A stretch of DNA of 64,000 bases. Source: Paragordius varius. Taxonomy: Eukaryota; Animalia; Nematomorpha. The translations under genes were made by a program, and so were the position numbers. Where the stretch lies: assembly GCA_964247055.1 (NCBI GenBank), contig OZ176051.1, forward strand, positions 12,152,001-12,216,000. The letters run 5' to 3'. This document shows positions 1 through 64,000 of the stretch, piece by piece. Position 1 is the stretch's first letter. Every line of letters starts with the position of its first letter. The notes beneath the pieces were generated by a model. The model was not told the origin of the DNA. It worked only from the letters and a program-made list of their open reading frames with translations, and ran no database searches.

Positions 1-110
1 ATAAAAATATTAATACATTTTCTGTACTTTAATGTATACCTTTAATTTAAAGTTGTTTTAAATTGAATAAATTTTTGATTAAGAGAGGAATTCATGCTAC
101 AATGAGAAGC

Positions 111-1354
111 TTAGGTATTTCCAAATATAATTTTGGTAAGTTTTGTCAAAGATCGATGTAGATTCCTATCGCACATCAAATATATTTGGACCACTGTTAT
201 CAGGTAAAACAAATCAATCCACATAACAAATTCCTTAAAATCCATCAAATAATCGAAATTAGGCGTTCCCTGTAAAGCTCGGTATATGAGATCATACAGA
301 TTAACAATAGTTTCAGGAAACATACAAATGAAATAGTAAATAGGTAAATACGTTGCTGTAGTTAAATTAAATTGGTTACATCGAGTTATGGTAGGAGAGT
401 TGCATTCTAAATGATTCTTATTACATTCCTTGTTTAGGGCTGACTCTCCATTAGCTGGTGGGGATTGAGGTTGGTTTGATTTAATACCTTGTGCATCTTC
501 GAAATTATGAATTGTATCGGTTGTTTTTAAAGCAATTTTTTTCCTTACAATTTGTGTCATTTTCGTCCATGTGGTTTCATGATTGGCTCCGGGTTTAGTT
601 AATTCACCACAAATGAGACACATACAAAATTTAGGATGATTGGATACACCATAAAATACTTTTAATTTTCGACTCACTAACCATGCGCAAACAACGATCA
701 CAATGATTGGGAAAAGGTGGAAAAAACACAATAAGATCCCAATGATAATGGATTGATATAGTACATAGTACAGTTGAAATTCATAGTATACCTCATTGTT
801 TGCAGTTAGGCAGGGGATGATTTGACTACTGAAACCGAGAATCCCATTCAACCCTAATTGAATGAGCCAAGTGACCCAGGGTAAGCTGATCCAATATTTT
901 TTGAGGGTGAGAACCCATTCCGTATATACGTAGGGTTTACTTAAAGCTAACCATTGATCAATCATAACGAAGCTTATGCACACAAAGCTATTGTAAAATA
1001 GGGATCTAGAAAACATTTTACTGTATATGTAGAATAGCAACCAATCATACTGTGGTACGGGTGAACCATAGTAATAAAATGGTAACTCTTCAAAATATCT
1101 ACTCCACATTAGCATGCAAACTACAATATTTTGTGCTGTATAAGTTTCCAGAAATAATAGGCTGGTTGTTTAATATGATTTAACACGGAGGTAAGAATCA
1201 ATAATCCTATAAGATTGCTAAATACGCCCATAAAAATTAATATCGGAACTAAACGTTGTCGAAATATTTCATTTCCAGGGCCCAAAACAATGTGGTCGGA
1301 GCAATTATCAATGTAATTCCTTTGAAAATCAATATCCATTTTCATGTTATTCAT
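111..1354 (-). CDS. Class A (rhodopsin-like, peptide-receptor-type) 7TM GPCR-like gene split by an apparent 1-nt frameshift near 1141-1143
   Basis: ORF 1121-1354 gives the N-terminus and TM1 (RLVPILIFMGVFSNLIGLLIL). ORF 111-1115 gives TM3 with a DRY-equivalent (SFVMIDQWLALSKP), TM5 (LFPIIVIVVCAWLV), TM6 (YYFICMFPETIVNL) and TM7. The two frames overlap at 1123-1170, and one extra T joins them as QPAYYFWKLYTAQNIVVCMLMW. Confidence 0.7.
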
Positions 1355-3309
1355 AGTATTATATTAACTTTTATAAAATATTTAATATATATACGGGTAC
1401 AGAGGGGTAAAATATATGGTTATCGGAAAATAAATTAATTTTTTTTAGAGTTTATTTAAAAATAATTAGATAACACATGTATCGATATTTCTTTCCATTC
1501 CTAATATATACCAAATTTTGTTGACTCATATTTTTAATATTGAGATATTATATAGCTTTAATAGTAATAGTTAACCCCGCCCATCTTAAATATACCTTCG
1601 TCTCTATTCCCAACAATATTTATTACGGATGTTTTATGATTTAGAGATTGATTTTTCAAAAAAGTAGGCCACTATTTCAAAAAATGCTAAATATAAGTTA
1701 AAAAAACTTCAAATAGCGAGCGGAAGGCTAAATCTATCTCCAAAACTCGCACCGATTATAATCAAGCTACCCTTATACCCAAATCCCTATAACAGAAAGG
1801 TTTTTTACGAATTCAGTCCTCAAAAATCATGTTTTTATAACATTTTCCCGGGAATCGCTAGATCTTTTCAACGGTGCGCACAAATTATGGATCATTATCA
1901 ATCGACAGATATTGGTTTCAAAATTAATATCGAAGGGAATACCGTTAAAAACTAGAAAAGTTTTTTTAGTTTTTGCTGTTAACCAAAATTAAAACATCGG
2001 ATTTTATTGCACAATAGTCGAATAACAATAAAACAGTAAAACAACGCGTCACTTTTAAAGTTTATTCGTTTATGTGTTAATAAGATAATCCTAAAACTAA
2101 AAAATTTTACTTCATATAATCCTTGGACTTACATATGTTCACACTAAGGGTTCGCACGTTGGTTTTAAATTTATATCAAACTTGCGATTATGTAGTAAAA
2201 TATTTAAAATTTTATTTTAACTATTATTTTATATAGAGTCTATCCAATATATATCACGTTTAAATACCTAGATAATTAATTTTTAGGTTTTGAAAGAGCT
2301 TATTAAGCGTTGCGGATCGTAATTGCCAACCATTTTATATTCTGGAGTTTAGTATTTGATTAAGATTTTTCGTATTGGTCTGCCTTGTACCAACTATTTA
2401 AACTGGAAAGATTTACATGGCTTATCCATATAAAGGCATCAAATTTTTATCTAATTTTCTTCCAAGTAAAATATAATAATTTTAATGATGGATTTATCAC
2501 ACAGTTTATAAGCTAGTTGCTTAAAAACAAGCTAAACCTAAAATGGCATTATATATATATATATATATATATACAATTAGGTATTTCATTTGAATTACTA
2601 CCAGGCTGGGAACAATCGTAAAAGGCAATCGGCGCATTCATAAAAAATTATATCCCTTAATTTAGATGAGAAGATTTATGCTTCTGATATACGAAAAACC
2701 TGGTTTATGAATAGCCGGTCTAAATTGAACTCAAACAAGGGAATTTACAATCGAACTAATATAAAAAAATAATAATTATCGATTAACGGATTTGAAAGAC
2801 TTAGGCCCAATTATAAATTAAATTTAATATTGACTAACACGATAAAATAAAAAAAATAGCCTAATATTTTTGTAACTATGGATTATTTGCAAATGATGAC
2901 AACTAAAATGTCCATTCGCTTTTAAGCTATTTTTAAGGGTCTGGAGATTAACATGGTAATAGAAAGGTTGACCGGCCGCATACATTAAGATAATGCAATT
3001 GGCTAATATTAAAACAGACGTATAGCCTTTAGAAATGTTATTCCGTGGGAAGGTGTATTTCAGGGTGATCTATAAATTTTAAATTTTGACATAAAGGCGC
3101 AATCTATTTAATGAACACTGACCATTATTAAGTTTAGTATATGGGTATGGATATTTTCCACAAAATCCCGTTGGAAGAAAAATGGTCATCCGTGTTTGAC
3201 GCTAATATAAATGAAAAACAAATCATATATTAATTTTTAAGGGGCCTATATGATGTTAAGATTTAATGAAGAATATATAAGATAACAATATTTAATTTGT
3301 AATAACACC

Positions 3310-3682
3310 CAGGGGCGTACCGAGGGGGGGGGGGGCAAGGGGGTGCATCATGCCCCGGGCGCCGTTATTTAAGGGCGCCTAAATGATTTTTTAAAATTAA
3401 ATTTTAATTATACAAAGGAGATTTCCCAGCAATTTAGGTAATAATCCCTATAATATACTCTATTATTCACCTAATTAGTACCATTGAATAAATTTAATAT
3501 CATATAAATATATATATTTAATAAATATAAAATTTATATGACTGTGCTGTCTTATCTATGGTGTTTAGGTTACAACATTTGTATTTTTATTTACTAAATT
3601 GTTTTATTGGCTTTTAAAAAAGGGGGGAGGGGCGCCATAAAAATTTTATGCCCCGGGCGCCGCAAATGCTCGTACCCCACTG
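3310..3682. mobile_element. Degenerate hAT-like MITE
   Basis: GC-rich island in AT-rich DNA with imperfect TIRs CAGGGGCGTACCGAG ... CTCGTACCCCACTG and subterminal GCCCCGGGCGCC motifs at both ends. No clear TSD. Confidence 0.65.
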
Positions 3683-4858
3683 CACCATTCATATTTGCAG
3701 TTTTTTTATAAAATCCAAATTACTTATTTTGTACTAGTGATATTAGTAGGTAATAAAATGTTTTGTAGCGATTTATAAAATGTTTCGAAATGTGTTTTCA
3801 CTTATTGGCTTTAAAATTTATTTGGCACATACTAGAAACAGACAATGTCCATATTAATATTTTACCGTATTTAAAATAGCTTCGACAACAGAAATTGTTG
3901 CTTATTCATTGCCAAGTAGCCATACTTTTCATACTATCAACTACTAAAAAACATTATATATAAATTAAGACCAACCTATCTGTCTATTTATCATTAATCA
4001 ACCGAAATTCTATGTAAAATAAAAACGACCTTTGTATACAACTAAATACCATAAATCACAATTGATTGAAATATTTCGTTTTATGTTAAAAGAGAAATGA
4101 AAGAAAAGGATATTCGTGATCAATTTGAAGAGACCGGATGTTATTCATTAAATAATTGGTTTTTCAAGTGCTGGAAAATTACGAATCCGGTAGAAATCAA
4201 ATTTAACAGATCGCTATTTTTGAATAGTGAGAAATCCAACAACTTTTTAATTCCACCTAGTGTCAATGTACTGCAACGGACGCCGTCAGAAGTCCAATTG
4301 TGTTTCGATCATGTTTGCTCAATGTAATTCAATATAAAATAAAATTTTATTTTATTTATTCCAATAAATAGTGCTTTCATACGAATTGCATGTATCTTTT
4401 GATAATCATCATAAAGTCATTTATAAGTTATTTTGGTGGTCATGCAAGTTTAATTATTTTTATGAAATTTCCGATTATATTTTTCAAAAGGTGTTATCAT
4501 TTTTAAATAAATTATTAAGATGTATAAAAAATTATTGAAAACATAGGCTTGTTTGAATTTTAAAATGGCTATTAACATAACAGGATGATACCATATTTAA
4601 CAAATTAATGGTATAATAACGTATAAAGTTATATCTAAGGAGATAGTTGAGCGGAACTAGGTTGGATTTTCAAATTATCTATTCAATATAATAATAAATG
4701 TTTCCTTCGTCTTTTCTTAAATGTTCTTGGTTTAACGTTCAAACTTTGGCACAGGATTAATAATTTAAATTTTCGTTTTATTTTAATATTGAATTAGATT
4801 GGCTGGAATCAATTTGTATTCTCATTAAATACACATGCACTATTTGAATTTCAAAAAG

Positions 4859-5096
4859 CAGGGATTGAAATCGGAACCGCATGGAACCGGAACCCGGTTC
4901 CAGGGATTTTAACAAGAACCGGTTCCATTGGGATGGAAACAATGCGGTTCCGGTTTCATTTCCCCGGGAACCACCCCAGTTCCGGTTTCAAAATTTCAGG
5001 AAACACCCGGTTCTTAAGAACCAACGCGGTTCCGGTTCCAACCGTTAGGGAACAGACCCGGTTTTCCACTTTTTTTAAAACCGGTTTCAAGCCCTG
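4859..5096. mobile_element. hAT-type MITE (238 bp) with 8-bp TSD
   Basis: TIRs CAGGGATTGAAATCGG / CCGGTTTCAAGCCCTG (14/16). Flanks TCAAAAAG (4851-4858) and TTAAAAAG (5097-5104) match 7/8. The interior is packed with GGAACC/GGTTCC motifs. Confidence 0.85.
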
Positions 5097-6079
5097 TTAA
5101 AAAGGTCAGGAAAAGGGATCTTTTATGATAAAAAAACTCGTAATCAGACATAGAAAAACCTAAAAAGCGTTAATATATGATTTATTATTTATAGCTAAAT
5201 TAAGAAAATTACGCATTAAATAGCAAAAACTGGCCGAATCGCGTCGAATTTCCAAATCTCAATAGGATTCATGGAGTTTATTGAGAAAATATTAATTTAA
5301 GCTCTGAAGTTTATTTAAAATTAACATTTAAATCGAATTTAGGGATCCCAATTTTACTCCCGATTTCAGGAAAATAATTTTGACATGAGGCCTTCCGCAG
5401 TTGGCACACCTGCAAAAATAAAAAATACCATTAATATTGAATAATTTCAAAGATATCGTGTCTTTATTTAATTAGTAAATTTATGTCTTTAGTAATTACC
5501 TTATTATTTATATACAAAATATCTTAAGCCCCTTAATTTAAAAAACATTGCATATTCTTATATAGATATGAATTTTGGTGAAAAGATCTTAAACAATTAT
5601 TTTCTGAAATGGAATTTTAAGCTTCCTGATAATAACAGTTTTGGTTTGAAATTAAAGAATACTCTTGTGACTTAAATGTTTTTATAATGCTGCCCGCAAA
5701 GAAATTTCTGTGACCCTAAAACTTAACGAACTGTAAAAAAGCTTTTTTACCTAAGGGGAAAAATGTTTGTTAATTCATTACCTTATGGGGTAGCTTTAAT
5801 CACAAAGCGATGTGAAATTTACTTAAAAAATATTTATATACTGCCGATTTTAAAAGTATGCTTTCTTTTTTTAGGCGGCTTATACAAAAAGAATTTTTAA
5901 AAAAATGTAAAATTGTAAAAAAAATCTTTATCCTAAACACTATTGCCACCATTTTTTTTATAAATTTTTTAACTCTTCATTACTTTTTAACGTTTCTAGC
6001 TTATCTTTTGAGGTAATATTATATTCTATAGCTCAATTTTGTTTATAAACTACAGTTTTTAAATAGTTAAAATCTAATT

Positions 6080-6530
6080 ATCAGACATCGTTCTCGTGTA
6101 TTACATAAAAAACTCATTTTTTTCAGTTTTGGACTTCCAAAAATAATTGGACAGCTCCAAAAGACGATTGAAACGAACAGCTGATATTAAAATTTATAGT
6201 TTTTACTGATAAAATGTATTTTTGAAGCTTTGTAATTAATTAAAAACATTTCCAACCAAAATATGCAATTTTCTGCCTGTTGCACGTGATTTAAAAAAAT
6301 TATAAAAAATGGCGGCAAAAAAGTTGGAACTGACGATTTTTTACCAATTATTTTTTAATTTTTAGAGTATGCGCCTAAAAGTCTAAAAAAGGTTTATTTT
6401 TATTCATGCTTAATACTTTACTTATTTTTTATGTTATATAAATTTTGAATGGCTGTGGGCTATAAAACTACCCAAAAGGTAATGGAATGTTAATTGATTA
6501 ACCGAAACATTCAAAAAGTAATTTATTTAT
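6080..6530 (+). repeat. Dispersed degenerate repeat family A (related copies at ~25780-26030, ~36460-36860, ~60640-60960)
   Basis: All copies share motifs in the same order: TTCTC(G/C)TGTATTA(C/G)ATAAAAAA, ACAGCT(C/T)CAA, AACAGCT, and AAATGGCGGC(A/G)AAA or a variant. Boundaries are approximate. Confidence 0.65.
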
Positions 6531-6543
6531 AACTAAAACTATT

Positions 6544-7129
6544 TTAACACTTGGATACAACACACTCATTTTAGTCCTTCGATTCAAATTGGGGTAGTTA
6601 GATACCCCAGGCCTGTTTAAAATCAAACACTTTAAAAAGTATGGAAGCAATCGAAACCATGGCAAAATTTTGCACTTATAAAACCTTAATAAACCGAAAT
6701 ATATATTACATTTTATTCAAAAATACTTGATATTACTTATTTTGAGCTAAAACTGAAAGGTAAAAATTTAGTCAACATGATATTTCCCAAATTGTAAAAT
6801 TAAAAAATAATATAAAATAAACTGCTTTTTCTATTTCTATTAATGTTAGATGTAATTTATATAAAAATAAGCTTTAGTTTTACCCTTAAAATTGAATGAA
6901 GACGATATTTTGCAAAATTTTTGTAAAATAAAAATGGCGTTGAAGTAGTTTGAGATAAAACTTTTTTTTCAAAACAAAATTTTATCAAGTTATTTTGGCA
7001 TATTTATATAATATTTATCAGGATAGAAGCATAAATTTAAATTGGGACCGTTTCCCTCAGTAGTTTTTTAAAAATTTTAATTTATTACTCTGGGGTATTT
7101 AGATACCCCAATTTGAATCGAAGTGTTAA
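6544..7129. mobile_element. Inverted-repeat (MITE-like) element with TTAA at both ends, possibly piggyBac-like
   Basis: 6577-6609 CTTCGATTCAAATTGGGGTAGTTAGATACCCCA is the near-perfect reverse complement of 7091-7123. TTAACAC at 6544 pairs with GTGTTAA at 7123-7129. Confidence 0.55.
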
Positions 7130-7366
7130 TATGTAATTGCTTAAAAACATATTTTAGCAAGTAAACGAAATCAAATTGATTAATTTAAAACACATTATAA
7201 TTTTTTTAGAGCTTTAATTTCCAGTCAAAATATAAATTAATTAAAAATTTAAGCTTCACACCAAATATAGTTTATATTTATATTAAAGATATGTTAAAAC
7301 AGCATTATTGCGAATAAATTTTTATTTGAATAGATAAACATCTTAGAGTTATTTTATCATACGGTT

Positions 7367-10300
7367 ATGAGTTTCAACGGTGGCAAAAATAGATATATTT
7401 TAGCATGCTTGGTGTTATGGCTTATAATCTTATTATTTTTATCTCTTTATAAATTTTCATACCGTCAAAATACAGAAACAGATAAATCTGGTTTTGTATT
7501 GGCGGGTGCTCAGATTACACTTTTGCAGCAACAAAATAAAGAACTTTATAAGTTATTAGAAAACTTAAAAATGCATACTGGTCAGCCAGCAACTGCTACA
7601 AAAGCAGGCTATGACATTGGTATGATAATGTATTTATATGCTTTAGATGCTTTTTTGCAAAAGAAAGATGTTGGAATTTTAGAAACGCCTGAAATTTTGC
7701 AGGAAAAATATGTCCGAGATCTATATAAGGGTTTATCATATCTTTACGATTTCGTTAATACCCACATTACTGATTTAAATCACACAATTAATTCGGTTAG
7801 CAATCCGACCTCTCAACTTCAAAATGCAAACAACAAAATTAATCACATTCAAACATTTTTGAAAGACACTGTTAAGTAAATTTATATTTTTCATTATTAG
7901 GGATTTAATTAGCCACACTCTGGCAATCCGAGACATTGAAGATTCGATGTGGAAACTCGATTTGAATAAACGAATCTCTAATTTGGTTCGCAGAAGGATC
8001 GAATATATTCAAGTATATTTAGTTTTTAGATTATGGGTTTTGATACTATAATCTTAAACATGAACGAAAACGTTTTTGAATGCATTTCGTTTTTTATTTA
8101 AACATTCAATGATATTATTGTGTGGGTAACTACGGAAAATCATATCAAACAAAAGTTTATTTACAGAGTTTGATTTGTAAGTATTTATTTAATTGACATT
8201 TACATTTTTATGCGCCCAATATATTTAAACAACATTTTTTATTACTCTTTTACCATTATTTTTATCGAAGTAATAATTTTCCCTTTTCGCAAACTGATAA
8301 CTATGGTAAGTTCTATTTATATACCGTTTGGGGTGAATTTGCTATTAAAATTATTAATTTTATGAGATAGTCTAGTAAAACATCCAAATTTTCAGAAATT
8401 AACCTAGATCATCTACTCTACAGTGTTTAAATTCACAAGGCCTTGTAATTAAACAAATATTCTTATCATATCCTTAGAACCCTGCGAATTGTTCAACAGC
8501 CCACAAGCTTATATGTGATGTGGATAAGGCGTGTGGTTTTGGTTGTCAAATCCATCATCTTACATATTGCCTTATCATGGCTTACGCCAGTGGCCGAACT
8601 TTACTTCTGTCGGGCACTTCATGGAAATATGATTCCGCTGGGTTCGAACATGAATTTCAACCCTTAAGTCTAACCTGTAATGAACAAATGATTGCACACA
8701 ACGGCGTTTACCAAGGGCCAAAAAAAGAATTTTTAGATTCTGAAAAAGAAAATGTTGTTTTAAGAGCCTCTTGGAAAGGTAAAAATATTTTTGTAAGTTT
8801 ATTTAATAGAAATATAATTGATGTCGTTTACATTCACTCTCAAAGCAAATGATCTTTTTTATACTAATATCATTGCGTAATTTATCAATTTTTTGCATTA
8901 TGTAATTTTAGGCATTTTGCTTTGTAATAAAATTTTTTGTCTTGGAAGGAAATTTTTTGAAGGAGGCTGAATTTAAATTGATGTTGAGCTGTATAATAGT
9001 AAACTTGTGATAATACTATTTTAGAAATATATTAAGTTGTTTTACATAGGATAAACTTTATAAATGGTTTGTCATTATCAAACGCTACAAAATGTTACCG
9101 TAAAATAATATTATACCATTATGGTTTATATAAAGAGATAGTTTTTACCTATCAGACGATTTAACGCTTTTTATTATATTAATTCAACGATAATTTATAG
9201 TGTTAGCCTCATTCAGGCGAGTGTAAAAATTTTCATGTATATAATGAATATATTAATTATTTGACCTTTATGACAAAGTGAATTATCACAAACTGTATAT
9301 ATTATACATTGCGTTTATTTTTAAGATCTATACAGCTAATTTTTGCAACCCTTATAATGATCCTTTTAAAATAAGCAAAGCAACTTCCATAAACTAATAA
9401 ACTCTTGCTAATAAATAATTTTCCTTTTTATAGCTATCTTCGTTCTTCTAAGTTGAATGTAAGTGATGAACAAAAATAGTTTAGAAAAATTGACATTAAT
9501 TAACTTGAGAATACATTTGAATATTGTTAAAAACTGATTTATTTTTAATTTTTGGATAATTTTTCTCCATCTATATGCTTTTTTAAATTCGCTGTGACTT
9601 TTATCATAAATAAATTTATTTCATATCGTGTATTTTAGACGATAACTCATTCTTAACTTCGTCTAAGGATGTTCCCGTCATAGATTTACCCATCATTGAT
9701 GCAATCAAAAGTAAATTTTTCCCTTTGGCCATACCCACAGACCTGAGCGCTTTGATTGAAGCATTCCATGGGAGACCTGAAGTATGGTGGCTTTCCCAAT
9801 TTGTTGCTTACATTTTAAGACCCGGTCCTAACTTGAATCAATTGGTACAAAAACTTCGTAAGGGGTGGCGTGGTCGATTTGATTCACCCATAGTTGGGTA
9901 TAAATATTATACTTATTATTTTATTTCATTCATTGTCATTTTTTTATAAGAAAAAACAGTTATAACTCAAATGGTTTTGGTCTCAGTTTTAGTAATATAT
10001 TTTTAGATACAAATTATTTAGCTAATGAGAGTTTGAGTGGTTGATCTATTGATAGTTGGCTAACACTATTTATTTTTATCACTTAAATTATTTAGGTTTA
10101 TTTATTCGAAAAAAACGGTTGTTTTGGGCAAATGGTTATTTATTGGTTTAAATTAAGTGTTTGAGGTCTAATTATTTGTTTTTTCGTTATATGTTTTCAA
10201 AAGTAGAGAGCTACCATAAGTTATGAATAGATGCGAATAACAAAAATAAAATAAATAAAATATTGTATATGTTAATGAATATACTCTTTAGTTTAGTCGA

Positions 10301-11636
10301 TTTAATTTTTCTATAGTTAGGTATGAATTATCTTTAACTTTCATTGGAGTTTTAGTTTTTTTTCACAAGAAAACAGTCGGGTGTTAGACTTTTGTGGTTC
10401 TGTGTTTTAGTTTTTATATAAAAACGGTTTTCTATTTTGGTACTTTTTAAAATAAATTTAGAATTAACCAATATTTTGAATATTATGTAAATAATATTGA
10501 TAAAAACACAATATCAAAATATGTTATAAAAATAATTTTCCACGGATATGAATACCTTTGGGGTATTTCATTATTTTTTTCACTAAAAATCGGTTCCGAA
10601 TTTAGCCTCTTTGGGTAAAAACAATTTTGGATAAATTTTGTTAAATAAGAATTTAATAAAATCCAAATAAATGTGTGCAAAAAATAAACATATCAGCTAG
10701 AAAAAATTTTATAGTCTAAAATATGTAGAGCTTTTTTGATTTATGGAGAAATATTTGAAAAAATAAGGTTATATTTTTTTGGAACCGCGGTTTCAGTTCC
10801 AAAAATTATTTCAGACTGTTTTCTTTTTTTGAACATATTTTATCATGATTGTAAGCTTTGGGCTGTGGAGTGATATAACTTTTAATATGTTAATTTAATA
10901 TATAAGTCCTTAATTCTTTAAAAGTGGTTTGCAAGATATTTTAAAATTTATATTTTTTATTTTAAAATTTTCTCAGTTTGCAAGATATATTAACTTCATA
11001 AGTTTTAAATTACAAATTTCTTAATAGTTAGTTAAGTATATGCCTTGGATGATATAAATCTATGTGTCCACACAAAAATATCCTATATTGAAAATTTTTA
11101 GCTACTTTTTAACTTTAAAAGTTTGCTACATTGTTTCAAACTATATTCCATGTTGTTGTTTGTTTGTATAACAATCAAAATTCAAACTTACTTGTTTTTA
11201 TCTGATAAAAACATTTAGTGTCCACGTTCGGAGAACAGATAAGATTGGAACAGAAGCCAATTTCCACGATATAACGGAGTATATGAATCATGTTGAACAC
11301 TATTTCACACTTTTGGATCGTAAATTAGCTTTTAATCATACTACAACAACAAAGGGGGCATATTCCAAAACGCGCGTTCCTCGACGTGTTTATCTAGCCA
11401 CGGATGATGTTAATGTCTTACACCAAGCCAAAACATTGTAAAAAAATTATGTTACCCTTTTTTAATTTTTCTATTGAGTCAATAACGGGTTGTTTAATTT
11501 GTTCCGCATATATGACTGAATAAAGAGTAAAAATTGTTATTTAGTTTAACCATATCGACACGGACATTTTTTCTGAGTTTACCCTATAATCATTCAATAA
11601 ATACTTTTTTTAATATTAAGCATAAAAATCTTTTTA

Positions 11637-11681
<45 letters not shown>

Positions 11682-13552
11682 AAATTTATTTGCATAAACC
11701 ATCTTACAAATGTAAATATTTTGTTAAAAATTTTTCAGATCATGATTTAACATTTTATTATATAACATATTTTTTAAGGTATCCATCTTACACAATTATT
11801 GGCAACCAAAACGCTGCAAAATCTGCCGATACCTCACAACGTTATTCACTGGAAGGTCTTATTGGTGTTTATTTGGACGTCTATTTCTTGTCTCAAACAG
11901 ATTATTTGGTCTGTACATTTTCTTCTCAGGTCTTATTCATTTTTTATATATTTTATTATATAATTTTTGGGATTGGCTTATATAATAATATTTTTTGTGA
12001 TGTATTATGCGCTAACGGAAAAGGGCATTTTCCAATGTAAAATTATTAATTGTGCACGAGGGCATGTGTTAGGTAAAAAAATCGCCTCAGATTATCACGA
12101 AGTATAAATATATTAATATGAATTACTTCGTGGTACGAAAACTCCGACAGAGTTCTACCCTTTATGATGATATCAGGCACATTAAAAAACCATTTTTAAT
12201 GTTGCTAAGAAGCCGTTAAACTAAAATCAAAAAAACTTTCAATATATCTGCCAAAAATACTCTCTTGACTTAATGATAAAAACATCTTTCAGGGTTTAAG
12301 TTGATGTCTCAGTTTATATTATCCATTGTCCAAAATTTGTTTTGTAATACATGTTTTCTTTCATATTAGTATAATTATAAATATGTATAAATAAATTTTT
12401 GGTATTTATTTTCTGATGCCCACATTATTGATTACTCTCATATTATAAGTTTCACCCTTAATTAATTATGTTATGTGCTTTATAATTAAAGGTGTGTCGC
12501 TTAGCCTACGAACTCATGAATGCCCGCACTGATCGTTACAAAGATGCTGGCGATAATTTTTATTCCCTGGATGATTCCTATTATTTTGGTGGAGGCAGGG
12601 GTCTTGATACCCGTCTCCGTAGAGATTATGAACCTCCTATGGATATTACTTTCACCAAAAATAATGATAAAACCACGGAAAAGAATAGTGATGAAAATCA
12701 CCAATCCTCTCCATACTTTAATGCACTTAAGGCCCTGATATACAATAATCATAATAAGTAAGTTAGGAGCGGTTTTAATTTGTTTTTAAATTTTATACAC
12801 TTAAACTTTTTGGACGGTTTTAACATTTAACTAATATTTTAGTATTAAATTATCATACATTTCACTATGGAACAATCTCGGCACTTTGTAGTTTTTTGGA
12901 TATTATAACATCTATGTATGTCAAAATATAAAAGTAATAAAAATATAAAATTATTTTAATATTAATTGTCGCCCTAGAGTAATATATAGCGAAAATTAGC
13001 GAAATCGCCATTTTTTACCGTCTCATTATAAGTATATGGTATGAAATTTGATTATTTTTTTAAGATCATTGCTTTTAACCATTTATTTTAGTAGTATCAT
13101 GGGAATATATCAGATATTGATTATTTTTACTCTTGTTAATAATATAAAACTCTTTATATCTCTTTTACTTTAACTTTTGTTACACAATACAACATTAACT
13201 AGTTAATAAAAATTATTAAGATTAGAATTTTTTCAATTCATATGTTTACACATAATGAGTTTATATAAGACAGTCCGAATTCAATGTTTCCCTTGTTCAA
13301 AATATTATACATAGATTGTGATTTATTATTAGGGTACCCTCGGATGGTCAAATGCTAGCTTTGCGACGCGGTACAAAATTTCAAGCGTTTGGTTATGAAA
13401 AAAATGGTTACATGTATGGAAAACCCATACAACAACCACCCGAAGGCGTAGGAGAAGATGTACGGGCTTTTGTCCCTGCACACCTTGTTGAATATATTCA
13501 AAGGCCTGAATCTGAATTTCCTTCTTACTATCCACAAATCAAAGCCACTTGA
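7367..13552 (+). CDS. FUT8: Alpha-(1,6)-fucosyltransferase (core fucosyltransferase), 8 coding exons
   Basis: Exons 7367-7875, 7901-8012, 8478-8778, 9639-9897, 11219-11437, 11779-11929, 12492-12757 and 13333-13552 are all GT-AG and phase-compatible. Motifs: N-terminal TM anchor, [75 protein letters not shown], and a divergent C-terminal SH3. Confidence 0.96.
11641..11677. repeat. (TA)n microsatellite (others at ~2550-2572, ~17329-17368, ~23255-23276, ~23864-23907, ~58217-58248)
   Basis: Directly visible dinucleotide runs. Confidence 0.95.
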
Positions 13553-14540
13553 TAATATTTATACTACGAAACAAAAGTGTGGAGCTTTTGTATCGATTAA
13601 ATTTTAGTATATACAAAAATATTAATATAAGATTTGCGATTTTGTACATAAAACAACAACCAGACATATTGATTTTATAAATATATAAAATTAAGGATTT
13701 TATATAATAATTTGGGTTTAAAAATATGACTTTTTAAAAAAATGAAAAGTTGGTCGTTTATGATTGCTTCGTTTATTTTAAATTCTTTATTCATTTAGAT
13801 GAGAATAGTACGACCGAGGATATATAAAGGCATAAAATGAATTCACAACTTTTTTTATCACTTCTCTCCCATATTTGATATGTTTTTTATACATTTTTGT
13901 TATATAACTATTTTTTGTTAAATATTTTATACCATATGAGTGTACATTCCTTTATACATAATACTATGAATATGTTGCATAAATATTTTGAGATAAATAG
14001 TATTTAAATAAAAAATACTATCTCGAGCATATTTAATCGGGTTTAATATTTTAGCTAAATTTATTAAGGATAATTATTGCAAAATAATATGAATTATTAC
14101 ATGAATATATTAATGTTAAAGGAAGTTTACGGATATATATGATTGATTATTGCAATAATGAAACAAAAGTCACAAATCATATAATATAATATATAGGGTT
14201 ATTTGAAAATGGAGATTACCTCATAATAGCAAATTAATTTAGCACTAGCCTAAAAATATAGTTTATTCGATTAAAATAAAGTAATGTTGAGATTTTTGTC
14301 ACATGTAAATTTTTGGTATATTGATTATTCACATTGATTATTATATTTGGAAGACAAACAAATATAGGCAAAAAAAATGTATTTAAATGCTGCATTTCAA
14401 TGTTTAAATGAGATTTAGATTGGGTTATACAAACAAAAATTAATTATTAGTTTTTGTTTGGTAAATGGTGTTAAAAAGGAAGCACTTTATCAAAATGATG
14501 TGTAGCAGTGTGACTTACATGGTTAGTTAGATTCTGTATA

Positions 14541-17327
14541 TTATAAAGATTTATGGTAAAATTGATATGTTTGAAAATTTTCTAAATGTTCCGGACAAAC
14601 TTCCATAACTCGCAAAACGAGGGAATCGACATAATGTTTCATTAGTTGATTTTCAGTTGTTAAATCTGTAAAAAATTGTAGAGATAACAAAAAACCAAAT
14701 ATTTTGGGTTTTCTATAAATAAAGTATTCATTTAATGGTTGTATAGTTAGACAATTCACACAGTAGTGTATGAAAAAAACAACAAAATGTTGAATAAACA
14801 ATCTATTTCTATCTTAAATCCCATATACTAATGTGTTACAAATTGCCCTACTATAGTATAGTGTGAAATTAATTTTAAAGGAAACAAATTAACTTACATA
14901 AGTTACAAATTTAGGTACGTTTATATATATTCTTTTGGGTTTAACTTATTAATTTGTCCCAGGGAAAAATATTTTAAATTCGATTATAATACATACATAA
15001 ACAAACTAATGTAAATTCAAAGAGTCGCATTTTTAAAATTTTTTTTACCTTCAATATGTTTGCGCAAACTTTGAATTTCGGCAATCAGCGTATCTTTCGA
15101 GCCTAAAAAAAATATAAAATATTAAAGTGTGGGATATTATTAGGCCATAATTTATTTAAACGAATAATAAAGAATAAATTTTAATAAACTGTAGCCACAT
15201 GTAAAAAGATTAAGTTATAAAGAGCTAGAACCACGAAAATTTTTTAATACTGCCTTTTATTTTTTTGAATTAAAAAAATATCTCTTTTTGATATACCATT
15301 TACACTTCGAATTCACCCTTAAACAGTTCAAATCACCCTTGAACAATTTATATTCACCCTCGAACAATTGAATTTTATCCCAAAATATATTGTGTGTTTT
15401 TTAAGATTAAAAATTACCTATAAAATTAAATTTTGTTTAAAATTAAATTAATACTAAAAAAAATAAAAACTAAGCCATAAAGATATATTTTATATTAATA
15501 ATGAGTTATATCAGCCTGAAAACACATAATTTATTTTTAGGGATTTGAATTATTGAAGGATGAATTGTTCGAGGGTAATTCTGAATTGTTCAAGGGTGAA
15601 TTTAAATTGTAAATGGTATATGTTTTCGAGAAAAGTAGCATATAATAAATTTTGGCAGTTTTTATCCAATTGTGGATATTTATTCATATTTCATATAAGC
15701 CATAAAAAATTAAAAAATATAAAGCAAAACGGAAAGGTTTTCATAAAGAATAAATAATTTTTAAATATAGATATAATAAGGCATAAAAATTACATTGTTC
15801 AAGCGCGTTTAAACCTTTGTGGTCAGCGCCATTGCTTTTTGCATAAGAATTCATATAGGTATCATTTTTTACGCCATTCGTTATGTTAGCTAATGCCGTT
15901 TTAGGATTAAATCGTTTCATTACAATTTTATTATTATTGGTATTAGCAGTATTGCTGTTTATGTTACCATTTACATTTGCATTATCAAATTTGTTGTTCT
16001 TCTTGTTAAAATTCGTGTCTTCGTACGATTTTGTATTACTTTGTTGCTACATGTAAAAATATATACCATTTACAGTTCAAATTCACCCTAAAATTATGTT
16101 TATAAGATTAGAAACTACTTACATTTTTTTATATTTTTAAAAAATAAAATTTGGCTCAAGATTATTATAGTATTGGAAAACTAATAAACTATGCCATAAA
16201 GATATATTACATAAATGATAGGTTATATTTGCTTGAAAACATATAAATTATTTTTGGGGTGAACTTAAATCGTTCAAGGGTGAATTTGAATTGTTCGAGG
16301 GTGAATGAATTGTAAATGGTATATGTATATATATATCGGATTTTTAAACTTAAAAAGCATGAAATATTTTATGGATTATATTTTAGTAAAAAAAACCTCA
16401 GTTGTTGCCATGCGTTCAGACAATGTTTTGGACAAATTTATCGATTTTTTGTCTATTAAACCGGAATTTTTAACAAAATTGTAGTCACTCCCGGGTTTCG
16501 CCGCTACAATATTAGGTAGTGAATTTAAATCCTTGTTCCCTTCAGATGATATATACGTTTGCTCTTTAGAATTCGGGTTGCCATATGGATTGTTTGTTAA
16601 AGCTGTGTTACTGAAATTCTCTAATTTAGATTCTGTATTTTTATTGCCAGTTTCAGACGCAATCAATTCATTGTAAAAATGACCGCCATAGCTTTGGGGT
16701 TTTTGCGATCGGTCAAGGGAAGAATTATAATGTGTACCCTTTTATTGGTAAATAATAAATATTACGATAACCTAATAAAATTATTTACAAAAACTGTGAA
16801 AATAATTTAAACTACTTTTTGATACATATATATTATATAAACAGAAAATGAACAAACAATTAAAAGTATTACATACATTCATTGTATTTTCATCCATTTT
16901 GATGGTAAAATCGATTAAACATCGTCCAACACCACCAGATTTCGTAACCAATAATATATTATTATTTCTTTGGGTAAATGATGAATTATTTGCGCTTACC
17001 GTATTTTTAGTGGGCCATAAAAGTACACTAACTTTCGAAGCATTATAATAATTTAAAGTTCTAGTGCAATCGATTCCAGCAATGTGGATTGAAATAATAT
17101 CTTCGGCATTTAAACCTTAAATATATTTATTCACAAAACAATTTATATGAAATCCAGGGTGACTGAATATCGGATAGAAATAAAATCGATTGGTGGAGAA
17201 TTTTAATCGTATACATAAAAATAAAAAAAATGAACGGCATTTTATTTTTTACTATATTATCTTGTTAAAATTGATGATATTAAGCTAATTTCGTTGAGTT
17301 AATTATCATATCTAACAAAAAATATTT

Positions 17328-17371
<44 letters not shown>

Positions 17372-18935
17372 AACACAGACAGATAATATTAAACCTAAAT
17401 TTTGTCCACGCAAAATAATCTTTGTTTCTCGATCAATAGGAGCTTCCATAGGAGATATCCCCGTTATAATAGGTCTTGTATCGTTTTCCATCGATATTTT
17501 TTCGGTATTATTATATGTTTGTGAATTCAATGCAGCATTGAGTGGAAGTGTACAACTTTTGTTACCAGCGTCTTAAATTTTATTTACAAATTTTATGAGT
17601 TTATACATTCACATAATAGAGGAGAAATATTAAACATAAAAAAACGGTATAATAACCATGTTTTGAATTATTCCCAAATTCATAGGAACGAGAACTGGCT
17701 CTTCGTATTCCGAATTGGGTGTTTTCTTTATCCAAATCTAGGCTTGAATCACCAAACTGATTTTCACTAAACGTAATAATTTGTCATTTTTCGCATCAAA
17801 ATAAAATATTTAATAGGTTTAAAAAAACTATCTTTAAGGCTCAAATAATATGTATATTGGTTAAACCAATGTTTATTTTCTCTTAATAGATTACTTATTT
17901 TTATTGGCGTTTGATGCATTTGTAGTCCCAAAGTTAGCTTTGTGGAAAATAGCTTTGACAGCTTGAGAAAATTGTGATGGCAATTTTCCACTACTGCTAG
18001 TACTTTGATTTGCACCTAGGTGGCCAGAAGATGTTGTAGATCCATCATTTGAAATTGAGTCGGCTGGTCTAGTCTTATTTGACTCATTCCCCTCAAATGA
18101 TGGGATGTTGTTCCCACTTGCATTACGCTTGTGATGATGATGATGCTTTATAAAATCAGAAATTTCTGAAAATGTGTCTTTGGTAGTGTTGTTTTGAGGG
18201 GTAAACGATGAGCGGATTTCGCCTCCCAGATGACTTATGGCTTTTGTAAGTGAGCCAGACGATTTTTTCTTGTTACCAGTTGGTTGTGTATTTTTTTGTG
18301 TCGATACATCATTTACTTCATCTTCCATATTTTTATTTAGTTTACCATCCTTAATATTAGAAAGTGACTCTTTTTTCTTCACAGATTCGTTTCGTAATTG
18401 AGGGCTGTCCGTTCCTTGAGCACCGACAAGATGATATTTAGTTATCCAAGCTTCGTAAATAAGAATTGGTATCGTTTTTTCTTTATCGCTACTTATTTGG
18501 GTTACTTCCTTCGTTGAATCTTGTATAATTTGTGATGTGAAACGTTTAAGTGACGTGGACAATTTCGTGAGAGGTATAGTAATTTTCCCAACGGTTACAT
18601 TTTTATCCATAATATTAAAAAGAAGTGGTTTATAATACTCTATAAATTTACGATTAATTTACTGGAACTTTTGGAATTTTGTACTTTTACTGGGCTAAAT
18701 TTATAAAATATAATTAATACATTGATTGCTCCTCATTCCATATCGTAATACCGGCCAATGATTCCGATTGGATTGTTGTTTTATACTTTTCATTCCCAAT
18801 TCCAAATATCACGGATAATCCATCTTAAGTTACAGTCAATTAAAAACCTTTTTTGCTATTAATATTCCGTGCCTCACACACTATGATAAAAATAAAATAA
18901 AATTTACCTAAAACCTGAATTTCATCAATTTCCAT
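14541..18935 (-). CDS. Class I Rab11 family-interacting protein (Rip11/RAB11FIP1/2/5-like): C2 - linker - Sec5-like IPT/TIG - linker - FIP-RBD, 746 aa
   Basis: Twelve phase-compatible exons: 18935-18908, 18880-18848, 18823-18721, 18694-18663, 18639-17895, 17766-17657, 17571-17395, 17115-16877, 16738-16397, 16046-15794, 15102-15049, 14665-14541 (2241 nt). C2: IQVLVCEARNI...GIGNEKYKTTIQSESLAGITIWNEE...VGKITIPL. RBD: SKDTLIAEIQSLRKHIEDLTTENQLMKHYVDSLVLRVMEVCPEHLE. Confidence 0.88.
15291..15621. mobile_element. ATATACCATTT-family MITE, copy 1 (FIP intron 10)
   Basis: Termini ATATACCATTTACA / TGTAAATGGTATAT with subterminal ~21-bp ATTCACCCTTGAACAATTCAA-like repeats in inverted orientation. Confidence 0.85.
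16061..16324. mobile_element. ATATACCATTT-family MITE, copy 2 (FIP intron 9)
   Basis: Same TIRs and internal AACTA(T/A)GCCATAAAGATATAT core as copy 1. The end lies about 12 nt from the acceptor AG at 16047-16048. Confidence 0.85.
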
Positions 18936-20077
18936 ATGTAACACATACGGTATTATCCCACAATACGCATTGAGGTAAAGGCGCTTTTGCCACTATAAAG
19001 GCAAGCATAGTCCTTATCTGCTAATAAAATGGATATGCATATTAAAAATTTATTATTAATTGTTCAAAATATATTATAATTTTCTTATAGATTATTTTAA
19101 TATATATAGAAATTAATAACTTAAAGATTATGATTCAACATCATTAAAAAGAGTTTATCCTAAGATATAATTATTCTTTCTTATTAAAATTTTTTACAAA
19201 ATTTCCAGAATTTAATAATTCTTTAAATAAACTATTGAGAATTCTTATGATCTTTTTGTGTCCGCAATGACATATTGCGTCAGTTCAATAACTCAGATCA
19301 AACTTATAAAAAACTACTGTTTTGGAAGATTTTAGCTAAATTTAATGAATAAAAATTGTTTCCTGTGATAAATAAAAAAAGCTTATATTTTTTATTTTGT
19401 GATTTCTGGTAAACAGGATTGATATATACAGTTGATTTAAAGAAAATATCAAGTTTTTTTCTGGTAAGATAATATCTGAAAGCTTACTAAACTAATTATT
19501 TAGATTTTCTAACCATAATATATTTATTGCCTAAATATTTAAAAACTCAGAGAAAAAATGGCTGCAAAAAAGTTTTATATAAGTTTTTTTACATTTACGT
19601 TTTAAGAATTTATATAACATGCGCCTCAAAACCTAAAGAAATAATTATGCTACTTTCAACATTTTCAAATTTTCGTGAATTTTTATATAAAAACACAATT
19701 TATATTTGAAAATTTGAAGACAAACAAATATTTCAATCGAAAAGGTGATACAAATGTTCAGCATCAACAAATTTTATCGAAAAAGTGTTTTTTAACTATG
19801 GAAATGCATTTTCATATTGTTTTCATCACACCTAAAAAAGGATAAAGTATGCTTTAACAATATTTTGCTAAATATTAAATTTTTGCAAAAAGTATGCACT
19901 TTAAAAAATATTTATATCTAATTTAGCATATATTTTAAATTTTTATGGCTTAACTTTTTGCGTTTATTTAAAAAGAAATAGCTCGTTTAGAAGAGCAAAA
20001 TAAATAGGATCTTCAGAACCCACATTTTAAAATTAAATTTTTGAAAATATTTTTTTTCTTTTTATGAGTAGTTTATG

Positions 20078-21430
20078 ATATACCATTTCCCAGTCAAAAA
20101 CATTTTCCCAGTAAATCGAAACATCCCAGTTAATTGAAACGTTTTCCCACTCAATCGAAATGTTTTCCCTGTCAATCGAAACATTCATTTTCCTAGCCAA
20201 TAAAAACATTCCCAATCAATAAAAACATTTTCTCAGTCAATAAAAACGGTTTAATTTTGATGATAAATATCAAACCAAGATTTAAAAATAACTTTTAACC
20301 CTTATCAACGTAATATTAGGATATTGTTTTTCATAAAAACACAAATATTAAATGACAATTTTTCCAATTATATTCCAGTGTACAATCAATAATAACTTAT
20401 TATTTAAAAGTTATTATTTCGGAAGAGTATTTTTGAGAAAATAATTAAATAATTTTTATTTTATCGTTGATTCGCATTAATATTCGGATCTAACTTATGA
20501 AATATGTAGGGGATGAAATAATAATATTTATAAAAATACACCATTTTTATCTCAAAAGTAATTTAACACTTCATATTGGATCTTAAATATGTCAAATTAT
20601 GTCTAATAATACTTTTGGAAAAATATAAATAAATAAAACATGTTTTTTAGATAAAAATGTTTTTTGATTTAAAAATATTTTATAAAAAAGGATATTCCAA
20701 CACAATGTCTTCGCGGGCCGCATTTTAGACTCAAAAAGCACTGCGTTCCGCATTCGAAATATATACGAGCATTCATATATAATTTATTCGATTTTAGGCA
20801 TAAGACTGTAAAGCGTAAACACAATATAACATTTTTTAAATTCCTTGCCAATTTAATAGACTCATACATAATTGCGTAAGAAATATGAATTTTACTAAGA
20901 TTTTGTGGGCATATTTTTGCATTTAATAATTTATCACGGGCCGCACAGAATCTCTGGCCGCGTTTGACCACCGCTGGACCAAATGATAAATATTATATAA
21001 ATTAGGGTAAAATCTATGTTTAAGATCCAATATGAAGTGTTAAATGACCTTAAAAATGGTATATTTTTATAAATTGTATTATTTTATCCGTAACTATAGA
21101 TTTTATCAATCCATCGATAAAATATCTCAAATTCCAAAAAACATAACTTTTAAAGAATAAGTCATTAATGATTGTGTACTGGAATAGAATTGGAAAAATT
21201 GTCATTAAATTTGTGTTTTGATATAAAATAAAATCCTAATATTGCGAATGGTTAAAAGTTTTTTTTATATCTAATAAAACCGTTTTTATTGACTGGGAAA
21301 ACGTATTGATTGGGAAAATATTTTTTTTGACTGGTAAAGTGTTTTGATTGACTGGGAAAACGTTTCGATTGATTGGGAAAATGTTTCGATTGACTGAGAA
21401 AACGTTTATTTTGGCTGGGAAATGGTATAT
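20078..21430. mobile_element. Foldback-type element with ~530-bp inverted arms and 21-bp subterminal arrays
   Basis: Termini ATATACCATTTCCCAG / CTGGGAAATGGTATAT. The arms pair over several hundred bp, e.g. TTTAACACTTCATATTGGATCTTAAA (20562-20586) with its reverse complement at ~21020-21045. Confidence 0.85.
20690..20976. mobile_element. hAT/Charlie-like MITE remnant nested at the centre of the foldback
   Basis: GCGGGCCGCA motifs and a right end GGCCGCGTTTGACCACCGCTG resembling the element at 32625-32937. The left end is degenerate. Confidence 0.45.
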
Positions 21431-23282
21431 TTTAGTGATATTTTTGAATCAAGCATTTAGCTTTCATCAAAATTTTGTTACAAAAAAAAGTGTTCAAATT
21501 TTGCCATTTTCAGATATGGAGCAACCACAAAAGTGTAAATAGTCTTTCTTATATCACACATGAGCCCCAATACCAAAAGCACCGTCAGAATCTTGATATA
21601 TTTTTCTACGGATTATATATATTTCATCATAATATATTTTATGTAGACTGTGTATACTTTAAACTCTTTTTAGGATATTCAAATTTCAATTCGCTTTTGG
21701 ATATGAAACTAGCCAAAAAATAGTGAAGTGTTAAATGGCTCTAAAACATAATGTCATCGTTTAATCTTAATATTATTATTATTATCCTCTTTGCGTCTTT
21801 TTACGCAGTTCAAACAACCAATAAAAGAGAGATTAACAAACTTGTAGCGGAACGTTATCGGAATAATTTTACTTATCCTTTTTTACAATTAATTTTTAAA
21901 AGTTTTGTGTCCAGAATTAAACCTGTTAGCGAATTTCTCTTTTAAAGTTTCGATTCAATTAACAATTCCTGCATTAGAAAAACACATAGTTATACAGTTT
22001 TCTCACTTTTAGGGTCCAAAATTACAAAGTTTAATAAATCGATTTAAGCAAATAGCCGATTTGAATAAATCAATCAATTATTTGCTTTTAAGAGTTATAC
22101 ATTTAATTAACCATAAATTATTTTAGGGATAAAACATATTGGCGAAAAAGTTTATGAGTTTTTTACAATTATTATACATTTTTTTGAAATCCTCCAAAGG
22201 TAAACTATTTTTTTTATTGTTTAAGTTATTGAATAATCCCTAGGGTACAAGACCACCTTGATAATGAAAGGTTATGCGCGACAAGCACGGTGGAAAATTT
22301 GCTGCGCACTTTTTTTCGAATATAACCTTCAAGATAAATTCATTACTGGAAGTTCCTGATTTATACCCTTTGCATTTCAAGAATGTTCTTTAACAATCAA
22401 GTTCCTCCTTGAATATTTGGATTTTGCGCGTAACAAATGTTTTTGCGTGTAATTATCTATTAATATCTTTATTAATTATTATTTTATTTAATTTTATTTA
22501 ACATTATGTGTTTCCAACTAATTTTTTCCAATTCAACAATATTTCTTACTTTTTAAGATATAAAATATGGAGTTTTATGTTCAAATACTAACTTTAAAGG
22601 ATAATCTTGGATTGTTGAAGGAAACTCTTGAAGTGGAAATGGTATATTAAACATAGCATTTAGAGCAGGAGTCTAACACATGGCGGCGCGAAATTTGGAA
22701 AATACCTAATCAATATTTCCACAATTTGCAAAGGCTGGCAAAATTAAATAAAATTGATATTTCTCACTAAATTTTCCGAATAAGTCTTTCAAATTAGTGG
22801 ATAACTTATATAAATTGGTGGATACCGTATATGTGTTGCCAGTTTCCACAATTTATGCCCCTATATATTTGAAATGGGGCCCTCAATTATTGTGTCAAAA
22901 ATGTCGCCCCTAAAGCCATTCGTATTGCACAAAATAATACCTCTTTGCCCAGGGCTCATGGTGATAAAAAATTGCACAGTTTTGTATTATAATATTGAAA
23001 TCTACGCATATTTAAGTTCGGCGCACCCTACAATATATACTATCGTAAAGATAAATTATGGAAAACCCACGAATTTAATCAAAATGGCATTTAATAATTT
23101 ATTTTCTATATGCGGTCGTCATAGAAACTTTTTAAGGACATTGCTAATTACTAAACCTGAAATATACTTATAAATTACTTTAGCAACTATTCAAGTTAAC
23201 ATGGAATATTCAAACGGTTAGAATTATTAATATGAGATGATAATGCGACCTCGAATATATATATATATATATATATTACCAT

Positions 23283-23492
23283 TTTTCTTGCAAAAACATC
23301 ATTTTTTCAACCAAACCCACCATTTTTTCAAGCAAAGGCAACAACTTTTTAAGCAAAGGCAACATTTTTTCAAGCAAACGCAACATTTTTTCAAGCAAAC
23401 GCAACATTTTTTCAACCAAAGACAACATTTTTTCATCCAAACGCAACATTTTTTCAACCAAAGACAACATTTTTTCAAGCAAAAACAACACT
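23283..23492. repeat. 21-nt tandem array (~10 units, consensus ACATTTTTTCAAGCAAACGCA)
   Basis: Direct repetition is visible and explains the QHFFKQT and MLRLLEK repeat ORFs. It follows a TATATATTACCATTTTT motif resembling the foldback terminus. Confidence 0.9.
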
Positions 23493-23860
23493 TTTTTTAT
23501 ATATATACTGTAGTCATTGATAAAAAATCAATCTACCATTTAAGTGCCTATAATATTCGTTAATTTTAAAAATTGGTGTGCCATTTATGAATTCGACGAT
23601 GACATTTTTAATTTATAATGATATAATATTTTTATATTTAGGCGTTATGATTATCCCTTGAAAATTACATATTTATCTCTAAATCATATCAAATATGTTT
23701 TATATATAAACAAGGATGATTGAATTGGTAACTATATGATCTAAGGTAGTGATAGATTATTGGCGAAAAAACTAATCAATACGGTTTTTATGAGTTAAAC
23801 GGTATTTTACTAGTTCTTTTAAAAGTGAATAAGTTTTCGTTAGGATAGTTGAAAAAAATA

Positions 23861-23910
<50 letters not shown>

Positions 23911-24098
23911 TTTTTTTCCTTTTATTTGATCACAAGATATAAATTTATTATCAAATAAATTGTATGGTAATGTATTAAACTGCCAACATAATGGATTGGC
24001 CATTGAAGACGTTTTCATATTTGTTTTTTGACAGAATAAAATAAAATAAACGCATAGATATAGCCAAATTTCATCACTGGTAAAATTTAAATGATTTA

Positions 24099-27000
24099 AT
24101 GGTAAAACAAATTTTTTGTACTTATCAAATGTTTAAAAACATTAAAAAAACGTTCCTAACCATATCTATTGAGCCATGTTTCCTAATTTTTACCATAGCA
24201 TTGCTAATTTATTATCCTGCATTCAGTGCATTAGTCTATCACAAAGCTGAAAAATATATACTGTGTATGAATAATCATATTTACTACACTATTATTACCC
24301 TCTTTAAACCTTTAATTACCAATGATAGTACCGGCCAACTAGAAAATGTCAGTCACTTTGACAATTCATCCATTGAATCAAAAAGTATTAAGTTTGTCTC
24401 AAATGATAATGCCGATACAATCTCTAACATAGATGTTCAACGGTTAGCAGCTAAATATACATTTTATGCCACACTGTCTCAAAAAGTACCAGCAATAATT
24501 CTGGCGTATCCGATCGGGACATGGTCAGATACGTATTTTAGCAAATCACCTTAAGTATTTATTCTAACCATTGTAGGGGGAATTCTAAGTTCCATCTACA
24601 ATGCATACCTAGCATACAATCCAAATATGTCTATTTATACATTTGTCGGACCACTCATATTTGGGGCCATACATATGCTTTGTTGTTTTAGCTATCTATC
24701 TCACCTCCATCAAAAGAATGAACGAACCGTGAGATTTGCCATTTTCGAGACGTGTGGTTTGCTTGAGATTTTGATTGGATCTGGTTTGGGTAGTATATTG
24801 CTAACGTACCTAACGCTACCCTATATATTCATATGTATTGGTGTAACTTACGCATTTGCTTTGGGCTGCCTCATGTTACATTTTGGTATTTATCGATGCA
24901 TGAAATTGAGTCAGGTCGAAAATGTTAATACAGAAATTCAATCAATAGAACTCGCTGCACGCCCCGATAATTTTACTAAGGGTCTTATGAAATATTTGTT
25001 ACATGTTATAATGACTCCAGTGATCATAGTTTTATCTTGGCTCAGTAATGCTAAAGTTATAAATAAAATTGCCAATTATTTTGATAAAAACAGTGATACA
25101 AAAAGGCATAAGGCATACCAATTTGTGATTTGTGATATTTAACCAAAAGTATAATAACCTCCACAACATCAGGTACTATTTCGAAAAAAAAGTATCATCG
25201 CAAAACATTTATTGAAAAGTTAGCAGTTTTTAGTTTCTGATGGAATTTATATTCTTTCAGGAATGAATAGTTAATTATATTTAGTGAATCTATAATAATA
25301 AAAGTTTATTAAGGATAAATACGCTCAAATATATTCAAACATTATCAATAAGTCACCATGAAATAGGGGGGAAGAGGGCGATTTATTAAATAATTTGATA
25401 GAATATATACATATTGTATATAATCAGGCTCATCATCGTGCTTTTGGTTTCTTGACTTACAAGTATTTTTAAAAAATTATTTTTTCTTTGGTAAATAGAT
25501 ACGAAAAATCGCATTGTGCATACAATATACTTAAAAATTTTATTGCTTCTTTCTTGATAATTTCTTAACATATATATGCACTGTAGGAATTACACCTTAA
25601 TATTAAGTTTTAATTTTGTATGCAAGCCTCAATTTCGATTTTTGGACCCCTTTAAAATGATATAGTTTCCTGATAATAACAGAAAGAGATTGCACTTGAC
25701 ACTTCATGACCTTTTCATTTTTTTCCGTGAGACATGGTAGTTTTATATCCCAACTGTTTTGAAAGTTATTTAAGGTAAAATTTAATTATTAAACTTTGTT
25801 CTCCTGTATTAGATAAAAAAACTTATATGTTTACAGTTTGTGACTTATATTGTCTAAAATTGGGATAGCTCCAACAGCTAATTTTAAAATATTATAAACA
25901 AGTTTTTATTGATAAAATGTAAACTGCAAGCTAACTAAGATTATTTACATTTTCCAGCCATAATATACATTATAAATAAAAAATTTAAAGAAAATAAATG
26001 GCGGCAAAATATGAGGTGAGGTTTCAGCAATAAATTTTTTTTTATATGCGTCTATAAAGCACATTTTTCAATTCGGCCTAATACGTTAAATACTTCTTAA
26101 AATTTTTTTAAATTACTCTGATATAAAACTACTCAAAAGGTCATAAAGTGTTAAGATATACATCTATGCTATATAAAAAAATTTATTTCAAAAAATGGAT
26201 ACTATGCTTAAAAAATTAATGGTAAAATTGTTAAAGGTAGGTAACGATAATGGAAGCGTGATGTAAACGGTATAAAAAAATTTAATATATATTATAAAAC
26301 CATTTTTCTATATAGTTCGCTGTAATTATTTATCAACAAAGATTTTTGATATAATAAACAGTTATTTTGCAAAAACACAATTTACACATAATTTTTTGAT
26401 GTCTATCGTTTAATCTAAAATCTGACAGGTTAATATTATCGAACATGTGGGGAGTTTTTACAATAAGGTCTTTTTATATAAAGATAAATTAACATAGTGT
26501 GCATTTTTCCTAAAAAACTTATAATGGCTTATTCCTGCAATATTATAAAATCTTATCGCGCAATCTCGGCATTTTTTAGCCTATTCTAATATTGGAAGCT
26601 TCAAAGCACAAATCTAAAAATTTCACTACCAATACCTTATTTTTAATATTTATATAATAATAACAGTTTTTTACAATGAAGTAGCTTCTTAAACTAATTT
26701 GATGGATTAATATTTATATTATGATACATATAAATTATAGGCGAATTCGATACCCTATATTTATATGCTGTTCGTCTTGATTGGACTGCAAAAGATTATG
26801 CCAATCTATTATTGGTGTGGAAAATCTGTGGCGCTTTAAATTTGGTTCCAATTTTCTCTATCCTCAAGAAAACACGCAATATGTCAGATTATGGGCTGGC
26901 CATCGTGGGTATTGTTTCCAAAGCGTTTGATATTTTTTTGATTGGTATCAGCCCTACAGGACCATTCCTATATGTAGGTTACGTTTTTTGCTTACACTCT

Positions 27001-28409
27001 AAACCGGTTTAATTTATTTGTATCTTCGATGGATAGGCTAGATATAATCGATTGTCAATCTTTAACAAAAGTATGTGATAGTGAGAAGCCTAATTTGACT
27101 TAAATCATGATGTTCGACAAAATTAAATAAAATATTTCAATATATGTAATCCAATTCAGTTGAATTAATGACGACAGCATCCAATTTATAAATTGTTTAT
27201 ATTAAATTAAGGCATGGAAAATATATTTAAACCCGATTTTTTCTAAACGCATATAAACTTATTTATATATGAAATCAGTTTTAAAATGGTTTTTAGAAAC
27301 GTTACAAATTATAACCAGGATATTTATAAATGGCGCCTTGAAAATAATATTTCTATAAAAATGGTTCCAACTCACCGATTGCTTTTATCTATGTATTAGT
27401 ATACTAAGCTTTTATTTAACTATAGAGAAATTAAATAATATATGGTTAATTCGTGATTAATGATATATAAATACTTACCGAAAAAGATAATTTATCAAAA
27501 GGATTATGTGGTGACTTACAGTAGCTAAGGTTAAAATGTTTGTTTGTTAATAAATAATTTTCTATATGTATGAGTGAATATACATTGCTAGTTTATGATA
27601 AAATATTCCCATATAGCACTTGCAAGAAAGAGTAATATGATGGCTTGATTGGTACAAATGAAAAAATATTTTTTTCGCATAATTATAAATGAAAAACTAG
27701 CCTTTTTATGGCTAAATAGCAATTATCATATTATGTGGAAGAAAATATATTCTTATAAATATTACTGAATTTGAAAAAAGTTATCCGTTCAAAGGCTTTA
27801 AATAATACTATTGAGCACAGGTTAGTTTTGATTTAAGAATATGGCATAGTAGCTAGGGACTGCGAAATTTTTCATAATCCTGTGTGTGTTAAAACCTCAA
27901 CTCCTAATATACAATTTTTATCCTTTCTCCCCAATACTAAAAGGAAAAAAGGCCTAACTGTATATTTCCATTAGATTATTTAAATGCTAGTTACAAACAT
28001 ATACATATAAATTTTGATTTCCTAATATGTTAATAATGCAGCTGCGATTGTAAGTATGTTTGATTGCTATCCTTCAACCACTCTAAGATCAATGATGGCA
28101 CACAATATCTTGAACGAAGACTTAGGTCAAGCATAAACTTATTTATTCTCTAGGGCCTTTATTTTTTTGTATGGTAAATGATATAACTGTTTTTATTTTG
28201 ATATTAAAAGTATTTTTCTATAATATGCAGGTAAATTATTCGCATTATTGGCTACTTTAGAGGGGATAGCAGCTATTTTGGGTTCACTGTTTTTTACTAA
28301 ACTTTATGCTATATCTTTAACGATAACACTTACCAACTATGTGCTTCAATATGTTAGTATCGGTTTAGTATATTACGTTGCGACTTTATTGTTGATTGGC
28401 GGTGTTTAA
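24099..28409 (+). CDS. SLC46/PCFT-like major facilitator superfamily transporter with an in-frame TAA at 24552-24554 (possible pseudogene, null allele or base error)
   Basis: Motifs IEPCFLIF, IGTWSD, ERTVRFAIFE, EFDTLYLY...DW, SDYGLAIVG, LRSMMAH...DLGKLFALLATLEG. Probable exons: 24099-25124, 25227-25269, 26741-26977, 28042-28125, 28231-28409. The 25125-25226 intron is tentative. Confidence 0.8.
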
Positions 28410-28689
28410 CCATTATTAAGGTAAATTAATTTTTAACTTACATTATTATGAAGATGCTTTACTTATAAAATTGGTTGAAATAATACACGGAATTTATCCA
28501 CTTAAAATATAAAAACGTAATTAAATTTACCATATACAATATTAATATACATTTAAGTAACCAATAAATATTTCATAATTTTTTGTTTAATATACGACCC
28601 AAAAATTTTATGGTTTTTAATTATGACTCTAGGCATATTTCAATGTCTTATATATTGCACTGCGTCCGAAACCGGCGGTATATAAATTA

Positions 28690-29770
28690 TCCTAATGAAT
28701 AAATATTAAAGGAGTATGTATCAGAATTATCATGATGCTTTTGGTTTTTGGCCCTTAGGAATGTTTAAAGAAACTTATCTTAACTTTTGTAGTAACTGTA
28801 CCGTATCAATGGCAAAATTTGCGTACTTATTTTTTATAAAATTGGTTAAAGCTGATAGCTTCATTCTAAAAATATCACTATAATATGTATCATAAACTAC
28901 ATATAAAAAGTAAAATATAATATTTAAAAATAATTTTTTTTGGATGTGGGCCCCGAAAGTCCCAAATTTTTTCTGTCTTCTAGGATGGGCCAGTCAAATA
29001 AACGTAAAAATACCGATATTACGTAATAAGGTTAAATATTGGCTAAATTTCGTCATATAAAAATTTCAAAAAATGGATACTTTTTTCACTAATTTATTTT
29101 TTAGCAAAATTTTTCATATTATTTCGAGGTCTTAACGGTATAAAAATGTTTTTAGTTTAGAGAAACACTTTATCTAAACAATTCGATGCTGTTTCATCGC
29201 ATTTTAATTCAAGGTTTGATTGCTTTCAAATTTCGTTGTGCTTTTACCAATAATTTATCAAGACGAAGGAAAATTTTAATCGAGGTAGGTGATTATGTTA
29301 AGCATCATCATATATGAAAAAAGTGTTTTTATAATATCTAAAAACGTTTTTATACCGGGAATAATGCTTCAAAATAGTAGAAAAATTTTGCTGATTTTTT
29401 GAAATAGGTATGCCATCTCTAGTTGATATCAAAAATTAATATATATGAAAATTTTTTATTCTGCAATCTCGGCATTTTTGCGTTGGTTCTAAAGAGCTAG
29501 CCCATTTTAAATCGGCGAAAAAATGTGAAACTTTTAAAACCTTTATTAAAATTTTATAATATTTGATTTTTATTGATATATTTGGAAGGAAGAGCTTTCA
29601 CCAAAAATGTTTCATTTAACAAAATACGTGTAAATTTGCCATTTTATGATATGGAGCACTTACCACAGTGTAAATAACTTTCTTAAATCACTCGTAAGAG
29701 TCAAAACCAAAAGCATCTTAGTATTTCGATACAGTTTTCTATCAAAATATACATATTTCATCAGGATAGT
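28690..29770. mobile_element. Degenerate foldback/large-TIR element (related arms at ~21440-21740 and ~58640-58810)
   Basis: 28734-28820 is a degenerate reverse complement of 29633-29717, and 29095-29155 pairs with 29340-29400. Boundaries are approximate. Confidence 0.6.
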
Positions 29771-30559
29771 TTTTGGTGGAACCTGTTATGTACCAGTTAA
29801 ATTTGTATCGAAGGTATCAATGGTACGGCTATTTCAAAATATCTGACTTTGAACAATATGGATATCTGGATAATTAGGGTTATATGCTAATATAAATTTT
29901 TTATAAACATTCAAATATGAAAAAATAGTTTGTTACAAAAATAGGTTTGTACAGCTATTACTGTTTCCAATTAAATTTTATACTAATAGTTATGCACAAA
30001 AATGGAAAACAATTGATCTTTAGCTTTGGCATTTATGATTACAATATTAATGATAAATGCTCAACCTTGAAATATACCTCATTGCGAAAATCACATATTT
30101 ACAAACTGATTATAATTATACATCTCATTGATTTTTATGTAAATCACATATTTTATGCTAGCTATTGTCTTTTACGTGTACTGGGAGCCGCAAATGTTTG
30201 GCACAGTGCATTATGTATTTATAAAATATTTAACAATTTCTGATTATTACTCATGTAAATATACATTTAACTAATTTTACCTGGGTAATATTTAATCGCA
30301 ATTCATAAAATGTACTTATTAGTTCAAATATACAATGCTTTTTGTGATCCGTTATCTTGTTTGGGAGAATATAAATCACATTTAAAGGGTTCATTTATCT
30401 GAACTTGGGTAAATAACCTGAAAACATAAAATTGGAAATGAAACGATTTTTTTAAGGGATTATTGCTCTAATATCTGCAAATTTGCCGGCCGCATACTTA
30501 AATTTAATGGTTCAAACATTTTCTAAATAAATAGGTCAAAAACTTGTAATGATGTATAC

Positions 30560-32210
30560 CTGGGCTTCTTAAACTATAAGTCGCGACCCCATTTGGGGTC
30601 GCCTAGCAAAATTATGGGGTCGAGAGTGATAAAAATACTAACAAAAAATGTTTTTAACTTGTAAAATTATTATTATAATAAAATAACAATCAACATAATT
30701 ATATTACAAATTCTTCTTGTTCGGAAGGATTGTTTATATTAGCATTTTTATTCCGAACATTATAATCTACATATTTATAAAAATGAAAAATGCTGGCTTT
30801 GTGATCTGTTTCCGGAAAACTGGTACACCCATTCAGATCCAAATGTCAAAAAATATAATCATTAATGAATGCCCCGCCAATTAATTCGCCCTTTTTTGAG
30901 GCTTCCAGTTCGGGCCCATCCCGTGTAAAAAGGGTTTTTTTGAAAACAGAAGTCCAGAAAAATCATGTCTTTGAGACAACTCCAGAAACGTGTTCTACCT
31001 TTCGATTTCAAATATGATTATTTTTACTTTTTTTCGATTGCGCTGAACCTAGTCGGCTTACTTTTTTAATTTAGGCTCTCTTTTTCGTTCTCCCCGTAAG
31101 CCATTTTTTTCAAAAATTTAAATGATTTTTTGCCCAGGGTGTGAGACCGTTAAAATTCATTGAGGATTTAAGTTTTTCTCTGTTAAAGGGCAAAAATTGC
31201 GTTTTTTTAATATGGCTGCTGGGTAAATAGATCGCTAAAACTGTGCAACTATATTGAAATTGCGTTGTTTTAAAGCTAATTTACAGAAATTTAATAAAGC
31301 CATATGAGCTCATTAAAAGCTCGAAATATTACGGCCTTTATGCACCCCATCATATAACGATTATTTAGTGTTGAGGTATTTTTCCGAGTAACCCATGAGA
31401 CGTGGTATCAAAGATGATTACAAATATTTGCCCTATAAAGGCAAAGAATTTATATCAGCGCTTTTTCCATATAGGTCTTAAGATGCGGTCTTCCGGTTCA
31501 AAACTGAGACGCCATACAAAATAGGCGTAGTTTTGGAGCTAATATTCAAAAATTAAAAAGCCATACGAGTTTAGTTAAAACATTTCTGGGGAATTTGTAA
31601 AATATCATTCTTTCCTTTAAAAAGGGACCACAAATGATTTACTTTTTATATCCGTAGATCCGAGCTGTATGAACATAAATTCAAATTAACACTCTTAACC
31701 ATGATTTAAAACGAAAATTTTAAAATAAATCCAATGATAGTTGAATATTAACTTTAATAAGGGACAGTTTAAATATGGTTAATTTTGAGTAATAAGGGAC
31801 AGTTTAAATATGGTTAATTTCGAGTAAAATATTTGGTCTTATGCAAAAACCCGTAAAAGAATAATTAAAAAAATTCCTTTTATTATGTTTATTATTTTTT
31901 TCCATTAACTCTATTTCTTGCAAATTATTAAAAATATTTTCAGTGAGACTACGCCACACCGAAGCGTGACAGGGCCTGTTAGTATCTTGTATAAATTTAC
32001 TATGAATCAGAAATGTTATAGAAATTTATAAAAAATGTAGATTTATTTTTGTCAATCTCTCGAAACCGAAATAATCCTGATAAAAATTAACAACAAAATT
32101 CTAAGTGTTATTTCGAAGAAACAATTATTTTTATTTTATATTTGTTGGGGTCCTTAAGAAACTCGCAATCATAAATGGGGTCGGGAACTACAAAAGTTTA
32201 AAAAGCCCTG
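30560..32210. mobile_element. Non-autonomous hAT-type element (1651 bp) with perfect 8-bp TSD ATGTATAC, inserted in the 3' part of Nup96
   Basis: TSD at 30552-30559 and 32211-32218. TIRs CTGGGCTTCTTAAACT...GCGACCCC versus GGGGTCGGGA...AGTTTAAAAAGCCCTG. No transposase ORF seen inside. Confidence 0.88.
31951..31983 (+). mobile_element. Possible Helitron-like 3' terminus nested in the hAT element
   Basis: GC-rich short hairpin-like CCACACCGAAGCGTG followed by GGCCTGTTAG|T, resembling hairpin + CTRR + T ends. The 5' end was not identified. Confidence 0.3.
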
Positions 32211-35200
32211 ATGTATACGAATTAAAAAATTAAAGATTTTTGTTGCTAAGGAATAGGATGGTTGCCCTTGCGTAAATCCTATTTGACAGCTCTTAAATAT
32301 AAACCTTTTAAAAGATTTGTATGTACCGCAATATTGATTCCGGTAATAATAAAATGCATAAGCTCCCCACACTTTTGTTAACTATAATTGATTCATAATT
32401 ATATTTCACCGGGTTTTGTTCGTTACGCTGTTGTTTCATTGAAAAAACAACTCCAAAAAGTGGTATATGATCATATTTATGACCTCCAAGAGATATGAAA
32501 AATTCTTGACTTATTTTAAGTGATATTCTTTTCCTGAAAACAATCAAAAAATATTCATACTAATTCCTCCAAATGAAAACCCTTATTAATTGCAATAATG
32601 CACATACCTTTTTATTAAATAGTACAGGGGTGTTCAACACAAATGGCTGCGCTTGCCGCGTTCGATTATATGGGAGTCAATAGATATTTCTGGCTATCAT
32701 ACACAAGACTGTAAAGAAATTACAATAAAAGTACTAATTATTTAAAGTTTTTTTGCTCTCATTGTCAAAACTTGAAAAGCCGCGTATTGATAAAATTTGC
32801 TTAAAAAATAATATGCGTAGATTTTGTGAAAAGCATTTTTTAAAAATATTAAATTTGTATTAGGTGTTTATTAATTCCTCGTGGGTCGCAAAATTATATG
32901 AAAGGGCCGCATGCGGCCTGTGTCTTAAACACCCCTGATCTGATTTAATTTAGTATTAAATGGGAAAACTATTTACTATAAGTATAAAAAAATATATCAT
33001 TTATTACAATTATGTATGATATCTTTTGTACACTTTATTAATTTCATCATAGTGTCGTACAAAACGTATATATGGTTGTTTTTGTAGAGTTTGTGTCGAT
33101 TTTTGCATATTTTATCGTCACTAATGGCATGTTTAGTGTTGGAATACCCAAACAATACATTGTCAAATAAATCAGCTGATTTAAGCTTTCGTGCAAGATA
33201 AGGCAGTGTGTACAATGTGACACAGTCTAATATCTTACACATTGATTTATATAACGAAGTAAAAATTTGTAATTTAACATCACGGTATTCGGGTTCTTTC
33301 GTATCGTCGTTCATCGATGAATATACAAGGCGTAAAATTATACCATGCAGATAAATTGTCAGGTAAAATCTATAAGAACATATATGGATATATATATGTA
33401 TATGAAATATTTTCATATTCATTTTTTGTAAAAAATTACGAGTTAGTGTAAGACAGTATGGTTAATGTATCGTTTTGAGTAAAATATTTGTCCTTATCAA
33501 GGGTTGGTCCATATTTATTAGAGTTGTACGATATACCATAAATTGATAAACATTTTTGCAGATGGTTAAGCAACGTTTCCAATAACACTAAAAGCAATAA
33601 AGTTTGATAATTTCATATATTCTTAAAAAGTGTTTCTTTCTATTATAATTTTTAAAATAAAAAATAATAATTATACCAGGATCCATCGTTTTTTCACACA
33701 TTAATTCCATTTTGCATTGCTGGTATAAGGTATAGAAACTTATGATATGATAACACGTATCTAATGGACTAATACGAACTAATTTTGCAAATTGTTCATT
33801 TTTCCTATTTTCTAAACCCGAAATTTTTAAAGCATCATTTTCATTGTTAAGCATATCATTTGAGGATGAAAATTTAAGAGAGTTGGCCTGATTTAATAAT
33901 CCCATAAAGCTATTATTATTAAACAAGTTTGAGTTGAATGATTTGTTAGTAATGGGTTGATTTACTAACTTGAAAGAACTTTCGATTTCTTCGGTTACAC
34001 CTTTAGCTTCTGAGCAACATACCAAAAAAGGCGTACAATCAGGCTCAGTTTTCTGACCCTAAGAAAGCATGATAATATAAATTGATAAATTAACGTTAAA
34101 TTTTCAACAAAAATGTAAATATTTATAATGTTAATCGACATACAGGAGCATAAAGTGTGGCGTAAGGATCAAGACCCAAAACGTTATTGTATTCCAAGAA
34201 AGCGAGACTCAATAAATCACTCGTTTCGCCTCCCGATGTATACAAATTTGAGCGTGATTGTTGAGTTTGTGATTGTCTTAACATGGTTAAACCTATGCTT
34301 TGGACCCAATTTAATTTATAGTAATCATAAATGTTTATGGGATTATTTTTTTCATCTTCCTCAATAGTTTGATGGCTGTCCTGGTGCGACAAATATTGTA
34401 GAAAAGATGTTTCAGGATCCAAAATATCCAGCAAATCACGATACTGACCCTTAAACTTTTTCCTGTGTGCGTTAAGATTATTTTTTCTAAAGCTTAAGTT
34501 TATCTCATTATCGGACATATTGTTTGCCATGATATTCGTTTTCGATGAGTATTCATTCTCTAACGAGGAATCATTAGATGATGATAAAATTACATTCGGT
34601 GCAAATTGCGTTTGACATAATAACAGGGCATTGCTTATAAATATTATATATGTAAAATTAATTACCAATAAAATTAACAAATATAAATTTCTTAAAAAAC
34701 ACAATTATCAAAAGCCTCTCATAATTCATAATTATTTATTAAAAAATCCTATATTACCGATAATTCCCTTCATTGCACAATGAATCACAAGCAGAGGCCA
34801 AGTTATAATCGGTAAAAAAGGATGTGGCAATTTTTTGGGGAAAATGCTTGTCATTCACCTTTTTAATAATTCTGTTTTGTCTTGATTGAGCATCATTTGT
34901 GCTATTGTATTGAGTTATCCAATGTAAAAACTTTAGAATGTGATTTTCATTTCGTAACGTAAATTCTACCGCATAAAAGCATATAAAATGGCTAATTACA
35001 ACTGATTAGAGAGAAATTAATATAAAAATTACCTTAAACATTATTTACATATAATTTATATTTTAACAGGACAAAAGAAGTTTTAATATTTTCTAAAAAA
35101 TTTCTGGTCTTTGACTTTTCACATATAAATTACATATTAAAATTGTGTGAAAATACGTGCACTATATACAATAATCGCACAAAATTATGGTTTATTATAA

Positions 35201-37695
35201 AAAAAATTTAAATTTGAGTTGTGCTTTTATATATACTTTTTACTCCACAAATTAAAAAAATAAAAAAAAAGTAAAACCATCAGTGGATGTATTGTTTTTT
35301 ACATTTTCCAAACTTTCCGTTTCATCCATACAATTAAATATGGTAGGTGAATTTTCATTATAAGATTTTTTCTCCGAGCGTTCAGAAAATAAAATTTTAC
35401 ACAGGGACCATATACGCATAAATGGCCTCGTTATATTATTATTATCGCACAAAAAGTTATCAAACATGAAAGCCATTTCAAAGCTCAATGCTAAGAATTT
35501 TTCAGTCTTTCCTTCATACAAGCAAATTAATAGTTGTTCATGAAGATTATTTTTTGTGAGCTGGTGTGTTATGACATCCAGATTTTGATTTTTAGTTATA
35601 TTTTGGTGACTTATTTCATACATCCATAATTGATTCGGTTTATTGGAAGTGGGAAATAGATTTCCACCCGGAAAAAATGATGTTTCAAATCGTGACGTTA
35701 AACACAGTTTAATACCGACTGTGGATTGACTTGCAGTGGTAAATATCCAAGCAGGCCTTGAACATTTTGGAAAAAATGGATTAAAGCGCTTTAACTTTGT
35801 TTTAGGGGATAATGTAACGCCGTGTACTAAAAAATCCTTATTTTTAGGCCCTTGGAAACAATAAATATCCTTAAGGGTAGCCAATGGTAAAACATAGTTA
35901 ATCGCATTAGATGAGGGTAAAATTATTTTTGGGCCTCCCTGTTTCACTGATGACCCGATCGTTGTTCCATTCAAATCTATGTGTGTATTAAAGTGCAAAA
36001 TGTAAGAAAAACATATATTTATATGGTAAAAATATTTTAAGTCGAAACTAAATATTATCTGTTAAATTAAAACAAATAATTATTTTAATTTTAAAAAAAT
36101 TCGCTTTAAAACCAAATTTAGACCCCTGTACCGTTTTAAAAAAGGTTTAAAATATTTTTCCGGATTTGGTAAGATAGTAAAGTTAACACCTAGTGCTATA
36201 AAAATAGGCAACAAAAGAGATTATTAACTCCTGACAAAAAGAGCTCATTAAATTTCTATTTTATTGTTTATACATTTAATAAATAATATTATAGTCATAA
36301 CCATAAAAAACATCATTAATTTTATAAAAAATAAATCAAAATAATCTAACCGTTTCATAATTTAGTTTAGTACTTCACCTTTTTACTTTTTAGGGTAATT
36401 TTATATCCCAGAGCTTATTGTAAATAAACTTCTGTTTTAAAAATTATTTTAATTAAAATTTTTCAAACATTGTTCTCATTCATTAGATTAAAATCTAATA
36501 TTTATTACAGTTTTGGGACTTCTACTGAAATTGAGACAGCTTCAAAAAACGATTGAAACAAACAGCTGTTATAAAATCAAAATACACATTTTGAAAGAAT
36601 TTAGCCTAAAAGCTTCAATTAATTATTTACATTTTCCAACCACAATATACATTTATTTGCCTGTTGCAGTAGCGATTTATAGATAAAAATTGCGTCAAAA
36701 AAATTTTAGATGAGGATTTATTTATAATTTTATAAATTTTTTTGTATAATACGCCTAAAAGGCTAAAGAAAGATATTTTAGAATTCGGCTTGATACCTTA
36801 AATACTTATTGTAATTTTATAAATCGCTCTGTGTAAAACTATCCTTAAAGGTAAAGTTAAGTATAGACTGCAATTAATTTAATATTGAACAGTTAACAAA
36901 TAGATTTTAATATGAAGAATAAAATTACCATATATTTAATTTACCTTCAGAAACGCTAGTATCCATATCATTAACCAAATGTTCATTCTTCTGTGGTAAA
37001 TTTGGCCAATCGCTTTTTTCTTTTTCATACTTTAAGCCAAATGCATATGGATCATAAGGTTCAAAGAAAGATTTTTTTAAGAGTTGTGTAGTTTGATTGG
37101 TGCAAAAACTTTTACTAAAAAAATCCATAGTAGAATCCTTTTTGTAAATTAAAGATGTATTATCATTCATTTTAGGTGATACATTAAAATCTGTGTTTAA
37201 ATCATTTACGTTGGTTGTTTCAGCTATTTTTTCAGCTCGATGACTTTGTAAACTTTTTCTTGCCTAAAATAATTTTTCATATAGACTAAAAAACCTGTGG
37301 TGATTCTAAAGGCTTGAGTTGCGAATTAGTTTCCTCTTCATCATCACTATCCTCGTCAAGCCTATAACGGGAAAAATGAGGGACCTTAAAATCATATAAA
37401 CACATTACCAAAAATTGTGAACCTTGAATTTTTAAACCCTTGAAAGGTTTATACTTTTGGGAGTTGCCTTTCTTTAATATACAATTGACATGTTTATCGG
37501 TATTTATATTAATGAGAGCGCATGTATGAAAATAGGGGGATAGATTATCTGATACATTAATTTCTCGATCTCCAATAATGACTAATGTAAAAATTTAATT
37601 TAACCATATTTTTTCAAATTCAAAGGCGTATCGCATGAACCATTTCTTACATAATGAATTTGCCCATCTTTATTCGCTAATACAAACTTTGGCAT
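32169..37695 (-). CDS. NUP96: Nup96 with a short N-terminal Nup98-type autoproteolytic (peptidase S59) leader and no FG/GLEBS region
   Basis: Exons 37695-37605, 37581-37295, 37263-36945, 35976-35278, 34965-34758, 34633-34144, 34058-33677, 33587-33440, 33369-~33020, ~32533-32410, 32381-~32169 (last junctions tentative). Motifs FKVPHFSRYRLDEDSDDEEE (cf. FKVSHFSKYGLQDSDEEE), FFPKCSRPAWIF (cf. FMGRSFRVGWGP), IWSLCKILF, ASACDSLCNEGNYRNALLLCQ (cf. SEACSLAQQSGDHRLALLLSQ). Confidence 0.85.
32625..32937. mobile_element. hAT/Charlie-like MITE in a Nup96 intron
   Basis: TIRs CAGGGGTGTTCAACACA / TGTCTTAAACACCCCTG (15/17) and an internal GGGCCGCATGCGGCC motif. TSD not recognisable. Confidence 0.75.
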
Positions 37696-37754
37696 GTTTA
37701 AAATTTGAACGATAGACGCATGGTATTTATATGAATGTATTATTATTATAAAAT
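37696..37754. promoter_or_regulatory. Putative 59-nt bidirectional promoter/5'UTR region between the Nup96 and METTL6-like start codons
   Basis: Minus-strand ATG at 37695-37693 and plus-strand ATG at 37755-37757. Promoter function is inferred from geometry only. Confidence 0.55.
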
Positions 37755-38740
37755 ATGTCTGATCCAAGGGACAAATTGATTGAACAAAAAATAAAAAATA
37801 AGAAAACAATGGCCCTCACCAATTGTCAAACATATTGGGATAAATTTTATTATCGAAATTCAGATCATTTTTTTAAAGATCGTTTTTGGGTTGAAAAAGA
37901 ATTCGATTTTGACGTAATTTTACCTTAAATTAAGGTTGATGGTGGTACTTTACTAGAAATCGGGTGTGGTGTCGGTAACTTGATTATTCCTTTATTGCAT
38001 AATATACCAAATTTGCATGTCATAGGCATGGATTTTTCTGAAAAGGCACTAAATATATTACAGGTTATTGCTGTTTTTATTTTTAGTCTAAATTAAAAGA
38101 ATTAAAATTATCCGATAGATGTGACCTACAATTATGTGACATTTCTTGTGATAAATTGGAAAACCTTCGCACTTATTTATCTAATACGAACCGTAAAATT
38201 AATTATGTATCCGCTATTTTTACTATGTCAGCTATTTCTCCGGAATATCATAAATTGATTGTATCCAAAATATATAGTGTAATATTTATTTTATTTAATA
38301 ATTAATATTTACCCAAAATATCCAAACAATAATCAATTTTTATATTTGGTAAACAGTTAATTGATGATAAAGCTTCCATATATTTTCGTGATTATGGGTA
38401 CCACGACCAAGCTCAAAAACGATTTGAAAAAACATCAACCATTAGCGAAATAAAAGAACGACAATATATGCGACAAGATGGAACTCTTTCTTATTTTTTT
38501 ACAACTTCCGAGGTTGATTCCATTTTTCAAGCTTTGCCTAAGAATTCAAATTCAGATCCGGCAAATAATTCATACGATAATACTAATGGCAATGTCTTTG
38601 TCAAAGATTCGAATTTTATTATAAATGGCAAATGTAAATACGTTCAACACGAGTTAACAAATGTAAAAGAAGGTATCTTTAATATACCACGAATATTTGT
38701 ACAAGCCAAGTATGAGGTTGTGCGCAAATACGATTCCTGA
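37755..38740 (+). CDS. METTL6: tRNA N3-methylcytidine methyltransferase, METTL6/METTL2 (Trm140) family, 287 aa
   Basis: Exons 37755-37913, 37935-38063, 38087-38278, 38357-38740. Motifs YWDKFYYRN...FFKDRFW..KEF, LLEIGCGVGN, DFSEKA, IFTMSAISP, FRDYGYHD, YMRQDGTLSYFF. METTL6 versus METTL2 cannot be settled by eye. Confidence 0.88.
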
Positions 38741-38814
38741 AATAAAATAATAAATAGTCAAATTTATTGATTTATATGCATTAAGATAATTAAAAACCAC
38801 TGAGATGTAAAATA

Positions 38815-39069
38815 ATATACCATTTACAGTCCAAATTCACTCTAAAATAAATTGGTGTTTTTTAGGATTAAAAATTAATTTTATTTTATTATATTTAATA
38901 TTAAATTCTGATTAAAATTAATATAATGCTGAAAAAATAATAAACTATGTCGTAAAAATATATTTCATATTATGATGAATTATATTATCCCGGAAACACA
39001 TATGAATTCGTTTTGTTCAAAAGTAAATTTGAATTGTTCGAGGGTGAATTTGAATTGTATATGATAAAT
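38815..39069. mobile_element. ATATACCATTT-family MITE, copy 3, between the convergent METTL6-like and POLR1D-like stop codons
   Basis: Intact left TIR ATATACCATTTACA, degenerate right TIR TGTATATGATAAAT, and the same GAATTGTTCGAGGGTGAATTTGAATTG subterminal repeat. Confidence 0.75.
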
Positions 39070-39080
39070 TTAGGCATTCA

Positions 39081-41063
39081 TTAATCACGATTTCTTGATT
39101 TGTGTTTGCATGATTTTTTATGGGATTTATGTTTGTGTTTATGAGGTTTTTTGTTTTTTCCTCCGGGATCTTTACCTTTATTTGTCGTAAAACGAGATGG
39201 AGAGTTTTGTGTTTCACCATAACCTAAGATTAATCGATTGTGTGAATTGACGCTATTCACTGTTCCTTTTAAAAGTGCGGTATCAATTTTACGAGATCGA
39301 AACCTAAAAAATGGATAAAATTCGTTATTAATTTGTAGTTCAAGGCCAAATATGGGAATTTTATACATTGCAAATCGATTGATGTTGCATTTTAACCATA
39401 ATTTCCGTAATGTAAATTTATGATTAAATTATTAAAAAAATAATTCGTATTTATATTTGATTAACAGTTAAAGATTATTTGATATTAAATGTCATAAAAA
39501 TATAGAATCAAGGAATTATATTGTTTCGTAAAATTGTTAACAAGAATTCAGCAAATAATCAAATATGTCATAATACCATGACTTTCGTTTAATATAAGAA
39601 AGGTTAATGATTTAAAACAAAATCTAATTAAAAATATATTATATGTCGCAATTAAAATGCGCCGAAATATAAAAATAATTGAAATGACCGGTATTACATA
39701 CATTATTAACTTAGCAAAAATTTAGATAAAACAGGTAGGGGTGAATAATAAAGTGAAATTAACCTTCATGTTTTTTTGTTTATGCTGTCCAATGTAGAAT
39801 TTTAAATTTTAGCCCTAGGATAAAAACCCACTTTACTTCATAAATTTCAATATGAAATGGCGACGAAACAGTTTGATGTATATCTTTATCAAAATTAAAA
39901 TCTATTTATATGTTTTAGCTTAGTAATTATATTCTTGAAATTGATTAAACTGCCCTTTCAATATTATGCAATAAAATCTTAAATTTAGGATCCCACTTAA
40001 GGAAGTTTGAATAAAATTTAACCAATTTTACGTATTTTTAATCTATGAATGATATGGGTTTGAGTTTTACTGATTAATAGATAATACCGGTCTAATTGCT
40101 TTAACACGTGGTTATTAAAATTTTAACAATATTCAAAGATTATGTTTTATGAATGCGTTTAGCGATTAAAGGGAACTTTAAATAATACAAAATAATTAAT
40201 AATGTAAAAAATATTAGCGAAATTTTACAAAACTTATATTATCAATAGAAAGCCATGGTATTTTGACCTCATTTAACAAGACCAAATCATGTGGGCTTTA
40301 TTAGAAAAATGAAATTACAAAAAGGTAAAACCTTGAATAAATATTACCCCACGCTATATATAGATAATACATACTATTTGCAATTAAAATTGACCCTACA
40401 CAAAGTTCTTTATACGTAAAGTAGGAAATGTACACTTAAAAAGCTTATAGATTAGAGCGATAACTTATTGAATAATTTATTTTTGTGAACGTATCTATAA
40501 ACCTTTTTCTAAAACATTTTTTTTGTTATTACTCATCAATGTCCATAATTATAAAATAATAACCAGAATAACTTATATATGATAAAATTAGAGGTTTGAG
40601 CAAATTAATTAAAAGCAAAAACTGTTATAAAATGAATGGATGGATAGTTTAAAATAATTATTTAGGATAAATATACAACCCTATATTTATCCAGATATAA
40701 ATACATTTATAATGAAATTTGGGAACCCATTTTCTAAATTTTTCAAAAATCGCAAAATTTTGTAAAAGCAATTTGCTGACTTCAAATATTTGGAAAAAAT
40801 TTATTTAAATTAAATTCGTATCAATTTTTAAAATTATATTAACAAAAACATATTAATAATACCCGGATAATTAAATTTTGCCAAAGATTAATATAACTGA
40901 AAGAAAATTTAAATTTTTCCTAAACTTAAAAAGTGAATTACCAAGCAGAAGTTCCAGTAACTTCAGCTTTTTTAGTTAACTTTTCAACATCATTGAGTAT
41001 TTCCTTTATGGCCAAGTCTCGTAATTCTTCCTCGGATAATGGACAGGATTTGGGAATTTCCAT
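39081..41063 (-). CDS. POLR1D isoform-2-like small basic protein (not the AC19/RPAC2 polymerase subunit), 114 aa
   Basis: Exons 41063-40942 and 39303-39081 give MEIPKSCPLSEEELRDLAIKEILNDVEKLTKKAEVTGTSAW|FRSRKIDTALLKGTVNSVNSHN...KKPHKHKHKSHKK. Compare human ELERKAIEELLKEAKRGKTRAETMGPMGW...TNKRFLINTIKNTLPSH plus a basic His/Lys tail. Confidence 0.75.
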
Positions 41064-41152
41064 CTCACGTTAATTCCCGACATGGATAAAACCACATGAT
41101 TTATGTTGTTGCTGTAATGTAGGGACGATCACATTTTATAAAACTAAAAATA
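41064..41152. promoter_or_regulatory. Putative 89-nt bidirectional promoter region between the POLR1D-iso2-like and CSK start codons
   Basis: Minus-strand ATG at 41063-41061 and plus-strand ATG at 41153-41155. Inferred from geometry only. Confidence 0.5.
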
Positions 41153-47614
<6,462 letters not shown>

Positions 47615-48633
47615 AATTACCAACATTCTTGTTTTTGTAAAATAATTACCGATTGCTAATAAATTATTGTAAAAAGAATTCTTAGCTCCATTCATCTAAA
47701 TTATATATTAATTGCATTAGAAAATTATTTTTTTTGTAAATTATTCCATTTCCCTATATTAATTAATATATGGAAATTTTTGTTGTCTTGGTGGTCTATA
47801 CCTAATTATATTAATTTTTTATACTTAAACGCTTAAAATTATATAAATATTTAATTAATTTTTTTTTCATTTTTGGCATTTATTAATAAAGACATTTCTT
47901 TTCAAACATATTATCCAGCATTTATATAATTATATATCAAATTATCGAATATTTTCATTTTAAAAAAACAATAATTATATATAGTTTTATATATTCGATA
48001 CATATTATGTCAATGTACAATAATAACTATAATTATAACAATAAATTATTAGGTTATTCTATTAAATTATCATGTTATACAAACAAAAGAGTTTGTTATC
48101 TCTATTTCTTTTAGATATTAAATAGTTGATTGTGCTAGGGTAAAAATTTTGACTAAATTAAAATTTAAATAAATACCTGGCTGGGCGTTTTTGAAAGAGT
48201 TTAATACAAACTTATGTTTTCATAAAGGAATTAGTAAATCATATTTGTTTCAATAGTTTTTAATACTGTATAAATTATTAATTTAATCATAATTGAATGA
48301 ATGTTTCAAGATGGAATTCAAATTTTAAAATATTATTATATCAAATCATGATTGCAAATTTGGTATATTATTTTAAAAGCATTAGAGAAGGTTGAAAATG
48401 CGTTCATCTGCCTTTATCTCGATGGCAAATTTATTTTTTCGATAAGGTTAGCTGTTTATCAAATTTCATGTTTGGAAGGTATTGATATATATTTTTTATA
48501 GGTAACAATCTCTAATTTTTAATAAATTAACCAAGTAATAGAATCTAATTTATTTACACAATTTTATAATAACAATGATATAATAATAATAATATAAGAG
48601 ATACCAAATTATGCATGTAAATTGATGATTTGG

Positions 48634-51600
48634 TTAGGCTTCTTCTGTCGATAATGTAAAAGTAGTCGGAGTTTCAGTAGCATTTTCAAGATTTAAAACT
48701 GCAGTGTTTGTGGGATCGAATTCTAATTTAATTTCTACATTGTTAATAAACATGCAATTTATGATTTATATGCAAAATTTTGGGAAATAATGGTAATAAA
48801 ATAACGCTAAAAACGCATTAAAAATTATTAACAAATATTTATTGAGTTGTAAAATTACATAAAGAATATCATTCTTATCTGAAAAGTTAAATAATTTAAG
48901 TAGTTTTTACCCTTATTTTGACTTGATAATATACATACTGCATTACAATTTAATATGCATCAACAAAAGCAATAATAATTCCTTTTAAACAAAACAGTTA
49001 TTTCCAAAATTAAATACAGGAAAAATTATAATTATAAGGACAAAGGGTAAAAATATAAATACAAATATTTTTTGTAAAAGACAACCATACTTTTTAAATC
49101 TTGATTTTTTTATAAGTTATAAATAAATATTTATATTGGTAAAACTATCAATTATATATTTTACAATTGTAATAAAATAATTTATATGCGAAAAATTCTG
49201 CAGTTTTTATAAAAAAATATTTGTCTTTATATTTTTACGTTTTGTCCGCATAATATACCATTTACACTTCAAATTTACCCTGGAACAATGCAAATTCACC
49301 TAAAATATATTATACGTTTTAAAATTAAAAATTACCTATATTTTTAATATTTTCTAATTTAAAATAATACTGAAAACATAATAAACTAAGCCATAAAGAT
49401 ATATTTAATATTAATAATGAGTTATTTAAAGCCCAGAAACATAAAACTTATTTATAAGGTGAATATGAATTGTTCAAGGGTGAATTTGAATTGTAAATGG
49501 TATATCAATTTTTACTGTAAATCCAAGGTAAAACTCACTTTTAACTACGGGACTACTTTTATTCTCGCCCATTGGTGATGTCATTTCACTAGTTTCAAAG
49601 AGAGTCTTATTATGTGCGTTATCTTGATTTAACAATCTTTTTTTGCTTTGATATCCATCCTCTTTGGAAGAAAAGTTAGCGATTTCATATTGTTTTATAT
49701 CCTCATTATTTTGGCTCATAAAAAATTTATCAATTTCCTCATTTAAGCCATTAACGACCAAATCTTTTTCAGTGTTAGAGCTATTATGTTTAGAGTTTGA
49801 ATCGCAATGTATAATTTTACATTTTGTGTAATCGTTGTAACACGCGATCCGATCATCCGACATGTGAAAAACTATAAACCAATAAAAATTATTAGTGATG
49901 GCACAAATAATAATAATTTAATTAAAAATATTTATATTTCAAATAAATAAAACAAAAGCTGGCAATTAATAATTAACTCAATCGTAATTATTGTCAACTA
50001 TAGATGTTTTAGTCACCATCAGGAATACTGGCTTAAAAACCCTAATATTTGATATACTCCCTCATATTTTAGAGTTTTAGCGAAATAATTTAATAAATTT
50101 AAGATATTTTTTAGAAAATTCTTACGGATAGAAAGGACACTTTTAAAACACATTTTACAATGTGTACATTGGTAATATGTCATATCATGCGGTATATAAT
50201 TGGTTTTGTTGAAGGTGTTTTCTTTTCTCTGTAATTTCGTTACTGAAGACAATGCAGTTTTAATTTTAGACTTGATATTAACAAAATTTTTATTGGGCAA
50301 ATTAAATTTTTGTTGAGCAGCCATAACAATAGTCACATTTGGGTACTCTGGATTAAGGCTATGTAAAGGGATATCTTTTTGATGTTTGTCCAAAGCTCTG
50401 TAACAGCATGTGGAGTATAAACAGAGTTTACATCGTTTTCGTTTCCTATTATGGACATATAAAAATTTGTAATATGTAATAAATTTATTTTATATATTTT
50501 TTCAAAAATAAAAGAATTCTAATATTCATTAAAAATAAAAATCCAATTTGGAAGATACAAATTTTATTTTTCGTAAGCTGTAACTTAAAACTAATGGGTT
50601 TTTGTATATAGCTAACAATATCAAATAATTTTAACACCCTTAATCCGATATACAGTCATATCTGTCATTATAGATATTTTAGATTTAAATTGTTTTTTTG
50701 AAAATAAACAAAACTTAGTATTTATGTCAACAGTATGCCTTTTGTTATTGTTAATGTATTAATATTATTTCACTAACTTTAAAACACAAAAAATTTTACA
50801 GATTTAATAACTTTTAAATAAGATTTAAATACTACTTGAAATGTTCAGCCGTCCGTATAAGCTTATTACACTCTAAACATCTTAGACCAACAATTATTTC
50901 ACTTTTTATGTCAAATTTAGTGGGCAGAGTTTGTGATAACTTGGTAAAACTCCCAGAGGTCTCATGCTTCTTTTTATCCAAAGTGGTATTATTAACTTTA
51001 GCCGTATTATTAAAAGTGGGGATATTAATAAGAGATTTCGTGCTTGATTTGGATATAGAAGTTACCATGGTTTTGGGTACATTCTAGAAATATTACATTT
51101 TTAAAATTATAATACAAAATAATGATATCTTCTTTTACTTTCATTGCTTGATTAAAAAAATATTTTTATTACACTCTTCATTCGCTCGAATTTTACAAAT
51201 TTTAGTAAAATACTATCAACAGTCAACAATGGTTCGGACAATTTCAAAAAAGGTGCGTAAATCCCTAAGATTTCAATCATCATTAATAACTCATTAAAAA
51301 TGAATAAGCACCAATTTTAATAGTTTTAAACCTTAAATCGGTTCAAACTTGAATGTTAAGCCGATAGAGGATAATGTAACGATAATTAAAAAAATATATA
51401 TACTCATAAAATTATCCATTATTAGGTGATATTGAATTCACGAAAAAAGGAATAATATATATAAATATTTTACCAAAATCTTTTTATGAGAACTTGCAGG
51501 TGTTATCAAAGATTGTTTTGTGGGAGCGACTTTTGGGGTGTAGAAAGTAGTCGATTGTCGATTATTATTTATTTTGCCAGTTTGGGTATTGGATTTACCT

Positions 51601-54600
51601 GTTGTATTAAATGTGAAAAAAATGTGTAATAACTTAATTTTAATTTTTTTTAATGATTATATTTTTATGTTATTGTAAATAACAGTTAAAATTAGGCAAT
51701 TTAAAAAATAAAAAACTGGATATATCCTAAAATAAAAAAATTATATTAAAAAACACTTCAAATTATCCTTCTATATTCATGAATTTTTTTAAAACGCCAT
51801 AAAAAATGTTAATAATTGTCGTCGGGCTAAAAATTAAATTTAAAATAAACTCCAAAATTTCAAATCCTATATTTTCATTGGCCGAATAAATACTTTACAT
51901 ACGTGATAAAGTCGTGATTGGAGGTGTTTGTATATCTGTTTCTCCAGTTGTTGCTTTTTCGTCCTTTAAAGAATTGGCAATCGATTTTTTATTAGTTGTT
52001 AGGATAAAAGTGTCAGGATCAATCTTAGGTTTCCTAATTATTCGTGTATTCGAATAAGGTAAATTTTCTTCAGCCGTCCAGGCTTCAGGGTTATAACGGG
52101 CCAAAAGAGCCCAAAAATCAAGCAATTTCAATGGCATTTCAATCCCATTCGTTCGTTCTAACATAATAGTAGTTGTAAATTTTAGGAAAACAATATTGTT
52201 ATGTTACCACACAATTATTTAATGTTAGTTGGGTGATATAACCCTTTAAAGATTTTTGGTATTAATACATATAATTAAATGTATGTAAAATTATTATCTA
52301 TTAGAATATGTGATGTCTCCTTTTGCGTGAACAAACCTTTTGAACCTTATTTATTTTTCCTTTCGAAAAAAAATAATAACTTTAATATTGTTTTGCTTCA
52401 ATATTATTTCGTCGCATAATTGGTTTTAATATAATTTTTAGAACAAATTAAATAAATTTAACATTTTAAATGCCATTAATAGGTTTAAAAGAAAGTTTTT
52501 AAAGCGGGATTCATTTTAATGCTGACTAATGTAATTTGGTTGTGTCTATGATTTTTAAAATTTATTAATTACATTAAAATCTAGATTATAAATAACAAAT
52601 TTAAAAAGTCTTATTAATAACACATAAACTTAACAAATTTTCTCGTTATACAATATAATTTTTAATTTTCCTTTTGTGCCGTCCTTAACCATAAAATTAA
52701 ACTAGATTACATATTTTGCTGCAATAAAAAACATTGGTTACCGTTAGCAACCGCTGTGCCATTATTAAACAGGGCTAGGGGAACATCCCCACCGCCTCCG
52801 TTGGCCCCGTGATGCTTGGTCACGTGCTTGGCCTGCTGATCCACGTGGCAAAAGTTGAGTCGACACCGCGGACATGCAATTTGAGTGGACACAACCTCTC
52901 GACCAGCCAATAAATCTGTCTCATCAGGATGCGATTTACTTTTGGTTACGTGACGAGCCACGTGATTCCCATACACTTCCAGAGATGTGATCATTGGTCC
53001 AGAACCGCCAGCAGACGAGAGTACAGTTGATGTGGGTCTTGGCAATTTAACTATAACCAAACAGAATGGACACAAGAGAAAGAGGGTCCCTTTATGTAAC
53101 TGAAAATTAAAATAAAGTTTTATAATCATTAATCAATATAAACTCAAACCACTTATGTCAAAAGCTTGTTTCAAAGATATAGAAAAAAAAACTGGTTCCG
53201 ATGTTGAGCACTTTGTTATAACGACCCTGATTTTGATTCTAATATAAAAGGCCGGTTTCAATTCGACATTTTCGGTCTAGTTCAAAGCGCTGATTAAAAG
53301 AAAATCATCAAAACAAATGCATATTTCAAAAATAAATGAATGGTAGACTATTTACGCAAATTATAAAATATTAAACAATTTGACACGCTCAAAAGATTAA
53401 AATTAAAGTTTTATTGATACTAATTTCTACATTTGTATACGATACTAGTATAGATTAATGTGGTTCAAAAACAATTTAATCACAGATAAAAAACTGACAA
53501 TATGTAGAAAAGATGTTCTAAAAAACAAAGGTCAAGCTTGAGTTTAATATTCTTCACTAAAAACTAACCTGAGAAAAGTGTCTAATGGTGTCGGCATACG
53601 AGCTCGATTGAAATTCACATAATTGACACCAAAAGGGCATTTCTTGAACGTCGTGATAGCCGCTCTTTTTCTCATTCTTAAAGGCTTCATTTTCGTCTTC
53701 CTCGGTTACATCAAACGAACTGTTGGAATCATCTATATATCATAATAATTATAAAAAAATTCTATCTCGTTATAATTAAAATTATATAAAGAGGCACATA
53801 TATTTTTTTCACTTTTAAAAATATAAAATATGTGGTATTAAACTATTTATATTTAACAAAGGTAAAAAATATTTAAAATGAATAAAAACAGCCTAATTAA
53901 TTGCAACTTAAAACTGATGTATTTTACTTTTAAACTACCTTGATTAATCAAAAACTGATATTAGCCCCTATAATGAGGAAGAAAAGAATTTTCCTTTTTT
54001 TCTAAAAAAATAAATTAGAAGCTAGATCGGATCGTAACTAATCACCAAATATCAGCTTATAATGGGTGAGTGAAAACGTATAATTTCTTAAGCATAAATA
54101 CCCTTTTTATGTTTATCTGTCCCATTGCTTCCCATCATATGGATCCGGAGTTCGTGGAAGTTTGCAAAATGAAGTTCACAAAACAGGCAAGCATTTTCAG
54201 GATTAAAATGTGCATTGTGGACCTTAACCTCGTGACATTGTTTGTCGTGAGACGAATCAAAAGCTCGGAAACAGTATTTACATCTATGTTCATCACGACA
54301 CATACTTTCATAAGCAGCTAAAAACACAATATAAGATACAATATCATTCATCCTGAATAAAAGAGTAAATATAATAGAATTCAAAGCTTAAGAAATTTCG
54401 TATCTTTATAAAACACGCTATATATTTTATAATAACATGTAACAAAACAAATGGAGACACCAAATTTTATATTAATGGTAAAATGAAAGCTCTAAGACTC
54501 GTACTCCGAGATAATATAATTTATGTCCTAAACAAGCTTAACTAATTACAGTATGCTGTATCATTGGTTGGTTTTATAAGTTAACAATTTTGTGATATGG

Positions 54601-57600
54601 TAAAAATAAAAATATTTTTGCGCTAAAATTTACATATTAAACCCGTATAAATAAAAATAAGACGGTTTACTTAATTTTCATAAACAACTTTTATAATATA
54701 AGTGGATAACACTAGACAACAAATTTTAACTTTTTTTAACTGCCATTCTTGTAAATTTAAAATTTATTTCATTAAAGTGCATAATCAGTATATCTGAAAA
54801 GAAAATTGGTCTAGCATGGAAGGATTTTTTTTATTAGAGTTTATCGATAATTTTTGACCCCGATTTAACATTAAACTCGAAATATCGAAAATAAAAAGTT
54901 TTAGATATGAAGCCATGTATTTTATATTATTCGAAAGAGCGCAAAAAACTGCATCTTTTAAATGGTAGTAAGTCATTTATCAATCGGATGTAATAGTTAT
55001 TTGGATTTAAATGGTCGAAATTTTCAATCCATAAATAAGTCAAGAATTTTCTTAGACAAACTAATTTGAAAATCATATAAATTATTTTAATATAATTATT
55101 AGGGTTATATTAGTATTTAATTTAAAAAAAATGTTTGAAAAAGCTTTTGGTTTGCTTTTTTTAATAAAAATTATTATTATCATAAATATTTTACCTAGTG
55201 GACACTAAAATGCATAGTTATAACTGTATTATTACATAATGGCTATAAAAGATCAAAAATACCTTAAACTTTGTTTTTATCTTTAAAATTTAGAAATTAT
55301 CAGCCTTGTAAAGAAAATAAATTAATATTGATGAGATGGTAATTTTAAAAAAACAAAAAACGTAAAAATGGCTGTTTTGAGTGACATAAAAGCAATAAAA
55401 AAAATGTTTTAATCAAAAAAACTTTTTTGTGTTATTTTTTTTGGACATTCATTACCATCTAAACAAAGTTTGAGCTATTTTCATCCATTAGATTTAAAAA
55501 TATAATAATTAAAAAAAAGCTCTCGCTTCGCGCGTTTGTCGCTCTTTGTGTCCAATAGTAACTGTCGATGTAATACATATTAGTATGCATTTTATAGAGT
55601 TTTTATTACTCTTTCGAATGATATATTACAAATGGGCATTACTTGTATATTTTCAAAGAAAAATATTTTTTAGTACAATTTTGATAAAGAGGGCGCATAA
55701 TCAAAAATATCAAATTATACAAAATTCTTCCAACGAGTTATAATTTTTATTTCAGAAATACTGTTAAAATGATACTAAATATCAGAAAATTTAAAAAACT
55801 CGAGTGGCAGAAAAATTTGTTGTCCAGTGTAATATATTTCATTTTAAATATAAAAAAACATTTTTTTAATATTAAAACAATTATAATCACCAATTCAATG
55901 TGACTTAATTTCTAAAATTGAATGTGAAAAATCCTTGTATAAAAATAAAGTTGAAACTTTATTTTTAAAATAAATTGTATAGAAATTGGCAAAGCTGAAA
56001 CAAACTTAAAAGGCTCTTTAATTATTAAATATATAATATGGGTATATTAATAGTGGCATTATTTGAAGAAATATTTCATGCAAAATAAATTTTAAGCAGA
56101 TGGTAAAAAAAATTTAATTTAAAATTTTTATTTAAAAAACTACATTTTATTGTGAAAGATTTAAAGAATACTTATCATATATTACCTTTGTAGTGTTTTA
56201 GGATATGAATCATACCGGCTATATTATCAGTAAAAACGGTTGAACATTTATGACACTTTAGAGAAACGTTGTCGGACAATTTATTCGCTAAATTATTTTG
56301 ATTGTTGGCAATGTTAGGGTCTTCGCGACACCCATAAAAATACCGGATTACATCTGCATAAACATATAAATATATAATGGAATAAAAATTATAAATATTA
56401 GCAGTAAAAAATAAATTGCCTTCACATGGTTAATACAGAGTTATATGCAATTAAAGTAAAAATGAACGGAAAATTCAAATTCAACTTTATATAAAATTTG
56501 TCTTTAAGCACTACTATAACCAAAATTGTAAATGCCGTTTCACTGGTAAATATTTTTACAAAACGTACCAAAAAAAAGATTTAAATGTTTTTTATGCCAA
56601 TATTAGAAAATTGTACTTCTGTGTGATTGAATTACAATTAATAACAGTATAAAAAGTTTATATTTAATTTTTTAACATTCAAAACGCATATTACCTTAAT
56701 TTTCGCTAATCCTAATAAATTTTTTACCCTCAGTCTACTATTTATGTTTTTTCACAATTTCTAACTTTAGCAAAAAAAATTTTAAATAAATTGTCCCTTA
56801 ACAAATTAAGGATGCAAAATGTTAAATATATTTGACTAACATTAAACACTAATTATGCATAAAAGGGATAGTTTTACCAGTGTAGGTGTTAATGATAGGT
56901 TTCGCTTGCGGTATATTTGAAGTATTAGCTTGCTCTTTGACCTGATTAGCATTGTTGGGCTTTGTTTCACTCAAATTTTTTCCCAATAAAACTTTATTGC
57001 TTTTTTCATTATCCTGTATATTTGGCTGAGAATTGTTGTAAGATGTAACAGGCTTATTTTTATTGGGACTTGTTGATTTCGTAATTTTAATTTTAGTCGA
57101 CTGAAATGATACTTGTGGTGCGTTATGTTGCAATTTTTCTATAGTTTAATAATTAAAATAAAGAGTCAATAATAGATATTATTAATATATATAAATACTA
57201 TATATTTTAGAAGCTGTATATAATTTTTAAAATAAATTTTTTGATATATAACGCTAAAGTAACATTTTAGAAAATTATGAAATATAAATGGTTTAAGGCT
57301 TATATATCAACTTTTTAAAAAATTCCTTTTGTATTTCCGAATCGAGTGGCCGTTAGTTGTATGTTCAGTGTCTTTGGTATCATCTGTATGATCGTCTGTT
57401 TGTAAATTACTTTTGTCATTTAATATATTTTTGGATGATTTATCGTTAACAGTGCTTGCCAAATTTGATATAGGGGTGTGTGATTCCTTATATGAATTAA
57501 CCAAATTATCAACATTAATATTTTGCATTAAGGCCACAATAGGTTCGTTAACTGCCGGCATTTTAGAAGATAAAAATGGTTTAGGCTCACGACGTTTATC

Positions 57601-57973
57601 AAAAAGTTTGCTATCATTTTTTCGTGAAACCACATTCTAAAATTAATTGCATAAATACCGTTTTGTTTGAGTGATAAAGTTTCAATTTATAATCCAAAAA
57701 TTCAAGTTCCTTTATAAAGGCATCATACAGCTCCCATTGACGTGATAAGTGATTTAACTGAGATTCACTCAATTTTTCGTCTTGACATATCATTATATAT
57801 GGTTCAACATTTGACATCTTTGTGATGGGCCTACTAGGTCTGTCCATAATTTCATCAATTAAATCAGGATCATAAACTGCTGACTCTTGCCGTGAGTTAT
57901 ATTTCTCCATATTTAGGGACAAAGTACTGGATGCAATACTTTTCCTTGCTTTATTTATTTTTAGGCCTAACAT
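48634..57973 (-). CDS. ZNF280/POGZ/Drosophila row-like multi-C2H2 zinc-finger protein without a pogo transposase domain (5' end uncertain)
   Basis: Spliced exons give YFYG...KCHKCSTVFTDNIAGMIHILKHY, CKYCFRAFDSSHDKQCHEVKVH, CLFCELHF, EMPFWCQLCEFQSS, LLCPFCL, CPRCRLNF...KHVTKHH and RCLECNKLIRTAEHF|KKRKRCKLCLYSTCCYRALDKH, matching the order and spacing of the POGZ/ZNF280 finger array. The last exon ends TEEA* at 48634. Confidence 0.82.
49017..49517. mobile_element. Tc1/mariner-like MITE (same family as 46978-47198) with TA flanks, interrupted by MITE copy 4
   Basis: TA|CAGGAAAAATTATAATTATAAGGACAA ... TTGTCCGCATA[insert]ATATCAATTTTTACTG|TA. Confidence 0.7.
49253..49505. mobile_element. ATATACCATTT-family MITE, copy 4, nested in the right TIR of the Tc1-like MITE
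   Basis: Both TIRs (ATATACCATTTACA / TGTAAATGGTATAT) are intact, with the same internal core as copies 1-3. Confidence 0.85.
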
Positions 57974-58211
57974 TTGAAAATCAAAATATGTATGCGGGCG
58001 TGAATCAAAGACTGTCTCATATGAGTGAATTTACACAGTGCCCCAAATCAGGGCTAGAATAAAATATGCCTTTATTTCCATGATTTATCATTGTATTCGG
58101 CATTAGGAACTTATGATTGCGTAAAACAGAATTTATTAAATTCTCTCACAAAATCTAGGGTATAAAATTATTGATGATATAAAAAAACAGTGTTCAAAAA
58201 TATCGTGATGC

Positions 58212-58253
<42 letters not shown>

Positions 58254-61246
58254 CTGATGGTAAAATGAATTATCATGGTATTTTTAATTTTGTTCTTATC
58301 AATGATTTATCGAAGTCATATACAATTTTGTGGTAAATGTCCATATAATTGCAAGATTTAAGCATAATTTATATAATAAAATTGGTAAAGAATAAAGGAT
58401 TAACATTTTCACTTTATATGTTACAAATTACCTATTAAAATCATAATAATATTTCATAAAATTTTAATTTAAATATGAGCTCATAAGAGCCCATTTTTTT
58501 GATCTTCTAAAATGGGCTGGTTCTTTTTTAAATGGAAATATGCCGAGATTAAGGGATAAAACTTTCAAATATATTAACTAATAATCTTTTTATAAAAATA
58601 ATTACTTTTTTATATTACATTGTATATTACAACAAAAATTGATGAATATGTAAATATCATGGGGCTTTTGGTTTTCGCCCTTACGAGGAATTTAGTAAAT
58701 TTATTTACATTTTTGAATTAATTGCTTTATATTAAAAAATAATAAAACTTGCGCACATTTTAATTTTGGTGAGAGCTAAATGCCTTAGTTAAAAAAATAT
58801 CACTGAAATATATAATAAACAAGCAAAGCAATATTTTTAATTTCTTGATGTAAACCTTGAAAGTCCCGTACTTTTTGGCTGAGTACTCTCAAAATTAAAG
58901 CAATGATGAAATATTGTATATATTTAATTTTTTTATCACGGAAACTCGGATTGTTTTTTTTATCTGTTTTAGAAGGCAAAAAAATTGGGACATTTGATAA
59001 TAAATTAATTAAAATATTTTGCTTTTATGTACTTTATAATAACATTTTTTAAAATGTAGCCTTTAGCTTTCACCAAAAAATTTTTTTTAATGTGCTCAAA
59101 TATTGCTTTTTACTAATGGACTAGTTACCAAAGGTGTTAATACCTTTTAAAAAACATCGCAAGCACCATGATAATTTTTAAACAGACTATCAGAATAGTA
59201 TTTCATTAAGATATTTATACCTTTGGCACAGACCAGTGTTCTCAGGGTACTTATAGTTTTGGAGATAGAGTTATAAATAATTGATATCGTACACACGATA
59301 TAAATTTTTTTTCAGCAAACATTAATGCTTTCTTCAAAAAAATAAATTATATAATAAGTTATATCCACAAAATTAAACATATAGATGTGAAAGCCGTGTT
59401 TCAAATTTACCCTTCCCCCCATTCCTTCTAAACTAAGATGGTTATTTAAAAACGCAAAAATCTGAACTCGAATTAAATATAATCTATATAAGTAATGCTC
59501 AGCAAACAAATTCCAAGGGCTGTAAAAATATCTTATCTCAAGGGCCCGCTAAAATTTTCAAATTTACCAGCTCCCTATTTTCTGATATATACTCAAAATG
59601 CATTCACATAAAAATCTATTAATAAATCACCATAACCAAGCACTTTGCCGCATTCGAGTATTATTGTTCTAAATTATACATATAGTGATTCATATATTAA
59701 AACTATAAGGGCCGATTTCAATTTACATCCTAATAAAAAAAAATATAAATACCAAAATATATATATTGAAATTTTCCAACATTTTAATTATCGTGTATTT
59801 TTTTACTCTAAAATTATTTTAAATTACATCTACCAATATATACAAGTGTCGTTTATTTTGCATTATAGTAAATTTAAAATATTTAAGTTTAGAATGAAAA
59901 TTTTTTTATCGGTGTATTAATGTGATATAATTTATCCATTTTTTATTTAATAAACAGGCTAAAACAACCAACGGTTAATTTGAAATGAATGTATTTAAAT
60001 GTTAAAAAGATGCGAACTTTAAAAATTTTAAACAATACATCATTTTCATAGCATTATGAAAACGACATCGATGATAGAAATGTTTGCGCTCCATACAGAA
60101 AAATGTTTATGTCTTAAAACTTTTTTCCTATGCGAAAATAGCATGAAGTACGCTTCAACAAATTGTTGACAAATAAAAAAATTAATAATGCCATAAATCT
60201 ATAAATTTATTTTTATGCGATATCTTTGAATTTTCGCACATGGCCATTTAAGGGGTTAGGGAATTTTTTATCCCATATATTATATTGTTTTCTTATTCAG
60301 AATAATATCAGGAATATAAAGTTCTGATGAAGGCTTTTGTTTTTTAGGTTTATAAATCGTAAATTATGCAAAAAAATTTCTTTAAAATCTAGCATTATTC
60401 CATAAATGTAGGTTATACGATATATAAGATAGGCAATATATTCTAATTTTTAATGTGGACCTCATGCCTCCTAGTTAACTATTTTTTGGATAAACGCAAA
60501 GCTGAGTGCGATATTTTTTAAAGTCAGACATAAATTATTGATGGAAAATGAATATTTTAATACTTTATGACCCTTTTCGTCATCCTTGACATATCAGAGT
60601 TTTATATCACAGAGCTTTTTTTTAATACTGTTTTAAAAGTTATTTGGTTAAACATCAGATATTCTCCTGTATTAGATAAAAAATCCCTATATATTTTAAA
60701 TTTTATAACTTCTAGAGTCTTAAAAAAAACAGCTCCAAACCACGAGTAAAGAAACAGCTGATTGATAAATAAATATCAACTTTTTATGATAAAATGTGAT
60801 CTGGAAAAATTTGGGTTAATTATTTACATTTTTAAACCATAATAATATATTTGCATATTTTAAAAATTAAAAATTTTAAGAAAAATGGCGGCGAAAAAAG
60901 TTTATAGTATTTCACAATTTGTTGTAAAAAATAAAGCATGGGCCTTAAAAACTAAGCATAGTCTTTAATTCGGACTAAATAACTTTTAAATTTTAGAGCT
61001 CTAAGATATAGAACTAGCCCCAAAGTTATAAAAAGCTAAAATCTAAATTTTAGCAAAATTGTGTTGAAGCGCGTTGTTTATTCTAAAGCACAAGATATAA
61101 TGCGTAGTTATATTAACACCTTTTCGATATAAATTAATGATGCTTATATATTTATACACCTTAAAATTTAATTTCGTTCATCTTCAAACGTTGTTACAGA
61201 TAAATTATGAATTTTTTTATAATCTAACAATACAAGGTAAAATCAT

Positions 61247-62946
61247 GGTTGGTTGGTTTTTCCTAAGTCGTAAACGACTTTTTGGATAGAGTTATAAATA
61301 TTTCTTTCCATTTTTTTTATCTTTAACCGCTATATTGAGCTCTTTCAGTGTCATTTTGGTCTCTTCTTTTATCGTATCCAACCACCTCATCGGTGGTCGG
61401 CCTCGTTTCCTTTGCCCTTCTACCTTCCCAATCATTGTACTTTCTCCAGAGAATTCGATCGCATGACATGACCAAAATATGTTAACTTTCTTTTTAGAAT
61501 CTCCATAATGTTTGTTTTAGGTTTTATTTCTGTAGTTAGATTTCCATTCTTAATTTTATCCTTCCAGGTGTATCCTAGCATTTTACACCAGCAACTCCTT
61601 TCAAAAGCCATGAGCCTTTCTTTGTCCCTTTTTCCAAGAGTACAACTCTCACATCCATATGAGGTGACCGGGAGAAACAGTAGAGTAATGTTTTTTTGGT
61701 TTCAACTCCTGCGCTTTTGTTTTTCCAAATCTTTAATATGGTCATCGCTTCTCTACCCAATCCTATTCTCTTTCTGATGTCAGGAGTTGAAGACCTATCC
61801 TCTGAAATTATTGCGCCCAAAAACGTCAACTGTTTAAATATTCTATTTGTACTCCTTCTATTATAATTGTGGGCTTTTTTCTTGTACATAATATTTTGGT
61901 TTTGTTAGGATTAAGCCTAAGACCATACCTCAAACTTTCCTTTCGAATCTCTTCAATCAATTCCTTCAAATCATTTGCACTTTCAGCTATAAGAAAGGTA
62001 TCGTCTGCAAACCTTAAATTATTGATTGTTCTCCCTCCTATTTTTACTCCAATATTTTTACCGTCCAACTTCCTCATTATCATTTCTGTGCACATATTGA
62101 ACAGATAAGGGGATAAGCTACACCCTTGTCTGACTCCATTCAAGATAGGTATTTCGTCTGTGTTCCCCGCTGATGTTCTAATAATCGCTCTTTGTTTTAC
62201 ATAGAGAGAGCGAATCAATCTTATTAAGTGAGACGATACCCCTAGTAACTTTAATGTTTCCCACAAGGAGTCATAGTTGATTGAATCGAAGGCTTGTCTG
62301 TAATCAATAAAACACATGTATAATTCTTTCTAGAACTCTTTTGATGTTTCCATTATCCTTCTCATGTTTGAGATATGGTTTCTTGTGCTTTTTCCCTTCA
62401 TAAATCCGGCTTGATTTTCTGGTATTTCTGTCTGTATGATACTGTGCATCCTGTTTTGTATTACATTTAGTAAGACCTTACTAGCGTGGCTAATAAGAGA
62501 TATGTTCCGATAGTTCTCGCATTGGAGTACATCCCTTTTTTGTATATTGGGAGATATACAGATGATGTCCAGTCGTTTGGCCACTCACATGTTTCCAACA
62601 CCTTTTGACATAACTTGTGTAACGTTTCTACAAAAATAGCTTTTATGAACTCTATTGGGATATTGTCTAATCCCATCGCTTTGTTGTTAGGAATTTGTTT
62701 TAAGGCTAATTCAACCTCTTCTCTTAATATATCTGGATCACGTTCTTCTTCTTTAATTGCAACACCTTTGCTTGAGGAACCTGATAGAGTTTTTGGGTGT
62801 ATTCCTTCCATCTTCCTCGTACTTCTGTTTGTTTGCACAATATGGTGACATTCTCTGTTTTAATCTTTTGGGATGATATAAAAGGTTTATGAGTCATTTG
62901 CTTCAGTTTCTGGAACATTGGTTGCATTAATCATTTTTTGTTATTT
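61247..62946 (-). mobile_element. 5'-truncated, frameshifted RTE-clade non-LTR retrotransposon (RT domain to 3' end)
   Basis: RT motifs NYRNISLISHASK, QAGFMKGKSTR, FIDYRQAFDS, GVRQGCSLSPYLFN, LRFADD. C-terminal MIGKVEGQRKRGRPPMRWLDTIKE and an (AACC)3 microsatellite tail at 61247-61258. Multiple frameshifts. Confidence 0.92.
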
Positions 62947-64000
62947 CCACACAATAGGAGGTTATACACATGGACCTCTCCATGTGGTAATAAGAATCAA
63001 ATTGATTACATAATATGTTCTCAAAAATGGAAATGCTCTATAATCGATACCAAAACAAGCAAAAGCAGCGATTGCTCTAGCGATCATGAACTTCTAATAA
63101 CTAAAATCAAACTTAAAATAATTAAAAATAAGGTTAAACAGATATACAGATATGACATTCGGAACATTCCAAATAGTTTTAGAACAGAAACCAAAGATAG
63201 ATTAGGAAGATTGGACAATGGATGTAGCTCAGAACAATTATGGGGAACGATAAAAATGTTGCTAATGAAGTGGCAAAAGAAAAAGTGCAGTGAGTAAAGA
63301 GGAAAGATAACAAAATATCTGAAAAGAGTATAGAGATAGCAGAAAAGAGGAGAAAAGCTAAATCAAGGGGTGATAATAAAATGGTAAAATTATATAACAA
63401 AGAATTTCAACGACAAACAAGGAAGGATTATGAAGACTTTCTTAATAAACAATGTCTGGAAGTGGATTTAAATAACAAAAAAGGATTAATGCAACCAATG
63501 TTCCAGAAACTGAAGCAAATGATTCATAAACCTTTTATATCATCACAAAAGATTAAAAAAGAGAATGGCACCATATTGTGCAAACAAACAGAAGTACGAG
63601 GAAGATGGAATACACCCAAAAACTCTATCAGGCTCCTCAAGCAAAGGTGTTGCAATTAACAGAAGAAGAACGTGATCCAGATATATTAAGAGAGGAGGTT
63701 GAATTAGCCTTAAAACAAATTCCAAACAACAAAGCGATGGGGTTAGACAATATCCCAATAGAGTTCATAAAAGCTATTCCTGTAGAAACGTTACACAAGT
63801 TATGTCAAAAGGTGTGGGAAACATGTGAGTGGCCAAACGACTGGACATCATCTGTATATCTCCCAATATACAAAAAAGGAGATGTACTCCAATGCGAGAA
63901 TTATCGGAACATATCTCTTATTAGCCACGCTAGTAAGGTCTTACTAAAAGTAATACAAAACAGAATGCACAGTATCATACAGACAGAAATACCAGAAAAT
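62941..64000 (+). mobile_element. Second RTE-clade LINE segment in opposite orientation (end of endonuclease to start of RT), running off the window
   Basis: RRLYTWTSP...KNQIDYII...SDCSSDHELL endonuclease end. 63470-64000 is an inverted near-copy of 62414-62946. Confidence 0.9.

Follow-up and report, generated by a model that had tools for sequence, protein, structure and literature searches.

The window analysed here, a stretch of DNA of 64,000 nucleotides, carries on its minus strand (18935-14541) a gene whose 746-residue product combines an N-terminal C2 domain and a C-terminal RBD-FIP domain with a single IPT/TIG domain between them, which is split between exons at 17571-17395 and 17115-16877. 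The explanation that best accounts for the evidence as a whole, to which we assign a probability of roughly 0.55, is that this is one intact gene encoding a cytosolic adaptor of the Rab11-FIP family, and that its IPT domain, which resembles that of the exocyst subunit Sec5 (EXOC2), would bind Ral-GTP.

Gene structure and integrity

The whole gene, as rebuilt, consists of 12 exons comprising 2241 nt (746 codons followed by a TAA stop). All 11 introns are bounded by GT and AG, the phases are compatible throughout, and internal stops are absent from the reconstructed frame. The exons are as follows.

Exon 1, 18908..18935, minus strand: ATG at 18935 and start of the C2 domain (MEIDEIQVL); the N-terminus matches Gordionus MTMEINEIRVIVCEAK in alignment.
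Exon 2, 18848..18880, minus strand: 33 nt encoding a C2 strand, separated from exon 1 by an intron of 27 nt; GT-AG, phase 1.
Exon 3, 18721..18823, minus strand: C2 core (SVIFGIGNEKYKT...WNEEQS), a block conserved across the family.
Exon 4, 18663..18694, minus strand: 32-nt micro-exon between introns of 26 nt and 23 nt, required for GT-AG boundaries and phase.
Exon 5, 17895..18639, minus strand: 745 nt, covering the last part of the C2 domain and low-complexity linker 1.
Exon 6, 17657..17766, minus strand: linker, from the gene model.
Exon 7 (IPT exon a), 17395..17571, minus strand: linker and first part of the IPT domain to RGQNLG (RPIITGISPMEAPIDRETKIILRGQNLG); Pfam TIG, E 4.7e-4.
Exon 8 (IPT exon b), 16877..17115, minus strand: remainder of the IPT domain; finds the family by phmmer.
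Exon 9, 16397..16738, minus strand: linker 2, from the gene model.
Exon 10, 15794..16046, minus strand: linker 2, Asn-rich, from the gene model.
Exon 11, 15049..15102, minus strand: the C-terminal coiled coil begins here (SKDTLIAEIQSLRKHIE), from the gene model and alignment with Gordionus.
Exon 12, 14541..14665, minus strand: RBD-FIP helix (KHYVDSLVLRVMEVCPEHLE) and TAA stop; Pfam RBD-FIP, 24.1 bits.

The peptide encoded by the micro-exon (IPVKVQNSKSS) pairs in alignment with IKVVNNNSHSS of Gordionus. At the junction within the IPT domain, exon a ends ...GGACAAAATTTAG/gt and exon b begins ag/GTTTAAATGCC (both on the minus strand), and the split codon G/GT restores a glycine, giving RGQNLG/LNAEDII. 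The two IPT exons together measure 416 nt, such that the omission of both would shift the frame ahead of the RBD. Exon 8 also encodes a loop insertion specific to the lineage, TKNTVSANNSSFTQRNNN, some 10 residues in length.

The surrounding genome is AT-rich and that of an animal; among sampled relatives, the horsehair worm Gordionus (Nematomorpha) is the nearest. Two unconventional interpretations of the gene's introns were considered and rejected. Introns of 23-27 nt raised the idea of a ciliate-type genetic code, which is at odds with 746 codons that include no in-frame TAA or TAG, and with a TAA directly after the RBD; and an interpretation of the long introns as TA-bounded eliminated sequences is at odds with boundaries that are, in every case, GT-AG and in phase.

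Three lines of sequence evidence support one intact protein-coding gene that takes in the C2, IPT and RBD exons: a colinear protein in Gordionus, a homologue encoded by a single open reading frame, and variants that respect the reading frame. The Gordionus protein (XP_065324212/CAK9293613, 689 aa), drawn from a genome whose annotation was guided by RNA-seq and bearing the identical sequence under both ENA and RefSeq accessions, is colinear with the gene model from first residue to last (BLASTP, E 4e-72; global alignment). Module by module, its identity in that global alignment is 53% for the C2 domain, 22% for the first linker, 55% for the IPT domain, 30% for the second linker and 68% for the RBD (residues 688-746); judged by these values, conservation is modular and selective, favouring domains over linkers. 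The homologue P0003 (957 aa) contains a C2 domain, three TIG domains and an RBD-FIP domain within one uninterrupted ORF of 2874 nt, which occurs in two assemblies from NCBI and one from the SRA. In the variant listing of related DNA runs, 18 exonic substitutions are synonymous and nine nonsynonymous, and all three exonic indels measure 3 nt, whereas seven of the nine indels outside exons have lengths not divisible by 3; in exon 8, both listed variants are synonymous and the sole indel is 3 nt.

It is very improbable, against this background, that the gene model is an artefact in which the three modules are drawn from at least two neighbouring genes, or in which the IPT segments are pseudo-exons that never appear in mRNA. 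Such a reading could draw upon the small size of the C2 exons, which have no Pfam match of their own, upon a run search in which no holder of the sequence was registered as RNA, and upon the nature of the four public runs examined, which contain no splice joints and were recognised as DNA because introns are covered and joints are confined to intronic repeats. It is countered by the end-to-end colinearity with Gordionus, by the presence of all three domain types in the P0003 reading frame, by the agreement in phase of 11 of 11 junctions, by IPT and RBD exons whose variants are synonymous or 3-nt indels, and by the lack of any stop or start signal between the C2, IPT and RBD modules. The initial annotation, which had proposed a phase-consistent frame of 12 exons forming one gene, was thus borne out, down to the quoted peptides, their minus-strand coordinates and the exact form of the IPT join.

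Domain composition and the nature of the IPT domain

While none of the small individual exons of the window gene returned a Pfam match to C2, family homology and the fold predicted for an orthologue point to an N-terminal C2 domain in the window protein. Residues 2-165 of the model align to the C2-positive homologue P0003 (BLASTP, E 1.6e-10), the family profile matches C2 domains and structures at E 1e-7, and the N-terminus of the Gordionus orthologue, on which structure predictions were run as a proxy for the window protein, forms in its AF2 model a C2 sandwich whose top fold matches are to C2 only.

At the opposite end of the protein, the last exon matches RBD-FIP (PF09457) at 24.1 bits against a gathering cut-off of 23.3 (Pfam, E 3.3e-5). 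Pfam scores for this domain are weaker elsewhere in the family (P0003, E 0.0022; Gordionus, E 0.015; Owenia, E 0.063). Through the family profile, the putative Rab11-contact patch of the window protein, YVDSLVLRVMEVCPEHLE, is aligned to YIDNLLVRVMEETPNIL of FIP1 (4d0g, E 9e-4), and the same profile also matches the Rab11-binding helices of FIP2 and FIP3 in the PDB. In FIPs the hydrophobic Y-I-D patch and the helix after it contact the switch regions of Rab11; the window protein retains both, with the isoleucine of the patch replaced conservatively by valine. A Cys-Pro at the position of FIP1 Thr-Pro is specific to the family, and the region upstream of the motif gives matches of coiled-coil type.

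The middle domain is, by sequence and predicted fold, an IPT/TIG domain of the Sec5/EXOC2 type, nearer to Sec5 than to the TIG domains of plexins. The Pfam TIG match on exon a covers only the N-terminal half of the profile because the domain is split over two exons, and exon a alone, a query amounting to half a domain, gives a weak match to MET by phmmer against the PDB. The spliced domain (residues 380-486), searched with a local HMM based on four IPTs, three from the family and one from EXOC2, scores E 9.2e-22. Residues 384-480 align to residues 5-89 of a true EXOC2 with 34% identity (BLASTP, E 4e-14), a resemblance in sequence that is far beyond chance, and identity to EXOC2 IPTs is 35-36%, versus 12-26% to plexin TIGs. 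A sequence search of the PDB with the Gordionus IPT returned the Sec5 Ral-binding domain as the best match (E 3.4e-10), with plexin at 0.014. The AF2 model of the Gordionus domain (seven strands, pLDDT 85) has 1UAD_C as its best Foldseek match (E 2.7e-6, TM 0.72/0.81), the next non-Sec5 match being at E 1.7e-3, and its top fold match in the Atlas is EXOC2 (TM 0.74).

Phylogenetic analysis of 34 IPT domains over 97 columns produced a largely unresolved tree, in which a clade of FIP and EXOC2 domains was not resolved on its own and the nematomorph IPTs were placed beside spiralian family IPTs and not with EXOC2; a tree constrained to contain a FIP+EXOC2 IPT clade was not rejected (p-AU 0.53). 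The assignment of type consequently rests on pairwise identity, on PDB and fold evidence, and on the non-rejecting AU test.

Compared with the Ral-binding IPT of Sec5/EXOC2 (PDB 1UAD, 1HK6), likewise part of a cytosolic membrane-traffic protein, the window domain shares the TGISP first strand and the IRG.NLG and TKSGG motifs, and differs in its loop insertion. In alignment, exon 7 supplies the counterparts of two Sec5 residues, with threonine at the Thr11 position (IITGISP) and arginine at the Arg27 position (ILRG). The earlier suggestion of a Sec5/EXOC2-type middle domain that retains these two residues therefore stands. Arg27 is said to have been identified as a Ral-contact residue of Sec5 by Fukai in 2003. 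As described in PMC12407918, which cites Fukai 2003, Thr11 of Sec5 hydrogen-bonds Tyr36 of RalA, and the T11A substitution sharply lowers affinity. The motifs that hold these positions, P-x-(V/I)-(T/S)-G-(I/V)-S-P and (I/L)-R-G-x-N-L-G, rank with the best-conserved stretches of the IPT in the family and in EXOC2, bivalves aside. Gordionus has serine at the Thr11 position and arginine at the Arg27 position, and bivalve members have glutamate at the latter.

A conserved family of Rab11-FIP-like proteins

The same C2-IPT-RBD architecture was found in gene sets from Gordionus, Paralvinella, Owenia, Crassostrea and Pinctada, and in a 53-member, mainly molluscan cluster of the ESM Atlas. Its named representatives include Gordionus LOC135931197 (the colinear orthologue, with one IPT and the same domain order), Crassostrea virginica LOC111128182, Paralvinella KAK2146876, and entries from Owenia and Pinctada. 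Copy number of the IPT ranges from one to three across the family, and the spiralian members, besides this variation, have a more divergent RBD (YMD/YLE/YID...V(M/I)..CP). Identity to the Sec5/EXOC2 IPT is about 35% for nematomorph members versus 44-52% for annelid-type members.

Entries belonging to the family always bear the label 'hypothetical' or 'uncharacterized', or else the automatic name 'Exocyst complex component 2'. The Sec5 exocyst domain (PF15469), which scores 7e-157 in a true EXOC2 (P0039), is absent from the window exons and from every family member scanned, and the UniRef name 'Exocyst complex component 2' on the Paralvinella and Owenia members is a misnomer for that reason. 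A search of the literature for FIP together with IPT or TIG found no description of the architecture. Taken together, these proteins look like a conserved and unnamed group of protostome class-I-like Rab11-FIPs, each with between one and three IPT domains of the Sec5 type, and a candidate for an undescribed class.

The class I Rab11-FIPs (FIP1/RCP, FIP2 and FIP5/Rip11, and Rip11 of Drosophila) resemble the window protein in their N-terminal C2 domain, long disordered middle region, C-terminal coiled coil and terminal RBD-FIP helix with its Y-(I/V)-D ... RVME..P..L patch. Their Atlas clusters are the nearest named ones after the family's own, at a score (0.77-0.78) that serves as a lead only. 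The difference lies in the region between C2 and RBD, where canonical class I FIPs lack any globular domain and the window protein has an IPT/TIG domain at residues 380-486. In the Atlas, canonical class I FIPs form separate C2+RBD-FIP clusters without TIG, in agreement with the initial description of such proteins as consisting of C2 and RBD only. That description had also implied that the window protein was unique, which did not hold: the architecture exists, without functional annotation, in many deposited nematomorph, annelid and mollusc gene sets, and the protein therefore belongs to a conserved unnamed family and is not a peculiarity of one genome.

Also very improbable is a recent capture of exons, whereby the single Rip11 orthologue of a nematomorph ancestor would have received a copy of the IPT exons from that ancestor's EXOC2, the gene being a young oddity. 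In its favour is the location of a Sec5-like IPT in two dedicated exons. However, the same layout in annelids, in bivalves and in the mainly molluscan cluster, and the grouping of nematomorph IPTs with those of the spiralian family, are contrary to it. Molluscs, moreover, appear to have both kinds of protein, with separate Atlas clusters for C2+TIG(+RBD) and C2+RBD; these point towards an old paralogue and suggest that the family is paralogous, and not orthologous, to Rip11.

Proposed function and significance

Rab11-FIPs are the main adaptors that supply Rab11 carriers with motors and destinations, and those of class I bind Rab11-GTP as parallel dimers. By the class I model, the C2 domain of the window protein would bind acidic membrane lipids, and the YVD...RVME..P..L patch of its C-terminal helix would engage Rab11-GTP at recycling endosomes. 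The IPT domain, in the fashion of Sec5, would bind Ral-GTP by pairing its first beta-strand with switch I of Ral. Such an adaptor could be recruited where Rab11 and Ral are both active, or could tether Rab11 carriers to Ral-marked membranes; it would mirror the inputs of the exocyst (Sec15-Rab11 and Sec5/Exo84-Ral) while acting outside that complex. The bridging or decoy role raised in the initial annotation would depend on such binding of Ral.

Binding of Ral by the window IPT is inferred from its sequence, and the conserved counterparts of Thr11 and Arg27 do not, by themselves, prove it; the modest identity to EXOC2 IPTs (about 35%) and the loop insertion of roughly 10 residues count against it. 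A serious competitor, which we place well short of even odds, accepts the same gene and the same family and holds that the IPT domain, while keeping its Sec5-like fold, does not bind Ral. The domain might, for example, engage cargo, a subunit of the exocyst or a different small GTPase, or it might act as a spacer or in oligomerisation; on this view the protein is an ordinary Rab11 effector to which a scaffold domain has been added. The identity of just 35-36% between the nematomorph and EXOC2 IPTs, the glutamate of the bivalve members, a copy number of one to three (unusual for a strict 1:1 GTPase sensor) and a tree without a resolved FIP+EXOC2 clade all lend it weight. It has to contend, however, with the strong conservation outside the bivalves of the motifs that hold the Thr11 and Arg27 counterparts, and with conservation in nematomorphs that is as strong for the IPT as for the C2 domain. 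Given the bivalve glutamate at the Arg27 position, Ral binding, if ancestral, would not be universal in the family.

The proposed engagement of both Rab11 and Ral has a functional analogy in the class II FIPs (FIP3/Arfophilin-1 and FIP4, and Nuf of Drosophila), which pair Rab11 with a second small GTPase (Arf6/Arf5). Those proteins have EF-hands and lack C2 or IPT domains, and they bind Arf via a coiled-coil region, not an Ig-like domain. A precedent for a FIP that serves two GTPases is provided by FIP3/Arfophilin, described as a dual Rab11/Arf6 effector (PMC5002984).

Several database entries automatically named 'Exocyst complex component 2' are, in light of these comparisons, FIP-like adaptors. 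We tentatively propose, at rather less than even odds, that the window protein and its relatives represent a previously unrecognised fourth class of Rab11-FIP, dating back to the protostome ancestor or earlier and apparently missing from flies and vertebrates, in which one or more Sec5-derived IPT domains bind Ral-GTP, allowing coincidence detection of Rab11 and Ral and exocyst-independent tethering of recycling carriers. To our knowledge, Sec5 is the only one among the known Ral effectors to bind Ral through an IPT domain. If the proposal is correct, the Ral-binding module of Sec5 would have been reused in animal evolution, and the family would provide a direct link, independent of the exocyst, between Ral signalling and Rab11 recycling.

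Structure of the gene and evidence for a single product

Within the window, which is eukaryotic and has a GC content of 27%, a minus-strand gene spanning 18935-14541 was rebuilt as 12 exons containing 2241 coding nt (746 codons followed by a TAA stop), with GT-AG boundaries at 11 of 11 introns, exon phases that are all compatible, and no internal stops. The standard genetic code is used in this gene, since in-frame TAA and TAG codons are absent and a stop directly follows the RBD-FIP module. The features to which the text refers are as follows.

Exons 7 and 8 and the periodic repeat
17571-17395, minus strand: exon 7 (IPT exon a), 3' end ...RGQNL-G, then gt
17115-16877, minus strand: exon 8 (IPT exon b), ag, then GT-LNAEDII
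15312-15370, 15547-15600 and 16267-16305; also at 39031, 49274 and 49467: periodic repeat

The codon split across exons 7 and 8 (G + GT) encodes Gly, giving the same peptide join that the initial annotation had written. A direct repeat, GTTTAA, lies on both sides of intron 7, and its boundaries are therefore ambiguous by a few bases while the spliced product is unaffected. Together the two IPT exons comprise 416 nt, such that their joint skipping shifts the frame upstream of the RBD, and every RBD-bearing product therefore includes the IPT.

Introns 1-4, of 27, 24, 26 and 23 nt, flank a 32-nt micro-exon at 18694-18663 (within 18640-18907), whose peptide also has a homologous counterpart in Gordionus. 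Intron length in the gene is bimodal, this set of 23-27 nt standing against others of 85-691 nt. Intron 7 harbors a (TA)n microsatellite (17322-17383), between the two IPT exons, and introns 9 and 10 carry, in both orientations, a short periodic repeat with a unit of about 21 nt (TTCACCCTTGAACAATTC...), of which 11 matches were found in the window versus 0.04 expected. Summed contig depth over the repeat stretches of these introns, and over 14714-14870, is approximately 1e5-1e6 against about 300 in their flanks; while summed depth is not copy number, this difference suggests a very high-copy, MITE-like element.

The initial annotation had joined the C2, IPT and RBD exons in one 12-exon frame, and four independent lines of sequence evidence uphold their probable membership of a single gene. 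A protein of 689 aa from the nematomorph Gordionus sp. m RMFG-2023, deposited as the same sequence under both ENA and RefSeq accessions (CAK9293613.1 and XP_065324212.1, 'uncharacterized protein LOC135931197') from a genome of 26.9% GC whose annotation was RNA-seq-guided, is colinear with the model from first to last residue. In P0003, a 957-aa homologue, one uninterrupted 2874-nt ORF, recovered from three assemblies (two NCBI, one SRA), runs from C2 through three TIG domains to RBD-FIP, and its architecture therefore needs no splicing inference. Identity to Gordionus follows the modules (C2 53%, linker 22%, IPT 55%, linker 30%, RBD 68%). Finally, four sequencing runs aligned to the locus, from a search that returned none recorded as RNA, covered the introns and displayed joints only within intronic repeats, and were for those reasons taken as DNA; among the best-supported differences that separate related DNA runs from the window sequence, a subset of the whole, 18 exonic substitutions were synonymous and 9 were not (2 of 2 synonymous in IPT exon b, 4 of 4 in the two RBD-encoding exons), and all 3 exonic indels were of 3 nt, versus 7 of 9 non-exonic indels that were not multiples of three. 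The P0003 locus (L001:2051-4924 of GCA_029979725.1, and also L002 and L003) is intronless, in contrast to the 12 exons of the window gene.

Identity of the three domains

The last exon matches Pfam RBD-FIP at 24.1 bits (gathering score 23.3; E 3.3e-5), with the motif YVDSLVLRVMEVCPEHLE in the window corresponding to YIDNLLVRVMEETPNIL in FIP1, and the C-terminal profile of the family aligns with the helices through which FIP1 (4d0g, E 9e-4), FIP2 and FIP3 bind Rab11. A Pfam search of the small exons gave no C2 match in the window; model residues 2-165 nonetheless align (E 1.6e-10) with the C2 domain that Pfam recognizes in P0003, the N-terminal family profile matches C2 structures (E 1e-7), and AF2 folds the Gordionus N-terminus into a sandwich of eight strands, for which every top PDB match is a C2 domain.

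The assignment of the central domain to the Sec5/EXOC2 type, as originally proposed, is borne out by sequence and predicted fold in every measure save an uninformative tree. IPT exon a matches Pfam TIG (E 4.7e-4), and the spliced domain (residues 380-486) reaches E 9.2e-22 by local HMM. It shares 35-36% identity with two EXOC2 IPTs and 12-26% with plexin TIGs, identity to EXOC2 reaches 44-52% in the IPTs of annelid-type family members, and BLASTP aligns model residues 384-480 with the N-terminal IPT of EXOC2 (5-89; E 4e-14). For the Gordionus IPT, a PDB sequence search ranks the Sec5 Ral-binding domain first (1UAD/1HK6, E 3.4e-10; plexin-A4, 0.014), while its AF2 model (pLDDT 85.2) has its closest structural counterpart in 1UAD chain C (E 2.7e-6, TM 0.72/0.81, 31% identity), followed by 1HK6, with remaining IPT/TIG structures at E 1.7e-3 or weaker; the best ESM Atlas cluster by shape is EXOC2 (TM 0.74). 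The tree of 34 IPT domains was mostly a polytomy, pairing window and Gordionus (100/99) among FIP-family IPTs, and a constrained FIP+EXOC2 IPT clade was not rejected (p-AU 0.53).

Distribution and naming of the family

The implied uniqueness of this architecture did not survive wider searches, which recovered it in Annelida (Paralvinella palmiformis, Owenia fusiformis), Bivalvia (Crassostrea virginica, Pinctada imbricata), Gordionus and several unplaced assemblies, with one, two or three IPT copies per member. A mainly molluscan ESM Atlas cluster of 53 'hypothetical proteins' displays C2 in 100%, TIG in 98% and detected RBD-FIP in 13%; a separate mollusc cluster of 63 members has C2 and RBD-FIP only (a lead, score 0.77), a split suggestive of paralogy between the IPT-bearing family and canonical class I FIPs.

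No functional name was found on any family entry recovered. UniRef auto-names the Paralvinella (P0001) and Owenia (P0037) proteins 'Exocyst complex component 2'; P0037 carries C2, TIG and coiled coil/RBD, Pfam scans found no Sec5 domain in P0001 or in the other members scanned, and both names probably arose as annotation errors propagated through IPT similarity. No description of a FIP with an IPT/TIG domain was found in the literature covered, which takes in only a minority of subscription journals, and absence is therefore not proven. The description of gene and family given here has a probability of roughly 0.9.

Putative Ral contacts and proposed function

Arg27 of Sec5 is said, from Fukai's work in 2003, to be a Ral-contact residue. 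The counterparts of Thr11 and Arg27 named in the initial annotation recur in the alignment, where the window IPT has Thr and Arg; Gordionus has Ser at the former position, and at the latter Arg is found in all family IPTs but those of two bivalves, which have Glu. One report (PMC12407918, citing Fukai et al. 2003) states that Sec5 Thr11 hydrogen-bonds RalA Tyr36 and that T11A strongly lowers affinity. In one loop the window IPT also has about 10 extra residues, absent from other aligned IPTs, and a 3-nt indel of one related run falls within them.

Binding of Ral by the nematomorph IPT is roughly an even prospect. Its main rival is that the IPT retains the fold and engages a partner other than Ral, and the bivalve Glu indicates that some members, at least, have probably changed. 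In the bivalve IPTs the first-strand motif has also diverged (IVKVSP in P0036, Crassostrea virginica; ITSVTP in P0038, Pinctada imbricata), and the two changes together predict loss or change of putative Ral binding in that lineage.

The C2 domain, by analogy with class I FIPs, would bind acidic lipids, the C-terminal helix, probably dimeric, would bind Rab11-GTP, and the IPT would engage Ral-GTP through pairing of its first strand with switch I. Such a protein could detect coincident Rab11 carriers and Ral-marked membranes, or tether the one to the other, in parallel to the exocyst. A precedent for a FIP serving two GTPases is FIP3/Arfophilin, described in PMC5002984 as a dual Rab11/Arf6 effector. 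The family thus described is a new variant of Rab11-FIP, and arguably a new class, present without a name in public gene sets.

Follow-up and report, generated by a model that had tools for sequence, protein, structure and literature searches.

The minus strand of the window, by which the whole 64-kb stretch of DNA analysed here is meant (27% G+C), carries a predicted gene of nine exons that read as one open frame of 998 codons, from the ATG at 37695-37693, the first in its frame, to the TGA at 32999-32997. The exons were traced by eye, and frame, length and stops were checked by script. The introns, all of the GT..AG type, measure 23, 31, 968, 312, 124, 85, 89 and 70 nt from first to last. 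The first-pass annotation had proposed this gene start, and the sequence bears it out, as it does the 59 nt reported between the start codon and that of a divergent METTL6-like gene. The locus is laid out as follows.

37755-38740, plus strand: divergent neighbour, a METTL2/6/8-like SAM methyltransferase gene with its ATG at 37755 (sequence, Pfam).
37696-37754, no strand assigned: gap of 59 nt between the divergent start codons, a shared promoter region, with a 7-codon minus-strand uORF at 37721-37698 (read from the sequence).
37605-37695, minus strand: exon 1, beginning with the ATG, 30 codons plus 1 nt, residues 1-30; alone without a Pfam or PDB match (sequence, script).
37582-37604, minus strand: intron 1, 23 nt, GT..AG, phase 1 (sequence, script).
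37295-37581, minus strand: exon 2, residues 31-126, with the rest of the leader, the H-F-S site and the acidic tail (sequence, PDB match).
37370-37378, minus strand: codons of H99-F100-S101, the predicted autoproteolytic site, to be cut between F100 and S101 (sequence, PDB alignment, motif count).
37331-37372, minus strand: S101-E114 (SRYRLDEDSDDEEE), counterpart of the N-terminal strand and acidic run of Nup96 (alignment to frog and human Nup98-Nup96).
37264-37294, minus strand: intron 2, 31 nt, GT..AG, phase 0 (sequence, script).
36945-37263, minus strand: exon 3, 106 codons, which probably encode the N-terminal, disordered part of Nup96 (script; PDB matches by chance only).
35977-36944, minus strand: intron 3, 968 nt, GTAAAT..AG, phase 1, the weakest link of the model (script).
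35278-35976, minus strand: exon 4, 233 codons (script; without a match in Pfam, PDB or Atlas, and with a spurious HMMER match).
34758-34965, minus strand: exon 5, with an uncertain acceptor (34965; the alternative at 35001 adds 12 codons) (script).
34144-34633, minus strand: exon 6, 163 codons (script).
33677-34058, minus strand: exon 7 (script).
33440-33587, minus strand: exon 8 (script).
32997-33369, minus strand: exon 9, with the stop codon TGA at 32999-32997 (script).

The second exon of the methyltransferase neighbour matches the SAM-methyltransferase families Methyltransf_12/25/31 in Pfam, and its first intron is only 21 nt long (37914-37934), so that introns of 23 and 31 nt are normal for this genome. 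Stop codons make up about 7% of the codons on the minus strand. At that frequency, the 100 open codons upstream of the HFS triplet would arise by chance with a probability of about 5e-4, a figure somewhat inflated by the choice of intron 1, and the 72 open codons of exon 2 alone with a probability of about 0.004. An Rfam search of 35200-38000 returned no match, and the repeats found within intron 3 are AT-rich chance pairs only.

The clearest resemblance to a known protein lies in exon 2. The codons of H99, F100 and S101 occupy 37378-37370 on the minus strand, where the first-pass annotation had located an HFS triplet with F as residue 100; direct reading and a script give the same positions. 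Across the predicted cut, exon 2 reads QGSQFLVMCLYDFKVPHF on the N-terminal side and SRYRLDEDSDDEEE on the C-terminal side, that is, FKVPHF, then SRYRL and an acidic run. The His-Phe-Ser/Thr triplet of PF04096, which marks the C-terminal end of the autoproteolytic domain and is cut after its Phe, is present, and H99-F100-S101 aligns with this triplet in the frog and human precursors. Directly after the HF comes the S-[KR]-Y-x-L signature with its acidic run that begins Nup96, SRYRLDEDSDDEEE aligning with SKYGLQDSDEE... of the frog and human proteins. A plain HFS is uninformative, 22 being seen against 17.6 expected in the six frames of the 64-kb window; the extended motif F.V.HFS[KR]Y.L occurs once in the window and in none of 200 simulated windows.

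Comparison with solved structures leads to the same family. Searched with phmmer against the PDB (177,635 sequences, E<=10), exon 2 draws just two matches, and both are Nup98-Nup96: residues 80-123 align with 795-843 of the frog protein (7fik_G) and residues 92-116 with 872-895 of the human protein (7f60_C), at E-values of 0.71 and 1.1, which are not significant alone and are equalled by unrelated PDB matches of exons 3 and 5. Since the E-values alone are not significant, the evidence for the junction lies in which family and which residue are matched, and in both alignments the HFS is placed on the cleavage site. Common to exon 2 and its two matches is the pattern QG.QF...FKV.HFS.Y.L followed by the acidic run. 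The similarity takes in the last beta-hairpin of the domain, from which four residues are deleted relative to Nup98-Nup96, and several loops look shortened. On this alignment, we accept residues 83-114 as homologous to the Nup98-Nup96 cleavage junction.

Upstream of the junction the comparison becomes less direct. The cut is preceded by 100 residues, as against the roughly 140-150 of a complete S59 domain. As a lead, the leader appears collinear with the human autoproteolytic domain from the F-T-I-G-R-K-G-Y-G strand onward; on this tentative alignment, some 35-45 residues at the start of the canonical domain, about a third of it, would be missing from the leader, and its loops would be shorter. 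K60, which belongs to a T-D-K motif, N63 and N70 are candidates for the upstream catalytic residues, in a stretch that did not align reliably. In an Entamoeba protein, the upstream catalytic Lys and Asn of S59 are K240 and N248, at distances of 54 and 46 residues ahead of the His (bioRxiv 10.64898/2026.09.13.750810).

The part of the protein that would follow the cut comprises 898 residues (counted by script), which fits the size of Nup96 (about 900 residues); human Nup96 has 937. A member of that family (PF12110) has a Sec13-binding insertion blade ahead of its ACE1 helical fold. The whole 998-codon model contains two FG and no GLFG, and shows neither the GLFG/FG repeats nor the GLEBS of a Nup98. 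Exons 4-7 hold, in the order expected from human Nup96, motifs that look Nup96-like and serve as a lead.

Searches and structure predictions were run exon by exon, a procedure in which the S59 profile is split by an intron and the PF12110 region would be spread over four or five exons. Under these conditions, Pfam returned only noise for all exons, whether the threshold was E<=1 or E<=10: PF04096 did not match exon 1 or exon 2 searched separately, even at E<=10, nor did PF12110 match exons 4-9 searched separately at the same threshold. Single exons of other genes in the window are found by Pfam (SH2 at 5e-16, kinase at 2e-12), so the failure reflects divergence and the splitting of domains, not the method. 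Furthermore, phmmer against the PDB gave no match for exon 1 and nothing, or chance matches, in place of solved Nup96 or Nup145C for exons 3, 4, 5, 6, 7 and 9. Recognition in the ESM Atlas was low for exons 6 and 4, with no usable match, and a word-index protein search with exons 4 and 2 found nothing under a length filter that would hide full-length relatives. An exhaustive HMMER search of 1.84 billion proteins gave a sole match for exon 4 (P0001), which was rejected as spurious, being a 1591-residue repeat protein with a score summed over its repeats. AlphaFold models of exon 2 alone (all-beta, pLDDT 53) and of exon 4 alone (pLDDT 39) are too poor to use, and the exon 2 model at that pLDDT led Foldseek against the PDB and VIA-align in its wide setting to generic beta-sandwiches only, not to the S59 fold. 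Among the parts of the gene, only the junction is recognisable by the tools used.

As such, the description of the gene in the first-pass annotation, a Nup96 with a miniature autoproteolytic domain, stands in part. The homology of the junction and the intact 998-codon frame of Nup96 size speak for it, whereas the Pfam searches of the exons match neither S59 nor Nup96. We infer that the body is Nup96 and that residues 1-80 originate from an S59 domain, and we consider it probable that the locus is a stand-alone Nup96 gene with an S59-derived leader.

Fungi, and those animals that have been examined, produce Nup98 and Nup96 from a single precursor, and this coupling has been read as coordinating the assembly of barrier and scaffold. 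The precursors, among them human Nup196, S. cerevisiae Nup145, S. pombe Nup189, C. elegans NPP-10 and Drosophila Nup98-96, share with the gene described here the ...FKV.HF, cut, S.Y.L sequence, the acidic run and a C-terminal protein of about 900 residues; unlike it, they have FG/GLFG repeats, a GLEBS and a full domain of about 140-150 residues before the HF, whereas the present gene has no such repeats, no GLEBS and about two thirds of the domain (PMC2150585, PMC4483485). The first-pass annotation had also drawn a parallel with plants, and a separately encoded Nup96 that sheds an autoproteolytic domain from its N-terminus is indeed established there: Arabidopsis Nup96 (MOS3/SAR3) and its rice orthologue are encoded at a locus of their own, apart from the Nup98 genes, and the N-terminal domain is cleaved in maturation (PMC13370221, PMC1560137). 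The plant domain is recognised by PF04096, among three S59 proteins of Arabidopsis (PMC1560137), in contrast to the 100-residue leader with its Pfam-negative exons. Unlike plants, the lineage here is an animal one, in which the split would be independent, and it can reasonably be read as convergent with that of plants.

Short Nup98 isoforms (the human short mRNA and the spliced S. pombe nup189 with its 33-residue tail) are alike in that the halves can be expressed apart, the domain cutting whatever follows the HF (PMC4483485). These isoforms consist of a complete Nup98 and a Nup96 stub, and the present gene would be their mirror image, with a Nup98 stub and a complete Nup96. S. pombe is, moreover, rescued by Nup98 and Nup96 expressed from separate loci (PMC4483485). 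That the module can last without being cut is shown by TbNup158 of Trypanosoma brucei and by other Nup98-96 proteins that are uncleaved by nature (PMC4483485; bioRxiv 10.64898/2026.09.13.750810); proteins of this type are without the HFS and still fused to the FG region, whereas here the HFS is intact and the FG region absent.

Most likely, an ancestral Nup98-Nup96 gene was duplicated, after which one copy would have lost everything after the HF and the other all that precedes the mid-part of the autoproteolytic domain. Duplication with complementary loss is proposed, rather than a simple break, because both genes would keep part of that domain. Translation from 37695 would then yield a pre-protein of 998 residues, whose first 100 residues would be a remnant of the autoproteolytic (peptidase S59) domain of Nup98, derived from its C-terminal two thirds; the H-F-S triplet, the S-R-Y-R-L and the acidic tract would have been retained, and the FG/GLEBS part of Nup98 would be encoded elsewhere. 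The leader would act as a propeptide, fold back onto the junction and sever the F100-S101 bond by the N-O acyl shift usual for this domain. This cut would free the 898-residue Nup96, and the complete autoproteolytic domain of the separate Nup98 could then bind, in trans, the new N-terminal strand of that Nup96. The Nup98 autoproteolytic domain is also able to cut in cis.

That domain is, furthermore, an anchor for Nup98, with two binding partners, the propeller of Nup88 and the flexible N-terminal end of Nup96 (PMC11148069). The H-F-S-R-Y-R-L and acidic run kept on Nup96 suggest that the docking strand is still used, and the open 100-codon leader suggests that it removes itself to expose S101, as Arabidopsis Nup96 does. 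However, loss of about a third of the domain could abolish catalysis, and cleavage may equally have been lost. We regard the full statement, a stand-alone Nup96 arisen by duplication and loss whose S59-derived leader cleaves itself off as a propeptide, as evenly poised between true and false. Its most specific form, in which the 100-residue leader is a working minimal S59 module that has lost the N-terminal third and several loop residues and still performs the N-O acyl shift between F100 and S101, is put forward tentatively and is on balance doubtful.

A literature search found no report of an animal with a separate Nup96 that has its own autoproteolytic leader, nor one describing the domain in a form of 100 residues, which is weak evidence of novelty. 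If the split is real, an animal in which Nup98 and Nup96 are uncoupled and the cut site is kept on Nup96 would be a natural experiment on whether the linkage is needed and on whether selection really acts on the free N-terminus of Nup96. If the leader cuts itself, its 100 residues would show how small the core of the S59 fold can be, and the leader would be the smallest natural nucleoporin autopeptidase. Should the minimal-module reading hold, it would represent the first Nup96 propeptide in an animal, and Nup98 would be brought solely in trans to the N-terminus that the cut lays bare. The significance is limited by the plant genes, which show the same layout, and by yeast genetics, which shows that the split is tolerated; cleavage and transcript alike are here predicted from sequence.

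The alternative that survives best accepts the same gene and the same origin and differs in the fate of the leader, which would be an inactive relic: Nup96 would keep a 100-residue extension or have it trimmed by other proteases, and Nup98 would dock elsewhere, for example on Nup88. The missing third of the canonical domain, the seemingly shortened loops, the four-residue deletion in the last hairpin and the failure of Pfam to match S59 in the separate exons are all in keeping with a leader of this kind. An uncleavable Nup98-Nup96 is viable in S. pombe and an uncleaved form occurs naturally in Trypanosoma (PMC4483485), and an Arabidopsis Nup96 deficient in cleavage still functions in one assay (PMC13370221). 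A dead relic would, however, be expected to lose either the triplet or the frame, and here H, F, S and the subsequent Y and L are all kept, in a leader whose frame is open on a strand where 7% of the codons are stops. We judge this reading possible, though not probable.

The preferred reading, a stand-alone Nup96 gene, depends at intron 3 on the joining of exons 1-3 to exons 4-9. The frame of exon 3 reaches a stop six codons past the proposed donor (after ...GKLNIW), which would in principle allow exons 1-3 to form a short gene on their own. On that view, these exons (about 238 codons) would be a piece of a duplicated Nup98-Nup96 junction, either decaying or expressed separately, and exons 4-9 an unrelated, fast-evolving gene, or else the locus would be a partial duplicate of an intact Nup98-96 gene elsewhere. 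The length of the proposed intron, far greater than that of the others, would agree with this, as would the lack of an identification of exons 4-9 as Nup96 in the exon searches of Pfam, PDB, HMMER and Atlas. Exon 4, however, needs an upstream exon, because its first 125 or so codons are without an ATG, and the phase of its acceptor fits the exon 3 donor; the total size of the post-cut part suits Nup96, and the order of the Nup96-like motifs in exons 4-7 is a lead in the same direction. Separate genes, or a partial duplicate, thus appear unlikely.

Decidedly unlikely is an incomplete 5' end, in which the start of the domain, or the whole FG/GLEBS region, would be spliced in from beyond the methyltransferase gene and the locus would be a conventional Nup98-Nup96 with a very large first intron. 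It could draw on the 35 codons above the ATG that are open in frame and on an AG near 37760, but an open stretch of that length has a probability of about 0.07 by chance, and introns here are mostly 21-124 nt. The first-pass annotation had seen no FG/GLFG exons on this strand in the remaining 26 kb upstream, and a six-frame count agrees: across the whole 64 kb, stop-free segments contain at most three FG each, and GLFG is absent from all of them. No segment resembling FG-rich or autoproteolytic-domain sequence was found on either strand of the 26 kb, and the search there for a minus-strand exon encoding the missing start of the domain gave no candidate. The upstream DNA holds at least two other genes, the methyltransferase gene and an SH3-SH2-tyrosine-kinase gene (41.2-46.7 kb), as well as a retrotransposon, and its other minus-strand open frames are without nucleoporin features.

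A chance resemblance of the HFS context in an unrelated protein, for which the abundance of HFS in AT-rich DNA (22 in six frames) and E-values near 1 might be cited, is very unlikely, close to negligible, given the match over an 11-position motif and the acidic run, two PDB matches that are both to the predicted family at the predicted residue, and the failure of the motif to appear in any of the 200 simulations.

As for the layout of the neighbourhood, the methyltransferase gene occupies the stretch in which any upstream exons of Nup98 would need to lie.

The start codons of the minus-strand Nup96-like gene and its divergent METTL2/6/8-like neighbour lie only 59 nt apart, and their 5' UTRs must therefore either be tiny or reach into the adjoining gene. 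The features considered here are as follows.

35977-36944, minus strand: intron 3 of the Nup96-like gene, 968 nt
37698-37721, minus strand: upstream ORF of seven codons, ending 2 nt before the Nup96-like ATG
37914-37934, plus strand: intron 1 of the METTL2/6/8-like gene, 21 nt, GT..AG, phase 0
41179-46700, plus strand: multi-exon, CSK-like SH3-SH2-tyrosine-kinase gene (Pfam)
61435-64000, both strands: non-LTR retrotransposon reverse transcriptase (RVT_1, 3.8e-28)

Across the 21-nt intron of the METTL2/6/8-like gene, ...EFDFD is joined to VDGGTLLEIGCGVGN. The Nup96-like gene also has introns of 23 and 31 nt, and the three show that very short introns are usual at this locus, in two adjoining genes. 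Intron 3 is about 40 times as long as the shortest introns of the same Nup96-like gene; it matches nothing in Rfam, holds no convincing ORF, and the only repeats within it are AT-rich and due to chance. P0001, a match from the exhaustive HMMER search with exon 4, is unrelated to the stand-alone Nup96 finding. This protein of 1591 residues comprises about 20 copies of a roughly 70-residue unit (FDFSWHPD...FIHQFGTQWQRTGGPKYVVPGATEIKY) and has no Pfam family.

The CSK-like gene, in which Pfam detects an SH2 exon (4.8e-16) and a kinase exon (2.4e-12), is consistent with an animal (holozoan) genome. The retrotransposon sequence includes two near-identical pieces in opposite orientation (62470-62859, minus; 63557-64000, plus), and thus represents either two elements or a single rearranged one. 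Additionally, a tandem repeat at 23231-23560 has several open frames on both strands and, in one frame, gives QHFFKQ-type units.
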